This document shows, piece after piece, positions 1-64,000 of a stretch of DNA of 64,000 nucleotides. How positions within the stretch are numbered: position 1 is the first letter of the stretch; each line of letters opens with the position of its first letter. Position numbers and translations under genes: made by a program. Where the stretch lies: positions 62,001 to 126,000 of the IMG/VR virus record IMGVR_UViG_3300048591_000147; one strand, given 5' to 3'. The notes beneath the pieces were generated by a model. The model made no database searches, was not told the DNA's origin, and worked only from the letters and a program-made list of their open reading frames with translations.

Positions 1-61
1 AGATACAGGCTTGACCGTGTCACTGTATCTGGCGTCGAAGAACTCGAATGGAATAAAAATC

Positions 62-253
62 ATGAGCACTAAATTCAAATATCTAATCAGAGATTATTCA
101 AGAGTTAACTATAATAGTATGCTTATTGAACGCAACATCAATATCCTCGGAGATGATGGATGGGAATTAGTAAGTGTTAGATGGGAAGGCGATCTCACGC
201 AGTGTTTCTTTAAGAAAACTATAAATATTATAGCAAACACTGGACCGAGATGA
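62..253 (+). CDS. small DUF4177-like protein
   Basis: GWELVSV motif followed by an FKK ending; start moved to the ATG at 62. Confidence 0.5.
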   Translation: MSTKFKYLIRDYSRVNYNSMLIERNINILGDDGWELVSVRWEGDLTQCFFKKTINIIANTGPR

Positions 254-561
254 AACGACCATTAAAATTGTCAATTAAATTAGATCTACCTTGCGGATGT
301 GTGGAAGAACACACCTTTGATGAGGGAGAGATAGTATATTTTATTGAGCGCGAAGATAAATTATTAGATCAAGAACTATTTGGTTTCTGGATCAACCAGA
401 AGATCAACAAACACCTGTGCGTTGCATCTACCGAAGATGTGGAAAGATATTTATTATTGGTTGTGAACGAAGCTTATAGAGACAGAACTGACTATGAAGA
501 AGATGTAGTCAGATTTTTAGCCAACATGTACGCGAAGAAAGAGCGTAAGAAAATTGTATGA
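250..561 (+). CDS. hypothetical protein
   Basis: 103-aa ORF, ATGA-coupled to the upstream ORF. Confidence 0.7.
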   Translation: MKRPLKLSIKLDLPCGCVEEHTFDEGEIVYFIEREDKLLDQELFGFWINQKINKHLCVASTEDVERYLLLVVNEAYRDRTDYEEDVVRFLANMYAKKERKKIV

Positions 562-730
562 CTTTATTTTACATTCTCCCACTAATAGTATTAATCACAA
601 TCGCCTGCTCAATTGACCATAGTTCTTTTGATGGTATAATTTTATTTGTTATAGCATTTGTCCCGATCATAAACATCCTTGTTCTGGTCTTCCTACTTTA
701 TTTGTTTATAACTTCCTACAGAAATCCTAA

Positions 731-1258
731 TTAAAAGAATTTCTTGAACCTATCCTTCCATGATGGAGGGGTTGTGCTAGGATCGGATGCTGTCTGAGCT
801 TTAAGAGAGGCAGCAGCTTCTGGTGATGTATTACGAGGTCCAACATTCAATGGAGCCAATGAACCGACATTTCGCCCGTTGCTGTTCTGTTCCATTTCAT
901 AATTATATCGGATATTATCTACGATATCATCGACAAGTTTGCCAGCGGTCTGTAGGTTGCTCATGATACGAGAGGTATTCTTTTTGACAGATTCCTTTCC
1001 AGCTTTGTATTTCTCTAGAGCTTCAGGGTCTTTGGCAAACTTTTCTTTATCCATTAAATAGAATTTGCTTAATTTCTTGACCAGTGCCATTCCACGTCTA
1101 GCGGCTTCCAATCGTGCGACAGCTAAATCAAACTGCTGATCTATGTCCATGCCTTCAGGAAGATCGCCTGTACCCTCGTTGATCTTCTCTAATTCATTCT
1201 GAAGGATTTCAACTTGAGTAGAACTCAAGTTGTCCTGTATCTCTTTAATTAAACTCAT
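731..1258 (-). CDS. hypothetical protein, probably late-expressed
   Basis: 175-aa ORF with AAGGA RBS and GATAAATA late-promoter-like site upstream on the minus strand. Confidence 0.7.
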   Translation of the reverse strand: MSLIKEIQDNLSSTQVEILQNELEKINEGTGDLPEGMDIDQQFDLAVARLEAARRGMALVKKLSKFYLMDKEKFAKDPEALEKYKAGKESVKKNTSRIMSNLQTAGKLVDDIVDNIRYNYEMEQNSNGRNVGSLAPLNVGPRNTSPEAAASLKAQTASDPSTTPPSWKDRFKKFF

Positions 1259-1292
1259 TTATCGATTCCTTAGATTTAATATATTTATCACA

Positions 1293-1910
1293 TTATGGAC
1301 TTATTTCGTCTAGAATAACCTGAGTGCCACGAATCGAAGCGATTCTGTATTTCTTAAAATCGATGGTATAAATCTTGTCGTGGAGAAAGGTGTCGTATTC
1401 GTGAGGAAGGTATTTTTTCAAAAATTTGGCTTTTGACATCCTAACACCTTCAACATAATACAAATATTGTGGTTTCTTCTGATCTGGATACTGAGTTATG
1501 GAAGCTGGGCCAGATATATTATGCTGTTTATGTCTAATCCACCACTCCCGATGAACGATTGAACCATCTTCAGCATAATAAATCACAGCAGGACCGTTTT
1601 CTCTATGTAATTTTCCTGCACGGTGCCAACGCTCAACGTCTGGCTGACCATTTCGATGATATGTTATCATTGCGGGTAAATCATTGCCCCTATGAAGAGC
1701 ACCATCAATGTAATATTCTTCTATTATCTTAAAGTTGGGTGTTGTGTGTACACCAAATCGTTGGACGGCTGGACCTGTTTCACAATGAAATATTTCACGC
1801 TCCGCATCTTTATATTTGTTTGCTTCAGCTAATCGCATTGGGTTATCGTAATAAATGTGCCCAACGAAACAACCATCAATAAATCCAAGGTCTTTGTAAA
1901 TTCTAGCCAT
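1293..1910 (-). CDS. LHRxxGPA-repeat (MORN/YwqK-like) protein
   Basis: Repeated LHRGNDLPAMITY / LHRENGPAVIYY / HNISGPASITQY units. Confidence 0.65.
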   Translation of the reverse strand: MARIYKDLGFIDGCFVGHIYYDNPMRLAEANKYKDAEREIFHCETGPAVQRFGVHTTPNFKIIEEYYIDGALHRGNDLPAMITYHRNGQPDVERWHRAGKLHRENGPAVIYYAEDGSIVHREWWIRHKQHNISGPASITQYPDQKKPQYLYYVEGVRMSKAKFLKKYLPHEYDTFLHDKIYTIDFKKYRIASIRGTQVILDEISP

Positions 1911-2005
1911 AATGTAATTCCAGTAGTCATTAGTGACGACGAGTCTAGCACAAGATCAAAAATTGCGCTACAATGTGCGTCACAAATCATACAAGGTAAT
2001 TTATT

Positions 2006-2335
2006 ATGAATGTTCAAATTATTCATAGAACAGAAGGGCGATACGTAACATATGAAGATTACTATGCGCAAATGGAAAGCCTGACGGATTCAATAAACAA
2101 ACTTCAGGCAGAAGTAGAGTCATATAAACCAAATGTGAATTCGTCGTTTATCATCAAATATCAGCATACACCAGTTCGGTCGCTGAACAACGAGGCATAC
2201 GCTGGAGACTATGCAACTCTTATAGCTAAGTTGCAAGAGTTAAATCATAGTAGCAACATTAGTTCCATAAGAGTCTTCGCATTGCATGAGTTGCCAGTAG
2301 TCACACAATCAATCACCGTTAAATTACCGGAGTGA
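2006..2335 (+). CDS. hypothetical coiled-coil protein, paralogue of 2342..2725
   Basis: G.YV.Y.D motif and a C-terminal FAL.E.P...LPE tail shared with the next ORF. Confidence 0.75.
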   Translation: MNVQIIHRTEGRYVTYEDYYAQMESLTDSINKLQAEVESYKPNVNSSFIIKYQHTPVRSLNNEAYAGDYATLIAKLQELNHSSNISSIRVFALHELPVVTQSITVKLPE

Positions 2336-2341
2336 AGAAAG

Positions 2342-2725
2342 ATGAGTATTGATAGATATTCACAACCAACCACAGCAGATCTTTATCCTTCTGCCAATGG
2401 CAAATATGTAAAATATGATGACCATCATAATGAGGTCATACGACTCAAAGAGATCATTAATAATTTATATGATCAGTTGAGTGAAATTAGCACACTCAAG
2501 GCTATGGTAGATACACTTAAGCCGACTGAAAATTCAAAGTTCGTGGTGATGTACAAAACCGAAAGTGGTGGGTATGATTACACGTTAAAATATCAAAGAT
2601 GGTTCAAGCATGCAGTTGAGCGTGTAAATCAATTACAAAAAGATCCAGACGTGTTTGACGTTAAAGCATTTGCATTGACCGAAGTACCTATAGTAGAATC
2701 ACTGACAATCCAACTACCAGAGTAA
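2342..2725 (+). CDS. hypothetical coiled-coil protein, paralogue of 2006..2335
   Basis: GKYVKYDDH motif and AFALTEVPIVESLTIQLPE tail. Confidence 0.75.
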   Translation: MSIDRYSQPTTADLYPSANGKYVKYDDHHNEVIRLKEIINNLYDQLSEISTLKAMVDTLKPTENSKFVVMYKTESGGYDYTLKYQRWFKHAVERVNQLQKDPDVFDVKAFALTEVPIVESLTIQLPE

Positions 2726-3468
2726 AGTTATGAGCGAATCCAATAAAAAGTACGTGTTGGTGATGAATCTGGTTGTTATGTGATTGAATGGTAAGTCCAA
2801 AAACAAAAACGTAATTTTATTCTTGACTATCCAAGCCACACCAGATATATTGGAGTGGTGGTAAAAAAGTCCACACCAACTATTTGATAGGGGGTGTAAG
2901 GGGTAACCCTAACGTATGCGTTAGTCTTTAATTAATAGATGGCTCTGGAGCGATCAGGATATACAAGGACGTCTAAATGATTGATATTAGGGCTATTTAT
3001 GAATATTTTGACATTTTTGGGAATTTTCTGGTAAGCGTGTGGCCGTTTTTTGAGTGTGGATTGTGTATAGAATTCAAGTGGTCAAATTGACCATGTGGGT
3101 GGCGTAATACGCCATGTGGGTAAAATGAGTGGGGGTTGGTGGTAATGTATGGGGAAAAGTGGTAAAGCCGATGAGTGGTATGTAAAGAACAAGTGTGGTA
3201 AAAATACCACAAACCTCAAGCAAAATGTTAAATGTTTTAGGAATGATATAAATAGATTTGTTGCGAAGTTGTGGCTGGTAATGTGTTGATAATATTGAAG
3301 AAAACAATTTAGTAATAATTTTGGAAATGAATTAAATTGTGGTAAAAATGAGACATACGGTGGCGATTTTGGAAGAACGTGTACAAAATTGAAGAGGGTA
3401 CTTCTCGTTCAAAATGTCTTTAAAATCAATGACTTAGCGCACTTTTTCCGCACGATATTCATCTTAAA

Positions 3469-3506
3469 TTAACACAATTTTAACGATATTTTAACGAAAT
3501 TTTAAC
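3469..3506. repeat. four TTAAC units at exact 11-bp period
   Basis: TTAAC at 3469, 3480, 3491 and 3502 inside a 1.4-kb region without credible genes. Confidence 0.75.
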
Positions 3507-3929
3507 ATTTCAGACCCTCCCTCAACCCTCCAGTATAGCATAAAAACCCTCATTTGTCAAGCTTTTTCGACGATTTTCACCATCTGTTACAATCATCGTT
3601 CAGTTTGGCTTAACATTTGAAGAAAATTCACATTTTTCTATAAATTTTGGTCAGACGCTCCGCCTACAAACAGCATACACGAGTAATATATTATTGTCAA
3701 GTCTTGACATGTAATCATTTATAGTGTAGGCGAAACCCTGTTCAGCGTCTGTTCAGGATTGGTATGCTAAAATAGGGTGGAGGTTGGGAGAACTGTGCAA
3801 AATTCTCATCAGAACAGTTTACAATCTCGTTACAAAGTAGGTTTTTCACTGGTATTTCATCGACTTTTTCACCCATTTTGCTTAAAATGTAAAGGAAACT
3901 TGACATTTTCTGTCAAATATTTCGAACGA

Positions 3930-3977
3930 TTCAGGTTCTGTTCAGCTATCATGTGCTAAAATGGGTGCGTGGTCGGA
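3930..3977 (+). repeat. dispersed element copy: tandem TTCAG + TAAAAT + GGGTGCGTGGTCGGA
   Basis: ttcag-gttctg-ttcag-N11-taaaat-gggtgcgtggtcgga; a degenerate copy lies at 3741-3790. Confidence 0.85.
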
Positions 3978-4328
3978 GGGATAGGTCGAATTTCTGGTAA
4001 AAATGTCGATGAACGGTATAAAAAGACCGACGAATGGTGTTTTGCACTAGTGTTTCATCAACTTTTTCGCCATAGTTGCATTAAATTGTCTCTCATGGTA
4101 TGCTTTAGGCTCATCCAACGATCAAAAAGGCACTAGATGAACCCTAATAAGAAGAAAGAAGAACAGTCTAGCAACATGATGGATATGGCAGAGTCTGTCA
4201 TTAGCATCGCTGCTGACATCGTGGAGCTTAGTGCTAGTGCTGCGACTACTGTAGTCGATCATGGCTGTAGCGCTGGCAAGGCTATTGTAGAGAGTATGTG
4301 TGATATCGGATCATTCTTGGATTGACCC

Positions 4329-5054
4329 ATGAAAATTTTTTCAAACTTCAAAGACTATTACGATCACGTTCAAGCCTTCGGGCAGGATGAGGATGTTTCC
4401 TATATCCGTGCTACCAAGACGTATTGCGATCCCTATCGCAACCATTCCTATTTTCGTAATAACAATAAATGGGATTCAAGATATGTCTGGTATAAGGTTA
4501 TTCTTGATGGGGATGGTCGAGAGACTCTAGTTCATCGTGATCCTGAAGAACATATTATAACTCATGCTGGTTGGGGTGGTAATGTCATCACTGTGCACTT
4601 TTGTGGCAAAGTGTATTACGCCATTGAGCATAATGTTCACTCTACCCTTAAGAAGGAATACTTCTACGATCCTGCCAAGTATGAGAAATGGTTTAACGAA
4701 ACCAATCGCAGTCGTTATGATCGGTATTATCTAAAATCCGAATTGGAATTGCTTGCCAGCAATGGTAAGGTTGATCAGCGAGAATTGAACAAGATCAATC
4801 GAACGCCTATCATTCTGATCAAGAAAACTTATGAAGGTTTGTATAATATCCACAATCCTCGTCTAAATGTAATTGAGTTTCAAAAGGTTGTTGATCCTTA
4901 TACTGCATTCATGGAATTGGATATGTTTCTTTCAGGTGTGCTTGGCAAGACTGGCGGGGATATGGTTACAATCTCTGACAAAGACAAGATTGACAAGCAT
5001 GGGTTTGACATGCAATATGGATTCCGTACTCGTCCTAAAGGTGTATCAGCGTGA
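4329..5054 (+). CDS. phage hypothetical protein
   Basis: 241-aa ORF beginning MKIFSNFKDYYD and ending KHGFD...GFR; coupled to its neighbours. Confidence 0.8.
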   Translation: MKIFSNFKDYYDHVQAFGQDEDVSYIRATKTYCDPYRNHSYFRNNNKWDSRYVWYKVILDGDGRETLVHRDPEEHIITHAGWGGNVITVHFCGKVYYAIEHNVHSTLKKEYFYDPAKYEKWFNETNRSRYDRYYLKSELELLASNGKVDQRELNKINRTPIILIKKTYEGLYNIHNPRLNVIEFQKVVDPYTAFMELDMFLSGVLGKTGGDMVTISDKDKIDKHGFDMQYGFRTRPKGVSA

Positions 5055-5368
5055 TCTTTGAGATTTCTTTTATAGCCGCAGCCATAGTGGTTGGGAGTGT
5101 TGTTGGATTCTGGATTGGCAAGTCCTATACAGATAACAAGACTACTGTGCGTCTGCGAAAGCGTGGTTACACCATAAAGAATGTGACTAGCTATGGCTAC
5201 CATGCTGGCTATAAATTTGTCTATAATGGTTTTAATGATAAGCTTCAGACGGTTCTATCAGAAGGTCCAACGTTGCCAGAATGGGATGATGCTGTGGCCA
5301 ATGCGGATGCCCACTATTACGCCAAGACCATCAAAGATTCACCGTTTGACATCAACAAAGTTTGTTGA
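5051..5368 (+). CDS. membrane-anchored hypothetical protein
   Basis: N-terminal hydrophobic segment; GTGA overlap with the upstream stop. Confidence 0.65.
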   Translation: MIFEISFIAAAIVVGSVVGFWIGKSYTDNKTTVRLRKRGYTIKNVTSYGYHAGYKFVYNGFNDKLQTVLSEGPTLPEWDDAVANADAHYYAKTIKDSPFDINKVC

Positions 5369-5439
5369 TATCATTTGTTTCACACAAATGATTCGCTACG
5401 CGATATCATTACATCCTACGAACTGAAGAGATAGATTAA

Positions 5440-5784
5440 ATGAATGTCCGACGATATAGGGTAAATCGCGCTGGTCAGCTTGAAGAATCTGACACTGGCT
5501 TGGTGCTCCGTGTTTGCGATCATTGGAAGGAAGTTGAGAGACTTCAGAAGATCATTGATGAACAAAGTGTGACCATTAAAAAGTTGAAGGCGAACAAACA
5601 GAGTTTCTTTCTTGTGCAGCGATGGTATGGTAGTTCTAACCCAGAAAGGGACGTCAAGGATTACAATGAATTGCAAAGCTTCCTTGACTATTTGGCAGAA
5701 GATAAATCCATCACTGCCATTACCGTCTGTGCATTGCAACCTATTAAGGTCACTTGTAAGCAAGTGTTGACAGTCGAACTGTAA
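5440..5784 (+). CDS. hypothetical protein, distant paralogue of 2006/2342
   Basis: Same layout: short N-terminus, coiled coil, C-terminal ALQPI...VLTVEL. Confidence 0.7.
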   Translation: MNVRRYRVNRAGQLEESDTGLVLRVCDHWKEVERLQKIIDEQSVTIKKLKANKQSFFLVQRWYGSSNPERDVKDYNELQSFLDYLAEDKSITAITVCALQPIKVTCKQVLTVEL

Positions 5785-5822
5785 TCATATACACTAGCTA
5801 CATCAAATCAGGAAGTAAGACA

Positions 5823-6080
5823 ATGTCTGAAGAAACCAAAGTCCTCCTGTTAAAGGAACAGTTGCGGGAGATTTCTACACGGGTGCGTAATGATCTGACT
5901 GAAAAGTTCATTGCCAGCCTTGTTGGATATCTCAGGAACCGTGCCTTGGGTGGCTACACATTCTATGAAAGTGGTCCCATTCCTGATAATATTTGTAAAG
6001 AACAGTTGAAGGAATGGTTCAAGAGCGAAAAGATGATTATGTCTGTCAGGCATGATGACTCTATTGCTGTATACTGGTAA
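5823..6080 (+). CDS. hypothetical protein, tandem paralogue of 6115..6384
   Basis: RALGGY...IPDNICKEQL versus RAQAGY...VPTNICRDTL. Confidence 0.7.
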   Translation: MSEETKVLLLKEQLREISTRVRNDLTEKFIASLVGYLRNRALGGYTFYESGPIPDNICKEQLKEWFKSEKMIMSVRHDDSIAVYW

Positions 6081-6114
6081 TCCATTAAACCCCATCACGT
6101 AAAGGTATAATAAA

Positions 6115-6384
6115 ATGAAAGTTCTTTTGATTCGCTCCATGACTCAGGTCGGTCGCGCTGAAAGCACTACCAATTTCTATGCGGTCATCCTTGACCTGAT
6201 TGTCAAGCGTGCGCAGGCAGGCTATGGTGATCTGAAGTATGAAAAGGTTCCCACGAATATTTGCAGGGATACCCTTGTCTCGCAATTGCGAAATGATGGC
6301 TTCGCGGCTTCAGTCCGTCCCTATGCTGGTTGTCTGTCAGGATTGCGTGAATGGGACGTCCTGAACGTCGAATGGACAAACTGA
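6115..6384 (+). CDS. hypothetical protein, tandem paralogue of 5823..6080
   Basis: Shared motifs as listed for 5823..6080. Confidence 0.7.
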   Translation: MKVLLIRSMTQVGRAESTTNFYAVILDLIVKRAQAGYGDLKYEKVPTNICRDTLVSQLRNDGFAASVRPYAGCLSGLREWDVLNVEWTN

Positions 6385-6606
6385 AATGTTTGAGTTCCTT
6401 TGCTGGCTGTTTGTAGTACTCACGTTCATGTTTCTTGCAACTTCTGATGCAGAGCAGCATGCGCAAATCAGTTCAGCACGTATCGAAGTAGCACAGAAAC
6501 TATGTGCTGAACGTGGAGTGGAGTGGATCTCTCTACGAAAGGTTAAGTGCAAAGACAATTCCGTGTATACTAACTACTATGTCGAAACGAACTAGGATAT
6601 AATCAA

Positions 6607-7122
6607 ATGAGTATTGAAGCGCGTATTGCTGCTGTCAAACAGGCATTGGAAGACTATAAGAAATCCTTTGTGCCTCCTGCCATCACTTGGGATGAATTCT
6701 GGGAACCGTACAAGGCGATCATTCCCCAGATTGCAAGTGGAGAGAACTTCACTTATGAGAATGAATGTGATGTGGAATTCACTCCATTCTATGATGACGA
6801 TATCGAAAAGTGGCGGCTATTCGCATATTCATTTGATCTTGAACGTAATGATGACGATGGCTTGTGTATCTTAATCTATTACTTCGATGGTGATTGTAGC
6901 TGGGAACCATTCGAACAGATCACTGTCGAGGATGATTTTAGTGATGCGTATAATCGATTCTTCAACACTGACGATTACTTTATCGGTTGGACTGAATACC
7001 ATCTCTGGTGTGCTGAGAATGGTGGCGTTGATCCGTTGAAAGAATTCTTTCACAGTGCAACTACTGTCGAGAATCATCTTAGCGCCGCTGAAGATACTAT
7101 CAGAGTCCTTTCTAAGCCCTAA
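6607..7122 (+). CDS. acidic hypothetical protein
   Basis: 171-aa D/E-rich ORF with AGGA RBS. Confidence 0.75.
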   Translation: MSIEARIAAVKQALEDYKKSFVPPAITWDEFWEPYKAIIPQIASGENFTYENECDVEFTPFYDDDIEKWRLFAYSFDLERNDDDGLCILIYYFDGDCSWEPFEQITVEDDFSDAYNRFFNTDDYFIGWTEYHLWCAENGGVDPLKEFFHSATTVENHLSAAEDTIRVLSKP

Positions 7123-7890
7123 TTGATTAAAAATGTCGGTTGACTTCCATGTGGGCTAGCGTATAATAGGCTTCACAAACGAGGATACAACCGATGGCAT
7201 ACGCAGATATTAAAGCATTGATCGAAAATTGTAATGACGTAAATGAATTGAATGCGCTTTTAGCAGAGTTAAGTGCTGCTTTAGCAAACTTGAATTAACA
7301 CCACGTCATAGCGCTACACAAAAAGCCCAAGCCCATCTTGGGCTTTTTGTTCATGTGGCGTTCAGGTTCAGGCCCGTATAATGTAATCTTACTCACTGGA
7401 GCAAAGATATGGCGATCATGCGGATCATGCGAGTTCAAAATGCGTTTAACGCATTCCTTTCCACCATCCGGGACGAAGTGTCGATCCCATCTGTCAACGC
7501 CACTGGCAACAATGATATTGCTTTTATCATTGCGGACGCTTTGGCAACGATCAATCCCGATGATGACAATGCGCAGCAGATTGCAACCAATCTGTCCTTT
7601 GTATTTGATAATATCGGTCGGAGCTATTAATCATGAAAACCGATAAAGACGAAGAGAAAAAGGTGATCGTTTATTCACTCAACATGGCGGAAGCTTGCGC
7701 GATAATTGCGTCACTTGCGAATCAGATGGCTGCGATAGACAAAGGTGTGTCGCATGGTGTTGTTTCAATGGGCTGTGATGGTGTGCGAATTGTTTTTGGT
7801 ATCAATTGTATAGCTTAATTCAGTTTCATTCAGCTACTGTTCAGTTTCATGTGATATAATTCAATCTTACTCACTAGGGCGAACATCATC

Positions 7891-8631
7891 ATGACTTTCA
7901 AATTGCTGGCAGTATCGGGTGATGCAAAGACCATCAAGGGCGAAAAGATCGGAATTCTTACGGGTGTGATGTATTTTGCACCCGTAGACTTGTCAGGATA
8001 TCAGGTGTGTGCGAAGGCTACGGTTGCATGTAGCGCAGCATGCTTGTTCACTGCTGGTCGTGGTGTGTATCAGAATGTTCGCAATGGTCGCATGCGCAAG
8101 ACTAAATTGTTTTTCGAAAATCGCGAATTGTTTATGTCCACGTTGTATGAGGATGTACGCAAGCTAGTGGTTCGCGCTAAGAATAAGAAAATGCGCGCGG
8201 TTGTCCGTCCGAATGGTACGTCTGATATTCCTTGGGAAAAGATCGCATTCACTCATAAGGGAAACTATTATCGTAATATCATGGAAGCATTTCCAGAAGT
8301 AACGTTCTATGATTATACGAAAATCATTAATCGTAAGGCTGCGCTGGTGGTCCCGAACTATCATCTGACGTTCTCTCTTGCCGATGGTAACGATAAGGAT
8401 GCACTCAAGGCGCTTGCAATGGGGTTGAATGTTGCCGCTGTCATTCGTTGCAAGCGAAAGGATATCAAGCCTGCTACATTTTCTGGTTTCCCTACGGTGG
8501 ATGGTGACAAGGACGATGCACGTTTCCTTGATAACAAAGGTAGTATTGTATTGTTGCGCGCCAAGGGCAAAGCACAGTATGATGCATCTGGATTCGTGAA
8601 GCCGCTGGATTATCAGATCAAGGGGATTTGA
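7891..8631 (+). CDS. gp88-like Cys-motif protein (putative Fe-S / radical-SAM-like)
   Basis: CAKATVACSAAC, RPNGTSDIPWE, FYDYTK and YHLTFS motifs resemble the phage gp88 family; tandem-TTCAG promoter at 7829-7860. Confidence 0.65.
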   Translation: MTFKLLAVSGDAKTIKGEKIGILTGVMYFAPVDLSGYQVCAKATVACSAACLFTAGRGVYQNVRNGRMRKTKLFFENRELFMSTLYEDVRKLVVRAKNKKMRAVVRPNGTSDIPWEKIAFTHKGNYYRNIMEAFPEVTFYDYTKIINRKAALVVPNYHLTFSLADGNDKDALKALAMGLNVAAVIRCKRKDIKPATFSGFPTVDGDKDDARFLDNKGSIVLLRAKGKAQYDASGFVKPLDYQIKGI

Positions 8632-9144
8632 CAAATGTTAGTAGAACTGGAAAATCACAAATTCGTTCTGGCGCGAGCAATTGATTTACAAATTGAAATG
8701 CTTGGCGAAGTCGCTAATCTGAAACTCAATAGTTATCTGACTATTGGCGATATGTTAACGATGGCCAAGGATTTCTTGATTGGCTATAAAACAATCTGGA
8801 TTAGTGATTGCCTCCGCTATATTGAAAAGGCAAAACACAAGCTTGGTGACAACGTTGGTTCACAAGGTGTTACATTCGAACATTACATTAATACAGTTGA
8901 TTTAGAAACTCGGTTGATCAAAGAGGCAAAACATCTCGGGTTCCGTTTCGTGTATTCAGACTGACCATGCTTGACAGTATAGGCTTTACCTTGTAGAGTG
9001 TAATCCATCGAAAGCGAATAGGTCGCAAATAGAAATTAAATTACAACTGAAACGAAGCGCTTGACAAAGTAATTGATTCAGAGTAGTATAATAAATGTGA
9101 CATCCCGTCACTACCAAACTTAACCATCACTAAGGATATAAATC

Positions 9145-9525
9145 ATGAGTACTGAAAACGCTGTTGAATCCGTTGAATCCACCACTGAAGTTGCTACTGC
9201 GGTTGCCACTGAAGTTGCTGCTGCTGTCGCTACTGAAGTTGCCACTGCCGTGGTTGCTAATGCTGCTGTCAGTGAATCCGAACTCGCTGAAGCCGTCGTG
9301 CATACCAGTGTATCAGCAGTGATCGAAGGTGTGAAGGCGAAGGGTAAGCCGGGTCGCAAGATTGTCCCCGGATCGAACCTCCAACGTGCCAAGTCGATTT
9401 TTACGCGCATGGCTGGTGCTGAACGCGCTGATGTTGTGGCTGCATTCGTCGCAGACAAGATTCCGAAGCCTTCTGCAAATACGTATTACCATTTGATCAA
9501 GAATGCGAGTAGCAATCCGTCCTGA
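9145..9525 (+). CDS. low-complexity acidic N-terminus plus basic putative DNA-binding domain
   Basis: TEVATAVA repeats, then KAKGKPGRK; TTGACA promoter at 9061; terminator at 9630-9661. Confidence 0.7.
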   Translation: MSTENAVESVESTTEVATAVATEVAAAVATEVATAVVANAAVSESELAEAVVHTSVSAVIEGVKAKGKPGRKIVPGSNLQRAKSIFTRMAGAERADVVAAFVADKIPKPSANTYYHLIKNASSNPS

Positions 9526-9629
9526 TCTGTAAGTAAATTGCAATGTGTCAGTTCAGTCATATCCCTAATAACTGACTACTGGAATCCGGCTTGTCCGTGA
9601 AGGTATTGGGAATGACGCATATTTAAAGG

Positions 9630-9661
9630 TGGCTGGCTATCAGACTCCAGCCACTTTTTTA
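9630..9661 (+). terminator. intrinsic terminator
   Basis: GTGGCTGG-loop-CCAGCCAC followed by a T run. Confidence 0.7.
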
Positions 9662-9691
9662 TTTTATTTTTTACATAACTAAAGATAGTCG

Positions 9692-9735
9692 TTGACATGT
9701 AATTAATTACATGCTAAAATGGGCTGGAGGTCGGA
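9692..9735 (+). repeat. dispersed element copy: TTGACA-N17-TAAAAT-GGGCTGGAGGTCGGA
   Basis: Exact sigma70 spacing, with palindromic spacer TGTAATTAATTACA. Confidence 0.85.
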
Positions 9736-9787
9736 ACACTATGGTGGGTAATAGACCTGTTAGTGCAAAGATCGTCGAAAATTTCTG

Positions 9788-9816
9788 TTGACTGATGCAT
9801 TGTATTAGTCTATGAT
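9788..9816 (+). promoter_or_regulatory. sigma70-type early promoter for rIIA (representative of many)
   Basis: TTGACT-N17-TATGAT followed by GAGGA RBS; similar sites at about 8971, 9061, 13990, 16731, 24571, 24868, 27698, 28191, 32394, 42244, 59672 and 61675. Confidence 0.75.
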
Positions 9817-9848
9817 CCTTCCATACTTCAACGACACGAGGAAATGAA

Positions 9849-12212
9849 ATGCTTCTGAATACAAATCACTTTGATGGTGCCATCTCCAACATTGGAGTCC
9901 AGAAGAATTTTGGATTCGCCAGTAATGGAAAGGCTTTCCGAACCTTGTTCGATACCCTGTATCAGGATAAGATTGGTTCCATCGTCCGCGAAGTCGGTTG
10001 TAATGCGTATGATGCGCATGTGTTCGCTGGCAAGAGTGATATTCCTTTCGAAATCCATTTGCCGTCCATGATGGAACCTTTCTTCTCTGTGAAGGATTAT
10101 GGTATTGGCATGGATGAAGAAACGATTGGTGAAGTCTTCACCATTATGTTTGCTTCTACCAAAGATAAGACCAATATTGGTGTCGGTGGTTTCGGTCTGG
10201 GCAGTAAGACTCCATTTGCTTATACTGATAACTTCACTGTTATCTCTACCAAGGATGGACTGCGTTCCACCTATACGATGTATATCACCCAAGACGGTAC
10301 TCCGGGTTATGTCAAACTGTCCGATGACCATACGTCTGATTGCAATGGCGTGGAAATCGTCATGCCAGTTAATGACTTGAAGGATCGCCGTGCATTCTCT
10401 GAAGCTATTGTCAACCAGTTGCACTTCTTTCCCGTGCGTCCAGAAATCAAGGGTGGCGATTATGGTCTTACTTGGATGGTGGAACCCGCTGACAGTAAGG
10501 CTAGCTTGATCCATAATAATATCAAGTTCTTCAATGATAATAATCTGGACTCTCAGGACCGCCATGGTTGCTTTGCGGTTGTTGGTCCGGTTGGTTATGA
10601 ATTGAATTTCAGGATTTTGTCTGAACGTCTTCCGCACCATGAAAAACTGCTTAACTGGATGGATGACCAGAATATCCGCATTTTCTTTGATATTGGCGAA
10701 GTGTCGGTTACTCCGTCCCGTGAAACTCTGTCATATGATCCGATGACGATTGCCGCATTTGATAATCGGTTCAATGGTCTTATCGATGAACTGACCAAGC
10801 AATATCGCGAAGATTTTAATGCATGTGCCTCACTGGCTGAGAAAGCCATTTTCATGGCACAGAATAATTCGTGGTCGCGTAAACTGGTTGAGAAATCATT
10901 TTTTGATGTGTTCAATAAGAGCATTTTCAAGCGTGATTATAGTGGCGCATATAACATTATTAGTGGCGAGCATATTGAATCGTTGATCGGTCATACTGGC
11001 GGTTGGAGTAACGTAAATTTCACCGCACTACAAGGTTTGACGGTATCAAAGAAAGCGTCTCGCAATGGTAGTCGAGAATTCAAGTTTCTGCGAACTGATC
11101 TGAACTTTTGTATCGTTGACGTAACGCGATTGGCTGACCGTCGTGCGATAACTGCTGGCACTTGTATGAATGCCGCAGAAACGTATGCAGTGCACATTAA
11201 CCGCCAGAGTTTGGATGATGCCGCATTCAACGCACTGGTAGCCAAGACAAAGGACTTGTTGGAGTCCTACGGGTTCACGGTACACCTGTTGTCCAAGTAT
11301 GCGCCAGCGAAGGTAGATCGTGATTATGGTGTGATCAAGACGCATGGCTATCGTATTAATGAATATGCCACGTTTAATAATGTCACTACCGCATTGTCTG
11401 GTTCAAGTGCATGGACGAAACTGGTAGCCAAGTCTGAGATTGAACCGGGTTTCTATGTTCAGTCCCATTATGGCAATATCCAAGATGCTGACGCTGCGAA
11501 AATCTGCAAGCTGTTGCAGTTGAAGGCATTCAAGATGCTGCCAGCGGAAATGATGGACGTGGATGTTTTTGCAATGCCTATTAAGGCTTGTGAGAAATTG
11601 CAGGCGGATGATGGTTGGATCAATCTGGCCGAATACATTGATAAGGTGGCGGATGTTAATGTCGCTGAACTCTGCTATGACGTATGGGTAGCAGAAACCC
11701 TTAAAGGTGTTATTGGTAGTATGGATACTGCATCGAAGCACACCTTGCAGATTTTCGATAAGATCCTCCCATTGCGCGCATTGTTTTCGGAATTGCGTTC
11801 GATTATGTTGGATAATGAGATTATGCTGAGCGGTTATGATCCTGATACTCTGCGGGTTATGATTAGCCTGAAGCCTCATGATTATGTTATCGCTGGTAAT
11901 AATATCCGTAATATGATTCAGCGTTATGTGATTGAAGTATTCAAGAAGTTTCCGCTGTTGCCTACGCATGATATCTTCTGCTACTCATATATGAATGCGG
12001 ATGTGAACCTCATTGCAGAGTATATGGAATATATCACCTACTTCGCTAATACCTATCCAGAACGGATGAATCATACGCCATTTGATGTGAATTCCATTAT
12101 GAGTAAATTCCCCAAGCTACCAGTGGTGAAAGTGATTCCAGTAACGGATATCGAAGATGAATTAGTGGCAGAAGCATTAGAAGAAATCGAAGAAGAAGTT
12201 GTTGACAGGTAA
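9849..12212 (+). CDS. rIIA: rIIA-like protein with N-terminal GHKL ATPase domain
   Basis: LYQDKIGSIVREVGCNAYDAH, DYGIGM and GGFGLGSKTPFAY motifs; 787 aa; directly upstream of rIIB. Confidence 0.9.
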   Translation: MLLNTNHFDGAISNIGVQKNFGFASNGKAFRTLFDTLYQDKIGSIVREVGCNAYDAHVFAGKSDIPFEIHLPSMMEPFFSVKDYGIGMDEETIGEVFTIMFASTKDKTNIGVGGFGLGSKTPFAYTDNFTVISTKDGLRSTYTMYITQDGTPGYVKLSDDHTSDCNGVEIVMPVNDLKDRRAFSEAIVNQLHFFPVRPEIKGGDYGLTWMVEPADSKASLIHNNIKFFNDNNLDSQDRHGCFAVVGPVGYELNFRILSERLPHHEKLLNWMDDQNIRIFFDIGEVSVTPSRETLSYDPMTIAAFDNRFNGLIDELTKQYREDFNACASLAEKAIFMAQNNSWSRKLVEKSFFDVFNKSIFKRDYSGAYNIISGEHIESLIGHTGGWSNVNFTALQGLTVSKKASRNGSREFKFLRTDLNFCIVDVTRLADRRAITAGTCMNAAETYAVHINRQSLDDAAFNALVAKTKDLLESYGFTVHLLSKYAPAKVDRDYGVIKTHGYRINEYATFNNVTTALSGSSAWTKLVAKSEIEPGFYVQSHYGNIQDADAAKICKLLQLKAFKMLPAEMMDVDVFAMPIKACEKLQADDGWINLAEYIDKVADVNVAELCYDVWVAETLKGVIGSMDTASKHTLQIFDKILPLRALFSELRSIMLDNEIMLSGYDPDTLRVMISLKPHDYVIAGNNIRNMIQRYVIEVFKKFPLLPTHDIFCYSYMNADVNLIAEYMEYITYFANTYPERMNHTPFDVNSIMSKFPKLPVVKVIPVTDIEDELVAEALEEIEEEVVDR

Positions 12213-12269
12213 GATCACTTGATGTACCATAGCTACACATTAAACAAAACCCCAGTCAGGAGAAACAAA

Positions 12270-13307
12270 ATGCCAGTTCCGTTTATTTTCACCCCTACCG
12301 CGATCACCGTCGTTGTCAATGGTCGCACGCAAGTTGTACCTGCAAGCTCGCATAACTTTGATGATCTCAAGGTAGCATTGCGTAAGAATGCAGATGAAGA
12401 TACGATCAAGAAGATTCTTAATATCAAAGCGTATATTGCACAGTTGTCTGAAGGTCGTGCAGATATCGTTGATGGTCGCCTGTACTTTGATGGTGCACCA
12501 TTGGCTGGCGTGCTTGCTGAACGTGTGCAGCAGATGTTCGCTGAAGGTCTGGGAGTTCTCCCGCTGTTGCGCTTCCTGAATCGTGTCCAGCTTAATCCGC
12601 GCAAGGATATTGCGGTAGAATTGTACGAATTCTTGGAATCGGGTAACCTTCCTATTACGGAAGATGGTTTCATCCTTGCATACAAGATGGTGCGCCCGAA
12701 TTTCTTTGACGTCCACAGTGGCACCATGGATAATAGTCCGGGCAAGGTTGTCAGTCTGCCGTCTTATGAGGCTGTTGACGCCAATCGTTATAATGATTGC
12801 TCGGTCGGTCTTCACTTCTGTTCGCTGGCGTATATCGAAGCTGGTCTGGCACGATTCGTTGAACCGGGTAACCGTCTGGTACAGCTTCTGATCGATCCCG
12901 CTGATATTGTTGCAATCCCAACGGATTACAACCGCTCCAAGGGTCGTGCATGGAAGTACACTGTAATCCGCGAACTGGATTGGAATGATCGAATCAAGGC
13001 AAACTTTGCATCGAATGCTCATCTCAATGGTGAAGATGAACCAGAGCTTGACGAGGATGAAGAGATTGAAGATGTAGAGCTTGACGAAATCGAAGATTCT
13101 GATGATAATGATTCTCCAGTAGAGAACAAGGCGCCAGCAGGATCGAAGCTTGATGAAGATGATGTACGCGAAATCCTGAAGCTGTTGGATGATGGTACAA
13201 GCACTCTGACCGCGATTGGTAAGCTGTACGATATCAGTCCACGTCAGGTAGCCCGAATCCGCGATGGTGAAGCTTGGGGTTGGGTTTCGGATGCCTACTA
13301 CAGCTAA
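12270..13307 (+). CDS. rIIB: rIIB-like protein with C-terminal HTH
   Basis: LPITEDGFILAYKMVR, CSVGLHFCS, IDPADIVAIPTDYN.SKGRAWKY; AGGAG RBS at 12258. Confidence 0.9.
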   Translation: MPVPFIFTPTAITVVVNGRTQVVPASSHNFDDLKVALRKNADEDTIKKILNIKAYIAQLSEGRADIVDGRLYFDGAPLAGVLAERVQQMFAEGLGVLPLLRFLNRVQLNPRKDIAVELYEFLESGNLPITEDGFILAYKMVRPNFFDVHSGTMDNSPGKVVSLPSYEAVDANRYNDCSVGLHFCSLAYIEAGLARFVEPGNRLVQLLIDPADIVAIPTDYNRSKGRAWKYTVIRELDWNDRIKANFASNAHLNGEDEPELDEDEEIEDVELDEIEDSDDNDSPVENKAPAGSKLDEDDVREILKLLDDGTSTLTAIGKLYDISPRQVARIRDGEAWGWVSDAYYS

Positions 13308-13341
13308 TACGTAACAAAGAATGGGAGGGGAAACCCTCCCA

Positions 13342-13389
13342 TTCATTTTATGTTCAGTATGGGAATGATAAAATGGGAGCGTGGTCGGA
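13342..13389 (+). repeat. dispersed element copy after the rIIB terminator
   Basis: ttcat-N6-ttcag-N11-taaaat-gggagcgtggtcgga; terminator hairpin at 13322-13341. Confidence 0.8.
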
Positions 13390-13428
13390 GATCTTTGATA
13401 TATAGATGTATACCTCGGAGATTTCTAC

Positions 13429-13950
13429 ATGAAAAATTTTATTAAAGTTGTATGCGCAACAGTCTTAGCATTCGCATCATTCACAGCAGTAGCAAAACCA
13501 ATCTATTTAACACTTCCACCAGTCCCAGTTTCCACTACAACTGTAGTTCCAGCGGACGCGTCTGGATATTGGGTTTCCCACCAAGTTGCTGGTCTTAGTT
13601 TGGTTCTAGCCTCTGGTAAATATTCTGCTGGTAGTTATGGTCCAGCAACCTGTGGTAAGGTCGTAAAGGCTACTGTGTCAATTCCTCGCGTATCGCCTAC
13701 TAATGGATGGCAGTTTGCGGCAGGCCATGTATATGATCCAACTAATACTGGCATCCCTTATGGTCAAACATTTAACTTATTGACTAAAGGTGCATTAGCT
13801 GGTACGATGAGTGTTGTAGCGTATGATTCAACTAATAACTATTTAACAATTCAGTTAAATACACCTGCTGGTGGACCTTCAGGTCAGTTTGTGTTAAACC
13901 GTGATTCATTAGTACCATACACAGCATTGATCGTTCCGAATTGTCCATAA
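13429..13950 (+). CDS. secreted or periplasmic beta-rich protein
   Basis: Signal peptide MKNFIKVVCATVLAFASFTAVA; GGAG RBS. Confidence 0.7.
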   Translation: MKNFIKVVCATVLAFASFTAVAKPIYLTLPPVPVSTTTVVPADASGYWVSHQVAGLSLVLASGKYSAGSYGPATCGKVVKATVSIPRVSPTNGWQFAAGHVYDPTNTGIPYGQTFNLLTKGALAGTMSVVAYDSTNNYLTIQLNTPAGGPSGQFVLNRDSLVPYTALIVPNCP

Positions 13951-14053
13951 GTGTAAATAATAAACAGTTGTAACATTCCGAAGGGGGAGCTTGACGCTCC
14001 CCTTCTTTTTTGGTATAGTTTGTACTCACTAGACAACAGGATGTAAAAACAAA

Positions 14054-14245
14054 ATGAGCAACCTGAACAATCTTCAGGCACGTTTGGTTACACTCTCCAA
14101 GCAACTGTCGGCTGCAAGGGCTGATGCGGAAGTCAACGAAGAGTTGATGTGGGACTTGGAAGATGAGATTGCAGATATCGAAGATGAGATTGAAGGTATC
14201 ATGCAAGATGATTATAATGACAAGCACGCAGCGCAGTGGCGCTAA
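14054..14245 (+). CDS. small acidic coiled-coil protein
   Basis: Own sigma70 promoter (TTGACG-N17-TATAGT) and AGGA RBS. Confidence 0.7.
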   Translation: MSNLNNLQARLVTLSKQLSAARADAEVNEELMWDLEDEIADIEDEIEGIMQDDYNDKHAAQWR

Positions 14246-14265
14246 TTATAATTACATTTACATGT

Positions 14266-14343
14266 GGCTCCGTAGCTTAGCGATCTAAAGCGGGTAATTC
14301 TAAACTACTGTCATCCTCGGTTTGAATCCGAGCGGAGCCACCA
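14266..14343 (+). tRNA. tRNA with CUA anticodon (amber-suppressor-like)
   Basis: GGCTCCG/CGGAGCC acceptor, ACCA end, loop TT-CTA-AA, T arm CTCGG-TTTGAAT-CCGAG. Confidence 0.75.
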
Positions 14344-14918
14344 ATATTTCTTCCACAATATGTTGAAGTTTGGCTATGACAATTTGGACATAACCATCTT
14401 AAATTTTCAATGCGATGATCATTCCGAATGCCATTTATGTGATCTAAATGTAATATTAATGGGCGCCCATTCCATATTAGTTCATTTGATAATATACATG
14501 AACTAATTGAACAATGATATGGAAGTAACGAATCTCTATGAATTCTACGTTTAACAACTGGCGTGTCTACAGTTGAATTTGCTTGAAATATATAAGAGTT
14601 TGGGTAATCCTTTTGCCCTGTGCATAATCGCTTTCTATCTATTGTTAGTTTTCCAGATTTAATCGCCAATGTTATAGCAGTAGGAGATATGCCAGTGGCC
14701 AATTTTAATTCTGTGATACACAGTCCTGTATCATATATTTTTTGAACTTCCACCCAATCATAATTTTTAGTTTTTACGCCGTGCTTCTTATTTAAAGAAT
14801 TTTGCCTAGCATGATAAGCTACGGTAGATTTTGCCACCCCAAGTTTATTGCAAATTTCACTATAAGTTTTTCCATCATTAATCATATTAATAATATCATC
14901 TTTTTTATTTGTCTTCAT
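14277..14918 (-). CDS. HTH + HNH homing endonuclease
   Basis: N-terminal HTH; LHLDHINGIRNDHRIENLRWLCPNCHSQT; GATAAATA upstream at 14949-14956. Confidence 0.85.
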   Translation of the reverse strand: MKTNKKDDIINMINDGKTYSEICNKLGVAKSTVAYHARQNSLNKKHGVKTKNYDWVEVQKIYDTGLCITELKLATGISPTAITLAIKSGKLTIDRKRLCTGQKDYPNSYIFQANSTVDTPVVKRRIHRDSLLPYHCSISSCILSNELIWNGRPLILHLDHINGIRNDHRIENLRWLCPNCHSQTSTYCGRNIGGSARIQTEDDSSLELPALDR

Positions 14919-15041
14919 TTCGAACCCTTTATAAGTAATAGTCTATACTATTTATCAAAGATTCGATAAAAAGCAGATAAATCTTGACAAACAAGTTCTG
15001 ATAGGCTAGGTTTTCTGGTAATCCTGACTAGGGGCGCCATA

Positions 15042-15647
15042 ATGTTTCGTTTTCTTGTTAAAGTTCCTAATAAAGTAGGCATTGCCTTTTCGGGTGGTGT
15101 CGATTCACTAGCTGTTGCACACTTCCTGAAGAAAGGTAAAAAGGATATTACTTTATACCATTTCAATCATGGTTGTGAGTATTCCAAAGACATCGAAGAC
15201 AAGTGTAGGGAGTCAGCAGAAAAGCTATCTCTTCCCATCATTGTGAGTGGTTATGATGGTGCTCGCCTGAAGGGCCAATCTCTTGAGGATGCATGGCGTA
15301 GAGCTAGGTATCGTTTCCTTAGATCGTTCGATGAGAAAATTATCACTTGTCATCATCTTGACGATGCTGTAGAGACTTGGGTTTGGTCCAGCATGCATGG
15401 TGAAGGTAAGTTGATCCCTGTAGAATCTGGCAACATTGTTAGACCATTTCTCACCACTGAAAAGTCAACTTTTGAGAACTACAGTAAAAACAATGACTTA
15501 GAAGTTGTCGAAGATGAAATGAACAAAGATCAGCACTTGATTCGAAACTACATGCGTGTTAATCTAATGCATCACTTGTATCACATCAATCCCGGTCTTC
15601 GAACAGTTATCAGGAAAAAGTATAATGAACTTCAAAGACACAGTTAA
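15042..15647 (+). CDS. tilS: tRNA(Ile)-lysidine synthetase-like PP-loop ATPase (catalytic domain only)
   Basis: AFSGGVDS, HFNHG, R.ARY.FL, TCHHLDDAVET, RPFL and RNY.R motifs. Confidence 0.85.
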   Translation: MFRFLVKVPNKVGIAFSGGVDSLAVAHFLKKGKKDITLYHFNHGCEYSKDIEDKCRESAEKLSLPIIVSGYDGARLKGQSLEDAWRRARYRFLRSFDEKIITCHHLDDAVETWVWSSMHGEGKLIPVESGNIVRPFLTTEKSTFENYSKNNDLEVVEDEMNKDQHLIRNYMRVNLMHHLYHINPGLRTVIRKKYNELQRHS

Positions 15648-16311
15648 GCACATGATGTTTAACTACCCCTCAATTTTTCCTACTCCGTTGGCTGCATGCC
15701 GTCAACTATTCTTCACTGTTGGCAATGGGATGGAATGGGTAAAGGGTGAATTGGTTACCACCATGCGCTATCCGGGCGAGAAGAATTCCGCCACGATGTT
15801 GTATGATGATATTGATGACAATATCAAACACTATAAAGAAATGGATTATATTGTTTCAAAGCGGTACATTCTGGAAGAAGAATTGCGCAGGCTCAATCGC
15901 AAGTTCATTGAAGAACATATCGATGAATTCATTAGCGATAACTGCATGATCAATCTAACTGACCGAAGTAGCACCTGTAATGGTCATTATGAATTGAATA
16001 TTGGTGATTATGCAAAAGTCCTTTGTGTTCCCAATAATGTTAAAAAGGATTGGGGGCAAGCCGCGTTAGATGCTATCGATTGGGCATTTGTCAACCTCAA
16101 TATGGTCTATGGTGTTGCTAACCAAAAGCCGTATGATGCGCATTGGCCAGACAGTGCAAAGCAGACCCATAGCAATCTCATGAAGGCAAGAGACAAGATT
16201 AGAAATATCATGAAACTCCCCACTCAGCAGCAGTTGGACGATATTGCTGATAAAATCATCACCGAAATTTTAAACGAAGAGAAACTGGAGAAAGAAAATG
16301 CTCAAGCTTGA
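15625..16311 (+). CDS. hypothetical protein
   Basis: 228-aa ORF coupled to tilS. Confidence 0.75.
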   Translation: MNFKDTVKHMMFNYPSIFPTPLAACRQLFFTVGNGMEWVKGELVTTMRYPGEKNSATMLYDDIDDNIKHYKEMDYIVSKRYILEEELRRLNRKFIEEHIDEFISDNCMINLTDRSSTCNGHYELNIGDYAKVLCVPNNVKKDWGQAALDAIDWAFVNLNMVYGVANQKPYDAHWPDSAKQTHSNLMKARDKIRNIMKLPTQQQLDDIADKIITEILNEEKLEKENAQA

Positions 16312-16753
16312 CAGTAATGGTTACATCTATCATTTGCTACTGAATTACTCATCGCGTAATCCGTATTACATTAACAACCTATGTGATGTCATTAAAGGGC
16401 TGATGTCATCAGTAATTGTCATTTGCCTCACGATTCTACTAGCAGTAGGCGTGTCAATGGTTCTATTTACATGGGTCGTCGCATTAGCCGCATGTGGATT
16501 TTCATGGGACTTGGCAATAGATGAACCAGCGTTTAAATTCTCATTGTCAGCTTTCGCGTTTGCTGTCGTTCTGTGTTTTCTTGGATGGGTAGATATCAAG
16601 ATTGCAGCAGCACGTCGAGAACGCATCAATAAATTGTATGAACAGGGATTGCGTCCAGATGGAGGCCCATCGTTGTTTGCGGCTTGGTACGATGGTGTGA
16701 AAAATAAGTACTGTCCTCGCGTAGAATTTGTTGACAAGAGCGAAGACGTATAG
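16298..16753 (+). CDS. membrane protein
   Basis: Two hydrophobic segments; overlaps the upstream stop. Confidence 0.7.
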   Translation: MLKLDSNGYIYHLLLNYSSRNPYYINNLCDVIKGLMSSVIVICLTILLAVGVSMVLFTWVVALAACGFSWDLAIDEPAFKFSLSAFAFAVVLCFLGWVDIKIAAARRERINKLYEQGLRPDGGPSLFAAWYDGVKNKYCPRVEFVDKSEDV

Positions 16754-16788
16754 TATTATAGTTACATCAACTCAACGGAGACATCCAA

Positions 16789-17913
16789 GTGAACCAGTTC
16801 CAGCAGACTCTTTACAATGATCTCATGAAGCTTTGTGAGAACGAAGCTTTCTATTATGTAGATCAACAGGTAGATGGTAAGGTGTTCCGTGTCTTCACGT
16901 ATCGGTTGGCATCTTACACTGAGTTCCTGCTTCCGAATGCGATGGAATGCCGTGGTCACACTTTCTTGGTGGCTGGCGATGTTCCCTTGGCGCTGGTGTG
17001 CTTGCCTCCTGCAAAGTTTTTCAATGCTTATGAGAATCCATTCGTAATGGATGTGGATTTCTCCAAGTCATTGATTTATATGGATAAGAAGGATGGCTCA
17101 CTGATTTCGTCAGTGCGTGATGCTCTTTCGCAGTGGGGTTTCCGTCTGAAGTCCAAGACTTCATTCACTTCTTCTCAGGCGAAGGATGCTGAACGTTTGC
17201 TGAATAGCCATCCAGTACTTGAAAAGTTTATCCTTGATCAGACTGCATTGGATCGTACCGTGAACATGGAATATTGTTCGCCTGCGAACCGGATTGTGAT
17301 TGGTTATGCTGAACCGCACCTGACCATTCTCAATGTGCGCGATAACAAGACTGGTGAAACTTTTTACCCACATGATTTTTGGCATATTGAATCTATCCGC
17401 AAGTATTTGGTGATGTATCTAACCAATCTTGAAGTGCAGTATTCTTATGATGAAATTCTGGCGATGACTGGCATCGAAGGTTTCGTGGTTCTGTTTGATG
17501 ATGGTCGTGTATGCAAGGTGAAGACCGAAGCGTATTGCGTGCTTCACAAGACCAAGGATTCTATCAACAACCCGAAAGCATTGTTCCAAGCGTGTTTGTA
17601 TGAAACTTCTGATGACTTGCGTTCATTGTTCCACGATGATGCGCTGGCGATGATTCAGATCAACAACATGGAGACTTTGGTTCGGTTGCACTACAACCAC
17701 ATTTCTTCACAGTTGCAGAAGTTTTACATTCAGAACCACTTGCTTTCGAGAAAGGATTACGCTATCTTAGGTCAACAAACTTTCACCGATGGCACCTTCT
17801 CTCTGGCGATGAATCTCTATCTTGGAAAGGATATGGGGTTGAAAGATTGGATGATGAAGGAATACCGTCGATTTGGTATCAATGATGCCCCAGTAGTGGA
17901 ACCGGAGAACTAA
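16789..17913 (+). CDS. rnlA: RNA ligase 1 (T4 gp63-like)
   Basis: FTYRLASY, ECRG, KFFN, motif I KKDGSLI, EY..P.NRIV, EGFV and KVKT..Y; own sigma70 promoter. Confidence 0.9.
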   Translation: MNQFQQTLYNDLMKLCENEAFYYVDQQVDGKVFRVFTYRLASYTEFLLPNAMECRGHTFLVAGDVPLALVCLPPAKFFNAYENPFVMDVDFSKSLIYMDKKDGSLISSVRDALSQWGFRLKSKTSFTSSQAKDAERLLNSHPVLEKFILDQTALDRTVNMEYCSPANRIVIGYAEPHLTILNVRDNKTGETFYPHDFWHIESIRKYLVMYLTNLEVQYSYDEILAMTGIEGFVVLFDDGRVCKVKTEAYCVLHKTKDSINNPKALFQACLYETSDDLRSLFHDDALAMIQINNMETLVRLHYNHISSQLQKFYIQNHLLSRKDYAILGQQTFTDGTFSLAMNLYLGKDMGLKDWMMKEYRRFGINDAPVVEPEN

Positions 17914-18311
17914 GGTGAATCTGATTCAAAAGGCTGGCGCTGTAACCAACACGGTGACAACCATTGCGGTTCTGGTATTCGCGTTCACTAACCCCGCTGC
18001 CGCCCTGATTGGGGCGGCAGCAATAGTCGCAATCAAAGATGCTGTTAAGGATAAGAAATGAAAACCGATGATGAACTGTTCAATAATCTCTACGCCCTTT
18101 ACTATGCTGAGCATATTTTTAAGAGCCAATGCAAGATGTTTTGGCACGATCTAGGTGAAGGACGAACGCCACAAGAACTCTGCGCAAAGTTGATGGAATT
18201 GAAAACTCGTTATGACCAACAGGTATGTGACGGTCAGATGAGTAACTTGCCAAGTGAATTGGAACTTAGTTTAGTTTTCTTAAGGGATGCAGTGCGGCAA
18301 GGAAATGTCCA

Positions 18312-18779
18312 ATGAAACCCGCTATGGTACAGTATACAGGTGACTTCAAGTCTCTTATCCCATCTGGATGGAGGTTTCAGAAGCTGTATGCCAAGAACTA
18401 TAGGGCATATATGAAAGATGATATGATCATCTGGCAAGGTGGACGTGAGTTTAAAATCGATGACTATGGTGAATACACCAGTGTACTGATTAAACATATC
18501 ATGGAACATGGTTCTAAATCATTGGCGTATCATGATACGATGTTCGGTGAGAATAACGTTCGCTATTGGATAACTCTCGATAGGAAGAATCTGAAGTTAA
18601 TCCCGTATCGTTCCCCAGAATATGATGCATGCAGGCGTTCATTTTATACCGCTATCAGTGATGAGCAGATTGATGCATATTATGAGCAGTATCGGGAAGC
18701 TAATGTGTCCCAAGCTACTATAGACTTGTTGGAAGACTTCATCTATACTGGCAAACTGACCGTGAAGGAAATGAAATGA
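18312..18779 (+). CDS. hypothetical protein
   Basis: 155-aa ORF, ATGA-coupled. Confidence 0.7.
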   Translation: MKPAMVQYTGDFKSLIPSGWRFQKLYAKNYRAYMKDDMIIWQGGREFKIDDYGEYTSVLIKHIMEHGSKSLAYHDTMFGENNVRYWITLDRKNLKLIPYRSPEYDACRRSFYTAISDEQIDAYYEQYREANVSQATIDLLEDFIYTGKLTVKEMK

Positions 18780-19542
18780 GTGCTAAACTAACTGAAAATG
18801 AATGGTATGGCGTTGCACTAGCTATGCTGATCCTCGGAGTAATTTGCACGGTCTTTGGAATTTGGCTGGGGCAGATATCGTCATGCAACCTATAATCAAA
18901 TATGCCAAAATTCAAGCAGAAGACCCAAGGACAGTTCTTACTCCTGTAACACCAGAAGAGTGGGAAGATTATAGGGCTAAAGCCAATAAGTTCTTGAGTG
19001 GTATCACAAAGCATGTATACCATGACTGCAAGCGTGTTACTGCCGCAGGCATAGCAGAATACATGGCGTTCTTAGACGGAAAGAAAGTAGTAAGGGATAG
19101 CTTACCATGAGATACTTTGCAATCGCAGTGATGTGGGCAAGTGTTGCAGCCATCGCCATATTTGGTGGTCCTGATGGTGGATCAGTGGCACTGTTCCTTG
19201 GATTTTTTGCTTTCATAGCAACATGCACCGCAATGGAGAATTAAATGAAAGTTGTAGGCATCTGTATACTATGGGTGGTTATAGTGATCACAGCCTTTGT
19301 CGATCCATTATTTGGAATGGCGCTAGCATTTTGTGGTGTAATCGTAACTGAAGAGATCATGAAATCGTGAACACCAAAAGGGCAGCAGAGTTGGCGTTCA
19401 AATACAGGGATATGATGGGTGAAACTATTATTGCGCTGTATGGTCGTCCAGCATTAGATGAAGCATTTATAGCTCTTCGTGTACTACAAGAAGCTAGAGA
19501 TAATGGAGAAGCTATTGATCCAGAAATCTTGGAATTAATTCA

Positions 19543-19863
19543 ATGAGTGCATTATATTACGAATCGCATATCACAATCGAACCAGTTGATGAAGATGGTA
19601 GAGCGAAGATTGACGTAATTGTAAATTCGTGTGGATTCAGGCTGGCCAAGTTGTTGATGCAGAAAAGAGATGTTGACACACCAGAACGATCCAAGTATGA
19701 TACATTTTGCACTGGACACAGTACAGATGAGCCGAAATTGATCCTCCACATGGTTAGATGTGTCAAAGCGTTACAATCTGCTGGGTATCAAGTATGGCGC
19801 TACAAGATTGAATGTGTTACCATAGATTCTCGAAATGCAGACTCACTCAACCTACTGAGCTAG
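19543..19863 (+). CDS. phage hypothetical protein
   Basis: YYESHITIEP...GYQVWRYKIE; sits in a tightly coupled operon. Confidence 0.7.
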   Translation: MSALYYESHITIEPVDEDGRAKIDVIVNSCGFRLAKLLMQKRDVDTPERSKYDTFCTGHSTDEPKLILHMVRCVKALQSAGYQVWRYKIECVTIDSRNADSLNLLS

Positions 19864-20270
19864 TAAATGAAAACCATCCTCCAGTTATATCCGAATGAAG
19901 ACGTGTTTGGTTTCGAACACGGTGACGAGTTTGTGTACTGGGTTGCTGTCAATGACAACCAGAAAAGCATCATCACCGCAATCAACTGGTTGATGTGCTC
20001 AGAGATTGACGTACATGAGAATATCGATTATGATATCTCAAACGGTGGTATTGGCGAAGCGTTGAACGTGTTGAATCAAATTCTAACTGACCTAAACTAA
20101 GGATTAAACGAAATGGCCGAAGAACGAAAGACTGGTATGGATTACCCGGAGTACAAGACTCCGAAGAGCATCGCAATGTGCTTGCGAGTTGACGAAATTT
20201 GTCGTAAGCTCACCGAAGAGCGCATGGCAATTCAGCGTAAGTTGTTGAATCGTCACGGAAAGTTGCGCAA

Positions 20271-20744
20271 GTGAAGATACGGGTTGACCTGAACGTCTTT
20301 GTCTCTGGCGATGCGGACGATGTAGATGACTTGATCGTCAGTTCCATGACGTCTGATGACAATGATGATAATGCATGGCCAGAGTTGACCGCATTGATGC
20401 CGTCTGGTTGCTGCGAATGGCTCAATGTAATCCGCGAGGCTGGTGAACCACCTGATGAGTGGGATATTGTCGGGATGGACGATTCTGATGATGTGACTGC
20501 TGCATTGACATTATCATTTTACCTTCCGAAGATGGAGAACTGGTTGGAAGTGTACAATGCATTGGGGGATATCAGTAGAGAATATCCTCTATTGGAGATC
20601 ACCCACGAAGTGGTTATCGAAAAGTTTCAGATAGCAGAAAAGACGACCATGAAAGATGGTGTGTTAATTTCTGAAGAATCATATGAATGGGATAGTGACG
20701 AAGGCATTGCACTTCGCGAAAGTCTGGGATGTGATATCGAATGA
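20271..20744 (+). CDS. acidic hypothetical protein
   Basis: 157-aa D/E-rich ORF, coupled on both sides. Confidence 0.7.
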   Translation: MKIRVDLNVFVSGDADDVDDLIVSSMTSDDNDDNAWPELTALMPSGCCEWLNVIREAGEPPDEWDIVGMDDSDDVTAALTLSFYLPKMENWLEVYNALGDISREYPLLEITHEVVIEKFQIAEKTTMKDGVLISEESYEWDSDEGIALRESLGCDIE

Positions 20745-21556
20745 ATCTGAAGATTACACCTGATAAGCATTTTCGTAATACGTATCTGTTGGAGGATGGT
20801 AAGGCATTCATCGGCATAGTGCACGAAGACTATTCTGACCTTACTAAAAGAGAACTGTCTTTAACACGTAATCGTATGGCTGTAGAAGACATTCAGGAAA
20901 TTCTGGACTTCATCAAAAGTTACGATAAGTGGTTGACAGACGATCAGTGGTGATGTAGAATTCTTACATGGTCGCAAACATATGAGATTGAAAATCTCAT
21001 TCAACAAAGTTGATATATAGATGTACTAAAGAATAAATGATAACATCGTTTGGCCGATTGGTGCCTCACAAGGGGAACGATGAGCAAGATAAAAGACGAC
21101 TCCATAGTTTGTCTTGGCACTAGAGCGATACTTTACTGGGATATGATATACTCTAGTGAAAAATTAATCCCTCGCGGTTTTTTGAATTGTGAAATGGGTT
21201 TAGAAGTACATCGAGTACGGGTTGTCGAGTCGGCTACTAAGTGGGACTGCCAGCGCGCAAAATATTGCTGGAGGAAGGTAAACCTGCCACACTCGCATTT
21301 CACAATGTTTCATTATCAACTGGAAAGAAAATGGGCTATAAAGAACTTGCTGAAGGATGGCTCGCCAAGAAAGAAAAAGAATTTAGTGTGTTATTGACTA
21401 CTGCCAATGATGCTGTTAGCATTGCTCCCACAACGGTTGAGCAGTTAAACGAAGCGATTGAAAAATCAATGGTTGCCGTCAATAGAGCATTAGTTGTCGC
21501 TCACGAAATAGAGATGGAAAAGCTAAGAATCAAAAAGACTAAATAGTATCATTAAT

Positions 21557-21632
21557 GGCCCGGAAGCTTATTCGGTCAAGCATCGAACTCATAATTCGGA
21601 GAAAGTGGGTTCGAATCCCACACGGGCCACCA
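21557..21632 (+). tRNA. tRNA-CAU (Ile2-like or Met)
   Basis: Cloverleaf with loop CT-CAT-AA; GGCCC acceptor resembles enterobacterial tRNA-Ile2; CCA encoded. Confidence 0.85.
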
Positions 21633-21682
21633 AACTACATGTTGACGGTTACACTAAATAGATGTATGATGGCAACACAACT

Positions 21683-21760
21683 CGGGGATTGGCGCAGTCT
21701 GGCTAGCGCATCTGCTTTGGGAGCAGAGGGTCGTAGGTTCGAATCCTACATTCCCGACCA
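21683..21760 (+). tRNA. tRNA-Pro(UGG)
   Basis: TCTGC-TTTGGGA-GCAGA arm, C1, CCA. Confidence 0.92.
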
Positions 21761-21771
21761 AAATTACATGT

Positions 21772-21848
21772 GCGTCCGTGGCCCGAATGGATTAGGCAAC
21801 GGTCTTCTAAGCCGAACTACGTAGGTTCGAATCCTACCGGGCGCGCCA
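21772..21848 (+). tRNA. tRNA-Arg(UCU)
   Basis: Loop CT-TCT-AA, canonical T arm, CCA. Confidence 0.88.
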
Positions 21849-21853
21849 AATAT

Positions 21854-21930
21854 CTCTCGTTAGCTCAATTGGATAGAGCATCGTCCTTCTAAGACGAGGG
21901 TTACAGGTTCAAATCCTGTACGGGGGGCCA
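21854..21930 (+). tRNA. tRNA-Arg(UCU), second copy
   Basis: TCGTC-CTTCTAA-GACGA arm, CCA. Confidence 0.9.
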
Positions 21931-22064
21931 GTTCTTAGCCAAGGATATAAAATGGAAACCATTAAGCTGATCCTGTCTTCAATCGTAATTCTAATCTTCC
22001 TTGTCCCTTTCTGGTGGACTCTGGTGATTTAATATAAATAGAGGTATTCATAGATGAGTACCTC

Positions 22065-22547
22065 ATGTTCAAATATATTTCAGTAATACTTCTTTCACTA
22101 AGCTTGTTTGCGTGTGCTTCAACAGAAATAAGAGACAAAGCATATCCAACCGCAATAGTCCACAGTACAGAACAAACGGAACAAATCCAACAATCGATAA
22201 AGATAGCATCAAAGAATGACATAGAAACTTCTTTGGGTTTGGTGTTTGATAAAGCTGAATGGACTAGACAAGAAAAAATAGCATTCACATTATCCACGCT
22301 AGCGCACTTAGCCGATCTTGGATCATCTTTGGCTAGTGATGAAAGATGTGAAGAGTCTACACCACTTTTAGGAAAGAATCCAAGTAATGGTGCGCTGATA
22401 GGTGTTAAAGTATTAGCGATAGGATTTGAGTACTGGTTGTATAACAATCCTAGATTCGGTAGTGGTACGCACTTTTATGGCTATACAGCAGCATTGTTCC
22501 ATGGTATAACTGCATATCAAAATAGTAGAAATGATTGTTACGACTAA
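22065..22547 (+). CDS. late-expressed lipoprotein
   Basis: Lipobox LFA-C; TATAAATA at 22033-22040. Confidence 0.7.
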   Translation: MFKYISVILLSLSLFACASTEIRDKAYPTAIVHSTEQTEQIQQSIKIASKNDIETSLGLVFDKAEWTRQEKIAFTLSTLAHLADLGSSLASDERCEESTPLLGKNPSNGALIGVKVLAIGFEYWLYNNPRFGSGTHFYGYTAALFHGITAYQNSRNDCYD

Positions 22548-22659
22548 ATGAGAGATTGACATGGACATTGATGCAGAGTATGATTCAACCTTCAAACAAC
22601 TGATGATCATTACACTAATAGTGCTCATCGCATTCTAATCTAATTTCAGGTAACACAAA

Positions 22660-23175
22660 ATGAACACCAATGTTTACGCAGTTCTGAAGAATGTTGCAAC
22701 CAACAAGACCACTACCGTTCTTGTTCGGAATGGAAAGATTTCTCACCGCCAATGTCACGAAGCTATCAAGCGCGTCAGTAATGGTGATAGCAATCGCTTT
22801 AATATTACCAGCGATAGAACCATCAAGGTGTTGGGATCGACTCTGATCATTACTCCGAATGGACCAACGATTGATAACGTTGATCATATCATTCAGAATT
22901 CCCAGAAGCGTTATACGGTTGTGTACCGTATTGACGAAACCAGTAATAATAACTTCCGAATCAATTATGGTCTGGCATTGACTGCACCTAACGATAATTT
23001 CTCGCGAAAGCTTGGTCGCACTATTGCCACTGGTAGGCTCAATAGTGGTAAGGCTGGAAATGTTTCCAGTATTGAACTCACTGGTGCCAAGATTCCTTCC
23101 AATGGAAAGCAGTGGCATGATCTTGAAAAGTTCATCATGCAAGTGGTAGAATCCAAGCATCGCCGCAAGGGTTGA
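22660..23175 (+). CDS. hypothetical protein
   Basis: 171-aa ORF with a G.AL..P.DNFSRKLGR.IA.GRL segment. Confidence 0.75.
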   Translation: MNTNVYAVLKNVATNKTTTVLVRNGKISHRQCHEAIKRVSNGDSNRFNITSDRTIKVLGSTLIITPNGPTIDNVDHIIQNSQKRYTVVYRIDETSNNNFRINYGLALTAPNDNFSRKLGRTIATGRLNSGKAGNVSSIELTGAKIPSNGKQWHDLEKFIMQVVESKHRRKG

Positions 23176-23372
23176 AATGCTTCAACATCTGGAATGTGAT
23201 TTCAAGATTGGTGAAATGGTGCGCGTGCGAGGTTTAACAGACTTCATGATTGTTAAATCTCTTGCACCTAAACGATCTAATAAGGGCTATACATTCTGGG
23301 AAGTTTATTGCGAAGATGTTGACACTGATGAAGTGAAGATGTATCATGAGTGGCAGATAGTATCTAACGAGG

Positions 23373-23573
23373 ATGATAGCTGATATGAAGAACATTTTGA
23401 TTTTGATCGTGGCTTGTATTGCACTGGTTGGTTGTGGTAAGGCTAGTCGCATGGAAGCAGCACTAACGGGTTATAGTGAAGAATGTGTTGATGGAGTTGT
23501 CTACTTGCAGTTTACATCGGGTGTCACTGTCAAGTATAATCGCGATGGAACACACGCTACCTGTAAAGAATGA
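23373..23573 (+). CDS. small lipoprotein
   Basis: LVG-C lipobox; CVDGVVYLQF...YNRDG motif. Confidence 0.7.
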   Translation: MIADMKNILILIVACIALVGCGKASRMEAALTGYSEECVDGVVYLQFTSGVTVKYNRDGTHATCKE

Positions 23574-23585
23574 GTAGGGATAAAA

Positions 23586-24116
23586 ATGGATCGTATAGTG
23601 CTGACTGCTGATGTGATGGAATCGCTGTATAACGATGACTGGCATATCAATTTTGCTTGCACGAATGATGAATCAGTTCATGGGCTAACTTTAGAAGACA
23701 TTCTAAACATGAGCGATCAGTGGTGGGAACAATGTCATTGCTTCATTCAGATAATTTTCCCCAATCCAATGCCCAGCAAGATGAATCCTGATGCGCCAAT
23801 CATCGAAGACTTCTCAGTGTTTGATGGTGTGCTTAGGTATGAGGTTGCAGTAATGGTTGGAAGGTTCCTCAAGTTCCTTGGTGTGAACATTCGTAAACCA
23901 AAATACAGCAATTATGACAGAGTTGCTGAATGGTTCCGCCCAGATAATCACAACATCCTACGAGTTACAAGGCTGTTGATTTTTCTGAAAGGTGTTGGTA
24001 TGATTGCTGAAATGAACAAGTTGAAAGAGTTTCTGGCAAATTACCAATATGAACTTGCTGATGGTGAATTGCGTAACAGAATGTCATATACAATGACTAT
24101 CTGGCAGAATGTATAA
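23586..24116 (+). CDS. OGFr-like domain protein
   Basis: WEQCHCFIQIIFP, S..NP.AP and NHN.LR.TRLL motifs. Confidence 0.75.
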   Translation: MDRIVLTADVMESLYNDDWHINFACTNDESVHGLTLEDILNMSDQWWEQCHCFIQIIFPNPMPSKMNPDAPIIEDFSVFDGVLRYEVAVMVGRFLKFLGVNIRKPKYSNYDRVAEWFRPDNHNILRVTRLLIFLKGVGMIAEMNKLKEFLANYQYELADGELRNRMSYTMTIWQNV

Positions 24117-24132
24117 ATAGATGTTATGATGT

Positions 24133-24220
24133 GGGCTTGTGGCGAAATTGGTAAACGCGCTAGTCTTAGAAACTAGTCCCTGTAATGGGGTTGTCGGTTC
24201 GAGTCCGACCTAGCCCACCA
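24133..24220 (+). tRNA. tRNA-Leu(UAG)
   Basis: CTAGT-CTTAGAA-ACTAG, long variable arm, CCA; TATAAATA at 24112. Confidence 0.92.
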
Positions 24221-24235
24221 AGAATTGATTTAAAT

Positions 24236-24321
24236 GGGGTTGTGGCGAAATTGGTAGACGCAGCAGACTCAAAATCTGCCGCCCTCTGGGCGTGTCGGTT
24301 CGAGTCCGACCTACCCCACCA
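24236..24321 (+). tRNA. tRNA-Leu(CAA)
   Basis: GCAGA-CTCAAAA-TCTGC, long variable arm, CCA. Confidence 0.92.
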
Positions 24322-24674
24322 AAATAAGAGTATCACAATGCGAAAAATAATGGATCACGTTGATACCTGCAAAGAATGCGGTAGTAAAGAATTAACATGG
24401 TTCACTAGTTTGCAGAATAACGGTAGTGCTGTTGATGGTCGTTTGAAGTTGAATGAGGTTGGCTGTATATTTGTGTTAGGTTGCGACGAATGTTCTGAAA
24501 CCTTACAAATTGTACCCGCTGATCTTGTTGCTTCAGTAATGACAGAAAATCTTCGCTAGATTTTTAGTTGTTGACAAGCACTATATAGTAGTGTATGATT
24601 TAAAAAGTGGTCGAAGTTTAAGGGTTATCTCGCATATAGAAACTAGTCCTTAACGATGTCTTACCACTAAATTT

Positions 24675-24751
24675 GCAGATGTCTTCTAATTGGCTAGGAA
24701 AATTGACTTTCAATCAGTGAAATGACGGTTCGAATCCGTTCATCTGCACCA
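24675..24751 (+). tRNA. tRNA-Glu(UUC)
   Basis: ATTGA-CTTTCAA-TCAGT, CCA. Confidence 0.9.
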
Positions 24752-24768
24752 AAATTTGTAACAAATGT

Positions 24769-24854
24769 GCGCGTATGGCGGAATTGGTAGACGCCCGAGA
24801 CTTAAAATCTTGTTCCCTCTGGGAGTGTCAGTTCGACTCTGACTATGCGCACCA
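24769..24854 (+). tRNA. tRNA-Leu(UAA)
   Basis: Loop CT-TAA-AA, long variable arm, CCA. Confidence 0.9.
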
Positions 24855-24907
24855 AAATTTAGATGTTGACAAACACTAAATAGTACTGTAGAATTTTTAA
24901 GATAGTT

Positions 24908-24992
24908 GGATGTGACGTCACACGGGTAGTGACACCAGTCTGTAAAACTGGCGCCCTCGGGCATATAGGTTCGAGTCCTATGACATCCACCA
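24908..24992 (+). tRNA. tRNA-Tyr(GUA)
   Basis: CCAGT-CTGTAAA-ACTGG, long variable arm, CCA. Confidence 0.88.
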
Positions 24993-25000
24993 GAATGTAA

Positions 25001-25076
25001 GCCCTCTTAGCTCAGAGAAATAGAGCACTCCCGTTCTAGGGAGGGGTCGGTGGTTTAAGTCCATCAGAGGGCGCCA
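25001..25076 (+). tRNA. atypical tRNA with a 6-nt anticodon loop (GTTCTA)
   Basis: Perfect GCCCTCT/AGAGGGC acceptor, D and T arms, CCA; CTCCC/GGGAG encloses only 6 nt. Confidence 0.6.
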
Positions 25077-25297
25077 AAAGTTAAAGTTGTAAGCCGAACG
25101 AGAATAGGTTACCAAACAGAGAGCTAGGACGAGCAACAACAGCGCCTAAAATTGTCTGATACGAACATGCAAATGAGTATCATGTTTCCTTACAAGAATA
25201 TGGAACGTAACCAACAGGACTTAATTGACTTGTGCTGACACGAAAGTTAGCGTCCTATTTTCTTCACCTTGCTTATGATGGTTGTAAAATGAATTAA

Positions 25298-25373
25298 CAG
25301 TGTGTAATGTAGTCTGGTAACATCCAAGCCTTGGACGCTTGTATCGTAGGTTCGAATCCTATCACACTGACCA
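25298..25373 (+). tRNA. tRNA-Pro(UGG), second copy
   Basis: CAAGC-CTTGGAC-GCTTG, CCA. Confidence 0.88.
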
Positions 25374-25562
25374 GTTTGCCAGTATTCTAAAAACTGGACG
25401 TTATAGGTATTACGATACACCTTTCGGGCGGTGCGCTGGACGTTATGCAGTGTGACAATTTTCCGGGCGGTTAGGACAATCCGGTAGCCTCGCTCTAGGC
25501 TAAGATATAACCAACGTACATGGTGAATCTAAAGTTATTAGAAACATGAGTAAAAATTATAT

Positions 25563-25636
25563 GGTCCTGTAACTCAGAGGCAGAGTGTTGGTGTTACATA
25601 CCAAAAGCGAGATTTCGAAATTCTCCGGGACTACCA
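25563..25636 (+). tRNA. tRNA-Val(UAC)
   Basis: TTGGT-GTTACAT-ACCAA, CCA; weak T stem. Confidence 0.75.
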
Positions 25637-25640
25637 AATT

Positions 25641-25759
25641 TATATAAAGTCTATCGGTCTAATTCTGATTCAGCATTACAGATATATCGAAATAGTCTAA
25701 TTAACTATCGATAAAATGCTAGAGGACACATTGACGATGTCTTCGGTAGACTTTATATG
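25641..25759 (+). ncRNA. candidate structured RNA within the tRNA cluster
   Basis: 16-bp closing helix (25641-25656 with 25744-25759) enclosing further hairpins; no ORF. Confidence 0.5.
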
Positions 25760-25813
25760 TTTCTTACGAAACAAGCAACGCAGTTGATATAAATAGATTA
25801 AAATGTATACGAT

Positions 25814-25893
25814 GGGGTATGGGACTGCTGGGGGTGGTCACTTCACTTGCAATGAAGCTAAACAGGAGGGTTCGAATCCCTCATGCTCCACCA
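25814..25893 (+). tRNA. tRNA-Ala(UGC)
   Basis: CTTCA-CTTGCAA-TGAAG; G3:U70 Ala identity pair; CCA. Confidence 0.9.
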
Positions 25894-25903
25894 AGAATAC
25901 TGT

Positions 25904-25981
25904 AGCGGGATAAAATCAGCCCGGAAGATTGGCAGCCTCATAAGCTGTTACGCATTGGTTCAAATCCAATTCCCGCTACCA
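25904..25981 (+). tRNA. tRNA-Met(CAU)
   Basis: GCAGC-CTCATAA-GCTGT, CCA. Confidence 0.85.
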
Positions 25982-26005
25982 ATATTAGTTTCAAAAAGTT
26001 TCAGT

Positions 26006-26082
26006 GGTGGCTATAGTGTAATGGTTTCGCACAAGAGGCTGTGAACCTCTGAGAGAAAGTTCAAATCTTTCTAGTCACACCA
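26006..26082 (+). tRNA. tRNA-His(GUG)
   Basis: AGAGG-CTGTGAA-CCTCT; G-1 present; CCA. Confidence 0.85.
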
Positions 26083-26089
26083 AAATTGC

Positions 26090-26178
26090 GCCGGGGTAGC
26101 CAAGTGGTTGACGGCAATTGATTTGTAATCAATCGGGCTTTACGCCCCTCGCAGGTTCGAATCCTGTCCCCGGCTCCA
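26090..26178 (+). tRNA. tRNA-Tyr(GUA), second copy
   Basis: ATTGA-TTTGTAA-TCAAT, long variable arm, CCA. Confidence 0.9.
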
Positions 26179-26887
26179 ATTCTTTATTTCTAAAGTTATA
26201 AATCTTCATATCTATTCCAAGCAATTTAGCCCGCTTCCTGATAGAATTATCGGACACTCCAAATTTCTTTCCAACTGTGATTACAGGGAACTTAAGTAGT
26301 AGCTGTTCCAATTCTTCTTTAGTTACTGTAAATTTCAATGGTCTTTCATATTTTTCCAGTGGACTTGTTCTTTCATATTTCTTCACTCTCATTTTATTTT
26401 TACCACCCCATGTTTTGGTTTGGCTGTGGCAATTTGGACACAGAAAACATAAATTTTCTATACGATGATCATTAGAAACCCCATTTACGTGTTCTAACTG
26501 AAGTACTATTGGCTTTTCATTGTAAGTATTGATTATACCACAATCTCTGCAAATATATGGGATCAATTTATCAGTGATAACTCTTGCCTTAATGATTCCT
26601 CTAGTAATTTTACTATTGTCATGAAACATAGTTTCTGAACAATGTTTATGTGATGTTATAATATTATTCATATGTCTTTCTTTGTTCAATTTGTAATTAA
26701 TATTAAATTGATCAAGATTTACACTATCTTCTTTGATACGTTCATTCAAGGTAATGTAATTACCTGAAGAATAGCTAGAAAAAATTTTGAGTATGATTTC
26801 TTTATATGAATGATTTTCATCAAACAGTTTTTGAAACTCTTGTCTGCTTAGTTTCCATATTTTTGACCTTTTGACTTTTTGTTTCAT
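26129..26887 (-). CDS. HNH homing endonuclease with C-terminal HTH-like tail
   Basis: LQLEHVNGVSNDHRIENLCFLCPNCHSQT; TATAAATA at 26911-26918 (minus strand) and GGAG RBS. Confidence 0.85.
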   Translation of the reverse strand: MKQKVKRSKIWKLSRQEFQKLFDENHSYKEIILKIFSSYSSGNYITLNERIKEDSVNLDQFNINYKLNKERHMNNIITSHKHCSETMFHDNSKITRGIIKARVITDKLIPYICRDCGIINTYNEKPIVLQLEHVNGVSNDHRIENLCFLCPNCHSQTKTWGGKNKMRVKKYERTSPLEKYERPLKFTVTKEELEQLLLKFPVITVGKKFGVSDNSIRKRAKLLGIDMKIYNFRNKELEPGTGFEPARGVKPD

Positions 26888-28049
26888 TGTGAATTGCTCC
26901 TTGTTTATTCTATTTATAGCTGGTGCAATTCACTGTGCGATATGGTATCATGTTTTTGATAAATATATTTTTCGCAAATAATTAAAACTCTGGCAGGTAA
27001 CGTACCTTACGCCATAAGTGAAAAAACGTAACGGGAGTAGAGTCCTCCTAGCAATTTGCGAATTCTTCTGCTACAATCCCCCCTCCACACAATCAAGAAA
27101 AAGATCATGGAACTACAAATTGGTGATCGTGTAAAATATTATTCCATCACATCCAATTATGTTGGGACGGGTGTCATTGATGAGATTGGTGAAAAGAATG
27201 GCATGGTCGTTTATGACGTGCAACTAGACAACGGCGATCTGCGCTGGGGTTATGTTGATCAATTCAAAAGGGTGTAACCAAATGCCAATCAGAAACAACA
27301 TCAACTTTCTCGTAACCGATATCAAAGCATGTTGCAAGCGAAATAATATAGATATCACGCAGAAAATCGCCATAGCACTCATGGTGGAGTGGCTTGTAAC
27401 TGGTTGTGAACCAGACGATCTGCAAGATGTTTTCACAGAAAATGGTATTATCGATCCACCAAATGTTTGGGATTCTACGCTAGATGTACTCGAATATTTT
27501 GAAAGACTGAATCTCACGGTCCTGATCAAGCATATTGATTATACCAATAAGGGTGTGTCATATGTTAAATTTGATTTGGGTGGTGAACAGGCATATCTAG
27601 ATTTCTATATGACCCCATATCGTTCGGATTTTGTCAACGGATCATATGGTATTCGATTGATCGCAAATACTGATGGTTGGGTTAAAGGGTAATACCTGTT
27701 GACAAGGTTAAGCAGCCCATAGTATAATTGTTTCTCACTAGATTGATGGACCTTAAAATGACTAATGACCCAGTAACCGTAGACCTTGAGTCAACCCTTG
27801 ATTCAATCATGCGTCGAATCGGGGAAATGTCGCACCCAGATTGTTTTGATGACGTCAGGAACGATGCGAAGGAATTCATTGAAGAGGGTTGGTTGCCCAG
27901 TGAAATTGTGGATCATCTTCGTTGCCGTGAAGAAGTTGACAAAGAGCTTGAAGAAGATGTAGCATTGGCACGAATGGCTGTTATTGAGAAACGTGTTGAG
28001 GCACGGTTGCGCGCTGAACGTAATCAGCACTAAATAGGAATACATTTAT

Positions 28050-28138
28050 GGTAGTCTGGCCGTCTGGCTGAAGGCACCCGACTGATAATCGGTGAGTCTA
28101 ACGACTCTAGGTAGGTTCGATCCCTACGGCTACCACCA
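28050..28138 (+). tRNA. tRNA with GAU (Ile) anticodon and long variable arm
   Basis: Loop CT-GAT-AA; variable hairpin GAGTC-TAAC-GACTC; CCA. Confidence 0.8.
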
Positions 28139-28249
28139 ATATGCTGGAACACTCTTAAATATATTGTATAAATATATAACATAATAGTAGTTGACAGCAT
28201 CGCAATACAATGCTATGCTGTCTCCACACTAACAAGAAAGGAGAAAGCC

Positions 28250-28876
28250 ATGTATACGAAGCTCCTACTTCGTAGTATCTTGATCATGCTGTTCATCACT
28301 GAAGTCGGTTTCTTAGTGTTGCTGTCAGGATTCAACCCACATAACATCTACGCCAAAGAAGACGTAGCACTACCTGTACCCACCTTTTACTCTGTCGATG
28401 AAGTAGAAGAGCGACTGAGGCTCACAGAAGCAGCAACGGAAATCGTTGTTGAAAATCATGTAACATATATCAACGAGAAGGAATATGAATGTCTGGTAAA
28501 GAACATCTATTTCGAAGCACGTAACCAACCAATCAAAGGTAAGCAAGCTATTGCTGCTGTGACGTTGACCAGAGCAAACCACAAGAATTTCCCCAATACC
28601 ATTTGTAAGGTTGTTGCAGAGCAACGTAAACGTGGTGTGTGTCAGTTTTCATGGATGTGTGACGGTAAGTCTGACAATCCCAATCTTGATTCTAAAGAAG
28701 AACTGGCAGCGTGGAAACGTGCTAACGCAGTTGCTGAAGATGCTTTGCTTGGAAAGCTTGATAATATGCTTGACGGTGTAACCCATTTTCATGCATCATA
28801 TGTGAATCCAAGTTGGGCACGTAAGTTGACCAAGATTGGTAAAATTGGCGATCATATCTTTTATAAGGAAACATGA
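28250..28876 (+). CDS. SleB-like cell wall hydrolase
   Basis: ECLVKNIYFEARNQ, FPNTIC.VV, CQFSW, THFHA.YVNPSWA and IGDHIFY motifs. Confidence 0.9.
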   Translation: MYTKLLLRSILIMLFITEVGFLVLLSGFNPHNIYAKEDVALPVPTFYSVDEVEERLRLTEAATEIVVENHVTYINEKEYECLVKNIYFEARNQPIKGKQAIAAVTLTRANHKNFPNTICKVVAEQRKRGVCQFSWMCDGKSDNPNLDSKEELAAWKRANAVAEDALLGKLDNMLDGVTHFHASYVNPSWARKLTKIGKIGDHIFYKET

Positions 28877-30034
28877 ACATGGAACTCTTGTCTGATTTTT
28901 CCAATGATGTGCGAAAGATCGCCAGTGATATGCGCAAATATGCGAAGAAGTCTAAAGATGCTCCATATTTGTTGAATACTGCGACAAGACTTGAACGATT
29001 GGCAGAATCGTATAAAGAAACTGCTTGGGAAATTTCCATGGGCGAAGATCTGTGACATGAATGTCATCGTATCTACACATGCTGTTCAAAGATTGCGAGA
29101 GAGATTCTTCAATTACTTTCCAGTGTCATGCTTTTATACTAAGGCAGATACAAGAGCATTAATCTGCGCACAGATGAAACATGCTGTAAAACTTCGTGAG
29201 TGGAAGATGGTCCCGTTCTATGTTAATATGATGGGATGGAAGCATGGTCCTAACATTGAAGTGTATTATCGTGCTCCAGTATTCTACTTTGTGGAAGAAA
29301 CCGCAGAGAGAATGTGTGTGGTCACGGTGACCAAGAACTTTAGAAAGAATGAGAAAAAGAAATGAGCATTAAAGCAGTAGTTAGTATTAAGGGTAGTATT
29401 CGCAAGTTCTTTACTGGTGATGGTGTGTTGGGTAGCACACAAAGGGATGTGCATTTCATGAATGAGGTTGATGTAGAATCTTATGTCAAGATGAAGTTGC
29501 TATCTGGACATGAGTGCGCTATACTCTCAGCCGAACAGTTCGCATTCAATGAATTGATCCCCACATTCACAAAACCCTAATAATAACGTAAGGAAACAAG
29601 ATGACAAACGCATATAAGAAGGTAGTTGGGCTGCGCAAGATTTACTGGAACTTTTTCAATAATGGTCGTAGATTTCAGTTCGATCCGAACAAGCGTACAG
29701 TAGATATCAAGAACATGCCCACGACATTAGGTGATGTGCATCGCGAGTTGGTTCGCTCTGCAAATTCACCTTCTGTATTTCTTTTGAATGAACTCGGCGA
29801 ATCAATCGCCTGATCATGAGCGAGAAAAGACTACACCTATGGTATACCACGGGGATGAAAGGTATACCATGGGCAGTTTGCGGGAAATGTGGTTTGATTA
29901 GACTGAAGAATACAAAGACTGATAAGAAAGTTAGACAAGCTTGTCCGGGTTCTGAAGAAGACAAATAGTAGTTGACGAATCCCTGTTGGTTGCGGTAGAA
30001 TAAAATCTACTTCAATTAACAGGGATTTTTATTT

Positions 30035-30487
30035 ATGGCGACCTTCTCCAGAGCCCTCCAGATCGCTGTAGAAGCGCATTTCAATGTCTTAGACAAAGGT
30101 GGGCACTCCTACATTTTGCATCCCATACGGATCGCCATGCGCCTTCGTACACCGGATGAAGAACTGATGTCTGCTGCGGTCCTGCATGACGTCATCGAAG
30201 ACTCTAATGTTACCTTTGAGGATTTGTATAACTTTGGTTTCTCAGACCGAGTTGTTGGCATTCTCCGTCTTCTCACTCATCAAAAGGGTGTATCATACGA
30301 ACAGTACATCGAAAACATGCGTGGTAACTTGGGCGCACTACTGATCAAACGTGAGGACTTGCGTGATAACTCTGATATCACCCGATTGAAGAGTAAGGAA
30401 CCCACTGCAAAGGATATTGAGCGAATCATGAAATACCAGCGTGCATTCCTCAAAGTTGAAGCATTCATAAAGGAATTGATGCCATGA
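30035..30487 (+). CDS. HD-domain hydrolase (RelA/SpoT hydrolase-like)
   Basis: AH...DKGG.SY..HP.R.A and AAVLHDVIEDS motifs. Confidence 0.8.
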   Translation: MATFSRALQIAVEAHFNVLDKGGHSYILHPIRIAMRLRTPDEELMSAAVLHDVIEDSNVTFEDLYNFGFSDRVVGILRLLTHQKGVSYEQYIENMRGNLGALLIKREDLRDNSDITRLKSKEPTAKDIERIMKYQRAFLKVEAFIKELMP

Positions 30488-30856
30488 TTATCTATCACAC
30501 AGCAACTTTATTAATTCATACTGATTTGGATGAAGATGTATTACTACGCGAAATGGGTAAGTCTGACTGGATACTTGCATGTGCAAGTACAATAAATAAT
30601 GGCGCTGGCGCTAAATACTATTTCTACAAAGACATACCGAATTATTAATCAGGAGATGAACAATGAGTGAACAGCACGCTGATATCTTGGCAATCTTGGA
30701 AGTTTCTTGCCATGAATTGTTTGCATCGCCAGCGAATTCTGTTATACTTATTCCAGATGGCGAGGACGAACCTTGTGGTGAAGTTTACTTCCGCAATGAT
30801 AGGTTTGGTGCTCGTTTCGGTGACTACAATAAATCTCCAATCAAAAAGGTACTACC

Positions 30857-30976
30857 GTGATCAAGAATTCGCCAGTTGCAAAAAACATGAACAAGTTCAA
30901 CAAGCCCGCTGTGCATCGTGATCGCAAGGCGCAGTATTCCCGCAAGCATAAGCACAAAAAATCCGATCTACAATGA
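30857..30976 (+). CDS. small basic protein (ArfA-like C-terminus)
   Basis: 39 aa: MIKNSPVAKNMNKFNKPAVHRDRKAQYSRKHKHKKSDLQ; overlaps both neighbours. Confidence 0.55.
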   Translation: MIKNSPVAKNMNKFNKPAVHRDRKAQYSRKHKHKKSDLQ

Positions 30977-31433
30977 GCGAGTGTGGTATATTACATTGGC
31001 AGGGGATGTACGCATCCCCTAAAGATGCGGATGGGTGTGTATTACCTGACATCCATGATGGTCCACATTTGTTTATAGACGAGGATGGAGTTGAATGGTG
31101 TTGGGAAACGGATTGGAGTTGTGAATGTGAACATTGTATGAGTGCTGAAGGCGATTATTGCACAATATACTGGAAGAAATGATTAGGTTGAGTGCTCTAA
31201 GACGTTCTGGCTAAATACTCCTTCACAACTTTAGGAGATTCAATCGTGAGAAACTTACTTAACAACTGGCAAGACATCGTAATGCCCATTATCTGTTTGG
31301 GTTTGGGTACATTCATCATCGCGGTTATGTTGGATGCCGTATCGAAGTTTTAACAAAACAATGTAATTAAACATCTTGACCTGTAGATATACTTATGGTA
31401 TTCTACAGGTCAACTCATTTATGGAACAACGAA

Positions 31434-32396
31434 ATGTCCTTCCTCGACAAGTTCTTTGGATTCTTCACTCTTAAGACAAGTGCAGAATTGCGTGGGGATA
31501 TTGCCGATCAGCAAGTCATCGAAGAGCATAACAGCCCAGAGAATGATTGGCGTCGTGATCGAAAGAATCTTGATTACGTCACTAATGGCATCGTCAAGCA
31601 GTATACGGATTTCCTTGATAACCTTATGAAAAGTAAGGAAATTATCCATAACTTGCTGGGTACTGAATTGATCTGTTTGCTTAATAAGCCAATCCTGCAA
31701 CAGGCAATGGTCAATGATGACAAGAATGATGGTGCAATTCATCTGCAATGGGCTTCAGGTAACGCGCACGATGAAATGACTGTTATGTCAGTGGGCTTTA
31801 ATAATAAAGGTTTGTTCCGTCTGACTTGTGCTAGCAAGTGCATTGGCCCTGAATCCCAAGACAGTGGCGTGTATATGTCTGAATTCAGTGAAACCATTGA
31901 TGCACTTCCAGAATGGTTCAAGAATATCCTTGAATTGATTAAGGAAGCTCATATGGATCATGTACGCGAGCTTGATTCTGAATCGGATTTGGATTTGGAT
32001 AAGCTTATTAACGAAACCAAAGCTCAGTTTGAACCTCGGATTAAAGCCGCCAAAGTCTGTCACGATGTTATCAGTTATGTGCTGCATGATGAATATCAGG
32101 ATATGGCGTATTATCCTAAGATCAGTGGTTCTACCGTGTTCGATACGGATACGTCATTCGCTGTTTATCTTTTGTGGAATCTGGAGGGTGGGGACCATCT
32201 GCATATGCGAGTAGAATACTACTACCCGAGTGACTTGGGAATTACTGTAGCTTTCTATTACGAAACACGAAATAAGCTGGTGTCTATCTCTAGTGGATTG
32301 ACAGAAATGTCAGCAAAGAATGTGCGGATGCCGAAATGGTTCGCTAGTGTGCTGGACAAAGTAAAAAGTTCCACATTCGGTGACAATACCAATTGA
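31434..32396 (+). CDS. hypothetical protein
   Basis: Long ORF with TTGACC-N17-TATTCT promoter upstream. Confidence 0.75.
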   Translation: MSFLDKFFGFFTLKTSAELRGDIADQQVIEEHNSPENDWRRDRKNLDYVTNGIVKQYTDFLDNLMKSKEIIHNLLGTELICLLNKPILQQAMVNDDKNDGAIHLQWASGNAHDEMTVMSVGFNNKGLFRLTCASKCIGPESQDSGVYMSEFSETIDALPEWFKNILELIKEAHMDHVRELDSESDLDLDKLINETKAQFEPRIKAAKVCHDVISYVLHDEYQDMAYYPKISGSTVFDTDTSFAVYLLWNLEGGDHLHMRVEYYYPSDLGITVAFYYETRNKLVSISSGLTEMSAKNVRMPKWFASVLDKVKSSTFGDNTN

Positions 32397-32420
32397 CATG
32401 TAATTAATTATGGGCTATGC

Positions 32421-32780
32421 TTGGCACATGTTCAACGATCAAAGAAGATCATGTGTCAGGCAATCTCTCATAAAGTAAAGAATCTTTCTTGCTTGGCGCC
32501 ACCGATCAATCTACTCTACGCCTACCAGAATGCCAAGTGCTTCTATTGCAACAAGTACATGGAATTCTTCGCACATAGGGGTGGACATGTGCTACAGAAA
32601 GGTTATACAATTGACCACCTGTTCCCACGTTCCAAAGGTTTCCGCAAAGCTGGTAACAGTGTGTTGAGTTGTCGTAGGTGTAACGAAATCAAAGGTAATC
32701 GAATGCCAACCGTAAAAGAAATCAATAAGGCATTCGATCTTTATAAACTAATGGGTCGAACATTCATCTTGGAGGCTTAA
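32421..32780 (+). CDS. short HNH endonuclease
   Basis: CFYC...TIDHLFPRSKG...NSVLSCRRCNEIKG. Confidence 0.8.
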   Translation: MAHVQRSKKIMCQAISHKVKNLSCLAPPINLLYAYQNAKCFYCNKYMEFFAHRGGHVLQKGYTIDHLFPRSKGFRKAGNSVLSCRRCNEIKGNRMPTVKEINKAFDLYKLMGRTFILEA

Positions 32781-33296
32781 ATGTCACTTACTCATTATGG
32801 TGCGTCCATGCGCCCGAGTATGCTGAAATCGCAAGCGGTGATCATGGCTAATCGATTGGCTGACAAATATACCAGCAAAGATGACAGGCTTGTGTTATTC
32901 TATTCTGGTATGTCAGGGGTGGCCAGCGCAACTGCATTGTCTATCGTGATGGATGATGACCACAATTTTCCAGTGATTACTGCCATGGTTTACGTGCGTA
33001 AGCTAGGTGAAGTGTCACATGGCATTCATATTGAATCCAGTATCATTAATACCATTGAGCCAGCGCACAGACTTGTACCTATCTTTGTGGATGATTTTGT
33101 TTGTAATGGTACTACGTTCAAGTATGTTAAGCGTGAAGTGGCTAAGTACGTCAGGGACAATACTGTTTTGTTCTATGACTATAATGCCAATTCTATAAAA
33201 TTCTTCGATAAGTTATCTCGCGCAAGAAATTGGATGATAGCAGAAGTGGATCGTGGTTCATTGAAGTCCCCAGACAAGGCCCTAGAAGATGCTTGA
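32781..33296 (+). CDS. phosphoribosyltransferase-like protein
   Basis: SGMSG, VRK...SHG and the PRPP-binding loop IFVDDFVCNGTT. Confidence 0.7.
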   Translation: MSLTHYGASMRPSMLKSQAVIMANRLADKYTSKDDRLVLFYSGMSGVASATALSIVMDDDHNFPVITAMVYVRKLGEVSHGIHIESSIINTIEPAHRLVPIFVDDFVCNGTTFKYVKREVAKYVRDNTVLFYDYNANSIKFFDKLSRARNWMIAEVDRGSLKSPDKALEDA

Positions 33297-33631
33297 CAAG
33301 GCTGAAGCAAAAGGTTATATTGTATACCTCAAGACGCTGTTCCTATCCGATGAGGATGTAGCAGAGTCAAAACGCGGACTTCGCGAATATCTAGCACAGG
33401 ACGATGAAGAGTCATGTTTACCTTTGGAGACATTGTTGAAGGCATAACCGCCATACTGAGTGTGTATGTCGAAGTTTTCCTTAAGGCAATCGGAATGGTG
33501 TTTGGCATCCTTGGGTTGCACCTAATAGGTGTGGTGTTGTTCTTTCCCATCTTTGGTGCTCTGATCTGGTGCACATATTACATCTTCATAGGTATAGGAA
33601 ATGTTCTATACTTTATTGGACATTTGTTTTA

Positions 33632-34042
33632 ATGCCCACAATCGTTCCAACTACTAGGCAAATGCGTTTCTTTACCCGTGCCTGTCTAGCCATGAAAAAA
33701 TCCACACATCACACGCCTACTGGGTGTGTGATTGTGTCTGGAAACTATGTGGTGTCTGAAGGATTCAATCAAAAAAAATCTCACACAATTCAGCATCGAA
33801 ACGATAGAAAAGTTGACTATCATGCCGCATACGCTAATATTCATGCAGAAGTCAATGCATTGATCAAGTCCAAGTTTTTCGATTTGAGTAATTGCGAATT
33901 GTATTTGTATCGTGAAGACAAACTTGGCATGATTGCCAATAGTAGGCCATGTATTTCTTGTATGCCAGCACTGATTACTGCTGGTGTCAGGCATTTATAT
34001 TACACAGACAAGTTTGGTTATTGCTATGAGCGAGTGGGCTGA
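33632..34042 (+). CDS. zinc-dependent cytidine/dCMP deaminase-fold protein
   Basis: HAEVNAL and PCISC motifs. Confidence 0.8.
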   Translation: MPTIVPTTRQMRFFTRACLAMKKSTHHTPTGCVIVSGNYVVSEGFNQKKSHTIQHRNDRKVDYHAAYANIHAEVNALIKSKFFDLSNCELYLYREDKLGMIANSRPCISCMPALITAGVRHLYYTDKFGYCYERVG

Positions 34043-34953
34043 CCATCATTAGCCGACCATTCATTATTAATATAATTTAGATTATGTCCAAATTTTGATA
34101 TTATTCGCAGAAGACTTCTCTTATTTAATCCGATAGTTCTACTAGCTAATGATATAGATGCGTATACAACATTGTTTATAGTAATGGATTTATTTGTACT
34201 ATGTTGTATCAATGGTAATTGTACTTTTGGATTGTCATTATTATACCACATTCTATTGGATAGCAATAAGTGTCTACCAAATTTATTGATCGCATTAGTA
34301 ATTGCATGTGTGCCCATATCTATGGCCTTTGACGCATTCAATATTGATGGATACATCACATCATTGATGGATATTGGTTTAGACTTCGGATGAGTTTCAC
34401 TGGAATAAGTAGTTTTGTTAGCTACTACATATTCTGATTTATTCTTTTGCTTACGGCCGCCTCGTGGTCGTCTCATTTTGTCTATTGTTTCTTTGGAAAA
34501 TATTCTACCTTTCATCGCATTTGATAATTTCTCTCTCGTTTCTTTAGATTTTATCTTACCTTTCATCTTCTCCCTTGTTTGTAAAGAATGTTTCTTACCT
34601 AGTCTGGCTAAACGCCTTTTTTCTTTAGTTGCTTCAGATGTTGGCTGTTTCTTTTCTGTTGGACCGCCTTGACCACCGGGTGCGACATTATATCCTATGG
34701 CCGGATTTCTAGCATCTAATTGCACTATCAATGTCTGTTCCATATCTAAAATTGTTTGTTTGTCATCTGATTCAAAAAGAATTTCTGATTGAAAATTCTC
34801 AAATCCGTATAAATGTAATGCATGTTGAAAATGAGATTTACCTTTATTTCTCTTACAATGTTTCTCAAAACGTTCTTCTATATTTTTAGATGTATAGCCG
34901 ATGTAAAACTTACCATCTATACGATTAGTTACTTTGTATACTATGTATTTCAT
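34024..34953 (-). CDS. free-standing GIY-YIG homing endonuclease with NUMOD3-like repeats
   Basis: IVYKVTN..DGKFYIG, GYN and HSLQTREKM / KSKETREKLS repeats; TATAAATA at 34975-34982 (minus strand). Confidence 0.88.
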   Translation of the reverse strand: MKYIVYKVTNRIDGKFYIGYTSKNIEERFEKHCKRNKGKSHFQHALHLYGFENFQSEILFESDDKQTILDMEQTLIVQLDARNPAIGYNVAPGGQGGPTEKKQPTSEATKEKRRLARLGKKHSLQTREKMKGKIKSKETREKLSNAMKGRIFSKETIDKMRRPRGGRKQKNKSEYVVANKTTYSSETHPKSKPISINDVMYPSILNASKAIDMGTHAITNAINKFGRHLLLSNRMWYNNDNPKVQLPLIQHSTNKSITINNVVYASISLASRTIGLNKRSLLRIISKFGHNLNYINNEWSANDGQPTRS

Positions 34954-35052
34954 ATTTTTGCTCCCATGATCTTCTATTTATATCAAAATGCATTCAGTGT
35001 TCATTCAGGCTGAATTTGATAGACTATAGGCCGATCAACTAGGAATCTTTAA

Positions 35053-35526
35053 ATGATAAAGATAATCAAGAAAGATGTAACGACTGTGACATCTGGTGTT
35101 GTAGCACATGGAGCGAACGCAGTTTCTGTTATGGGAAGTGGGGTAGCATTAGCTATTGCAGGGAAATGGCCCAAAGTCTTTGAACAATACAAAATATATT
35201 TGGCAACTTACGGAAAGGATTTCCATAAAGCATTAGGAAACACACAGCTAGTCATACTAGATGACAATCTATGGGTGGTAAATTGCATTACTCAAGTGTA
35301 TACTGGTTTTGATAAGTTTGGCAATCCTCCAGCTAGCCTAGATGCAATTGAGAGATCATTGCGGGAGACTATCATACACTGTAATACGCTTAATTTAGAT
35401 CTTTATACACCACAGATTGGTTGTGGTCTTGGTGGTCTAGACTGGGAAACTCAAGTGAAGCCAATCTATGAAAAGCTTTCTGAAGAGTTGAGCGATGGTT
35501 TGAACTGGTATGTTTGCACAATCTAA
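35053..35526 (+). CDS. macrodomain (ADP-ribose processing) protein
   Basis: AHGANA...MGSGVALAI and PQIGCGLGGLDW motifs. Confidence 0.85.
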   Translation: MIKIIKKDVTTVTSGVVAHGANAVSVMGSGVALAIAGKWPKVFEQYKIYLATYGKDFHKALGNTQLVILDDNLWVVNCITQVYTGFDKFGNPPASLDAIERSLRETIIHCNTLNLDLYTPQIGCGLGGLDWETQVKPIYEKLSEELSDGLNWYVCTI

Positions 35527-35952
35527 GGGATGATTATGAACGAAAATGTAAAAGATGGCACCTACAATGAAAGTAATGAACGTCAGCGCATGTTGAACAA
35601 TTTGGCAAAGAATGGTTTGCGTGGTGATGATGTCCATGGTAAGCTTGCTTGGAACATTGTGACACAGACTCACGAACTTGCGTATAAACAGGAAGACCTC
35701 TTCGCTGAATTATGCAATCTAATCAACAAGATACGTAACTCGAAGCGATAAAATGCGCAAGTTAGATAATGACGAATGCTGTGCAGCCTGTCGGGGTTGG
35801 ATGGGTAATGTTGAGTGGGAGTCTAGCGTTTACTCACCGAATAGGCGATTTTTGTTATGTGAGTATTGTGGGCAAAATGAAGAAGCAATGATCGACCAGA
35901 AAGGTTGTAATGATCTTCCTGAACTTATTAAACTATATGAGAGTAATGTTAT

Positions 35953-36270
35953 ATGAACATCCAACGCCTGCGAACCCTTACCACTCGTAAACTCCATGCT
36001 GACATCGGTTTCGTCTATGATGACATTGAATACTTGAGTGGTGCTCCGGGGATCATGACACACCACATTCCCGCTGCAATGGCTGCACTACAACCATACC
36101 TGCGAGCACAGATCACTGATCCTCGTTTCTGGGATGGTGAATATGATGACACGCATACGGGTGAAATTGATCTTCGTCCGATGAATGAGGAAGAGCTTGA
36201 GGCTTTCTGGAAAGAATTTGAAGTCCAGATCAACAAGTTTTGGGATGCGGTTGAAGAATCAAAAACGTAA
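35953..36270 (+). CDS. phage hypothetical protein
   Basis: 105-aa ORF in a coupled operon. Confidence 0.7.
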   Translation: MNIQRLRTLTTRKLHADIGFVYDDIEYLSGAPGIMTHHIPAAMAALQPYLRAQITDPRFWDGEYDDTHTGEIDLRPMNEEELEAFWKEFEVQINKFWDAVEESKT

Positions 36271-37099
36271 TTTTATTCTACGCTACCCACAATAATATGT
36301 GGGTAGCGTGCTTGGTATAATAAGCCACACCAGAGTTTTTAGCAGGGTATAGGTGGGGTATACTTACGTAAGCGTTAGCATTTAATGATCACCAAGGGCC
36401 ATAGCAATGACTACACATCAAAACTGTTATGCGACAAGAGCCGAAGCTTTTGAGCGCATTGATTTCTGCTTGCGTAGATCGACATTGCTTTATAAAATAC
36501 TTGGGATTGTAGCGCGATTCACCGTCAAGTATTATGGCCATGACATCCCACTAGTATTGAAGCATCGTTTAGCTTCATTAAGAAACAACATGACATACTA
36601 TTATGATCAGGTGTTCTACGTAAGGTGGGATGGATATTCTGCCGCTGAACACTTAGCTTATATCAAGCGGCAAAGAGAAGAGCTAACTGTCAAGATGTGT
36701 CGAAAGACTTTCAGAAAGAAATTCTACTTCTCCAAGTCCAATAGGATATTAAGCAAATATCTTGGTAATCGATATCCACCAGCATTGCAGAATGCAGGAT
36801 TTGTGTGGGATGAGTTTACCAATCTACCAGTAAATTCTGATGACGATTATACAACCAGTTATAACTCAGAAGATTATAAGATGCCTTGGTGGCATGTCGG
36901 TTGGGATGCAACCTGAACGCAGGCTGAACAGAATTTCGCGGCCATGGTTCTCGCCAACCCTTGATAATAGCTGACTCATTCTGAACCTACGCTGAACGGA
37001 ATTACTTCTTTTATAAATTTAATAAGAATTTACAATTCGGTGAGGGTTCAGCATGGCAGGTTGAAGCTGAATGAACTCTGAACAGAATTCAAAAGTCGC

Positions 37100-37143
37100 T
37101 TGACTTATAATCAATTATAAGGTAAAATGGGTGCGTGGTCGGA
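37100..37143 (+). repeat. dispersed element copy
   Basis: TTGACT-N17-TAAAAT-GGGTGCGTGGTCGGA; two mismatches relative to the copy at 60360-60403. Confidence 0.9.
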
Positions 37144-38079
37144 GAGAGTAGTTATCGATTGGGAGTGTGGTAAAAATACAACACCCCGTGCGCATTTGTT
37201 GCACAAATACAACAAAATAAAGCTTGCATTGTTTTATAAGTGGTGTAGAATACAATACATACACGGGAGACAAGAAATGAACGCACAACATCTCTGCAAC
37301 TTGCACGCCTTGGAAGAACTGCGCTCTGATTATACCAAGCCCATGACTCGTGAAGAATTCATTGCATATTGGCTCAACTGTGGCAATGATCCTTATGATA
37401 TGCCCGCTCTGGAATCATGCATCGAAGGAATCGGTGAAAGCATCAGTGAATTTGGGAGCGAGTGCGCCTTGTTTGGTGATGCTGGTCCCGGTTCTCTTTA
37501 TCATATTCAACGCAGAATCGAACGCATTCAGGGTGTTGTACATCGCTTGAATGAATTTGGTTGCAATATTACGATGCCGCAGTTTCGTATTCCGATGCTT
37601 GGTGCTCATGCTGCATACGATGATCGTTATTGATTCAGCAACTGTTCAGGTTCAACCCGTATAATACATTACATCACCAATCAGGGGTCCGATAACATGA
37701 AGAAATTCAATAGGGTAAAGGATACCGTAGAGTCGGTGATGGAACGGCTCACCGATATTCATCATATGTATTATGATCCCATTGACAAGAGCACTATCGA
37801 TTATCCGAAAATGTGTAGGCATCTTGACTTCCAGAAGGGAGAAGTTAAGAATTACCTAGCCAGAGGTTGGTACGGTGGTGAAATTGTTGCGTTTTTGCAA
37901 CACTTAAAGGAAATTAACCCGCATCAACCCGAAGAACTCGCAATAGCGAACATGACCAGTATTCGCGATATGGTATGCAGGCGTTTTGGTCTTCCGCTTA
38001 CAACACGTCAAATGTGATATTCAGCAACCGTTCAGCTAATTACGTTATAATAGCACCATACCAACCAAGGACAAACGCC

Positions 38080-38613
38080 ATGACCATCGAAACTGATCTG
38101 CGCGCTGCTTTCACTCGTCACATGGACAATGCTTGCCGTTTGTATCCTGATCTGGCTCGCATCAGCAGCAGGGTGATGTTTGAGATCAAGTATAACATGG
38201 GGCGACGGGCAGGAACTGCATACGGTCACAGTCGGGTGTGTGTCAATCTCGCCATGGCTCGCCAGAATTTCGGTCACATTGCAAACGATACGATTCCTCA
38301 CGAAATTGCGCATATCATCTGCTCATATTTCAATTGGGACAATGGGCACGGACGCATGTGGAAGCGTGTGGCTGCAAGCCTTGGAATCGTCCCGAATCGT
38401 TGCTTTTCCACTGTTGACACTGGCATCAAAGCTGTTACCATGCGTCAGCGGACTAAGTACCTGCACAAGGCAACGTGTGGAACTGAAATTTGGGTGGGTG
38501 ACGTGCTCCACAAAAAGATCATGAACGGTGATAATAGTCGTTTGCTCAGGAATACGGGTGGTCGATTGTCTGCCAGCACCTACACGGGGAAGTTTAACCT
38601 TTCACGCTCCTGA
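38080..38613 (+). CDS. SprT-like zinc metalloprotein
   Basis: HEIAH and GHGRMWK motifs; tandem-TTCAG promoter at 38021-38047. Confidence 0.85.
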   Translation: MTIETDLRAAFTRHMDNACRLYPDLARISSRVMFEIKYNMGRRAGTAYGHSRVCVNLAMARQNFGHIANDTIPHEIAHIICSYFNWDNGHGRMWKRVAASLGIVPNRCFSTVDTGIKAVTMRQRTKYLHKATCGTEIWVGDVLHKKIMNGDNSRLLRNTGGRLSASTYTGKFNLSRS

Positions 38614-38662
38614 TCAAATAGTTCTTGATTCTCAGCAACAGATAGTCTATAGTTGATTCTCT

Positions 38663-38770
38663 GGGAGCGTGGCCAAGTGGTAAGGCAGCAGACTTTTTAA
38701 GTATTTTTACAGTCATTAAGAATACTTAGAAATCTGTTTATCGTGGGTTCGAATCCCACCGCTCCCACCA
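38663..38770 (+). tRNA. tRNA (probably Lys-UUU) with a 33-nt insertion in the anticodon loop
   Basis: Perfect acceptor, D and T arms and CCA; 40 nt between the GCAGA and TCTGT anticodon stem strands. Confidence 0.75.
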
Positions 38771-38826
38771 AATATTCAAAAAGTCGAACCACTCGTATAA
38801 ATACTTTCATACGAGTGGAGTTCGAT

Positions 38827-39447
38827 ATGAAAGAATGTAAAAAGTGTAATAAGGGGTTTTTACCAAGTAAAGGGTTAGTCAGTTACTGTTCGCTACAATG
38901 TAGAAACTCAAGAGTCTTTTCTGAAGAAACTAAAACCAAAAAGAGAGAAGCATCGGTTATATATTGGAACTCATTAACCGATGAACAACGTGTGGCAATT
39001 TCCAAGAGTATTCACTCCAAAGAAAGAGTTGAAAAATCACGTCAGACCTACAGAAAAAAATTGTTGGCGGCAGATTTTGAGTCGCTAGGTTCTGGTGGAC
39101 AAAGAACTAGAATTATACATGAACAGGATAACACTTGTAATAGATGTAAAAACGCAGAATGGTTGGGTTTCCCTATCATTCTAGAAATTGATCATATAGA
39201 TGGTAACAATTTGAATAATGCAAGGGACAACCTAGAAGGCATATGTCCCAATTGTCATTCTTTAACGCCTACGTGGCGCGGTAGGAACAAACCGTCACGA
39301 AATGGTTTAGTGAAAGTTACTGATGAAGAGTTGTTGAAAAATATTTCAGAGTATGGTAACATAAGACAAGGTCTTCTAGCTTCCGGTATTGCTGCAAAGG
39401 GTAGCAACTATGAGAGAGCAAAGAAGTTATTAAATATTGACAAATAA
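38827..39447 (+). CDS. HNH homing endonuclease with N-terminal zinc finger
   Basis: C..C...YCS..C; LEIDHIDGNNLNNARDNLEGICPNCHS; TATAAATA at 38796-38803. Confidence 0.85.
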   Translation: MKECKKCNKGFLPSKGLVSYCSLQCRNSRVFSEETKTKKREASVIYWNSLTDEQRVAISKSIHSKERVEKSRQTYRKKLLAADFESLGSGGQRTRIIHEQDNTCNRCKNAEWLGFPIILEIDHIDGNNLNNARDNLEGICPNCHSLTPTWRGRNKPSRNGLVKVTDEELLKNISEYGNIRQGLLASGIAAKGSNYERAKKLLNIDK

Positions 39448-41043
39448 AGGAAGTTACACATGCTAGCAATCGTCTCAATTTTACTATTTCTTTGCGTTGG
39501 AATTCCATTGGCATTCTACAATGGTGTCATTGTTGCAGATGCTTGGAATTGGTTCATCAAAGATCCATTTGGTCTACCTGCACTCTCTAGCCTTCAGGGT
39601 TGGGGTATGATGCTGTTCATTAGCTCCACCACGATCTTCAGGGAAGTTCAACGAGTACTTGCCCAGAAGAAAGAGAATGAACCCGATTTTGAAGAAGCTT
39701 TGGGCAAGACTCTCTTACTTTTCATTACATTCTTTATCACTGCACTATTCGTCCATGGTTACATGTGGGCCATTCACACTTTATTCTGGTGAAAACTTGT
39801 GAATAATCAATACTTTATCTCGAAACCATTTTACGATGCTGTCGAGAGTGCATGCAAAACGCTGGAAAATTCGAAAATCAGTGTGGAGCGAGAAATGGCG
39901 GCACAAAGTCCGCCATATGCTGGTGAAGTGTTGAATCTATTGTTGACAAGGTTAGCCGAAATTGACTTAGAAATCAGTGCCTTACAGGTTTTCTTGAAAC
40001 AATTTCAGTATTTGTTCAGGCGCCATTCAGTCAATTGATGGTATCATAGCTTTAACAACTGGAGATTGACATGTACGAACAAATGATCGGCAAGAAAGTC
40101 ACCAAGCTGCGGGATGGTAAGAACCCCAAGCCGTTCAAGTCACGGTTGATCGTGAACACTGTCAAGGGTATCATCAATCATCCCATCCTGAACAGGCCAG
40201 CATTCACATTCGAAGAAGATGACTCATTCGTGGAATGTCGCCGCTGCTATGCACAATCTGATGAAGGTGATTCTGACAGATGGTGTCAGTAAAGAATTCA
40301 TAGAAAATGGTAAAGCCGAGGATTTTGAACCCCATGAGCACTCGTAAACAAGTCTGGTATTTCAAGTTCAATTATTGTATACTTGGCCCTATCATTTGGC
40401 AAGCAAAATGGGCGGGTAGGGAGTATAATCCAGAAGATTTACCGGATTATGTTTATGCGGCACTCGGAATGGCTGGACATGTTCGCCTCACCCGTGCTAG
40501 AATGTATCCTGATTTGAATCAGTTTGAAAGCGAGAGTAAGTTGGGTAGAACATACCCGCTACACTGGCGCTGGAACCGTGTAGAAATTCAACCGGAGTAA
40601 CTGAAATGGCTCAGATGAACATCGAATGTATTGATATACAGGAATTCCTGAATGTTATCAAGGGCTTAGTCATGCGAGGCTTGACATTCGACGCCAATGC
40701 GACTACATTCAAGATCAAACTTACTGGAGGATTTTAACATGACACAAGCAATAATCCGCGTGAAGGGTGATCCAAGCGTTGGAATCAAGCATCAAGACTT
40801 CATTGTTGATGACCTTGAACTCATGGACCAAGCACATGCTACGGATGTTGCCTTGGCGTTGCGTCAATGCTTCGCGAGGATCACTGGAGAACATGTCAAT
40901 GATGTTACTGTCAGGTTTGTCAATGATGAAATTGTGGCAGATGAACGAGCATTGGATGATCGCATGGGTAGCTGGAAAGTCGAAGGGTTGACTGACACCT
41001 ACCTCAACGAACAGCGCAATTAATCGCGCTTTTCCTAGTCTCC

Positions 41044-41090
41044 CCGACCTCCAACCCATTTTACCATATCAATACTGAACAATAGCTGAA
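41044..41090 (-). repeat. dispersed element copy (minus strand)
   Basis: Reverse complement reads ttcag-N6-ttcag-N11-taaaat-gggttggaggtcgg. Confidence 0.85.
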
Positions 41091-41112
41091 TGGGCCATTT
41101 CTGGCCCATTCT

Positions 41113-41334
41113 TTAGAACCAACCGATGATGCAGCCAATCGGCCAGAGGAAGATTGCAACGATTCGTACCATCGTTTCACCATCAATGACTGATGCATTC
41201 CATACAGCCTTGACGTTCAACACCCATCCCCATGCCATCGCGGCAATAAACAGGCCAACCAGTGTTACGGTGATCCAGTTGGTCATACGATCAAGAAACC
41301 GCTTGCGCTTCGATACTCCTACCCAGTTAGCCAT
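41113..41334 (-). CDS. small membrane protein
   Basis: Two hydrophobic helices; TTGACT-N17-TATAGT promoter and GAGGA RBS on the minus strand. Confidence 0.7.
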   Translation of the reverse strand: MANWVGVSKRKRFLDRMTNWITVTLVGLFIAAMAWGWVLNVKAVWNASVIDGETMVRIVAIFLWPIGCIIGWF

Positions 41335-41530
41335 GTATGTTCCTCGTTGTGTGTGATAGAAACTATACGCCAACCATATCCTATAGTCAATGATCAATTC
41401 AGATTCATTCAGAAATGATTAACGAATCTGTTACAAAAAAGGTGTTGCATCTTTTAGAACTAAAGACTATGATTGCTCCACGGTGGTGATGAGCACTACC
41501 GACCAACCCCAAATATGAAGGAGTTTCACC

Positions 41531-42238
41531 ATGAACGTCAATGATCTGGTCCAGTTTGGTCTGAAGGGTAATTCCGCTGCTTCGGATGTCAATTTCATCA
41601 AGAAGAATGCGGATGTCGCGGAAGCGCTCTGCACGTTTTTCAACCTGACCGTGGAAGATGGTCAGCCCAAGATTCAGGCTGCACAGTACGCTGTCAACGA
41701 ATCCTACCGCAACAATGGTGATGATGCAGTCACCGTCGAAACGATTGCCGCAACGGTTCAGAGCAAGATGGAAACGTACCGCAGCAAGCTCCGCAAGCTG
41801 GTCGCTCCGGTTGTCACTCCCGAAGTCGTGGAAACTCCGGTGGAAGTGGTTGTGCCCGTCGAAGCCGCAGAAGTTCCCTCTGGTGAAGTCGCAGCGGAAG
41901 CAACGGTTGAACTGACCGAGTTCGATCCCGCTGCAAATGTTCCGAACGAAACTCCGGTTGTCAAGCGTGGTCGTGGTCGTCCGCGAAAAGATCCGAATGC
42001 TCCGGTGGTCGCGAAGGTCGCCAAGAATCCGGGTTCGGGCAAGGGTCGCCCCAAGCTGGCTGCTGGTCTGTCGCAGTATGACCGAGTTGTGACGTGGGTC
42101 AATGGTTCCAAGTTCGTCGGAATCGTGGACAAGGATCGCAATGCCGCTGCACTGGCTTGCGCTGTCGAGACTTCCATCCCGGTTGGTTCGATTCTGGTGT
42201 ACTTCTCCAAGGGCATCAAGGCTGGATTGTTCAGCTAA
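41531..42238 (+). CDS. AT-hook putative nucleoid/DNA-binding protein
   Basis: KRGRGRPRK AT-hook, acidic E/V/P/T linker, AAGGAG RBS. Confidence 0.75.
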   Translation: MNVNDLVQFGLKGNSAASDVNFIKKNADVAEALCTFFNLTVEDGQPKIQAAQYAVNESYRNNGDDAVTVETIAATVQSKMETYRSKLRKLVAPVVTPEVVETPVEVVVPVEAAEVPSGEVAAEATVELTEFDPAANVPNETPVVKRGRGRPRKDPNAPVVAKVAKNPGSGKGRPKLAAGLSQYDRVVTWVNGSKFVGIVDKDRNAAALACAVETSIPVGSILVYFSKGIKAGLFS

Positions 42239-42602
42239 GTAGTTGACAAGCGTCGATGGCTGGAGTAATCTAGCCATCGACGTATCAACAAACATTAATT
42301 AAATCAAGGAGTTACACCATGGCAGTCCGCGCAATTACAGTTTACGAAGCATCCGATGGCAAGAAGTTTGACACGCAAGAGAAGGCGCACGCATACGAAT
42401 TCGCCTCCACTCGAATCAACAACTTCCGGCGAATCCTCGCAAATCCCAACATCATCCGCGCCCCTGAAGGTCTTGCGGTTGACCTGTTCAACAGTCCAGC
42501 GATTCTCGAAGAATTGCGCGATGCTTGCAACAAGGGACTTGACTATCACCGTCGTTACGGGAAGCTCAAGGGTGTAACGCCAGCCAAGTAACAATAGTCG
42601 AG

Positions 42603-42684
42603 TAAGATGAACAAAGCCTGAATGACCTTCAGGCTTGTTCTTTACTTATAATCAATTATAGTGTAAAATGGGTGCGTGGTCGGA
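42603..42684 (+). repeat. long dispersed element copy (hairpin + promoter + G-rich core)
   Basis: First 34 bp identical to 48535-48568, then TTTACT-N17-TAAAAT-GGGTGCGTGGTCGGA. Confidence 0.9.
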
Positions 42685-42782
42685 ACAATAGTGGGATAAA
42701 TTCCGTCCCACTGAGAAATGTTTTCTGTTCAGCTACCATTCAGTCTAGTGTGATACCATATACTTAACAACTGGAGAACACC

Positions 42783-43094
42783 ATGACGTACAAACTGTTT
42801 CTGGATGACGAGCGATTCCCGCCAGAAGATGGTACGGTCTGGATCATCGTTCGTAACTATGCAGAATTTTTGAAGTGTATTGGCACCTATGGGATACCTT
42901 CGTTCATTTCGTTTGACCATGATCTTGGTGAAGGCAAGGATGGTTACGATTGTGCTACGTGGTTGGGTGACTTTTCCATTGACTGTGATCTTGACTTGCC
43001 TGATTTCTATGTGCATAGTCAGAATCCTATTGGCGCTGCTTCCATCAATGGATATCTGAATTGCCTCAAGAAGTTTCGAAAAGAGAACCGTTAA
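42783..43094 (+). CDS. cyclic-phosphate processing receiver-domain protein
   Basis: KLFLDDERFP, ISFDHDLG...GYD and VHSQNP.GA motifs. Confidence 0.75.
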   Translation: MTYKLFLDDERFPPEDGTVWIIVRNYAEFLKCIGTYGIPSFISFDHDLGEGKDGYDCATWLGDFSIDCDLDLPDFYVHSQNPIGAASINGYLNCLKKFRKENR

Positions 43095-44189
43095 GGTATT
43101 GTTCAGCTAGCATGTAGTATCATATCCTTAACAACTGGAGAACAGCATGGCCCGTTTGACTTACAGTGACATCGCGAACCTGCCGCAGAACCATCCTGAC
43201 TACATCCGTTTCATGAAGGAAAACAATGACTTGGATGATGCATATGCAAGCGCATCCGTTTTTGATTTCTTCTGTGAAGATGAAGATGAAGATTATGATG
43301 ATGAAGGGTCGTTGGAGCATTTTGACCGCTACATTGCAGGGGATCGGTAATGAGTCGCGTGTTTGACGACAGTATGGTGTATGATCACGGCGAAGTGATT
43401 TACCTGATTCTGGAGGCGGTCCAGTATTATTCTGGTGATTACATCATTGCAACGTTCTTGGATAAAGAGCTTGCGGAACGGTGGCTTGCCAAGTATAATG
43501 CAGACTTGTCGCATGCGCCCGGTTATTTGGCAACTCACTTTATCACAACGTCACAGCCGAAGGAATTTCCATCGTGAACGTCTACGAAGTCATCGAAGCA
43601 CGCTCCTACGTTCATCCTGAAAAGAATTACAAGGTTAGCATCTATGGTTGCCCACCTGTTGGTGATGGTTGGGAAGTCAAGACATGTGGTTACACAGTTT
43701 ACAACAATGAACGTGGAACCGTTGGCATTGGTCGTGTACCATGGACGAATCGTGAAGATGCGCAGAAGTGGGTTGATGCTGAGCATGCACGGTTGAGTGC
43801 TATCAGGAATCGAAAATGAACATAGAGACAACGGAACGTGGTTTTGGTATCGTGAGGTTCCAAGATGCATATGGTTACAAATGTAGTCTGCAAGAATCTT
43901 CATGTAGTGAAAAGCGCCTTTGGTTTGGTGTGAGTGGTGCTGGCGCAACTGCACAGATATTGGCGCCTGACGCCCGTGCACTGGGAATCCCCACTCATAT
44001 GGCTCTTGGGTGGATTCCATACCATATCCCAAAGGAAGTGATGTTGCATGATCGTATGCTGCTTTCACGGGAACAAGTCAAGGAACTGTTGCCCCTCTTG
44101 CGGTATTTTGTAAAGACTGGCAGGCTGCCTGATCCACCAGAAGAGGAAGTTGTTCAGTAACGGTTCAGCTTCACAATGATAGAATGGTT

Positions 44190-44460
44190 TTGCTGAGTTG
44201 GGACAGATATCCCAATAGTCCCTCAGAACTGGTCTGGGTATGTCGTAGGGATCGTTGCCTAACTACGAAAGAAGCTGCAACGGATGTAGCCACGGTGTAG
44301 ACTGAAATATCGCGGAGCATCCATATTGATGGCGTTCAGTCGGGGGAGTGGAGGCGAAAGCCGTGGAAGCATTGATCCCGCCAAGTTTCGTGTGACTTAT
44401 ACACGATAGATGATCTACCATCGAAAATTTGAGAGCAAGACCCTCCCGGTAGATCGGGAG
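44190..44460 (+). ncRNA. candidate ~270-nt structured RNA
   Basis: Own tandem-TTCAG promoter (-10 at 44180); no RBS-led ORF; dense nested helices. Confidence 0.55.
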
Positions 44461-44782
44461 ACAAATTCAGGAACCATTCAGGTTAGTAATGATAGAATGG
44501 TTTCAACAAATGAGGAAGAGATACCGTAACTTAGATTGTCACCCTCCGGTTGGGTTAACGATGGTTCGATTCCATCTGACAATGTAAGCGCCCACGGGTA
44601 TATGTCTAACGAGGCTCGGACATACCATTTCAGTGCGATGTGACCGTTACACAAAGGTAAGAGAGTTTGGTGAGATTACACCATTCAGGTATGTCTAGTC
44701 ATGCCCCATCGCCCAATTACACTAGGTAAGCCATGGCCATGGTGAAGCCTACACGTAGAGTCATGATCTATGTGGTGTTGCG

Positions 44783-44855
44783 TCCAGATTCTTCTAGTGG
44801 TTAGGAAAGGCCCCCGATTGCGGGCTTAACACAGGTTCGAATCCTGTATCTGGAC
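44783..44855 (+). tRNA. tRNA-like element with 8-nt anticodon loop and no encoded CCA
   Basis: TCCAGAT/ATCTGGA acceptor, AGTGGTT D loop, ACAGG-TTCGAAT-CCTGT T arm. Confidence 0.55.
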
Positions 44856-45215
44856 TAAGTTCTTCAATCAAATCAAGAGGTTATCGTGAAAATTTTTCTG
44901 CAAATATTCTCTGCCGTACTACTGATAATTGCGATAACCGCAGTGAACAAAGCGTTACAGTCGCCTATGAATGGTATGCCTTTTGTAGCTGGTGCATGTG
45001 TCACAGCATTCATCGAAGTATTCCGCGCCTATTGCAGGAAGGATTAACATGAACGTCATCCGCTCAAACCTTGAAACATATTTTTACATGGCTCTGCAAA
45101 CTTCGCGGGAAGTTGATCAACGGATTGGCGAAAACTTCAAGTCCATTCAGACAGCAGCAATCGAAGATACACTGAAAGCCGTCCAAGATGGCGAACAACT
45201 GTGGATTGTAGAATA

Positions 45216-45794
45216 ATGTATCGCTATAATCAAACATTCATTCAACGGTACTGGGGCTGGAGCATCCCGATTGCTCTAGCCTTGGTGTTTACATATTTTG
45301 CATGGCCTCGCCAACATGTGGCTGAGATCATTGGTATTGAATGGACTCGATATTATCAAATTCAGATTCTCAAGACTGTAACTCATTATAACGATGAATC
45401 TCCACCAAGTGGTGCCAGAATTTTCAATGAAGATTCATCGTATGAATGTAGTGGCGAAGGTAAAGATGAAGAGTGTGAATGGGAGACAGAATACGATTAT
45501 GAGATCGAAGAGTATGTAAACAATCGTGTAGTAGCTGCGAATGCTATCTATCCTGTTCATCCATACTGGCCCAAGTACACGCTCAGTGGCCCTAGTGGAG
45601 AGCCATATGGCGTAGGTCATGAAGTTATAGGAAGTGCTGTAGAACGCTACACGCTCACGTTTAAGACCAAGGATGGAACCATCTACACGGATGATCTACC
45701 AATGGCAGAATGGATGCTTTACATACCACATCAAGTGGTGTATCTTACCATATCTCTTGGAAGTGTTGTAAAAATACGACAACTGGAAAGCTAA
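45216..45794 (+). CDS. membrane-anchored hypothetical protein
   Basis: N-terminal transmembrane segment and an acidic Cys-containing loop. Confidence 0.7.
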   Translation: MYRYNQTFIQRYWGWSIPIALALVFTYFAWPRQHVAEIIGIEWTRYYQIQILKTVTHYNDESPPSGARIFNEDSSYECSGEGKDEECEWETEYDYEIEEYVNNRVVAANAIYPVHPYWPKYTLSGPSGEPYGVGHEVIGSAVERYTLTFKTKDGTIYTDDLPMAEWMLYIPHQVVYLTISLGSVVKIRQLES

Positions 45795-46637
45795 TATGAG
45801 TCATGATAAGAAAGTCAAGGAACATCTAATTGCGCGAATGAAACAGTGTGAACTGTACGCGCTCCATTGGATGCATAGTGCTAGCAATGGTACATGCTTG
45901 AATCGTACCATGTATCGCTATAACGATGCTGGTGAAGAAGTCCTATTGACTCCCGATGAACTTCGTCAGGATGCCATGCGTACATCACAACGTCACATTG
46001 AGAATTTTAACCAAGCCATGGATGATCTCATGGGTTTGCCTGATGAAGCATTCAGCTAGCGTTCAGGTGACTATGGTATAGTTACTATACACAAACGGGG
46101 GTCACCATGAAAAACTACAAGATCACACTTGAAGATAAATTTCTGGTGACGGATGAAAAGTCAACCTCCAATTTCATTTGGGCTCTGACTGGTGGTGGCA
46201 TGTCAAAGGCAGCAACCATCAGAGCACTGAACGCATCGCGCGTACTGGACAATGATGGTCGATTGGAACTGAAGACCAAGGATGGCAAGATCGTCCTGTT
46301 CGAAACCATTCCGAAGTAAATCAAATGGATATGCACGATACAATTTTTGAGCTTGGAGAAAAATGTAAGTCATTACATGGACAACTTCGTGAATTGGGCG
46401 TGTCATCATTTGATACACCCGAAAAATTCCATGTGTATTGTATCCTGAATGCTGCATGGATTTGGACTGCATCCTATCACAGGCTATGCGAATATGGTAT
46501 AACTGATGAGATTGAAGAATCACTTGATGACGCTGAAAGATATCTGAATAAGATTAGAAGGACATAACTTAACGATTCTTCAAGTCAAAAGTCAATGGGG
46601 GCCTAGCTTCCGTTGACTGTTTCTTTACGATACTTCC

Positions 46638-46685
46638 CCGACCACGCACCCATTTTAACATAACTATTCTGAACGATAGCTGAAT
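46638..46685 (-). repeat. dispersed element copy (minus strand)
   Basis: Reverse complement ttcag-ctatcg-ttcag-N11-taaaat-gggtgcgtggtcgg. Confidence 0.88.
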
Positions 46686-47063
46686 GGAGAGCGCCCTGTT
46701 CGGTATATGCAACTCCGACAAACGCTCCCCATTCATTTTGTTACAAACTGACCTTGGCGTCAGCGGGCCATCCCAGATTGGTAGGAAACTTCACCTTTTT
46801 CGCCCCCACTTTCTCTCTTGGGCAGGGGTTGCCCACAACCTGTATCGTAGGTTGCTATCGCTACGGGCTATGGCCATCAGATACAACTCATTATACGAGT
46901 CCTTTGCCTTCTGGCTGCTGTGCTTTAGTGTGGAGCCAGTATGACACCGTGATACTGAACGAACCATGAATAGATTGTATTATCGCTCGTTACATTCTAT
47001 TCAGCAATGATTCAGTTAAGATGTCCCATAATGGATACACACTAAAGCAACGGAGCAAGCGTC

Positions 47064-47939
47064 ATGAGCAAGGTTCATCAGATTCTGACTGACAAAGTGC
47101 TGGCCATGATTGACGGTGGTGTTGCCCCTTGGAAGCGTCCTTGGCGCGCTGCTGGCCGTCCGCGCAACATTCGTGGCACCAACTATCATGGCATCAACTA
47201 TTTCATGCTGTCGATGGTTGCTGAAATGAATGGCTGGTCGAATGTGTGGATGACGTTCAATCAGATCAAGGAAAAGGGTGGCACGATCAAAGAAGATCAG
47301 AAGAAGAATGGAACGTGTGCATACTTCTTCAAGATGCTGGAACGTGAGAATGCCATCACTGGCGATATGGAAAACAGCCACCCGATTTTCCGATTCTTTC
47401 TGGTCTTCAATCTGGATCAGGTTGACGGAATCATCGTCAAAGGGGTGAATGATCAGACTGGCACTGTGCATGCTGAATTGCCCGCTCCGCAGAGCATCGT
47501 GGATGGCTACCAGAATGCGCCTGAGATTCGTTTCGGTGGTGGTGCGGCATACTACCAGCCTGTAACCGATAAGGTCACCATGCCGCTTCTGAGTGCATTC
47601 CATACAGCGGAACAGTACTATGCCACCATGTTCCACGAATTGGCGCACAGCACTGGTCATCTGACTCGCTTGAACCGCAAGGAAATCATGGACCCGGTTG
47701 GATATGCGTCACATGAATACTCGCTTGAAGAATTGGTTGCTGAGCTTACCAGTGTCTACTTGTGTGATGAATGTGGTATCACGAATAATCGCACGCTGGA
47801 AAACTCTGCTGCATACCTTGCAAACTGGTACAGCGCACTGAAGAATGATCCGAAAATGTTCGCCACTGCTGCCGCGCGAGCACAGAAAGCCGCAACGCAT
47901 ATCCTTGGCAAGGTCGAGGATGCTGCGCAAGAGGATTGA
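47064..47939 (+). CDS. ardC: ArdC-like antirestriction / ssDNA-binding protein
   Basis: PWKRPW, Y.GIN, W.TFNQ, FLVFN.DQ and HELAHSTGH...EELVAEL zincin motif. Confidence 0.85.
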   Translation: MSKVHQILTDKVLAMIDGGVAPWKRPWRAAGRPRNIRGTNYHGINYFMLSMVAEMNGWSNVWMTFNQIKEKGGTIKEDQKKNGTCAYFFKMLERENAITGDMENSHPIFRFFLVFNLDQVDGIIVKGVNDQTGTVHAELPAPQSIVDGYQNAPEIRFGGGAAYYQPVTDKVTMPLLSAFHTAEQYYATMFHELAHSTGHLTRLNRKEIMDPVGYASHEYSLEELVAELTSVYLCDECGITNNRTLENSAAYLANWYSALKNDPKMFATAAARAQKAATHILGKVEDAAQED

Positions 47940-48534
47940 TTCAGAATCCATTCATCTAGTGTGTAGTATCATAGCTACACACTAGAGCAAACGGAGAACG
48001 AAATGTCCGATGAACAGGTTCTGGCAGTGCTGGCACGAATGGCTGAAGACGCTGGCGATTATGCGGAAGCTGATCGCCTTCGCGAACCCTCCTACGATCA
48101 ATCAAAGGAAGTGTGATGAACCTTCCCACCAACATCCAGAATTTGATTGCCACTGCCCTCCCGGTTGACCCCGGAAACTACAACAATTCGATTGAAGCAT
48201 ATGACGGTGGTTATCGCGATGCGATGGAATCAATCGCCATGGCGTTGACTGGCACCATTCCAGAAGGATTGTTGTTGGATGCGGTGAATGCTGCACTGGA
48301 CGCATTCGCCAACAATTGTGCTGATGGTGATTTCGAGGATGATGGCCAGCCATCTGAACAGCAAGAATGGCGCGATTACGATCCTGACTGTTAAGCTGGC
48401 ATTCAGGTAGGTAGCGTATAATACAATACATCAACCAAGAGGGGAACGTCATGCAGGAAACAGAAGATCTGTGGGAAGCTGAATGGAACGCTTGGATGGA
48501 ATCGCAGGAAGATGAAGAGTTGGACTGCTGTCTG

Positions 48535-48615
48535 TAAGATGAACAAAGCCTGAATGACCTTCAGGCTTTTTCTTTACTTGTAATCAATTACATGCTAAAA
48601 TGGGTGCGTGGTCGG
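48535..48615 (+). repeat. long dispersed element copy upstream of the tail-fibre-like cassette
   Basis: Near-identical to 42603-42684. Confidence 0.9.
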
Positions 48616-48661
48616 GGAAAACTCCTTTAAGATAAATAGATAGAAAAGGAGTTTTACAAAA

Positions 48662-49213
48662 ATGGCAAATACAAAGATTAGTGCGTTACCTGCTGCGACC
48701 AACCTGACAAGTGCTGAGTTACCTATAGCACAAGGTGGTGTCACTAAGAAGATTTCAGCCGCAGACCTTAACACACATATTCAAACTACGCTTGTTTCTA
48801 CTACTATAAGTCTAGGTGTGGTAGAATTAGCAACAACGGCTGAAGTTAGCGCTGGAACAGACACTGCTCGCGTATTGACTCCAGACACATACAGAAATGC
48901 TATTCCCTATTACATTAGCAGAAGCACATCCTACAATCTAGCGCTTACTGACAGAAACACTGACCAATGGTGTACTGCTGCTCTTACTGCCAACATCCCC
49001 GCAGAGAGTGGTGTAGCATTTGACATTGGCACTTCAATACCATTTCTTCGCATAGGTTCTGGTACTGTTACTATTGACGCCAACGGTGCAGTAACTTTGA
49101 ATGGTGTGCTTGGTGGTTCCTGTACCATACGCACACAATATCAAGGTGCCCTGTTAAAGAAAATCGGCAACGATAATTGGGTGATCAGTGGTGACGTGAG
49201 TGCTGTTGTATGA
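48662..49213 (+). CDS. tail-fibre-like structural protein
   Basis: TKISALPAAT start, GVVELATTAEV..GTDT.R.LTP repeat, Y....L.K...D.W...GD end; GATAAATA at 48631. Confidence 0.7.
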   Translation: MANTKISALPAATNLTSAELPIAQGGVTKKISAADLNTHIQTTLVSTTISLGVVELATTAEVSAGTDTARVLTPDTYRNAIPYYISRSTSYNLALTDRNTDQWCTAALTANIPAESGVAFDIGTSIPFLRIGSGTVTIDANGAVTLNGVLGGSCTIRTQYQGALLKKIGNDNWVISGDVSAVV

Positions 49214-49956
49214 ATAATTCTCAATACTATACTACAAGGCGCAATAAACTTGGTATTTTTATGATGGAGGAATTGTATACTGGTACAAGCACTTCATCTA
49301 TTCCAAATTATGAAGGATATACCCTATCATTCACTACGGCGCCAGCAGTAGGTCAATTGATAGTATTAACCACTCACTCAAGAAATTTCAATGTGGTTGG
49401 TGGTGTTGGTCCTGCGCCAACAATAGGCGGTCAACCTTTCCTATTAGCCGCTAGGGGTGGAACATATGGCGCTATCAGCCCCGGTGCAAGATCATACATG
49501 GCTGAGATATGGTATAGAACTGCAACTGCTGCTGATGCTGCAAATTCGTATACCGTATATTTCTGGGCGGATGGTGTCAATATGCTATCAGCTACAAAAT
49601 TCTCTGGTGGTACATATTGGGGTACACCAGAAGACCCAAACGTAACACCTGATTCAACATATGCTAATAGAGCGGCTACTGGTTCGACTTCTACCATTAT
49701 TGCTGGTGCGACTGGCGTCAATGTGTCTACAGGTGGTTTTGTTATTGCCGCTGGTGCAAGATTCACAAGTACATCCACGCCAACAGTCAACAATTCATTT
49801 TCATTAACATCACAGTCTTATAGTGAAGCAAGTTTTGGCGCGTTCCATGTTGCACGTAGAGATAACTATGACGCTGCGGCAGTCGCACAGAATACGACAT
49901 TCTCCTATAGTGGAAATGACTACATGGCATCTGCAATAGCAGCATTCAATCCTTGA
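49210..49956 (+). CDS. T/A/S/G-rich beta-strand protein, putative virion or receptor-binding component
   Basis: 248 aa with composition typical of fibre domains; ATGA-coupled to the preceding ORF. Confidence 0.6.
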   Translation: MNNSQYYTTRRNKLGIFMMEELYTGTSTSSIPNYEGYTLSFTTAPAVGQLIVLTTHSRNFNVVGGVGPAPTIGGQPFLLAARGGTYGAISPGARSYMAEIWYRTATAADAANSYTVYFWADGVNMLSATKFSGGTYWGTPEDPNVTPDSTYANRAATGSTSTIIAGATGVNVSTGGFVIAAGARFTSTSTPTVNNSFSLTSQSYSEASFGAFHVARRDNYDAAAVAQNTTFSYSGNDYMASAIAAFNP

Positions 49957-50003
49957 CCGACCACGCACCCATTTTAACATACTCATCCTGAATGAAATCT
50001 GAA
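49957..50003 (-). repeat. dispersed element copy (minus strand) abutting the stop codon at 49956
   Basis: TGA followed directly by CCGACCACGCACCC-ATTTTA, then two CTGAA boxes. Confidence 0.9.
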
Positions 50004-50022
50004 CGTAATTTATTGATTACGT

Positions 50023-50217
50023 TCAGAATTTCAATTTGGATTCATAGATAGCTTCTTCAACCTTGGCTGCTTCGGTAGCTTTCTCAAGCGTATACCATTC
50101 CGATTTTGGCTTGATAGGAATATCAAATGCTGAAAACACTCCCCACATATCTTGTTCTTCAAGGTATGCAACGAAGTGATTTGATAGTTGAAACGCCGCT
50201 TTAGATTCTCCACTCAT
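50023..50217 (-). CDS. small hypothetical protein with a ~260-nt structured leader
   Basis: GGAG RBS; TTGCAA-N17-TATAGT promoter at about 50520-50492 (minus strand). Confidence 0.65.
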   Translation of the reverse strand: MSGESKAAFQLSNHFVAYLEEQDMWGVFSAFDIPIKPKSEWYTLEKATEAAKVEEAIYESKLKF

Positions 50218-50609
50218 AATATTCTCCAATAGAATCGCCCCACCCGGTTGACTAGACACGGATGGGGCAGCCCTGTAGCAATATTTATCAAGGGACTTTT
50301 TGTCGAAGGATTCGTCCCAGTCTTTCTACCTTGCAGCCGACTTTAGGGGCGCTGCTAACCTTCCGGCTTTACCGTTACCTATATGAGGGCCAAGTCATGT
50401 CTTAGGTTCTCTCTAATGCGTCCGTAGACTAATTTGATGCTCTGACCATCTCCGTTTCGATGGGGTTGTTGTTACCCCGTCGATGGATTGAACTATAGAC
50501 CCATCAATTGATTATTGCAACGACTATTTTGTAACAAGTTATGTTGCATTTCATTCAGCTATGATTCATGTTCATGCTGTAGAATTGATCATAACAACTG
50601 GAGAGACAA

Positions 50610-50846
50610 ATGAAAAAGATCATGTTGGCCCTGTGTGTGGGCCTGTTGCTTGGCGGATGTGATGCAACCACAACTGAAGTTCATGGCTTTATCCTACCAG
50701 AAGGTCTGAAAGACTGTAAGATCTACCGACTGCGAGATGGCATTAGCCACATCACTGTCACCCGATGCCCGAATTCCTCCACATCCACACAGTATCAGAC
50801 GGGTAAGACTACCAGTAGCTCAACGCTTGTGGAAGATTCTCCGTGA
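50610..50846 (+). CDS. small lipoprotein
   Basis: LGG-C lipobox; TTCAG-type promoter and TAACAACTGGAG leader. Confidence 0.7.
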   Translation: MKKIMLALCVGLLLGGCDATTTEVHGFILPEGLKDCKIYRLRDGISHITVTRCPNSSTSTQYQTGKTTSSSTLVEDSP

Positions 50847-52260
50847 GCAAATTCAAGGAAATGCCTGTTGCAACGTGGACCACAGTTGTGGCATCATACG
50901 TCTACTGTCTGTTGACAGCTATCTAAACCTCTATCAACCAAGGAACTCCAATGGGCTATTACATCGAAACAAACAGTAACAAGAACAAGGCGCAGTACAT
51001 CGCTGCCAATCATGGTGGCAAGATTGTCAGCCGTCAAGAGCTTCTGGCTGCTGACGTGAACGCCAATGGTCTGGTCGTTGTTGTCAACAATGGCTTTTTC
51101 GAGGCTGCTGCATTCTGCTTCAGTGATCGCGAACGTCAGGAATTCACTGATCTGAACGATCATCGCCCGAAGCAGTATGTGATCATGGACCGCAAGCTCG
51201 CTGAACAGTTGACCGGATACCGCTAAACAATCCATTCAGCTACGGTTCAGGCTTCGCACTATATAATATTATCCATAGTCAAGGAGAATATTAGATATGC
51301 GAAGCCTGATTGCTGTTCTGATCTTCACCCTGTGCGCCAGCGCGAATGCTGCCACAGTAACAATCGTTGATTTTTCAAAGACTTACGAGCATCAATTTTC
51401 GAATTGCTCAATCAATCTGTATAACACAGAATTTCTATATGCTTCTTGTGAACGATACGCTGCGCCATTCGCCAGTGCATCAGCATCAGATTGGTCGTCA
51501 CCACTGTTCGATGAGATTGGTATCAATGGTGTTTACTGGCATGGCTGCAAGCTGACTGGCGATCCTTCGCTGTCAATTCGCTTTGAATGTAATGTTCCAG
51601 TATCGCCCATGGAATTTGAAGTTGTCGATGAATATAACAATCCTGTTCAGGATTGGTTCAGGTTCTATCGTCCATACTATGGTCCATACACTCACTGATC
51701 GGGAAGACGCCATGAATAACCTGAATGAGTACATCCGCACCAAGAACTTCCGCCTCAAGATGTTTGGTCAGGCTTGCTTGGAACTTCCGAAGGATGCCAA
51801 GAAGATCATGGAGATGCTGGATTCGGATATGTCGCCTGAGAATGTTTCGTGTGATGGTGAACTCAGTCGCGCCGAAGTGGCTCGCAAGATGAAGTTTTTC
51901 AAGAGTGTGGAACAGGAACTCGGGGCATACCAATGATGAGAGTCATAACAGCAGTTGGATTTTGCAGATACAAAGGCTGGCTCGTATCTTTCTCTGATAA
52001 TGCGCCAGTGACTGGACGGTGGAGCGCTACCAAGTATGGTATCAGCATATGTAACACAACCGAGGATGGTTTGAAGCAAATGATTGATATCAATGTCCAT
52101 GACAAATGGCATGCAACCGCTCACCTTCCACGATAGTCTGAACGGGAACGGCTAGGTCTGTAAACCTAACACAATGGGAGAAGTGACTCCCCATCAGAGT
52201 GATGGTCTATCTGGTAAGGATAGACAGGCCGGGTATAAACCGGGTTCCTTATTACCTCTT

Positions 52261-52308
52261 CCGACCTCCAACCCATTTTATACTAACCAACCTGAACAGA
52301 GTCTGAAT
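52261..52308 (-). repeat. dispersed element copy (minus strand)
   Basis: CCGACCTCCAACCC-ATTTTA followed by two CTGAA boxes. Confidence 0.85.
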
Positions 52309-53541
52309 GATAAGTGATTGATTCTGTTACAAAATAGTTGTTGACAGCCAAACAATTGTCAGGCATCATAGCACCATACTGAATCGGAACACGATCATGA
52401 ACGAGGGCACAAGCCGAAAGGTGTTGAAACTGGCCGAACAGAATTATGTTGCGCTTTTGCAACATCCTCATGATAATTGGCGCATTCGCAATCAGCGTAC
52501 ATTATGTGATGCTCGTGAACTGGTGTCCATATTGACTGGCGAGACTGGTCAGGAAGTGCAAGATCGTTTCGAGAATGTGCTTTGGGATGTTCATGAGCTT
52601 TGCGATATGTTGAATAGGAAAGTATGATATGAGCGAACCGCTTAAAGATTGGGAAACATTCACCCATACACTATCAACTGGCACCACTGTTGTGGCTGGT
52701 CTTTGCCATGATACTGGCGATTTCGGTGCAGAATTTTCAAAAGATGGTGTAGAAACTCTGAAATTTTCTTTGTCTGATGAAGCGGTAGAAGTGTTGATTC
52801 AGCTTTGGATCAACCTCAAATATGGTAAAGGTATTACCGAAGGCAAATTCTATGATGTTGCATTCGACTTGGTTGAATGGGTGAAACCGAAATGAACATG
52901 ATCAAAGAAACACGTAAAATACCGCTGAACGAATCGAACGAATTATGTCCGATTGCATATATAAAGCCCATTGCTGGGGAATATTTCGATACTGCATCAA
53001 TCGGCTATGAATGGGGCTATGGGCTGGTATTGGTCTGGCAGCGTCCAGAAACCCAAGCCGAAATGGATGCACGTTTGGCAAGGTCTGCAAGGACCAAAGA
53101 GAATACACGCTTGAACATGCTTGAACAAGTGGCTGCAATCGAAAAGCGAATTGCAAAAGATCAACAAAAATTGCAAAACGTGAAGAAAACCATTGCGGAC
53201 CACTATTCCGAGTGATATAATTCATCCATACTGAAATGGAGCAGAACGATGGACCCGGATTTCACAATCAGTGTCAGCGATGCTGCGGTGCATGTGCATT
53301 ATAAACCGTGGACGATGATTTATAGCAATGAGGATTTTGATCGGGTGAGTCGTCTTTCAAGTGATCTTCTTGCTACTGGTAAGCTCAATTATCAGCAATG
53401 CTTGACGCTTGCAAACGTGGCGATCAAGACTGCCAACCAGAATTCTGTGAAGCATGACCCAACCATGAGTCACATGATGATGTTCAGCAACGATTCAGGT
53501 AAGTAGAGTATAATTCATCCATACCAACTAGGGGACAAGTC

Positions 53542-54408
53542 ATGCGAACTGACATTCATCGTAAAGGTGCTATCGTTCCCGCTGATTACAGCTATGTGAT
53601 GAGCTACAGTCTGTCCACAAGTCAGGATGGCTGGCCCGTTCCGTCATACAATGTCAATTGCATCATTGACACGCATCATACCAAGACCACGCATAGTGGC
53701 AACTGCTGCCTGATCGGGATGTTCAGCGATCCCACCAAAAAGTTTGCAAAGCATGGTAGCACTGGTAAGTGCACCATCTGTGGTGCTGCATACGTCTATG
53801 GTGACGTGTGGCAGCATGGTCCCACTGGTGAATACATCCATGTTGGGCACGATTGTGCGGACAAAATGAATTCTCAGGACCGTCGCGCTTTCGAGCATGG
53901 TCGTGTGAAGTACATCAATGGGCAGATCAAGCTGGCACGGTTGGCAAAGTTTTGTGAAGAAAATGAGGGCATGAAGCTTGTGTTCTCCTGTGCTGACAAA
54001 AATCATATCATCGCTGATATGCGTTCCAAGGTCATGGAATGGGGCAACTTGTCCGAAAAGCAGATTGCTTTTGCAAAGAAATTGGCCGATACCATCCTCA
54101 ATCCTGCGCCCACTGAGGACGAACCAGAACCGCTTCTGCTGAAGGATGGTCGTGGGGAATATACTGGTCGCTTCGTAGCATTCAAATCCAGTGAAGGCCC
54201 GTATGGTTACGTCATGAAGGGGTTGTTTATCGTAGTGCAGGATGGTAAGCAAGCCAAGGTCTGGATGACTGTCCCGAGTGGCTATGGCGATGAAAAGAAT
54301 GTGGAAGCCACCATTGTAGTGGCATTGTCCAAGGGTGACAAAGCTGGATTCTACTTCGGGAATCGCCCCAAGCTGTTGAAAGTGCTTGACACCGTAGAAT
54401 GTAATTGA
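53542..54408 (+). CDS. hypothetical protein with Cys/His motifs
   Basis: C.ICG, HVGHDCA and LSEKQIAFAKKL; tandem-TTCAG promoter at 53484. Confidence 0.75.
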   Translation: MRTDIHRKGAIVPADYSYVMSYSLSTSQDGWPVPSYNVNCIIDTHHTKTTHSGNCCLIGMFSDPTKKFAKHGSTGKCTICGAAYVYGDVWQHGPTGEYIHVGHDCADKMNSQDRRAFEHGRVKYINGQIKLARLAKFCEENEGMKLVFSCADKNHIIADMRSKVMEWGNLSEKQIAFAKKLADTILNPAPTEDEPEPLLLKDGRGEYTGRFVAFKSSEGPYGYVMKGLFIVVQDGKQAKVWMTVPSGYGDEKNVEATIVVALSKGDKAGFYFGNRPKLLKVLDTVECN

Positions 54409-54965
54409 TATGATAGTTTCACACTGAATGAGGGGCACGAAATGGCGATGAAGCTCTGGCGGTTGGATATGACTGATCATGAACATAACGATCATTACCA
54501 AGATGGCTGTCACAATTACGCCGATGGACATTATGTCATCGCTGAAACTGAAGCCCAAGCGCGTGCGATGATTGATGATCCCCGAACACCCGGAGTATGG
54601 GGAAATCCCGAATATTCTGCATGTGAAGAAATTGACATGACCGAACCACGGTATCTCACTTGCGAATATGATGTTCACTAATTGGAGAAAATACAATGCT
54701 TATCACCCGAGTTTCCCCGTGGAACGGTAAAGTAAATGAGCGCGATCTCCCTGTTACGGATGCACAGATGGAACGCTTCGCGAGGCGTGAAGATCACATT
54801 CAGAACATTTTTCCCGATCTGAGTGCTGGTGACCGCGAGTTCATCATGACCGGATACACTGAACAGGACTGGGACGAGTTGTTCCCAGAGGATGATGATG
54901 AAGCATAACTGAACGAACCCTGAATGATCTTCAGTGTTCTTCTTTACATCTATAACATAATATAG

Positions 54966-54986
54966 TAAAATGGGTGCGTGGTCGGA
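54966..54986 (+). repeat. dispersed element copy
   Basis: TTTACA-N17-TAAAAT-GGGTGCGTGGTCGGA. Confidence 0.88.
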
Positions 54987-55073
54987 GGGAGTCGAACCCT
55001 CTAGGTGATCAAGCCTTGTCTCCGTAAGCTGCACATTCAAGTGCTGTGCGAATCAACACACGCCATCTAGCCC
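54985..55073 (-). pseudogene. degenerate class-II tRNA lacking its 3' acceptor strand
   Basis: GGGCTAG start, D-like, anticodon-like (CTTGAAT) and variable arms, GAGGG-TTCGACT-CCCTC T arm, then the repeat element. Confidence 0.5.
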
Positions 55074-55079
55074 ATATAA

Positions 55080-55229
55080 TCAATCAACCTGTTCAATCCT
55101 GACATATGCTTCTTTTTCGTAGTCGTACATTGCGAATGCGTCGTACCGTGGGCCGATCATGATCTTATCATAATCCGCATCTGCTGGCAACATTCTGATC
55201 AACTCAGCCAGACTAAACTCTCTACTCAT
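55080..55229 (-). CDS. small acidic protein (49 aa)
   Basis: MSREFSLAELIRMLPADADYDKIMIGPRYDAFAMYDYEKEAYVRIEQVD; in the minus-strand operon. Confidence 0.55.
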   Translation of the reverse strand: MSREFSLAELIRMLPADADYDKIMIGPRYDAFAMYDYEKEAYVRIEQVD

Positions 55230-55404
55230 TCGCTTTATGATAGTGCGGTTTGCCATTTCAGGTTCTCGTTACGCATCTTTGCATCCTCATCCGCAGTCCA
55301 TTGGCATGCCCATGAACTATACGCATGTACTTCAGCATCGTCAACATTGAAAACACACCATAGTGCTGTGTCTTCATCGTAATCGGCATAGTACGGACCA
55401 TCGT

Positions 55405-55605
55405 TCATTCTTCTACTCCACACGCCTTGATGAACTTCGCTTTATCGAAATTCGGATTGGTGGCTGCTAAATCATCAGCCAATCCCGGAATGAAATTAAA
55501 ATCAAACTGGTTGAGGAAATTTCCAGAACCGTATCGGGTTATGCCTGTGCGCACTGCTGACATCTGCAATGCAATAAACTCGAAGTGTTGCCGACTCATC
55601 TTCAT
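55405..55605 (-). CDS. small hypothetical protein
   Basis: MSRQHFEFIA...NPNFDKAKFIKAC; AGGA RBS. Confidence 0.7.
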   Translation of the reverse strand: MKMSRQHFEFIALQMSAVRTGITRYGSGNFLNQFDFNFIPGLADDLAATNPNFDKAKFIKACGVEE

Positions 55606-55628
55606 GATATATCCTATTGATCTAAAAA

Positions 55629-55785
55629 GGAAGGGGCTGGCAGGATTCGAACCTACTAGTATCTCTCGCCTTGTAAGGTGAGCGCAAAACTGTCCATCAG
55701 TCGGAAAGATCCCTCATTATGCTATGAGTTATCATATCGAGTAGAACGTGATCAGCGCCCTACTGTTTCCTCCGACATCAGCCCC
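55629..55785 (-). ncRNA. 153-nt tRNA-mimic RNA (acceptor stem + T arm + large internal domain)
   Basis: GGGGCTG/CAGCCCC stem, GTAGG-TTCGAAT-CCTGC T arm; own tandem-TTCAG promoter at about 55831-55805. Confidence 0.65.
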
Positions 55786-56265
55786 GTTGTTGAGATGAAC
55801 TATACCATAGTTACCTGAACACAAGCTGAACAAGACATTCAGGAATCATTCATATTAGTGTGGTATAATGCGCCGAAATCATCAAGTACGCTACAAAGAC
55901 CCGGAGAATACAAATGTCCAATAATTTTGTCTATCGTGTGATGCGCAATGCTGACAGCACCGAAGGTCGTGGCCCCATGATCTATGTCGTCACATTCGAA
56001 ACCTTTGCTGCTGCAAATGCCTACGTCATGCACAAAGGTTCGCCATATGGTCACAAACTCACCGCTTCTCGCAACACAGACGGTGATAAATGGTCGTATG
56101 ATGGGTGGTATGATGTTCACAAGGATGAAGTGTTGCAAGAGTATGACATCGAACAAGTGAAAAAGAACCTAGCAGAATTGAGGCAGATTGAAGAGCGTGC
56201 AGCAGTCTTGCGCGCACTGACCAAGCTGTAATATACTACCAATCCAACATTAGAGAATTACACAA

Positions 56266-57003
56266 ATGAGTGAAATGATCGCCTTTCCATCCATCGAATC
56301 TTTGCGCCATGTTGTCAAAGGCACGGAAATTCGTTGCAAAATCAATAACTTGCAGTTGCCCAAGGTCGAGTACATTGGCACTGTCAAGCTCCATGGCAGC
56401 AATGCGTCTGTGCGATTCACTGCGGATGGCCAGATCATCCCACAATCTCGCAACCGTGTGCTGAGCGTTGGCGATGACAATTTCGGCTTTGCCGCATTCG
56501 TTGAAAAGAACAAACCACTTTTCAAGCATTTCCAAGACATCATTCCCGAAAATGAATTCACAGTTTACGGTGAGTGGTGTGGTGGTAGTGTTCAACCCAA
56601 GGTAGCATTGGAGCAATTGGAAAAGCATTTTGTCATCTTTTCCATCTTGATTGATGGTGTCATGTGCCCAGTGGTGCTGGGTGGTGATGTGTTTGTCTGG
56701 AATGAAGCTGGAATCTGGTGTGTCAGTCAAATTCCAACGTATAAGATCACAGTCGATTTCAGTCGTCCAGAAGATGTGGTTGATGAACTGACCGGTCTTA
56801 CCATCGCTGTAGAAAAGGAATGTCCATGGGGTAAATTCCGTGTGCAGAAGGATTTCAACAATACTTGCACCATTAACAATGGTAATATCACATGGGATAA
56901 TGATATTGCGGATTGCAAACTAAAGGATGAAATAGAATCAAAGATTATCCGATATGTCCAAGCAAATAACTTGCTTAGTAAGAGAATTACCATTTCTGTT
57001 TGA
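56266..57003 (+). CDS. rnlB: RNA ligase 2 family, N-terminal fragment
   Basis: FPSI..LR, motif I KLHGSN, QSRNR, DN.GFA and GEWCG; conserved part ends after ECPWGKF. Confidence 0.8.
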   Translation: MSEMIAFPSIESLRHVVKGTEIRCKINNLQLPKVEYIGTVKLHGSNASVRFTADGQIIPQSRNRVLSVGDDNFGFAAFVEKNKPLFKHFQDIIPENEFTVYGEWCGGSVQPKVALEQLEKHFVIFSILIDGVMCPVVLGGDVFVWNEAGIWCVSQIPTYKITVDFSRPEDVVDELTGLTIAVEKECPWGKFRVQKDFNNTCTINNGNITWDNDIADCKLKDEIESKIIRYVQANNLLSKRITISV

Positions 57004-58006
57004 TAAAGGTATATTCATTATACTGAATTTCATCAGGATGGCGCAACAATCGTTTAATTGTCTTATCATTGGCTCCAAGTTTGGTAAGAAACTTCCCAAT
57101 GCTGATAATGGTAAACTCGCTATTATCAGCATTGTTTTTTACTATGTACTTGTTTGATGATAATGGAGCATATTCACCGCTGACGAATCTATCATCTAAT
57201 ACTGACATGCGACATACTTGATTGTTTATATTTCTAACAGTCATCATTTTCTGGCGCATATTACTCAATTTCTGTTTTGTTTCTTCTGAATGTTTCATGC
57301 CTTTATTATGATGCTTGAATATTTCACTAGAATACTCAGAAGTTTTGATTCTACATTTGTTACCACGCACATCAAATACAGTAACATATCCTTTGGAATG
57401 TCCTACAAGATTAGGATTACTTGCAAATTCAGAATTATTAACCAATATCTTGTTGCCGCTTGTGATATCTAACGCCACAACCTTGTTAGTATTACACGGT
57501 ATCATATATGAACTATCAAAGTCTTCACTCGTTATCTGCCGTATGATACCGTTATTGGTATCGAACACTTTGAATTTACCTTTGGTAATACCAACATACC
57601 CATCCGTAGACTCACCAGTTTTAACTATCTCCGGTTTCATGGTAGTTGTGTTCAACATCAATCGATTATTCTTGTTCCTACTATGCTGAAGACTGCATGA
57701 AAATCCTCTAGAAGTTTGTTTTGCTTTATTATAGAATGATGGGTTAGTATCTACATTGAATCTTTTATGTAAACGAATCTCCAAGTTCAATGCTTTAGTT
57801 TTTTCTGTAGTTGTGTATAGTACAATATATTTGTAGTGTGATCTATTGGTTAATTGATCTTTTACAAATTCTTTGTCCTTGGATGATGAAAAATATTTAA
57901 CTCCCAAGTCATTGACAGGTAACACATTTGATGGTATGCTTCTGTATCCATAGTAATGTTTACCAAGTAATTTATTGGTAATGCGATACACATAATAAAT
58001 TCTCAT
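56987..58006 (-). CDS. GIY-YIG homing endonuclease inserted antisense in the RNA ligase 2 gene
   Basis: YYVYRITN...HYYGYRS, YFSSS, FYN.A and HSEETKQKLS; TATAAATA at 58068-58075 (minus strand). Confidence 0.85.
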   Translation of the reverse strand: MRIYYVYRITNKLLGKHYYGYRSIPSNVLPVNDLGVKYFSSSKDKEFVKDQLTNRSHYKYIVLYTTTEKTKALNLEIRLHKRFNVDTNPSFYNKAKQTSRGFSCSLQHSRNKNNRLMLNTTTMKPEIVKTGESTDGYVGITKGKFKVFDTNNGIIRQITSEDFDSSYMIPCNTNKVVALDITSGNKILVNNSEFASNPNLVGHSKGYVTVFDVRGNKCRIKTSEYSSEIFKHHNKGMKHSEETKQKLSNMRQKMMTVRNINNQVCRMSVLDDRFVSGEYAPLSSNKYIVKNNADNSEFTIISIGKFLTKLGANDKTIKRLLRHPDEIQYNEYTFIKQKW

Positions 58007-58020
58007 CTAGGACTCTCCAT

Positions 58021-58470
58021 ATGCAAATTTGTATAACGAAAATTGATGAAACTCCCGTCAACATACCTATTTATAGCTTTTCCAATTTTATCGGTGAAGG
58101 CATTGTGTGGGCACCAGTGGATAACAGCCTACCATTTGAAATGTGGTTCAAGACCAAGGGCTTGGAGCATAAGAAGGGAGCGAAGGCACCAAAGGTTGAA
58201 GTGGCCCCAGAAGTCATGCAGACGCAACGTGAGCTAGCAGAAAAGCTGTTGCCTGACTGGCGGTTGGAACAAGGTATCAGTGTCCTGCGCGAGCGTGGGT
58301 TGGATATTGAGCCCAAGAATATTGGTGTATATCTACAGTGGATCAGTGAAGACATTCTGAAAGAGGAACAGGATGTGATGGCTGCAAATGGTGTGGAGTG
58401 GAAAAAGATCAATCCTATCGTACTCCAACGTGCTCGCCAGCACATTCTGGAACTCTGTAAGAAGTTCTGA
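58021..58470 (+). CDS. rnlB: RNA ligase 2 family, C-terminal fragment
   Basis: Motifs IV and V: IGEGIVW, WFKTKG; AGGA RBS upstream. Confidence 0.75.
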   Translation: MQICITKIDETPVNIPIYSFSNFIGEGIVWAPVDNSLPFEMWFKTKGLEHKKGAKAPKVEVAPEVMQTQRELAEKLLPDWRLEQGISVLRERGLDIEPKNIGVYLQWISEDILKEEQDVMAANGVEWKKINPIVLQRARQHILELCKKF

Positions 58471-59738
58471 TTCAGCAACCATTCAGGATGGATAGGCTAT
58501 CATGCTATCCATCCTGAACACATAGAGAAATCCGATGTATATCGTACTGGAACGCGAAGTAGATCACGACGGGGAGAGTGGTAACAATCGTTGTCTAGGT
58601 GATACGTTTGGCCCATTTGCCACATATGAGGGGGCGTCAATATTCGCTGACTACAAGTCCGATCTCTCATCCAACAAAACCATTTGTGGTCAACATTACA
58701 TGGACTATTGTGTAATTGAACTGACCCACCCAAAGGTAGACTGAAATGACTGACCTGACCGATCTTGACTATGCTTTCATTCTGTGCTTCAAACAGTGCA
58801 ACCATGACAATGCTACGCTGTTGCGCAGGTTGATGGCTGAACAGGCTGAATGGGCAGGCATACCAGTCAGTTCCATTGGTGTCAATGATGTTGCATACAT
58901 GATCAATGGGACCGTGGCACGTCTAGGGATTCTCAGTGATTATTACAAAATCCATCGCTGGTATGATGGTATGCGAACGGATGCACTGTCCAACCAGATT
59001 TCTGGCTACAATCCCATGAATGCTATCTTTGATGAACTGGAAACGCCAGATCATTATAAGGTATTGGCAGAGTTTTACATTCGCCACATTCTGAGCTTTG
59101 CAGATGCCATCCGATGGACAATGGCCAAAGACATTCCCGGTCTGGCTGAATATCGTGAAGCTCACAAGGAAAAATATCCTATCCGAGCACTTGACAAACT
59201 TGTGGATGCTGATAGTATTACATCACACAAGCAAGAGCAGGCATCATGAAACTCCAACATTGGACCACCTACGAAAGAAAGCCTGCCGTATCTATTGACA
59301 GGGATGATGGTGTGTATGTTACTACCATATACGGCGAAAAAGGTGCCGATGATCTGTTGAAGCTGGCTGCCATCCTGTTGGTTGAACACATGCACGCAAA
59401 TGGAGTAAGATAATGTTTCCACCGATGGTCTTGATAGCTGTTCTTTGTGTCAGTCTATTCTTTCTTGGCGTATGGATGGTAAAGCTCAAGAATGACGATG
59501 GCGCTGAACGGCTGGAATCCAAAAACGTAATTTTATTCTCCGCACCACTGTTGTTTTTCTGCAACGGTGGTGTTGTTTTTATGCCACACCAACAAAATAA
59601 TACCACATTTCTGAGACAATTGCTTTAACAATCAATGACATAGCATCACAAAACATCTGCAATATTGTTGTTGACAGTGCTCTGTAATGGTGTATAATAC
59701 ATTACATCAACCAGCAACTACACTCAAAGGACCAGACG

Positions 59739-60134
59739 ATGAACAAGTCAGTCAGCAGCAATCTCCACTCACCTGAGAATAAGCTGTTCGGTTTGAACCT
59801 TCGTCTGAGCGATGGTAAGACCTATCATATCCCAGTGTATGAGCGAAATGTGCGAACCCACAATGGTGGTGTAGCATACACCTTCAACGTGCTGGAACGT
59901 TCCAGTACGAATCATCACAACATCATCTTCACCAACATGGTTGGATCATTCTCACCGTGCCACGCATGTGATGGTGACGATGCAAAGCGTCAAGTGTTGG
60001 AACATCTGGCAATGAAACCGGGTGACACTGACGATGAATTCTTCGAAGGATATTCGAAAGAACAATTGGATTTTGTCGATGACTTCAGCGATGAAATCAA
60101 GACGCTTGCTTGGGATCGCTACGGAGAAGGTTGA
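59739..60134 (+). CDS. hypothetical protein
   Basis: Own sigma70 promoter and AAGGA RBS. Confidence 0.75.
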   Translation: MNKSVSSNLHSPENKLFGLNLRLSDGKTYHIPVYERNVRTHNGGVAYTFNVLERSSTNHHNIIFTNMVGSFSPCHACDGDDAKRQVLEHLAMKPGDTDDEFFEGYSKEQLDFVDDFSDEIKTLAWDRYGEG

Positions 60135-60359
60135 ATCGTCTAGGGATCATGGGGGGTTGGGTGGCTGAAGATGCCCAACCCCGAATTGTATCACAGCCAA
60201 CCTGAACGGTAGCTGAATGAAATAATCATGTGACAACCTGTTACAATCCTGTGCGGTGTCAGGATTAAGGAAAGTCAACAACCAGCATCATACTCCAATC
60301 GAATTGAGAGCACAAGTAGAAAATATCAGCCGTGCTGAATCTTACTTGTAAGATAATGC

Positions 60360-60403
60360 TTGACGTATAAACAATTATAAGGTAAAATGGGTGCGTGGTC
60401 GGA
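60360..60403 (+). repeat. dispersed element copy
   Basis: TTGACG-N17-TAAAAT-GGGTGCGTGGTCGGA. Confidence 0.9.
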
Positions 60404-60825
60404 GGAAGTGGTGCACAAGATGTGTGGTAAAAATACAACACATTTGTTCAGCTAGCATTCAGCTTCATACTGTATAATTGTTTTATCAAATAAGGAGAGC
60501 GGTCATGGATTGGAAGTATTCGATGCTCGGTATCTGGCACATTGGCACCATGTGTGGGATTGACAAGGGCCGTACAGCTAGCATTGAAGTCCATGGCAGT
60601 GGTGAAGCTGACACGGGTGGCTTTTGCATGCTCAACCGTTTCCCGAAGATCGGTGACAAAACCATTGGCCATTGGTCCATTGAACGACTCTACTGCGATT
60701 CACTGGAAAAAGCCAAGACGATTGGTCGCCACTGGGTGGAGAATGGCATCCTCTAAAGCCGATTTGTTCAGCCAGCGTTCAGGTTGATCCCGTATAATAC
60801 AATTCAACAACAACGGAGAGCGAAC

Positions 60826-61182
60826 ATGAACCCCATCGAACAATATGGCAACGTGGTTTCCGGTATCCTCGCCACCACGTATCCGAAGCCTGATGCAGTC
60901 GTAGGTGATGAGGCAACCATCCTGAATGGTCGTGATCGTGAACCCGCCAAGATCGTCGAGATCATCCGTCGAAAGGATGGCCGCAAGATCATCGGTTACT
61001 TGCTGCAACAATTCAAGTGGACCATGGACTCGGAGTCTGAAGGCTACGCCAAAGAGATCCACTGGGACCAACCGTCAGGCGAGCCAAGGGTTTATGCGGT
61101 GGTCACCCATGGTAAGCTGAAGGGCACGGTGAAAGGGGCTTACATTGGCAAGGCAAACCCCTTCTATGACCGATCATTCTAA
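60826..61182 (+). CDS. hypothetical protein
   Basis: Tandem-TTCAG promoter at 60767, GGAG RBS, terminator at 61187-61216. Confidence 0.75.
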   Translation: MNPIEQYGNVVSGILATTYPKPDAVVGDEATILNGRDREPAKIVEIIRRKDGRKIIGYLLQQFKWTMDSESEGYAKEIHWDQPSGEPRVYAVVTHGKLKGTVKGAYIGKANPFYDRSF

Positions 61183-61186
61183 CGGA

Positions 61187-61216
61187 AGAAGCGCCCTTCG
61201 GGGCGCTTTCTTTTTT
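61187..61216 (+). terminator. intrinsic terminator
   Basis: AGCGCCC-TTCG-GGGCGCT followed by a T run. Confidence 0.8.
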
Positions 61217-61230
61217 GCCCAACGATGCTT

Positions 61231-61278
61231 CCGACCTCCAGCCCATTTTAGCATATCATTCCTGAACGCATGATGAAT
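61231..61278 (-). repeat. dispersed element copy (minus strand)
   Basis: CCGACCTCCAGCCC-ATTTTA followed by CTGAA and ATGAA boxes. Confidence 0.85.
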
Positions 61279-61727
61279 GGGGTATCCATCTGGGTGATCT
61301 TCCCATTTGGAACCCCATTCAGGTACAGATGTTCGCGGTTCCCCCAACATCACTCTATCAGTCTGTCGATAGAGGTACTTCATAATCATTATTTTTTTAT
61401 ATTCCTAATTTATAGTGGTTCGTCCAGTCAAAGACTGTTACCTTAGTCAGGTCCAAGTCATGTTCTATGCCCTCCATTCTGTCTTTAGTGGGTTCATTTA
61501 TTACATTTTAGGCGAGTATCGCAGACTATGTAAGTTTGATTAGAGGTTAGAAGACACTTTCTCCTTGGTGGGTGTGTGTGTTGCTTTAGTGTGGAGCCAG
61601 TATGACACCATCAAGCTGAACGGTTGCTGAACAAATTGTAATGTAAATCGTTGATTTCGTTACAATTCAGTGCTTGACTGCATAACATAATAGGTCTATT
61701 ATTCAATCATACCAAGTGGAGAACGAC

Positions 61728-62204
61728 ATGCGCAAGAATTACAAGGTTGGATATATCGGACGCAAGCCAGTATTTGTGTCGGTGGAATACGCCAATAACG
61801 CGCTGTCGATTACGGGTGTAGTCAATCCCAATCGCTGCGGCAATTGTGATAGCTGCGGGCAGATTGTCTCATCCCTGCCGGAGATTGACACGTTCACAGG
61901 TGAATGGACGCAAGCGGATATTAATCAACTGTTGTTCTATTGGGAACGCTGGCACCTGAACGATATGCGGGCAGGGTCGCAGGTACAAGAGGACTATTTG
62001 CGCAAGAATCCAGTTAGCGTGCGCTATCCTGAGTCGTATTATGTCAAGGCATCGGACGCACTGGCTGAGGCTGGTATTAACCCTGATGCTGATGGCTACA
62101 AGTATGGCAGCGCGTGGAAGTTTGAAGCTGTACCAGCTCGGGTGATTGCGTGGTTATTCTCTTTTGAGATGGCAGATGATCTGCCAGTAGTGTGGGCTAG
62201 ATGA
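61728..62204 (+). CDS. phage hypothetical protein
   Basis: WERWHLNDMRAG and YKYGSAW motifs; sigma70 promoter and GGAG RBS. Confidence 0.75.
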   Translation: MRKNYKVGYIGRKPVFVSVEYANNALSITGVVNPNRCGNCDSCGQIVSSLPEIDTFTGEWTQADINQLLFYWERWHLNDMRAGSQVQEDYLRKNPVSVRYPESYYVKASDALAEAGINPDADGYKYGSAWKFEAVPARVIAWLFSFEMADDLPVVWAR

Positions 62205-62213
62205 CCAAAACTG

Positions 62214-62245
62214 TTCAGCAATCGTTCAGCTAAGTGATGTATAAT
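62214..62245 (+). promoter_or_regulatory. tandem-TTCAG promoter (representative of about 40 sites)
   Basis: TTCAG-CAATCG-TTCAG-CTAAGTGATG-TATAAT, followed by an A/C-rich leader and AAGGA RBS. Confidence 0.8.
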
Positions 62246-62271
62246 TCAATCATACCAACAAGGAACAGACC

Positions 62272-62517
62272 ATGAACTCCAGCGAACTCAAGCGCAACAT
62301 CGAACGTAACAATCCCGGTAGCCTGTTCTTTTCGCGTGGTGCCATGCAGAATGGCGGTGACACGATGCGCAACTATGGCGTCTGCACTGCAAAGATCATG
62401 ACCCCAGATGGTGAAAAAGAGGTATGGGAATTGTATCGCCGTCAAGCCACCCCACGGGGTTACACTAGCTCAGTGTATTGGGACAAGGCAACATTCAAAG
62501 TGGTCTACAAGGTCTGA
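62272..62517 (+). CDS. small hypothetical protein
   Basis: NPGSLFFSRGAM..GDTMRNY; monocistronic cassette. Confidence 0.75.
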   Translation: MNSSELKRNIERNNPGSLFFSRGAMQNGGDTMRNYGVCTAKIMTPDGEKEVWELYRRQATPRGYTSSVYWDKATFKVVYKV

Positions 62518-62577
62518 TTCAGCTAACGTTCAGGTTCTGAGCGTATAATACATTACATCAACCAAGGGAATGCAGCC

Positions 62578-62967
62578 ATGATCCTGAACACTGTCGAAGC
62601 CACCATCGCTTGCGAAGCTGCAACCACCATTCTGCTGGGGCATTTCCCGCATTTCATGGTCAATATTCGGGTGACGAGAATTCTTGGCGAGGTCGTTCAG
62701 TTCACCGTTGCCAACGTTCCCACCGAAAAGGATGCGCCCTATGGGATCATCCACAATGCATCCTTTCTGCTCAAAGGTCTGATCCAGACTGACCGCAAGG
62801 GAGCATACATGGAGAATCCGATTCTGTCTGGCCGTCACCTGAAGTTCCGCAAGATCAGCGGTTCCAGTGAAGCCGAAGTGTTGCAAAAGTTCGTGGCATG
62901 GTGTGTCAAGAACAAGGCGGAAATTCTCGCCATCGTCCCGAAACTTCGCGGGTATGAGGTCAGTTAA
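62578..62967 (+). CDS. hypothetical protein
   Basis: Tandem-TTCAG promoter at 62518-62549 abutting the previous stop codon. Confidence 0.75.
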   Translation: MILNTVEATIACEAATTILLGHFPHFMVNIRVTRILGEVVQFTVANVPTEKDAPYGIIHNASFLLKGLIQTDRKGAYMENPILSGRHLKFRKISGSSEAEVLQKFVAWCVKNKAEILAIVPKLRGYEVS

Positions 62968-63245
62968 GCTGGCGTTCAGGTTGTGGGGGTATAATACAAC
63001 ACATACCAAGGGAGAACGCAAAATGTCAAAGAAACGACGTGTCATGGTTCGCGAGACAACGATACGTTTCTCCCCAGTCTTCGAGTGTGAGTGTTGCGGG
63101 AAGGTAGAGGTTGGAGTTGCATTCTCTCAGACATTCTATCATCGTCTACCAGAGCTTGACGAGATAGATGTTCCAGCGCATACGCTGCCACCCGGCTGGA
63201 TAATGTTTCACAATCTCCAGTACTGCGTCAATTGTAACATCGAAT

Positions 63246-63270
63246 GAGCCCTTCGGGGCTCTTTTTTATT
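63246..63270 (+). terminator. intrinsic terminator
   Basis: GAGCCC-TTCG-GGGCTC followed by a T run. Confidence 0.8.
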
Positions 63271-63285
63271 GTGCCACCACTTCCT

Positions 63286-63332
63286 CCGACCACGCACCCA
63301 TTTTACTACACCCACCCTGAACAGAACCTGAA
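63286..63332 (-). repeat. dispersed element copy (minus strand)
   Basis: CCGACCACGCACCC-ATTTTA followed by two CTGAA boxes. Confidence 0.9.
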
Positions 63333-63410
63333 CGACAAGTCATTGATTTTGTTCAGCTTGTGTTCAGCTAACTACTGTAGAATACTGACTATACCCAATG
63401 AGGATAGATT

Positions 63411-63788
63411 ATGAACACTGCTGAAAGTCGGCTGAAAGAAACGATGTTCATCGTCGAGGCGACCTCATTCGAACGGCATATGCTCTGGGAAACCAATCAC
63501 ACGAAAGTCAAGTGGGAACAGATTTACGATGGATGGCTGGTGACAGTGGGTAAGCTGGATGATCGTCCCTGCTGTATCGATACTTCATGGGCGCGCATCA
63601 ATGGACAATTGGTCATGTTCTATGAACAGTGTAGCCAAGTGACTGACTGTCTTCAGACTGATGCATGGTTGGATGATCATTTCAATGGTACATGGGATAA
63701 CGGTCACCGTCGAGCGCGAACAGATGCGCAGAATTTTCATCTTTGTTTGAACGCGATCAGGGATGCAAATAACCCGGAGGCATTGTAA
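63411..63788 (+). CDS. phage hypothetical protein
   Basis: Tandem-TTCAG promoter at 63352-63383 and GAGGA RBS. Confidence 0.75.
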   Translation: MNTAESRLKETMFIVEATSFERHMLWETNHTKVKWEQIYDGWLVTVGKLDDRPCCIDTSWARINGQLVMFYEQCSQVTDCLQTDAWLDDHFNGTWDNGHRRARTDAQNFHLCLNAIRDANNPEAL

Positions 63789-64000
63789 TATGCAAAAGTC
63801 AGTTGTGATTGATTTGACAGTTCCCATCATGTTCATTACCAGTACGCTGGTGATTCTGAAATTTGTTGGAGCAATCAATCTACCATGGTTGTGGGTCTTT
63901 TTTCCTATCTGGGGCACCTACCTTCTTTTGTTTGTCATCTGGATGATGATCGCCTCCTTTGTTCTTATCATGGTGTTTCTTAAAATTACCCGTTGACACC

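What the first reader, a model, noticed from the sequence alone, without database searches (positions are those of the whole stretch)
48596..49976. Tail-fibre-like gene pair precisely enclosed by inverted copies of the element
Seen: two late, virion-type ORFs sit isolated among early genes. The left copy ends 3 bp before the RBS-masking hairpin, and the right copy begins at the base immediately after the TGA at 49956. Inference: the sharpest evidence that the element delimits an acquired or exchangeable module, here possibly a host-range or adhesion cassette. The right-hand promoter would also transcribe antisense across it.
Basis: partly seen in the sequence, partly recalled or inferred. Interest (0 to 1): 0.7.

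Follow-up and report, generated by a model that had tools for sequence, protein, structure and literature searches.

The report
Late fibre operon between promoter repeats
In an uncultivated 315-kb jumbo phage, a dispensable two-gene tail-fibre-like operon sits between two facing copies of the phage's repeated promoter cassette and seems to be held silent until late infection by a T4-style hairpin; this is a new variant of known phage regulatory and shuffling devices, not a new kind of mobile element.

Summary
A 24-nt inverted repeat (48592-48615 / 49957-49980) brackets two real genes, and its 20-nt core occurs 12 times in the window against 0 expected.

The core is the -10 box plus 14 downstream bases of about 17 promoters confined to a 64-kb region of small genes. 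Type A copies have a terminator stem-loop and a sigma70-like -35; the left copy is type A. Type B copies have RTTCAG boxes and no -35, and usually face a convergent gene's terminator; the right copy is type B.

ORF1 is a short fibre-like protein. ORF2 is its conserved partner of unknown fold. A T4-type late promoter (ATAAATA) lies in the loop of the hairpin that masks the ribosome-binding site, as in T4 genes e, soc and I-TevI. This explains how late genes can sit among presumed early ones.

Eight further lineages carry the pair at this locus in this orientation.
- The left copy is present in all seven whose upstream flank is readable except one.
- The right copy is present in three lineages in all. 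G000's exact abutment reflects loss of a 27-nt terminator.
- One relative has an empty site and two lack the whole 5-kb block.
- Synteny breaks fall at core edges.

No recombinase gene and no inverted form was found. The model is PeSL-like shuffling, not an inverted-repeat-bounded mobile or invertible cassette.

The parts
48545..48569 (.). Stem-loop (10 bp, terminator-like on both strands) immediately upstream of the left promoter; the 'SL' of the type A cassette
   Evidence: the same hairpin precedes most of the 26 type A copies
48573..48601 (+). Sigma70-like promoter of the left copy: -35 TTTACT, 17-nt spacer, TG-extended -10 TAAAAT
   Evidence: type A consensus TTTACa-N17-TAAAAT
48596..48615 (+). 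Left copy of the invariant 20-nt core (-10 box plus 14 downstream bases)
48618..48655 (+). Leader hairpin (arms 48618-48628 and 48644-48655) that pairs the Shine-Dalgarno AAGGAG (48646-48651)
   Evidence: the full leader folds at -13.7 kcal/mol in G000 and -14.7 to -19.8 in 7 relatives. In L069 the sequence differs but the SD and AUG are still masked.
48632..48638 (+). T4-type late promoter core ATAAATA in the hairpin loop, 24 nt before the ATG
   Evidence: 70 of 137 genomic ATAAATA lie 10-45 nt upstream of a same-strand ORF start. A gp55 homologue is present. The motif is conserved in all 8 relatives with this leader.
48662..49213 (+). ORF1, 183 aa, short fibre-like protein (N-terminal motif, collar-like GVVELAT..TP motif, C-terminal domain of minor tail proteins)
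49210..49956 (+). ORF2, 248 aa, conserved partner of ORF1 with unknown fold; start overlaps the ORF1 stop (ATGA)
49957..49976 (-). Right, inverted copy of the 20-nt core, abutting ORF2's TGA
   Evidence: orthologous copy in L073/L074
49977..50004 (-). Upstream part of the type B promoter: TG-extended -10 context and two RTTCAG boxes (49988-49993, 49999-50004 on the minus strand); no -35
   Evidence: 85% identical to G001 79616-79677
49998..50027 (.). Stem-loop (12-13 bp) that overlaps the distal RTTCAG box and m78's stop codon. It is terminator-like on both strands: the likely 3' end of the ORF1-ORF2 mRNA and the 'SL' of the type B cassette.
   Evidence: same hairpin with a flipped loop in L073/74 and in an X1 strain
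50023..50259 (-). Convergent small ORF (m78) that marks the right border of the pair in all relatives; it has its own ATAAATA at 50282-50288 (-)

Best explanation
The interval is a two-gene accessory operon: a short, probably trimeric, fibre-like protein (ORF1) and its conserved partner (ORF2). It lies in the hyperplastic small-gene region of a jumbo myovirus distantly related to Xanthomonas phage XacN1.

The two 'copies of the element' are two of about 17 promoters that share an invariant 20-nt core (-10 TAAAAT plus GGGTGCGTGGTCGG).
- The left copy is a PeSL-like unit: a terminator stem-loop, a sigma70-type -35 and -10, and the core.
- The right copy is a PmSL-like unit on the other strand: a stem-loop, RTTCAG boxes in place of a -35, a -10 and the core. 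This kind normally faces the terminator of a convergent unit.

Timing (inferred by analogy with T4):
- Transcripts from the left promoter carry the whole leader. An 11-bp hairpin in it hides the Shine-Dalgarno sequence, so little protein is made.
- Late in infection, gp55-directed RNA polymerase starts at the ATAAATA promoter in the hairpin loop.
- That mRNA lacks the 5' arm and is translated.

Evolution:
- The promoter cassettes act as portable homology at which modules are joined, lost or exchanged.
- The pair is an old, dispensable resident of this locus.
- The exact abutment of the right copy to the TGA arose when the 27-nt terminator between them was lost.
- A side effect is that the right promoter can now run antisense through the operon.

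Shown: the anatomy, its conservation, the presence/absence states and the breakpoints. Inferred: promoter activity, temporal classes, translational masking, virion location and recombination as the cause of the breakpoints.
For: Promoter nature and distribution of the core:
- Searches give 75 distinct instances in G000, relatives and metagenome contigs.
- 26 have a TT[GT]AC -35 at 16-18 nt. 37 have RTTCAG 9-12 nt upstream of the -10.
- 19 of 37 type B copies, against 2 of 26 type A copies, are followed 16-35 nt later by a perfect GC hairpin.

Late promoter:
- 70 of 137 ATAAATA lie 10-45 nt upstream of a same-strand ORF start. The other A5T2 permutations give 2-23%; the 23% belongs to the overlapping TAAATAA.
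- Tail sheath and the giant ORF are among the genes served.
- A gp55 homologue is present: phrog_234 E 3e-26 and T4 gp55 E 2e-7.

Hairpin:
- Folding energy is -13.7 to -19.8 kcal/mol with the 5' arm and 0.0 without it, in 8 lineages. L069 reaches the same result with a different sequence.
- The T4 precedent is genes e, soc, 49 and I-TevI (PMC3014915).

Real, co-inherited genes:
- dN/dS is 0.15 for ORF1 and 0.10 for ORF2 against L033.
- ORF1 and ORF2 homologues are adjacent in every context found.

Fibre nature of ORF1:
- Tail PHROGs, best 1.4e-08. The C-terminus matches minor tail proteins.
- Predicted-structure look-alikes are DUF2793, Mtd_N and phage tail fibre C-terminal families.
- A paralogue lies beside the 3112-aa ORF of the tail module.
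- ORF1x3 + ORF2 complex: ipSAE 0.47 against a best control of 0.00, tool verdict 'weak support'. The mark was reached by 58 of 80 solved complexes and 2 of 110 mismatched pairs. Runs agree in >=68% of contacts and the partner's pLDDT is >=83.

States of the right end:
- terminator plus type B copy: L073/74
- copy only: G000 (type B) and L069/70 (class unreadable)
- terminator only: L033/34, L035/42, L036, L072 (L071's contig ends inside the terminator)

Empty site: L038.

Breakpoints at core edges:
- G001 against L073, L036 and G000 at the left copy.
- w46638 against G001 82859.
- A wastewater contig joins the upstream flank of the left copy to the downstream flank of the direct copy at 42664, with the switch inside the core.

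PeSL/PmSL literature: PMC4122927.
Against: - There are no transcript or protein data. The host is unknown, so 'early', 'middle' and 'late' rest on motif analogy.
- The 14 invariant bases downstream of the -10 are not explained by ordinary sigma70 promoter function. The core may do something else as well.
- Many type B copies would make only a ~45-60-nt RNA ending at a terminator, which is odd for a plain promoter.
- Sharp breaks at a promoter edge are expected in part because indels of whole genes end in intergenic DNA. I did not test this against a null of all intergenic regions.
- The wastewater contig junction could be another strain's gene order rather than a recombination product.
- ORF2's function is unknown. 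The AF2 monomer models were poor (pLDDT about 50).
- The patchy distribution of the right copy needs several losses or a re-acquisition, and I cannot tell which.
Confidence: 0.62

Rival explanations
1. The pair plus its two inverted core copies is a discrete mobile cassette (inverted-repeat-bounded, transposon- or MITE-like) that inserts as a unit.
For: - Inverted copies sit exactly at or near both ends in G000 and L073/74.
- The pair is present or absent among relatives.
- Other cassettes are also enclosed by convergent copies: G001 80637/79659 and 84383/82859.
Against: - In every lineage where the flanks can be read, the pair lies at the same locus, between the o93 side and m78.
- Five lineages lack the right copy and one lacks the left.
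- I saw no target-site duplication next to the arms on reading.
- There is no transposase and no serine or tyrosine recombinase in the genome.
- The 'ends' are ordinary members of two promoter classes that occur 17 times in this genome.
- The L038 deletion ends inside m78, not at a right-hand copy.
Confidence: 0.07
2. The segment is an invertible host-range switch. Recombination between the inverted cores flips the operon so that it is read from the left (type A) or the right (type B) promoter.
For: - The geometry is symmetrical: both promoters face inward and one abuts the leader while the other abuts the stop codon.
- T4-like phages recombine at short homologies (PMC4122927).
- The loop of the neighbouring palindrome is flipped between strains.
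Against: - The pair has the same orientation in every lineage where a flank can be read, including L073/74, which have both copies.
- No strand-switch joint appears in contigs of 7 runs, though contigs are weak evidence here.
- No invertase or integrase gene is present.
- The repeat is only 20-24 bp.
- Both genes are complete inside the segment, unlike the Mu G or P1 C design, in which a constant 5' part lies outside.
Confidence: 0.03
3. The right copy is kept at this spot for a function of its own. It may be a convergent promoter that silences the late operon early in infection by antisense RNA or polymerase collision. With its terminator, it may be an 'end-of-unit' mark that stops read-through. 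This rival is compatible with the main explanation but adds selection for the inverted copy.
For: - An inverted copy lies 0, 8 or 27 nt after the ORF2 stop in three lineages that are 42-47% diverged in ORF2: G000, L069/70 and L073/74.
- 19 of 37 type B copies face a terminator at a fixed distance.
- In G000 no terminator-like site lies on the minus strand between 49957 and 48569.
Against: - Five lineages do without it.
- In L073/74 the terminator would stop the antisense RNA after about 35 nt, so antisense silencing cannot be the conserved role.
- There are no RNA data.
Confidence: 0.2
4. ORF1 and ORF2 are not virion parts. They could be late-made proteins that act on the cell surface, for example by receptor masking or superinfection exclusion, in keeping with the neighbouring lipoprotein genes.
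For: - The pair lies outside the structural module, next to a DUF4884/phrog_902 lipoprotein gene and another ORF that looks like it has a signal peptide.
- It is dispensable in relatives.
Against: - Neither ORF has an evident signal peptide on inspection of the translations.
- ORF1 shares its N-terminal motif and C-terminal domain with a small ORF in the tail module.
- ORF1 resembles fibre families by sequence and by predicted structure.
- The late promoter is the same as that of the structural genes.
Confidence: 0.15

Closest known systems
PeSL and PmSL cassettes of T4-like phages (Arbiol et al. 2010, PMC2839356; Comeau et al. 2014, PMC4122927)
   Same: - Composite terminator stem-loop plus a strong sigma70-like promoter (TTTACW-N17-TAWWAT).
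- A second class with an activator box in place of the -35.
- Many near-identical copies concentrated in hyperplastic regions of small ORFs.
- Copies lie at indel and replacement borders between relatives.
   Different: - Both classes here share an invariant 14-nt stretch downstream of the -10, which is not part of the published PeSL description.
- The upstream box is RTTCAG, not the TGCTT Mot box.
- About half of the box-type copies point at a terminator and have no gene behind them.
- The phage belongs to the XacN1-like jumbo group, and XacN1 and RAS14 themselves lack the core.
- Mini-circles were not shown here.
Leader hairpins with an internal late promoter in T4 genes e, soc, 49 and I-TevI (review PMC3014915)
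   Same: - The SD/AUG is sequestered in longer upstream-initiated transcripts.
- A TATAAATA-type late promoter lies just upstream of the RBS, so the late mRNA lacks the 5' strand of the helix.
- The design lets a late-function gene sit in a region read early.
   Different: - The promoter is NATAAATA (GATAAATA here) and lies in the loop.
- The regulated genes are a fibre-like pair.
- Everything here is predicted, not measured.
Invertible tail-fibre segments (Mu G, P1 C, with Gin/Cin invertases; established knowledge, recalled rather than read here)
   Same: Short inverted repeats flank tail-fibre genes that determine host range.
   Different: - No invertase gene is present.
- Both genes are complete and co-oriented inside the segment.
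- Only one orientation is seen in all lineages.
- The repeats are promoters that occur 17 times in the genome.
Morons of lambdoid phages (autonomous promoter-gene-terminator units; established knowledge, recalled rather than read here)
   Same: A dispensable gene unit with its own promoter and terminator, inserted between unrelated genes.
   Different: - Expressed by the lytic late programme, not from a prophage.
- Bounded by family-wide repeated promoter cassettes.

Membership tests
PeSL (promoter-early stem-loop) cassette | Stem-loop terminator directly upstream of a sigma70-like -35/-10 promoter with ~17-nt spacing | tested here: met
   Left copy: stem-loop 48545-48569, then TTTACT-17-TAAAAT at 48573-48601. 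26 type A instances have the same layout.
PeSL (promoter-early stem-loop) cassette | Many conserved copies clustered in a hyperplastic region of small, variable ORFs | tested here: met
   17 copies, all within 64 kb of a 315-kb genome. The region is a mosaic against G001.
PeSL (promoter-early stem-loop) cassette | Copies lie at insertion, deletion or replacement borders between related phages | tested here: met
   Breaks at core edges at w48615, w46638 and in L038. Not tested against a null of all intergenic regions.
PeSL (promoter-early stem-loop) cassette | Recombination between direct copies yields deletions and mini-circles | tested here: inconclusive
   One wastewater contig joins w48376-48615 to the sequence that follows the direct copy at w42664. 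This is a circle or duplication junction, or another strain's gene order.
PeSL (promoter-early stem-loop) cassette | Promoter is active early with unmodified host RNA polymerase | not testable with these tools
   No host and no strand- or time-resolved RNA data. Runs X1-X4 are labelled RNA-Seq but look like DNA.
PmSL (promoter-middle stem-loop) cassette | -10 box plus a Mot box (TGCTT) at about -30 in place of the -35, with a MotA-type activator | tested here: not met
   Type B has a -10 and an upstream box at the right distance, but the box is RTTCAG, not TGCTT. A MotA homologue was not searched for. Type B works like a PmSL but is not a member by the sequence definition.
T4-type late promoter with inhibitory leader hairpin (genes e, soc, 49, I-TevI) | TATAAATA-type motif close upstream of the RBS, used genome-wide for late genes | tested here: met
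   ATAAATA at 48632-48638. 70 of 137 genomic copies lie 10-45 nt upstream of ORF starts, against 2-23% for the other permutations.
T4-type late promoter with inhibitory leader hairpin (genes e, soc, 49, I-TevI) | Phage-encoded gp55-type late sigma factor | tested here: met
   G000 217596-217961 (-): phrog_234 E 3.3e-26 and T4 gp55 E 2.3e-7.
T4-type late promoter with inhibitory leader hairpin (genes e, soc, 49, I-TevI) | SD/AUG paired in upstream-initiated transcripts; the late transcript lacks the 5' strand | tested here: met
   By prediction only. Folding energy is -13.7 to -19.8 kcal/mol against 0.0 in 8 lineages, with a compensated variant in L069.
Invertible tail-fibre segment (Gin/Cin/Hin type) | Site-specific serine invertase encoded nearby | tested here: not met
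   No PF00239 or PF00589 match anywhere in the genome; the controls rang.
Invertible tail-fibre segment (Gin/Cin/Hin type) | Both orientations occur in populations or relatives | tested here: not met
   One orientation wherever a flank can be read. No strand-switch joints in contigs; long reads were not available.
Phage tail fibre / receptor-binding protein (ORF1) | Sequence or fold similarity to known fibre domains, and a trimeric fibre architecture | tested here: inconclusive
   Weak tail PHROG hits, best 1.4e-08. tblastn to C-termini of minor tail proteins, 31-39% identity. Look-alikes by predicted structure at TM 0.5-0.68. The trimer folds with pLDDT 93-94 in the complex job. No Pfam hit and no virion data.

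The most novel reading that the evidence does not exclude
The invariant 20-nt core may be more than a promoter part. It could be a two-way punctuation mark of this phage clade.
- In one orientation it starts a unit.
- Inverted and next to a terminator, it closes a unit and yields a ~45-60-nt RNA with a fixed 5' end.
- At the DNA level it is the preferred crossover point at which modules such as this fibre pair are lost, gained or re-ordered.

The fixed transcribed bases could be a tag read by a phage factor. In G000, where the terminator is lost, the early transcript of the operon would carry complementary 5' and 3' ends.
Probability: 0.12. Interest if true: 0.7.

Novelty: new variant of a known kind. 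Interest (0 to 1): 0.45.

Why it matters
- It extends two devices first described in T4-like coliphages and vibriophages to an uncultivated clade of XacN1-related jumbo phages from wastewater and fresh water. The devices are promoter/terminator cassettes that double as recombination points, and hairpin-gated late translation.
- It gives a concrete, testable account of how a host-range-type gene pair is kept silent in an early region and how it comes and goes between strains.
- The invariant 14 bases after the -10, and the many promoter-to-terminator mini-units, are not explained by what is known. They are the part worth an experiment.

Tried and rejected
- blastn of the locus against 50,697 phage records gave no match.
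- ORF2 had no hit in Pfam, PHROGs or phage tblastn. A profile of the ORF2 family against the 303-aa ORF that follows another small fibre-like gene (G000 1388-2299) showed no relation.
- AF2 monomer models of ORF1 and ORF2 had pLDDT of about 50, so I ran no fold search on them.
- Rfam gave nothing in 48300-50700.
- I considered that the core derives from a tRNA 5' end, because it looks like an acceptor stem plus the start of a D arm. No tRNA call of ARAGORN or Rfam coincides with any core copy, so I dropped the idea.
- A contig joint 48620->50084 seen at 85% likeness looked like the empty-site form. It did not recur at 90%, so I do not use it.
- The DNA-level comparison of G000 and G001 was too mosaic for a genome-wide breakpoint statistic. 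I used protein synteny and three individual junctions instead.
- XacN1 and RAS14 were searched for the core and have none.
- I built no tree to date gain and loss of the right copy. ORF1 and ORF2 identities disagree between lineages, which points to recombination inside the pair.
Full report
GENOME. The window is bases 62,001-126,000 of a 314,956-bp viral record with direct terminal repeats and 39% G+C. It encodes a T4-superfamily core: DNA polymerase, tail sheath, baseplate wedge and hub, RNA ligase and NrdA. It also has a gp55-type late sigma factor. The tail sheath is 56-58% identical to those of Xanthomonas phage XacN1, Xoo-sp13 and Stenotrophomonas phages CM1 and RAS14. No deposited phage matches the locus at the DNA level. 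Near-identical pieces occur in wastewater and freshwater metagenomes.

OBSERVATION. The inverted repeat is real: 48592-48615 against 49957-49980, 24 nt, 96% complementary. Its 20-nt core TAAAATGGGTGCGTGGTCGG has 12 matches in the window against 0 expected. The genome has 17, all inside a 64-kb stretch. ORF1 (48662-49213) and ORF2 (49210-49956) lie between the copies. ORF2's TGA ends at 49956 and the right core begins at 49957. Contigs from independent wastewater runs cross this junction without indels.

WHAT THE ELEMENT IS. I collected 75 distinct instances from this genome, two related viral contigs (G001, 306,759 bp and complete; G002, a 129,621-bp fragment) and 32 metagenome loci.
- Type A (26 instances) has a GC hairpin, then TTTACa or TTGACa, 17 nt, TAAAAT and the core. 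The left copy is of this kind, and a consensus scan calls it a sigma70-type promoter with a TG-extended -10.
- Type B (37 instances) has no -35. Instead it has CATTCAG-N5-GTTCAG ending 10-11 nt before the -10. The right copy is of this kind.
- 19 of 37 type B copies, against 2 of 26 type A copies, are followed 16-35 nt after the core by a perfect GC hairpin, the bidirectional terminator of a convergent gene.

The usual punctuation of a unit is therefore: type A copy, genes, terminator, inverted type B copy. G000 has four such convergent pairs. G001 has its own, around unrelated cargo. Similarity among copies stops sharply at the 3' end of the core. The cultured relatives XacN1 and RAS14 lack the core.

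THE GENES. Both ORFs are under purifying selection: dN/dS against L033 is 0.15 for ORF1 and 0.10 for ORF2, with dS 0.74-1.05.

ORF1 evidence:
- Weak tail-fibre PHROG hits.
- A C-terminal domain shared with minor tail proteins of Gordonia, Brevundimonas and other phages.
- Fibre-type look-alikes by predicted structure: DUF2793, Mtd_N and a phage tail fibre C-terminal family.
- A 152-aa paralogue just downstream of the 3112-aa ORF in the tail module.
- A third small ORF (G000 834-1370) shares the N-terminal motif. All three have ATAAATA 24-31 nt upstream.

ORF2 has no family. Its only homologues in two very large protein libraries are eight proteins, and each sits directly after an ORF1 homologue.

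A complex job (three ORF1 chains and one ORF2 chain) scored ipSAE 0.47 against a best control of 0.00. The tool calls this 'weak support': the mark was reached by 58 of 80 solved complexes and 2 of 110 mismatched pairs. The runs agree in at least 68% of contacts, the partner's pLDDT is at least 83, and the ORF1 chains score 93-94.

TIMING DEVICE. ATAAATA at 48632-48638 lies in the loop of the hairpin whose 3' arm contains the Shine-Dalgarno sequence.
- Genome-wide, 70 of 137 ATAAATA lie 10-45 nt upstream of a same-strand ORF start. The other twenty A5T2 permutations give 2-23%, and the 23% belongs to the overlapping TAAATAA.
- The motif precedes the sheath gene, the giant ORF and many other genes of the structural regions.
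- Only 7 of the 83 gene-proximal copies lie in the window.
- With the full leader the hairpin folds at -13.7 kcal/mol here and -14.7 to -19.8 in seven relatives. An RNA starting 7 nt after ATAAATA has no structure.
- L069 has a different leader sequence that still pairs the SD and AUG and still carries ATAAATA in the 5' half.

This is the design described for T4 genes e, soc, 49 and I-TevI (PMC3014915). It explains how a late operon can sit behind an early-type promoter. That the type A promoter is early is an inference from its sigma70 form.

RELATIVES. The pair occurs in eight further lineages: L033/34, L035/L042, L036, L069/70, L071, L072 and L073/74. Wherever the flanks are readable it lies at this locus, between the side holding the 93-aa ORF (window 48113-48394) and the convergent small ORF m78, in one orientation. 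ORF2 identity runs from 88% down to about 37%.
- The left type A copy with the hairpin leader is present in every lineage whose upstream flank is readable, except L069.
- The right end has three states. L073/74 have stop codon, 27-nt terminator, then the inverted type B copy with the same upstream palindrome as G000. G000 has the type B copy only, and L069/70 have a copy of unreadable class 8 nt after the stop. L033/34, L035/42, L036 and L072 have the terminator only, and L071's contig ends inside it.
- G000's 'precise enclosure' is thus the L073 arrangement minus the terminator.
- L038 keeps ArdC, the 37-aa ORF, the 93-aa ORF and a type A copy. About 45 nt after the core it runs into m78, whose last codons are replaced. 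This is a deletion of the pair with one end at the core.
- G001 and G002 lack the pair. In G001 the homologue of the ~100-aa ORF that precedes the left copy in L036 and L073 is followed by the same type A cassette, and then directly by the homologue of window ORF 53542-54408. The 5.1-kb block is therefore missing, with its left border at the cassette.
- A second sharp break lies at the core edge of the copy at 46638.
- G001's 158-aa cassette gene is at another place in G000, window 61716-62204.
- One wastewater contig carries window 48376-48615 (3 mismatches) and continues after the core with the 30 bases that follow the direct copy at 42664. Beyond the stem-loop, promoter and core the two loci are unrelated, and the switch lies inside the core, which is shorter than the assembler's word.

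WHAT IT IS NOT. No serine or tyrosine recombinase is encoded. No inverted form or strand-switch joint was seen, though contigs are weak evidence for that. I saw no target duplication at the arms on reading. The copies are ordinary promoters of the region. I therefore reject a Gin-type switch and an inverted-repeat-bounded mobile element as the main reading.

COMPARISON AND NOVELTY.
- The closest known systems are the PeSL and PmSL cassettes of T4-like phages (PMC4122927) and the T4 late-promoter-in-hairpin leaders (PMC3014915).
- Features that differ: the 14 invariant bases after the -10 shared by two promoter classes, an RTTCAG box instead of the Mot box, the frequent promoter-to-terminator mini-units, and the phage lineage.
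- These differences make it a new variant of a known kind.
- What remains unexplained is why the core is invariant while synonymous sites of neighbouring genes are near saturation, and what the type B mini-units do.

Noticed in passing
window 50235-50520: A non-coding stretch between m78 and the lipoprotein gene is more conserved than the flanking ORFs in 7 relatives. RNAalifold predicts 32 pairs, 4 of them with compensatory double changes. There is no Rfam match, and nhmmer finds a single copy in the genome. It is a candidate structured RNA.
   Followed up: partly
window 48376-48615 joined to 42684-42713 (contigs of runs X2/X4): A wastewater contig links the upstream flank of the left copy to the downstream flank of the direct type A copy at 42664, switching inside the 20-nt core. 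This is the junction expected of a 5.9-kb circle or tandem duplication, or it is another strain's gene order.
   Followed up: partly
window 49998-50027: The loop of this perfect palindrome is flipped between G000 and L073/L074 and one X1 strain, while the stems are unchanged.
   Followed up: no
window 38663-38767 and 14266-14343: Rfam calls a 105-nt tRNA, probably with an intron, that ARAGORN misses. ARAGORN calls a CUA-anticodon tRNA (a possible amber suppressor) that Rfam does not list at gathering score.
   Followed up: no
G000 834-1370 (+), G000 190780-191238 (-), window 48662-49213: Three small fibre-like ORFs share an N-terminal motif (xSKISxLPaa..L.g.E.lP), and each has an ATAAATA late promoter 24-31 nt upstream. 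They may dock at a common site on the virion.
   Followed up: partly
window 54986-55080 (minus strand); also L042 and L051: Directly downstream of the type A copy at 54966 lies the reverse complement of a tRNA T-arm (GGTTCGAnTCC type). Two relatives have the same feature at their copies. Neither tRNA tool calls a gene there, so it may be a tRNA remnant or an unusual tRNA-like RNA on the opposite strand.
   Followed up: no
window 48400-48425, 53493-53516, 62210-62250, 62517-62550: A further promoter class, RTTCAG-N10-TATAAT without the 14-nt core, precedes many small genes. The motif CAACTATTTTGTAACA recurs upstream of RTTCAG-box promoters.
   Followed up: no
window 47064-47939: An ArdC-like anti-restriction protein (ArdcN plus a zincin-like metallopeptidase domain) is conserved in all relatives, just upstream of the variable block.
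   Followed up: partly

What the first reader, a model, noticed from the sequence alone, without database searches (positions are those of the whole stretch)
55629..55785. 153-nt tRNA-mimic RNA with tmRNA-like ends but no tag or Ala identity
Seen: the 5' end GGGGCUGAU pairs with 3' CAGCCCC after a canonical T arm, followed by UUCC and a U run. The interior has GUCGGAGG/UUUCCGAC closing two hairpins (GUAGGGCG/CGUUCUAC and CUCAU/AUGAG), then CUCACCU/AGGCGAG. It is the first unit after a perfect minus-strand TTCAG promoter. Established: tmRNA begins GGGGCUG but has G3:U70, a tag ORF and about 360 nt; bacterial Y RNAs (YrlA) mimic the tRNA elbow. Here the pair is G3:C70 and no CCA is encoded. Inference: a novel tRNA-mimic, for example a decoy for SmpB, synthetases or anticodon-nuclease sensors.
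Basis: partly seen in the sequence, partly recalled or inferred. Interest (0 to 1): 0.75.

Follow-up and report, generated by a model that had tools for sequence, protein, structure and literature searches.

The report
Conserved tRNA-shaped RNA in jumbo phages
A 153-nt RNA gene with its own phage promoter folds into the top half of a tRNA with an extra three-armed insert in place of a working anticodon; it is conserved with compensating base changes in three related 300-kb phages, matches no described RNA family, and its function is still unknown.

Summary
On the minus strand (55785 to 55633) a 7-bp acceptor stem, a canonical T arm (loop UUCGAAU) and the interior helices are all present. The RNA sits 13 nt after a phage promoter with tandem TTCAG boxes.

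I found two homologues. One is in a 173-kb metagenome contig (L087) and one is in a complete 306-kb IMG/VR phage (L307). All helices survive, with four compensatory pairs, and the RNA changes about five times more slowly than neighbouring third-codon positions.

Promoter plus RNA is the conserved unit. The adjacent RNA ligase gene and the downstream small ORFs are missing in L307.

ARAGORN and Rfam (tRNA, tmRNA, YrlA and all other families) give no match. It is not a tmRNA:
- the pair is G3:C70 in all three genomes;
- there is no tag reading frame;
- there are no pseudoknots.

It is not a decoding tRNA either. The "anticodon-like" hairpin changes length and loop between genomes.

Its layout is that of a tmRNA tRNA-like domain plus a 77-nt three-way-junction arm, whose two loops (CUGAUCA, AGCAUA) are invariant.

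Best reading: a stable, non-decoding tRNA mimic that acts in trans and is matured by tRNA-processing enzymes. Its partner is unknown. No transcript data could be obtained.

The parts
55799..55830 (-). Promoter: two TTCAG boxes (55830-55826 and 55819-55815) and an extended -10, TGGTATAGT (55807-55799).
   Evidence: Same architecture as about 40 other promoters of this genome, for example window 46051-46082(+), which drives a 70-aa ORF. Nearly identical in L087 and L307. No transcription data.
55786..55798 (-). Spacer of 13 nt (UCAUCUCAACAAC) between the -10 and G1. The part transcribed would be a short 5' leader, presumed to be removed by RNase P.
   Evidence: Identical in all three genomes. 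The processing step is an inference from the acceptor/T-arm minihelix.
55779..55785 (-). Acceptor stem, 5' strand GGGGCUG (RNA 1-7), followed by A8 U9 (55778-55777).
   Evidence: 7 bp with 55633-55639. Invariant except G1:C to G1.U in L307.
55700..55776 (-). Branched arm (RNA 10-86). P2 is 10-17/79-86. P3 is 22-30/38-46 with loop CUGAUCA (55755-55749). P4 is 53-55/76-78 plus 58-62/69-73 with loop AGCAUA (55723-55718).
   Evidence: Compensatory pairs at 13:83, 26:42 and 55:76. Both loops and the P4 hairpin are invariant in three genomes.
55692..55699 (-). Unpaired segment UGAUGGAC (RNA 87-94) carrying the conserved GG, a likely D-loop analogue that would contact the T loop.
   Evidence: UGGAC is invariant. 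A 4-bp D stem, ACUG/CAGU, is possible here but is broken in L307, so the segment is treated as unpaired.
55658..55691 (-). Long irregular arm (RNA 95-128): 95-97/126-128, C102:G123, and hairpin 104-110/115-121 with loop UACA.
   Evidence: Pair 97:126 covaries (U:A, U:G, A:U). In L307 the hairpin is shortened to CUCAC-AGAA-GUGAG, so the loop is not an anticodon. Wastewater variants carry 55660 T>C, which is A126G, as in L087.
55640..55657 (-). A129, then the T arm GUAGG-UUCGAAU-CCUGC (RNA 130-146).
   Evidence: Canonical T loop. Pair 131:145 is U.G or U:A.
55624..55639 (-). Acceptor 3' strand CAGCCCC (55639-55633), discriminator U (55632), and trailer UCCUUUUU. No CCA is encoded.
   Evidence: The trailer is not conserved in L087 or L307. 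ARAGORN's calls show a few other tRNA genes of this phage ending without an encoded CCA.

Best explanation
It is an independent phage gene for a stable, non-decoding tRNA mimic. It is transcribed from its own TTCAG-type promoter.

The acceptor stem stacked on a canonical T arm, together with a conserved GG segment that can dock on the T loop, gives the tRNA 'top half'. That is what RNase P, 3'-end trimming enzymes and CCA-adding enzymes recognise. The transcript is therefore expected to be cut at G1, trimmed to U154 (the discriminator, tRNA position 73), given CCA, and to accumulate like a tRNA.

It cannot read codons, because the arm in the anticodon position is an irregular stem whose loop is not conserved.

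The specific activity most likely lies in the 77-nt three-way-junction arm inserted after nucleotide 9. Its two loops (CUGAUCA and AGCAUA) are invariant and probably bind a protein or another RNA. The tRNA-like core would serve as the processing, stability and recruitment scaffold.

The genome carries a heavy load of tRNA and RNA-repair genes, so the partner is most plausibly part of the tRNA-centred conflict between phage and host.

Shown here: structure, conservation, autonomy of the module, and non-membership of known families. Inferred: transcription, processing, stability and any binding.
For: - Structure and significance. Four compensatory pairs (13:83, 26:42, 55:76, 97:126) and 99% pairing, against 40-50% for slid controls.
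- Purifying selection: 7 of 153 differences between window and L087, against 16 of 67 at third-codon positions of the adjacent ORF (p = 5e-5).
- Autonomy: in L307 the promoter and RNA are kept, but the ligase cassette, the 105-aa gene and the 66- and 49-aa ORFs are absent, and convergent genes follow.
- Not decoding: the hairpin loop UACA in the window is AGAA in L307, with a shorter stem. There is no tRNA call from ARAGORN or Rfam.
- Maturation enzymes: the phage encodes a PF01743 nucleotidyltransferase, the family that includes CCA-adding enzymes.
- Genomic setting: 34 tRNA genes, Ro60/TROVE, and four matches to the RNA-ligase family PF09414, three above the family cut-off, plus a T4 Rnl1-type ligase.
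- Possible second family member with a different inserted arm: L087:6473-6631. It has the same core order, AAUGGAC segment and T stem, but scores only 17.9 bits.
Against: - No RNA evidence at all. The four wastewater runs behave as DNA and are kept as contigs.
- Only three homologues, all from one phage lineage, so the covariation statistics are thin (44 of 500 shuffles reach the observed score).
- No partner has been identified.
- The proposed D-loop/T-loop contact and RNase P cleavage are inferred by analogy.
- A + strand promoter at 54932-54971 points antisense toward the locus, and its effect is unknown.
Confidence: 0.5

Rival explanations
1. It is the Y-RNA equivalent of the phage's Ro60 (TROVE) protein. 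The tRNA-like module and the branched arm would tether Ro60 to an RNA-processing enzyme, as YrlA and Yrn1 do.
For: - Both complete genomes that carry the RNA encode a Ro60 homologue (phrog_850).
- No YrlA-type RNA is detectable near the Ro60 gene or anywhere else in the genome.
Against: - The RNA lies 29 kb from the Ro60 gene, whereas known Y RNAs lie within about 4 kb.
- The GNCGAA motif is absent. The nearest candidate, GUCGGAGG, changes to GUCAGAGG with a compensating change, so it is selected as a helix and not as a sequence.
- The topology differs. Here the RNA ends sit at the acceptor stem, not at a Ro-binding stem.
- The co-occurrence is between close relatives and proves nothing.
- The complex prediction was not run by the tool.
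Confidence: 0.12
2. It is a decoy or sponge for a host factor that binds tRNA or tmRNA. That factor could be an anticodon nuclease or other tRNA-targeting defence protein, or SmpB, which recognises the tmRNA tRNA-like domain.
For: - The core has the element order of a tmRNA tRNA-like domain and the same first nine nucleotides (own knowledge of E. coli tmRNA).
- P3 is a 9-bp stem with an invariant 7-nt loop, CUGAUCA, that resembles an anticodon loop.
- Phage tRNAs are known to counter anticodon nucleases (PMC10264068, listed; the paper was not read in full).
- The phage carries other aberrant tRNA-like genes.
Against: - Nothing was tested.
- The host and its defences are unknown.
- A G3:C70 RNA cannot be alanylated, but whether SmpB would bind it is not known.
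- No Rfam tmRNA model scores above noise.
Confidence: 0.12
3. It is a real tRNA gene interrupted by a 75-nt insert, which is cut out and the ends rejoined by one of the phage's RNA ligases.
For: - When RNA 10-83 is removed in silico, ARAGORN calls a tRNA-Val(CAC).
- An RNA ligase gene lies next to the RNA in the window, in wastewater variants and in L087.
- Other tRNA genes of this phage carry inserts in the anticodon loop.
Against: - The putative anticodon arm of that call is weak and is deleted in L307.
- The insert is better conserved than the supposed exon.
- No splicing endonuclease of the EndA type is encoded.
- The ligase is absent next to the RNA in L307.
- No ribozyme or intron model matches.
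Confidence: 0.06
4. It is a cis-acting 5' leader that controls processing, stability or translation of the three small ORFs downstream (66, 57 and 49 aa).
For: - In the window and in L087 the RNA is followed, without a convincing terminator, by ORFs on the same strand.
Against: - In L307 there is no ORF downstream on the same strand.
- The probable paralogue in L087 sits in a different operon and is absent from the window.
Confidence: 0.05
5. It is a decaying tRNA or tmRNA remnant with no function.
For: - It is lineage-restricted and single-copy, it is not called by any gene finder, and it has a non-canonical core.
Against: - It evolves about five times more slowly than neighbouring synonymous sites.
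- It has four compensatory pairs.
- It has a conserved dedicated promoter.
Confidence: 0.05

Closest known systems
tRNA-like domain of tmRNA (Rfam RF00023; SsrA)
   Same: - It starts GGGGCUGAU.
- The element order matches: acceptor 5' strand, unpaired GG-containing D-loop analogue, long stem in place of the anticodon arm, T arm, acceptor 3' strand.
- It is non-decoding.
   Different: - G3:C70 instead of G3:U70, and U73 instead of A73.
- No tag reading frame and no pseudoknots.
- 153 nt instead of about 360 nt.
- An extra 77-nt three-way-junction arm after nucleotide 9.
- The stem is closed by a loop.
- No covariance-model match.
Bacterial and phage Y RNAs of the YrlA type (Rfam RF02553; Chen et al. 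2014, PMC4201824)
   Same: - It is a non-coding tRNA mimic with a canonical T arm and D-loop-type GG.
- It is found in a genome that encodes Ro60.
- It has a second module attached to the tRNA-like part.
   Different: - In YrlA the ends form the Ro-binding stem and the acceptor-like stem is closed. Here the ends are at the acceptor stem.
- No GNCGAA motif.
- It is 29 kb from the Ro60 gene.
- No model match.
Phage T4 RNA C (species 1 RNA, rnaC; NC_000866 70908-71046)
   Same: - It is a phage-encoded small RNA of about 140 nt with a canonical T arm, a terminal stem, a long arm and a further hairpin.
- Its biological role is still unknown after decades (PMC3014915, PMC9697503).
   Different: - No sequence similarity beyond the T arm. 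Model R1 scores it at 14 bits, like ordinary tRNAs.
- T4 RNA C lies at the end of the tRNA cluster. This RNA has its own promoter, far from the tRNA clusters.
Ordinary tRNA (Rfam RF00005)
   Same: - 7-bp acceptor stem, 5-bp T stem and a UUCGAAU loop.
- There is no linker between the T stem and the acceptor.
   Different: - No 7-nt anticodon loop is conserved.
- There is no D stem in L307.
- There is a 77-nt extra arm.
- No match from ARAGORN or Rfam.

Membership tests
tmRNA | G3:U70 wobble pair (alanine identity) | tested here: not met
   G3:C70 in the window, L087 and L307.
tmRNA | Internal tag-peptide reading frame with a resume codon, flanked by pseudoknots; length about 300-400 nt | tested here: not met
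   The RNA is 153 nt. ARAGORN in tmRNA mode finds none in the genome. The only AUG opens an 8-codon frame inside P2/P3.
tmRNA | Match to the Rfam tmRNA covariance models | tested here: not met
   No match at E<=10 over 601 nt. The only hit is a 5.6-bit fragment on the T arm over 166 nt.
tmRNA | Binding by SmpB | not testable with these tools
   The phage encodes no SmpB.
tRNA | Cloverleaf with a 5-bp anticodon stem and a 7-nt loop | tested here: not met
   The arm is 7 bp plus a tetraloop in the window and L087, and 5 bp plus AGAA in L307. ARAGORN and RF00005 give nothing.
tRNA | Acceptor stem plus T arm with a T-loop consensus | tested here: met
YrlA / Y RNA | Encoded within about 4 kb of the Ro60 gene on the same strand | tested here: not met
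   Same strand, but 29 kb apart: RNA at genome 117.6 kb, TROVE gene at 146.1-147.7 kb.
YrlA / Y RNA | GNCGAA(N)G motif near the 5' end | tested here: not met
   GUCGGAGG, GUCAGAGG and GUCAGAGC in the three genomes, and the change is compensated in the helix.
YrlA / Y RNA | 5' and 3' ends form the Ro-binding stem, and the acceptor-like stem is closed | tested here: not met
   The ends form the acceptor stem. RF02553 gives no match at the locus.
YrlA / Y RNA | Bound by Ro60 | not testable with these tools
   One search was not folded.
T4 RNA C-type stable RNA | Sequence or structure homology to rnaC | tested here: not met
   R1 scores rnaC at 14.4 bits, the same as T4 tRNAs. Only the general design is alike.
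Small self-cleaving ribozymes (hammerhead and others) | Conserved catalytic core at a three-way junction | tested here: not met
   No Rfam ribozyme match at E<=10. CUGAUCA lies in a hairpin loop, not in a junction.

The most novel reading that the evidence does not exclude
These phages carry a family of 'cargo-bearing' mimics of the tmRNA tRNA-like domain. A conserved core (acceptor, AU or AC, GGAC segment, closed stem, one A, T arm) is processed like a tRNA and displays an exchangeable inserted arm. The window's RNA and L087's second RNA would be two members with different arms. The core would engage a tRNA- or tmRNA-binding factor, such as SmpB, the phage Ro60 or a defence nuclease. The invariant loops, one of them the palindrome UGAUCA, would recruit or dimerise a second partner. 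This would be a new class of phage RNA effector.
Probability: 0.15. Interest if true: 0.8.

Novelty: new variant of a known kind. Interest (0 to 1): 0.58.

Why it matters
Phage-encoded tRNA look-alikes have been known since T4 RNA C, yet none has an assigned function apart from the Y RNAs.

This RNA is compact, well defined and under clear structural selection. It has a dedicated promoter and two invariant loops that can be mutated. It sits in phages that also carry Ro60, a nucleotidyltransferase of the CCA-adding family, several RNA ligases and more than 34 tRNAs. That makes it a tractable entry point to the question of what non-decoding tRNA mimics do during infection: defence evasion, RNA repair or control of ribosome rescue.

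It also shows that tRNA finders and Rfam miss such genes.

Tried and rejected
**Searches that found no further homologue**
- blastn of the locus against 50,697 phage records found no match.
- Neighbour proteins (66 aa, 105 aa, ligase) gave only distant loci in IMG/VR, none with the RNA. The 66-aa protein has no close relative in the 5.8-billion-protein set and no annotated fold relative.
- Most hits of the end-anchored pattern in metagenomes were archaeal intron-containing tRNAs or a chance 5' match to GGGGCUG upstream of an ordinary tRNA.
- Both bacterial-genome scans gave nothing related.
- The distant jumbo relatives Stenotrophomonas phages RAS14 and CM1 and Xanthomonas phage Xoo-sp13 hold only ordinary tRNAs.

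**Readings rejected**
- D-arm reading: CUGAUGGACAG is a true D arm in ordinary phage tRNAs, and a model with a 4-bp D stem is nearly isoenergetic. The stem breaks in L307, so I dropped it.
- Val-tRNA reading: rejected after L307.
- Functional link to the adjacent RNA ligase: rejected, because the ligase is absent beside the RNA in L307.
- Cis-leader reading: rejected for the same reason.
- Homology between the inserted arm and the inserts of other odd tRNA genes: blastn gives only chance-level words.
- Stop-codon recoding of the phage: no sign of it.

**Tests that gave no usable result**
- Transcript evidence: the runs are DNA-like contigs.
- Ro60-RNA complex prediction: not folded by the tool.

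Full report
**What is there**

The window is bases 62001-126000 of a 314,956-bp IMG/VR virus record with direct terminal repeats. It is a jumbo phage, 39% G+C and standard genetic code. It is distantly related to Stenotrophomonas and Xanthomonas jumbo phages. It encodes:
- rIIA and rIIB, and a T4 Rnl1-type ligase;
- four matches to the RNA-ligase family PF09414, three of them above the family cut-off;
- a Ro60/TROVE protein;
- a PF01743 nucleotidyltransferase, the family that includes CCA-adding enzymes;
- 34 tRNA genes called by ARAGORN, and no tmRNA.

It is single-copy in the genome. JGI's gene calls leave the stretch between the 66-aa and 105-aa genes empty.

**Anatomy**

Positions are RNA positions; window coordinate = 55786 minus position.
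- Acceptor stem: 1-7/147-153.
- A8 U9.
- Arm P2: 10-17/79-86. It opens into a three-way junction.
- P3: 22-30/38-46, loop CUGAUCA.
- P4: 53-55/76-78 and 58-62/69-73, loop AGCAUA.
- Unpaired UGAUGGAC: 87-94.
- An irregular arm made of 95-97/126-128, C102:G123 and hairpin 104-110/115-121.
- A129.
- T arm: 130-134/142-146, with loop UUCGAAU.
- Discriminator U154 (tRNA position 73), then UCCUUUUU. No CCA is encoded.

The single-sequence fold gives -54.1 kcal/mol with z = -3.0.

**Promoter**

The upstream element is a tandem pair of TTCAG boxes 11 nt apart (start to start), followed by TGGTATAGT. It belongs to a promoter class of about 40 clean copies concentrated in this part of the genome. One copy, almost identical in layout, drives a 70-aa ORF at window 46107. 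G1 lies 13 nt after the -10, so a short leader would be transcribed.

**Homologues**

Sequence searches in annotated phages and through neighbouring proteins failed. Pattern scans anchored on the ends found two homologues.
- L087:1501-1653, on a 173-kb metagenome contig. It scores 198 bits with model R1.
- L307:1199-1347, on a complete 306,759-bp IMG/VR phage. It scores 134 bits.

Wastewater assemblies hold further near-identical variants. No other member turned up in IMG/VR by three further motif scans, in bacterial genomes, or in the distant jumbo relatives.

**Selection on structure**

- Between window and L087 the RNA differs at 7 of 153 positions. The adjacent ORF differs at 16 of 67 third-codon positions (p = 5e-5).
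- In the three-way alignment (A4), 99.2% of pair cells are standard pairs, against 40-50% when partners are slid by 1-3 columns. Three pairs change on both sides.
- RNAalifold, run without my structure, returns the same helices. It adds 95-97/126-128, where 97:126 is U:A, U:G and A:U in the three genomes. That is a fourth compensatory pair.
- With three related sequences the shuffle control is weak (44 of 500), so the case rests on the combination of evidence.

Invariant single-stranded parts are the P3 loop, the P4 loop, UGGACAG, UUUGCG and the T loop.

**What it is not**

*tRNA.* ARAGORN and RF00005 do not call it. The arm in the anticodon position changes from 7 bp with loop UACA to 5 bp with loop AGAA. 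ARAGORN calls tRNA-Val(CAC) when positions 10-83 are removed in silico, but that call uses a weak stem that is deleted in L307.

*tmRNA.* The pair is G3:C70 everywhere, there is no tag frame, the RNA is 153 nt, and no model matches.

*YrlA / Y RNA.* There is no RF02553 match and no GNCGAA motif. The ends sit at the acceptor stem rather than at a Ro-binding stem. The RNA is 29 kb from the Ro60 gene, whereas known examples lie within about 4 kb (PMC4201824).

*Ribozyme or other Rfam family.* Nothing scores above noise.

**What it resembles**

If the P2-P4 arm is set aside, the order is: acceptor, AU, unpaired GG segment, long closed stem, one nucleotide, T arm, acceptor. That is the order of the tmRNA tRNA-like domain, whose first nine nucleotides in E. 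coli are also GGGGCUGAU (own knowledge).

T4 RNA C has a comparable overall design of terminal stem, long arm, hairpin and canonical T arm. Its role is still unknown. It shares no similarity with this RNA beyond the T arm.

**Context and autonomy**

In the window the RNA is followed by three small ORFs (66, 57 and 49 aa). It is preceded divergently by a 105-aa gene and an RNA ligase of the phrog_548 family. In some wastewater variants the 105-aa gene is missing. In L087 the start of the ligase gene abuts the RNA's promoter region.

In L307 the picture is different. The ligase cassette, the 105-aa gene and the 66- and 49-aa ORFs are all absent, and the RNA is followed by convergent genes. The promoter and the RNA are nevertheless kept. 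The conserved unit is therefore promoter plus RNA. This argues against a cis-leader role and against a specific tie to the ligase.

L087 also has a second element of about 155 nt (6473-6631). It has the same core order, an AAUGGAC segment, a single A before an almost identical T stem, and acceptor GGGGUUG, but a different inserted arm. It is weakly supported (17.9 bits; fold z = -1.05) and has no counterpart in the window.

**Mechanism proposed**

Inference, except where marked. Transcription starts from the TTCAG promoter. RNase P cuts at G1, because a 12-bp acceptor/T-arm stack with a T loop is a sufficient substrate (established knowledge). The 3' end is trimmed, and CCA is added by the phage's PF01743 enzyme or the host's (the gene is shown). 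An elbow forms between G91 G92 and the T loop. The result is a stable tRNA-shaped RNA that cannot decode. Its conserved three-way-junction loops would bind a partner.

I could not test Ro60 binding or SmpB binding. The phage lacks SmpB and an EndA-type splicing endonuclease.

**Verdict**

The feature is real and conserved, and it is a previously undescribed lineage-specific tRNA mimic. The specific decoy functions remain untested. No expression data are available.

Noticed in passing
window 38663-38767 (+): A tRNA gene scoring 61 bits with RF00005 but missed by ARAGORN. It has a 36-nt insert in the anticodon loop that extends the anticodon stem into a long hairpin. Its D arm resembles that of tRNA-Gln.
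   Followed up: partly
G000:C1:35367-35479 (+), 34337-34423 (+) and 48476-48806 (+) (outside the window): Further insert-bearing tRNA-like genes. One is a copy of the phage tRNA-Lys with anticodon CUU and a 26-nt hairpin after position 37. Two are His(GUG)-like tRNAs with inserts of about 50-55 nt after position 37, and those inserts contain T-arm-like hairpins. No EndA-type endonuclease is encoded.
   Followed up: partly
window 3963, 9721, 13375, 37129, 42670, 48602, 54972, 60389 (+); 63299, 61244, 52274, 49970, 46651, 41057 (-): A conserved box of about 23 nt, TAAAAT-GGGTGCGTGGTCGGAGG, in about 16-17 copies across the genome. It sits right after either TTCAG-type or TTGAC-type upstream boxes. 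Many minus-strand copies point into the ends of convergent genes. GGUCGGA resembles the Ro-binding GGUCCGA of Y RNAs and shares GUCGGAGGAA with the RNA studied here. Its meaning is unknown.
   Followed up: no
window 3741-63352 (about 40 sites): A phage-specific promoter class of two TTCAG boxes 11-12 nt apart plus a -10. It is usually followed by a leader that ends in CAACAAC, a GGAG ribosome-binding site and ATG.
   Followed up: partly
window 56266-58470: The phrog_548 RNA ligase gene is split. The N-terminal part is 56266-57003 and the C-terminal part is 58021-58470. A homing-endonuclease gene lies between them on the opposite strand (56987-58006). A wastewater variant lacks the 1,247-bp insert. 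In L087 the same gene is interrupted after about 44 codons by different DNA.
   Followed up: partly
G000:C1:146067-148393 (-) and L309: The Ro60/TROVE gene has a tRNA-Gly(GCC) gene upstream on the same strand in both complete phages. In this phage an aberrant tRNA-Ser(CGA) gene sits there as well. No YrlA-type RNA was found nearby.
   Followed up: partly
L087:6473-6631 (-): A second tRNA-like element of about 155 nt in the relative. It has the same core layout but a different inserted arm. It is absent from the corresponding intergenic region of the window (about 50810-51052).
   Followed up: partly
L002:13304-13907 (+), and L131: An unrelated 192-kb phage carries four tandem tRNA genes. Each has a conserved insert of about 65 nt in the variable region, with motifs CACCGTTCGG and GAACAAACAAGC. 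ARAGORN calls none of them; Rfam calls two.
   Followed up: partly
window 14266-14343, 25001-25076, 44782-44856 (+): An amber-suppressor-type tRNA (anticodon CUA) although the phage shows no sign of TAG recoding; a tRNA with a two-base 'anticodon' call; and a tRNA called Asn with the unusual anticodon AUU.
   Followed up: no
window 54932-55050 (+): A strong sigma-70-like promoter (TTTACA, spacer, TAAAAT) points antisense toward the three small ORFs and the RNA. The transcribed start contains the reverse complement of a T arm (GAGGG-TTCGACT-CCCTC on the minus strand). Wastewater variants have an 18-nt insertion at 54983.
   Followed up: no

What the first reader, a model, noticed from the sequence alone, without database searches (positions are those of the whole stretch)
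56266..58470. RNA ligase 2 gene in pieces, split by an antisense GIY-YIG element that supplies the restart
Seen: motifs I-III lie in 56266..57003 and motifs IV-V (EGIVW, FKTKG) in 58021..58470. About 1.24 kb between ECPWGKF and IGEGIVW carries the endonuclease on the opposite strand. The endonuclease's late promoter (58068-58075) lies inside the 23-aa non-ligase leader of fragment 2, and the two divergent start codons are 14 nt apart with back-to-back RBSs. No group I core is visible. Established: Aeromonas phage Aeh1 nrdA is split by mobE yet works as two polypeptides. Inference: a split nucleotidyltransferase active site assembled in trans, which I do not know of for RNA ligases.
Basis: partly seen in the sequence, partly recalled or inferred. 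Interest (0 to 1): 0.75.

Follow-up and report, generated by a model that had tools for sequence, protein, structure and literature searches.

The report
Phage RNA ligase split by endonuclease cassette
A giant phage carries its RNA ligase 2 gene in two pieces, separated by a mobile endonuclease cassette that also adds a protein tail to the first piece and a leader to the second; the sequence evidence says both pieces are still in use, a second natural case of the kind known from the split ribonucleotide reductase of phage Aeh1.

Summary
Fragment 1 (56266..57003) carries ligase motifs I, III and IIIa. Fragment 2 (58021..58470) carries motifs IV and V and the Rnl2 C-terminal domain. An antisense GIY-YIG-type endonuclease gene (58006..56987) lies between them.

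- **Mobile cassette.** Metagenome contigs from relatives about 90% identical hold the uninterrupted allele (..CPWGKFR-GVSG-IGEGIVW..). About 1246 nt of AT-rich DNA therefore replaces about 10 nt.
- **No splicing signature.** No intron or intein signature was found.
- **Selection.** Against a relative with the same split (dS about 1), every part is under purifying selection. This includes the 53-aa non-ligase tail (omega 0.20) and the 23-aa leader (0.15).
- **Recurrence.** The same architecture turned up in 11 further loci from metagenome and other public assemblies: two or three insertion sites, GIY-YIG or HNH endonucleases, either orientation. It is scattered across the ligase tree.
- **Complex model.** It joins the two pieces (ipSAE 0.87, best control 0.00), and the tail end and the leader lie in the interface.

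Most likely this is a working two-piece ligase held together by cassette-borne adaptors. It is the Aeh1 NrdA/mobE principle in a new enzyme, here as a recurrent family. No biochemistry was done.

The parts
56266..57003 (+). Fragment 1 ORF (245 aa). Rnl2 nucleotidyltransferase core, residues 1-192, followed by a non-ligase tail. K41 (motif I, nt 56386-56403), YGEW (motif III, about 56554-56580), FVIFSIL (motif IIIa, about 56626-56652).
   Evidence: AF2 model pLDDT 91.7. Best structural match T4 Rnl2: model residues 3-198 to chain residues 1-182, Z 11.9.
56842..57000 (+). Tail of fragment 1 (residues 193-245, 53 aa), absent from intact homologues. Predicted beta-hairpin 199-210, helix 218-233 and final strand 240-243.
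   Evidence: Homology to the intact allele ends at 56842. Omega 0.20, p 5e-5. A profile of 12 other tails finds it at E 0.001-0.0001 among 1151 decoys. Residues 239-245 lie in the predicted interface.
56843..58088 (.). Inserted cassette, about 1246 nt, GC 31-35% against 44-48% in the flanks. It replaces about 10 nt (the GVSG codons) of the uninterrupted allele.
   Evidence: Joined contigs in runs X3 and X7. Composition.
56987..58006 (-). Free-standing homing-endonuclease gene (339 aa). GIY-YIG-type N-terminal domain (YYVYRI...KHYYGYRS) with a NUMOD3-like element. Convergent with fragment 1 and overlapping its end by 17 nt.
   Evidence: PHROG 314 E 1e-10. N-terminal 107 aa about 50% identical to T4-like phage proteins annotated as homing endonuclease or GIY-YIG. 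NUMOD3 18.3 bits, below the cut-off. Omega 0.12.
57097..57134 (+). Strong hairpin followed by a T run, 94 nt after the fragment 1 stop and inside the endonuclease ORF. Possibly a terminator or insulator for the fragment 1 transcript.
   Evidence: RNA fold -22.6 kcal/mol, z -6.8. Both arms identical in L003 while the loop differs, although the surrounding gene is only 76% identical. Function is inferred.
57912..57940 (+). Sigma-70-like promoter match (TTGACA, 17 nt, TATGCT with an upstream TG), about 80 nt before the fragment 2 start. A candidate cassette-borne promoter for fragment 2.
   Evidence: the scan as a whole is not enriched over shuffles. Both hexamers conserved in L003. Weak evidence.
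58007..58020 (.). 14-nt divergent spacer with two ribosome-binding sites: AGGA 58009-58012 (+) and GGAG 58019-58016 (-).
   Evidence: Read from the sequence. 20 nt around the fragment 2 ATG are identical in L003.
58068..58075 (-). TATAAATA (T4-type late-promoter consensus), 62 nt upstream of the endonuclease ATG and within the leader codons of fragment 2.
   Evidence: L003 has CATAAATA at this position. Promoter function is inferred.
58021..58089 (+). Leader of fragment 2 (residues 1-23), absent from intact homologues. Predicted beta-hairpin (strands 2-8 and 11-24).
   Evidence: Homology to the intact allele resumes at 58089/58090. Omega 0.15, p 0.002. A similar M-x-I-x-I/W...G-x-I-x-F pattern in nine other loci. 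Residues 1-9 lie in the predicted interface. AF2.
58021..58470 (+). Fragment 2 ORF (149 aa). After the leader come motif IV GEGIVW (58093-58110), motif V WFKTKG (58144-58161) and the helical Rnl2 C-terminal domain.
   Evidence: Profile to T4 Rnl2 204-331, E 1.4e-4. Residues 61-149 to T4 Rnl2 247-332, Z 7.2, top hit. Omega 0.09.

Best explanation
A mobile cassette has entered the RNA ligase 2 gene of this 315-kb phage, in the loop just before motif IV. The cassette holds three things:
- a free-standing GIY-YIG-type homing-endonuclease gene on the opposite strand;
- about 160 nt that extend fragment 1 by a 53-aa tail and then stop it;
- about 85 nt that give fragment 2 its own ribosome-binding site, ATG and 23-aa leader.

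**Shown**
- The insertion is a presence/absence polymorphism among close relatives.
- The cassette differs in base composition from its flanks.
- There is no intron or intein signature.
- Both ligase fragments, the tail and the leader all evolve under purifying selection.
- The same tail, endonuclease and leader architecture recurs in many distantly related rnl2 genes.

**Inferred**
- The endonuclease cuts uninterrupted alleles near the motif IV codons, and repair copies the whole cassette (homing).
- The two polypeptides are translated separately and associate non-covalently to rebuild one nucleotidyltransferase domain. The lysine nucleophile and motifs III/IIIa come from fragment 1. Motifs IV/V and the C-terminal domain come from fragment 2.
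- The final strand of the tail and the beta-hairpin of the leader act as cassette-supplied adaptors that stabilise the assembly. This makes the insertion nearly harmless to the phage.
For: **Two halves of one ligase**
- The ORFs match abutting halves of one RNA ligase profile and of T4 Rnl2.

**The uninterrupted allele exists**
- Contigs from runs X7 (1002 nt) and X3 (302 nt) hold the uninterrupted allele. Both read in frame ..CPWG(K/R)FR-GVSG-IGEGIVW.., which matches the family consensus. Their flanks are 84-93% identical to the window.
- The endonuclease-bearing form is seen in runs X1 and X2.
- The cassette GC is 31-35% against 44-48% in the flanks.

**Selection, window against L003 (88% identical fragment 2, same split),**

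| Part | omega | Fisher p |
|---|---|---|
| Fragment 1 core | 0.14 | 2.4e-17 |
| Tail | 0.20 | 5e-5 |
| Endonuclease | 0.12 | 2.5e-40 |
| Leader | 0.15 | 0.002 |
| Fragment 2 core | 0.09 | 2.2e-17 |

- dS is 0.83-1.37 in every part. The cassette is therefore as old as the divergence of the two lineages.

**Recurrence**
- Eleven further loci have the same architecture. Ligase identity to the window falls to 28-38%.
- About 17 of the best 150 cluster representatives are tail-bearing fragment 1 proteins.

**Tails are related**
- The window tail is recognised by a profile built from the other tails (E 1e-3 to 1e-4, rank 1 of 1151).

**Catalytic residues**
- They are intact: K41 and E103 on fragment 1; E26, K44 and K46 on fragment 2. 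E103, E26, K44 and K46 are invariant columns and K41 is nearly invariant in the family alignments.

**Complex model**
- ipSAE 0.87 (three runs: 0.85-0.88) against a best control of 0.00. That mark was reached by 58 of 80 solved complexes and by 2 of 110 mismatched pairs; the counts hold only roughly because my own alignments were used.
- The interface includes tail residues 239-245 and leader residues 1-9.

**Precedent**
- The mobE-derived tails of Aeh1 NrdA-a/NrdA-b are essential for activity (PMC3045599).
Against: - There is no transcript, protein or activity data. The phage is uncultured.
- The read evidence is from assembled contigs of other strains, not reads of this phage.
- A complex model of two halves of a known single-chain fold can score high from memory of the intact fold.
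- The genome encodes three other ligases: a 210-aa minimal RNA ligase, a 437-aa Rnl5-like ligase and an NAD-dependent DNA ligase. Loss of Rnl2 might therefore be tolerated.
- If window and L003 acquired diverged cassettes independently, part of the low omega of the ligase cores would predate the split. This does not apply to the tail and leader.
- Homology among tails can be shown for only about half of them. No charge complementarity of the Aeh1 kind is seen.
- The hairpin with a T run after fragment 1 could terminate transcription. Fragment 2 would then depend on an unproven internal promoter.
Confidence: 0.7

Rival explanations
1. The ligase gene was killed by the insertion. The two ORFs are decaying remnants, tolerated because the phage has other ligases.
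For: Three other ligase genes lie in the same genome. There is no expression or activity evidence.
Against: Both fragments keep open frames and all catalytic residues. Omega is 0.09-0.14 over dS of about 1 against a relative with the same split. The inserted tail and leader are themselves under purifying selection. In all 10 loci where the contig reaches both fragments, the two frames are open, at ligase identities down to 28%.
Confidence: 0.1
2. A single polypeptide or mRNA is restored by splicing. Either the 1.25-kb insert is a self-splicing intron with an antisense endonuclease gene, or the tail and leader are halves of a split intein (a 'fractured gene').
For: Both arrangements are known around homing endonucleases in phage genes (PMC2677866). 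One joined contig comes from an RNA library (X7).
Against: - No group I or II intron match at E up to 10.
- The joined contigs differ from the window by 7-16% in the flanks and contain 10-22 nt that the window lacks, so they are other alleles. One is from a run typed as DNA.
- The tail and leader show protein-level constraint, which an intron would not.
- There are no Hint or intein Pfam hits. At 53 + 23 aa the pair is about half the size of the smallest inteins. No conserved Cys/Ser/Thr follows the leader, and no terminal Asn is present in the nine aligned leaders.
Confidence: 0.05
3. Both fragments are made and kept, but not as a reassembled ligase. For example, fragment 2 serves as a separate RNA-binding protein, or fragment 1 serves as a nucleotide-binding protein with a new role.
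For: Purifying selection shows constraint, not which function is constrained. AF2 folds each fragment confidently on its own (pLDDT 91.7 and 87.7).
Against: The residues kept invariant are exactly the ligase catalytic residues of each half. The fragments always occur as an adjacent pair. The complex model is confident and rebuilds the domain.
Confidence: 0.1
4. The split is an artefact: a chimeric metagenome assembly or a sequencing error.
For: The genome is a metagenome assembly.
Against: The same junctions are seen in independent assemblies and runs (L003; X1 and X2 contigs). A 98% identical fragment 1 end with the tail also exists (P0009).
Confidence: 0.01

Closest known systems
Aeromonas phage Aeh1 nrdA-a / mobE / nrdA-b (Friedrich et al. 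2007; Crona et al. 2010, PMC3045599)
   Same: A free-standing homing endonuclease splits an enzyme gene within the active-site fold. The two polypeptides are translated separately. [quoted passage not shown] The cassette is compositionally distinct. In Aeh1 the tails are experimentally essential.
   Different: - The host enzyme here is a covalent nucleotidyltransferase (Rnl2), not a ribonucleotide reductase.
- The endonuclease is GIY-YIG-type and antisense, with its own promoter-like motif. In Aeh1 it is an HNH gene in the sense orientation within an operon.
- The tails here show no opposite charges and are predicted to be beta-strand adaptors.
- The arrangement is a recurrent family (12 loci including the window; about 17 of the 150 best cluster representatives), not a single case.
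- No biochemistry exists here.
Fractured genes with split inteins and a free-standing endonuclease in between (Dassa et al. 2009, PMC2677866)
   Same: The layout is the same: host N-part plus extension, then an endonuclease gene (GIY-YIG in some), then an extension plus host C-part. They occur in phage-like DNA/RNA metabolism genes from metagenomes, and the extensions are brought in with the element.
   Different: The extensions here are far too short (53 + 23 aa) and lack intein motifs and splice-junction residues. Assembly would be non-covalent.
T4 gene 39/60 split by mobA, and gp43 DNA polymerase split in T4-related phages (cited in PMC3045599 and PMC2677866)
   Same: Phage enzyme genes broken into two ORFs in association with homing endonucleases, and working as multi-subunit enzymes.
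   Different: Different enzymes. Conserved, portable tails have not been described for them.
T4 RNA ligase 2 (PDB 1S68, 2HVQ)
   Same: Best sequence and structure match for both fragments. The motif set is the same: I, III, IIIa on one fragment and IV, V on the other. The helical C-terminal domain is also shared.
   Different: T4 Rnl2 is one polypeptide. Identity is below 20%. The window protein belongs to a distinct subfamily (consensus ..ECPxGKxFGVSGIGEGIVW..) whose nearest cultured members are intact genes, 38-45% identical, in Stenotrophomonas, Xanthomonas and Ralstonia jumbo phages.

Membership tests
Rnl2-type ATP-dependent RNA ligase (covalent nucleotidyltransferase superfamily) | Motif I with the lysine nucleophile (KxxG) | tested here: met
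   K41 in VKLHGSN aligns to T4 Rnl2 KIHGTN. The column is nearly invariant in the 56-row family alignment.
Rnl2-type ATP-dependent RNA ligase (covalent nucleotidyltransferase superfamily) | Motifs III and IIIa | tested here: met
   YGEW (E103 invariant) and FVIFSIL (F125 invariant) align to T4 Rnl2 FGEF and FYVFDI.
Rnl2-type ATP-dependent RNA ligase (covalent nucleotidyltransferase superfamily) | Motifs IV (EG) and V (KxK) | tested here: met
   They lie on fragment 2. E26-G27, K44 and K46 are invariant. The profile aligns them to T4 Rnl2 E204 and K225/K227.
Rnl2-type ATP-dependent RNA ligase (covalent nucleotidyltransferase superfamily) | Rnl2-specific all-helical C-terminal domain | tested here: met
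   The profile match extends to T4 Rnl2 residue 331 (E 1.4e-4). Model residues 61-149 match T4 Rnl2 247-332 best (Z 7.2, modest). There is no Pfam T4_Rnl2_C hit at E 0.1.
Rnl2-type ATP-dependent RNA ligase (covalent nucleotidyltransferase superfamily) | All motifs on one polypeptide | tested here: not met
   There are two ORFs, separated by 1017 nt that carry an antisense gene.
Rnl2-type ATP-dependent RNA ligase (covalent nucleotidyltransferase superfamily) | Ligase-AMP formation and nick sealing | not testable with these tools
   Needs expression and assay of the two fragments.
Free-standing GIY-YIG homing endonuclease | GIY-YIG catalytic domain | tested here: inconclusive
   There is no Pfam GIY-YIG hit. 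The N-terminus reads YYVYRI..(10)..YYGYRS. It is about 50% identical over 107 aa to T4-like phage proteins annotated as homing endonuclease or GIY-YIG domain protein. PHROG 314 'homing endonuclease' matches at E 1e-10.
Free-standing GIY-YIG homing endonuclease | Modular DNA-binding region (NUMOD motifs) | tested here: inconclusive
   NUMOD3 scores 18.3 bits against a cut-off of 20.4.
Free-standing GIY-YIG homing endonuclease | Presence/absence polymorphism at one site of a conserved host gene, with sporadic distribution | tested here: met
   Alleles without the endonuclease in runs X7 and X3, and alleles with it in X1 and X2. On the ligase tree, 19 split rows need 17 changes, which is no fewer than shuffled labels need. 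Four well-supported split/intact sister pairs are present.
Free-standing GIY-YIG homing endonuclease | Cleavage of the allele that lacks the endonuclease gene | not testable with these tools
   Needs an in vitro cleavage assay on the uninterrupted junction.
Endonuclease-fragmented gene reassembled by element-derived tails (Aeh1 NrdA type) | Host gene cut into two ORFs by a free-standing endonuclease gene, with no splicing element | tested here: met
Endonuclease-fragmented gene reassembled by element-derived tails (Aeh1 NrdA type) | C- and N-terminal extensions absent from uninterrupted homologues | tested here: met
   Tail residues 193-245 and leader residues 1-23 have no counterpart in the intact allele or in the 127 intact representatives examined.
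Endonuclease-fragmented gene reassembled by element-derived tails (Aeh1 NrdA type) | Tails required for assembly or activity | not testable with these tools
   Only indirect support: purifying selection on the tails and their presence in the predicted interface.
Endonuclease-fragmented gene reassembled by element-derived tails (Aeh1 NrdA type) | Oppositely charged tails (proposed for Aeh1) | tested here: not met
   Net charges are +1 and -1 in the window. There is no consistent pattern across nine tail/leader pairs.
Fractured gene with split intein | N- and C-intein halves with Hint motifs and nucleophilic junction residues | tested here: not met
   No Pfam intein or Hint hit. The extensions are 53 + 23 aa. 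The junction residues are not conserved Cys/Ser/Thr or Asn.
Group I or II intron carrying an endonuclease gene | Conserved intron RNA core | tested here: not met
   cmscan of 56000-58700 at E up to 10 gives no intron family.

The most novel reading that the evidence does not exclude
The tail and leader are not accidental by-products of one insertion. They are a portable protein-assembly module that travels with homing-endonuclease cassettes. It is a non-splicing functional counterpart of a split intein. It is found with both GIY-YIG and HNH endonucleases, in either orientation, and at two or three different sites of rnl2. It lets the element cut an enzyme's catalytic domain in two without killing it.
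Probability: 0.35. Interest if true: 0.8.

Novelty: new variant of a known kind. Interest (0 to 1): 0.62.

Why it matters
Crona et al. (2010) proposed that element-derived tails might be a general way to neutralise gene fragmentation by mobile elements. They had a single case.

This is a second enzyme class with the same solution. It occurs as a family with many diverged members, several insertion sites and two endonuclease families. That makes comparative and experimental tests possible:
- Are the tails necessary?
- Are they interchangeable between cassettes?
- Can they reassemble other split proteins?

It would also be the first natural two-piece covalent nucleotidyltransferase that I could find in the searched literature. 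It may also offer small natural non-covalent split-protein adaptors for protein engineering.

Tried and rejected
1. **Close relatives in phage collections.**
   - Megablast against phage records found nothing.
   - Pattern scans of IMG/VR found no close relative.
2. **Tail as a decayed copy of the motif IV-V region (NGNITW..CKLK against GEGIVW..FKTK).** Rejected.
   - hhalign of the tails against intact ligases gives E 0.3-0.4.
   - The structural alignment to T4 Rnl2 stops at residue 198.
3. **Homology of site A tails with site A' and site B tails.** Only weak (hhalign E 0.005 over 25 columns; HMM not significant). It is left open.
4. **Leave-one-out tail profiles.** Significant for window/L003, P0010, P0011 and P0095. 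P0137 ranks first but at E 0.22. The other seven are not significant.
5. **A split locus that has lost its endonuclease.** None among the 12 loci.
6. **Cultured phages with the split form.**
   - None in the listed hits.
   - Vibrio phage Pontus is intact.
   - The two-gene call in Xoo-sp13 is an annotation issue.
7. **The conserved hairpin in other loci.** Not found.
8. **ESM Atlas look-alikes of the tail.** Only short, non-specific matches to ATP-grasp and TonB_C.
9. **Literature on a split RNA ligase 2.** None found in the held library.
Full report
**What is there**

The window is bases 62001-126000 of a 314,956-bp virus record with direct terminal repeats. Three ORFs occupy the flagged interval:
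- 56266..57003 on the + strand (245 aa);
- 58006..56987 on the - strand (339 aa);
- 58021..58470 on the + strand (149 aa).

The two + strand ORFs match the PHROG 548 'RNA ligase' profile (341 positions). The first matches positions 2-198 through its residues 3-192. The second matches positions 202-339 through its residues 22-146. They are the two abutting halves of one gene.

Several results tie both halves to T4 Rnl2:
- Pfam RNA_ligase hits fragment 1.
- Fragment 1 residues 25-130 align to T4 Rnl2 residues 19-124 (motifs I, III, IIIa).
- A profile of the fragment 2 family aligns to T4 Rnl2 residues 204-331 (motifs IV, V and the C-terminal domain; E 1.4e-4).
- AlphaFold models of each fragment are confident (pLDDT 91.7 and 87.7).
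- Both models match T4 Rnl2 best. Fragment 1 residues 3-198 align to chain residues 1-182 (Z 11.9). Fragment 2 residues 61-149 align to residues 247-332 (Z 7.2).

Residues 193-245 of fragment 1 (the tail) and 1-23 of fragment 2 (the leader) have no counterpart in ligases.

The antisense ORF is a homing-endonuclease gene:
- PHROG 314 matches at E 1e-10.
- Its first 107 residues are about 50% identical to T4-like phage proteins annotated as homing endonuclease or GIY-YIG domain protein.
- There is a sub-threshold NUMOD3 hit.
- Pfam's GIY-YIG model does not match, so that assignment rests on the relatives and on the visible YYVYRI...YYGYRS motif.

- The divergent ATGs are 14 nt apart, and each has a Shine-Dalgarno-like element 8 nt upstream.
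- TATAAATA lies on the - strand at 58075..58068, inside the leader codons. The motif is enriched in the window (10 against 3.2 expected). Nine of the 10 copies lie 22-88 nt upstream of a same-strand ATG ORF. A T4-like late promoter is therefore plausible but not shown.
- Rfam finds no intron.

**The insert is a mobile cassette**

Assembled contigs of four wastewater and sludge runs were laid on 55900-58800. Two contigs were joined across the insert.
- Run X7 comes from an RNA library. Its 1002-nt contig covers 56327-56831, then 22 other letters, then 58090-58555.
- Run X3 is typed as DNA. Its 302-nt contig covers 56782-56842, then 10 letters, then 58089-58173.
- Both read in frame as ..CPWG(K/R)FR-GVSG-IGEGIVW... 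This is the consensus of intact family members.
- Their flanks differ from the window by 7-16%. They are therefore uninterrupted alleles of related strains, not spliced or excised products of this genome.
- Contigs of runs X1 and X2 carry the endonuclease/leader junction at about 95% identity.

So about 1246 nt (56843-58088) replace about 10 nt. The cassette is AT-rich (GC 31-35% against 44-48% in the flanks).

**The split is kept by selection**

The closest relative with sequence in hand is L003, whose fragment 2 is 88% identical. It has the same three ORFs. Nei-Gojobori estimates, window against L003:

| Part | omega | dS |
|---|---|---|
| Fragment 1 core | 0.14 | 1.37 |
| Tail | 0.20 | 0.94 |
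| Endonuclease | 0.12 | 1.33 |
| Leader | 0.15 | 1.09 |
| Fragment 2 core | 0.09 | 0.83 |

The excess of synonymous change is significant even for the tail (p 5e-5) and the leader (p 0.002). The cassette is as diverged as its flanks, so it predates the split of these two lineages. The tail and leader are constrained as protein, which only makes sense if the chimeric polypeptides are made and used.

**The architecture recurs**

A full HMMER search with fragment 1 found 2682 relatives. The best is an intact 320-aa ligase, 63% identical (P0008). Among the 150 best cluster representatives, about 17 are truncated after the ligase core and carry a non-ligase tail of 46-71 aa. The junctions fall at three places:
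- after CPxGKF (site A, as in the window);
- five residues later, after FGVSG (site A');
- after motif V, KGERH (site B).

The contigs show the same layout everywhere.

| Locus | Site | Endonuclease | Orientation |
|---|---|---|---|
| L003, L004 | A | GIY-YIG | antisense |
| L006 | A | GIY-YIG, catalytic domain frameshifted | antisense |
| L007, L023, L025 | A | HNH + NUMOD3 | antisense |
| L008, L011 | B | HNH-like motif read by eye (no Pfam hit) | antisense |
| L020, L021 | A | HNH | sense |
| L013 | A | GIY-YIG-like | sense |

- In all 10 loci where the contig reaches both fragments, both are open. Ligase identity to the window falls to 28-38%.
- No split locus without an endonuclease gene was found.
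- On a tree of the N-terminal cores (146 rows), the 19 split rows need 17 changes. Label shuffles need 15-19.
- Four split/intact sister pairs have SH-aLRT support of 95 or more: window + P0008, P0011 + P0017, P0066 + P0157 and P0025 + P0079.
- The tree is a quick one with many weak branches. The well-supported pairs alone still require repeated gain or loss, as expected for a homing element.

**Tails and leaders**

Tails share a beta-hairpin, a helix of about 15 residues and a final beta-strand (AF2 strands 199-204 and 207-210, helix 218-233, strand 240-243). Leaders share a beta-hairpin that runs into motif IV.

How far sequence homology among tails can be shown:
- The window tail is the top hit of a profile built from 12 other tails (E 0.0011 against 1151 six-frame decoys; 8e-5 in the leave-one-out run).
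- P0010, P0011 (L006) and P0095 (L007, an HNH cassette) also pass.
- Seven others do not pass. Site A' and site B tails are not significantly similar.
- Whether all tails descend from one module or converged on one solution is therefore open.

They are not decayed copies of the ligase's own motif IV-V region. They carry no consistent opposite charges. They show no intein features.

**Assembly**

A complex prediction with family alignments gave ipSAE 0.87 (three runs: 0.85, 0.87, 0.88) against 0.00 for the best of three controls. That mark was reached by 58 of 80 solved complexes and by 2 of 110 mismatched pairs. These counts hold only roughly, because my own alignments were used.

The confident interface includes tail residues 193-200, 222-236 and 239-245, and leader residues 1-9 and 15-35. 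Pairing of the last tail strand with the leader hairpin is my inference, because the contacts are not given as pairs. The two chains are halves of a known fold, so part of the score may come from memory of intact ligases.

**Expression signals**

- A 16-bp hairpin followed by a T run lies 94 nt after the fragment 1 stop (57097-57134; -22.6 kcal/mol, z -6.8). Its arms are identical in L003 while the loop differs. It may end the fragment 1 transcript before it runs antisense through the endonuclease gene.
- A TTGACA, 17 nt, TATGCT match at 57912-57940 is conserved in L003 and could drive fragment 2.
- Both are consensus matches. Their function is inferred.

**Comparison with what is known**

- The nearest precedent is Aeh1 nrdA split by mobE. 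Tails that came with the insertion are essential for activity, and the authors predicted similar tails elsewhere (PMC3045599).
- Fractured genes with split inteins have the same layout but use protein splicing (PMC2677866).
- I found no report of a split RNA ligase 2 in the held library.
- None of the listed cultured-phage records has the split form.

**Caveats**

- There is no experimental evidence of expression or activity.
- The genome has three other ligases, so Rnl2 may be dispensable.
- The read evidence comes from assembled contigs of related strains.
- The typing of X3 as DNA is the tool's guess.

**Verdict**

This is a new variant of a known kind. It matters mainly because it turns a one-off (Aeh1 NrdA) into a recurrent family that can be tested.

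Noticed in passing
window 14266-14343; 21557-28138; 44782-44856: There are 19 tRNA genes, most in a cluster at 21.5-28.1 kb. One has a CUA anticodon, which ARAGORN calls 'Pyl' (an amber-suppressor type). One has an odd two-base anticodon call, and one is tRNA-Asn(AUU). The stops of the three ORFs studied are TGA, TAA and TGA, so amber read-through does not affect them.
   Followed up: partly
window, 10 sites (220, 3247, 22033, 24112, 25788, 26918, 28167, 34982, 38796, 58075): TATAAATA occurs 10 times against 3.2 expected. Nine sites lie 22-88 nt upstream of a same-strand ATG ORF, and five lie at 22-25 nt. This suggests T4-type late promoters in this jumbo phage.
   Followed up: partly
window 57097-57134: A 16-bp hairpin lies inside the endonuclease ORF. 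Its arms are identical in L003 although the gene is only 76% identical, and the loop has changed. This points to selection on the structure. No counterpart was found in five other loci.
   Followed up: partly
L014 768-2025 (G000:C1 about 280.8-282.1 kb); L016 907-2220; L017 1225-2340: The same genome encodes three other ligases. One is a 210-aa minimal RNA ligase that sits next to an antisense 180-aa Cys/His-rich ORF with an HNH-like motif, read by eye. One is a 437-aa Rnl5-like ligase with an N-terminal OB domain. One is a short (371 aa) NAD-dependent DNA ligase.
   Followed up: partly
L006 4800-5200: In this relative, the GIY-YIG domain of the intervening endonuclease is broken by a frameshift, while both ligase fragments stay open. 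This is either a decaying endonuclease or an assembly error. The same contig also carries a T4 Rnl1-type ligase and an HNH gene.
   Followed up: partly
L007 100-837; L008 1637-2068 and 7617-8054: The neighbourhoods of split ligases in relatives hold other RNA-repair or RNA-modification genes: a Thg1-like protein, a Macro domain protein and a PNKP-type HAD phosphatase.
   Followed up: no
L019 871-1917 (Xanthomonas phage Xoo-sp13, MN047793.1): The intact rnl2 homologue of this cultured jumbo phage appears mis-annotated. An antisense 'hypothetical protein' CDS covers its 5' half, and a shorter + strand CDS covers its 3' half.
   Followed up: no
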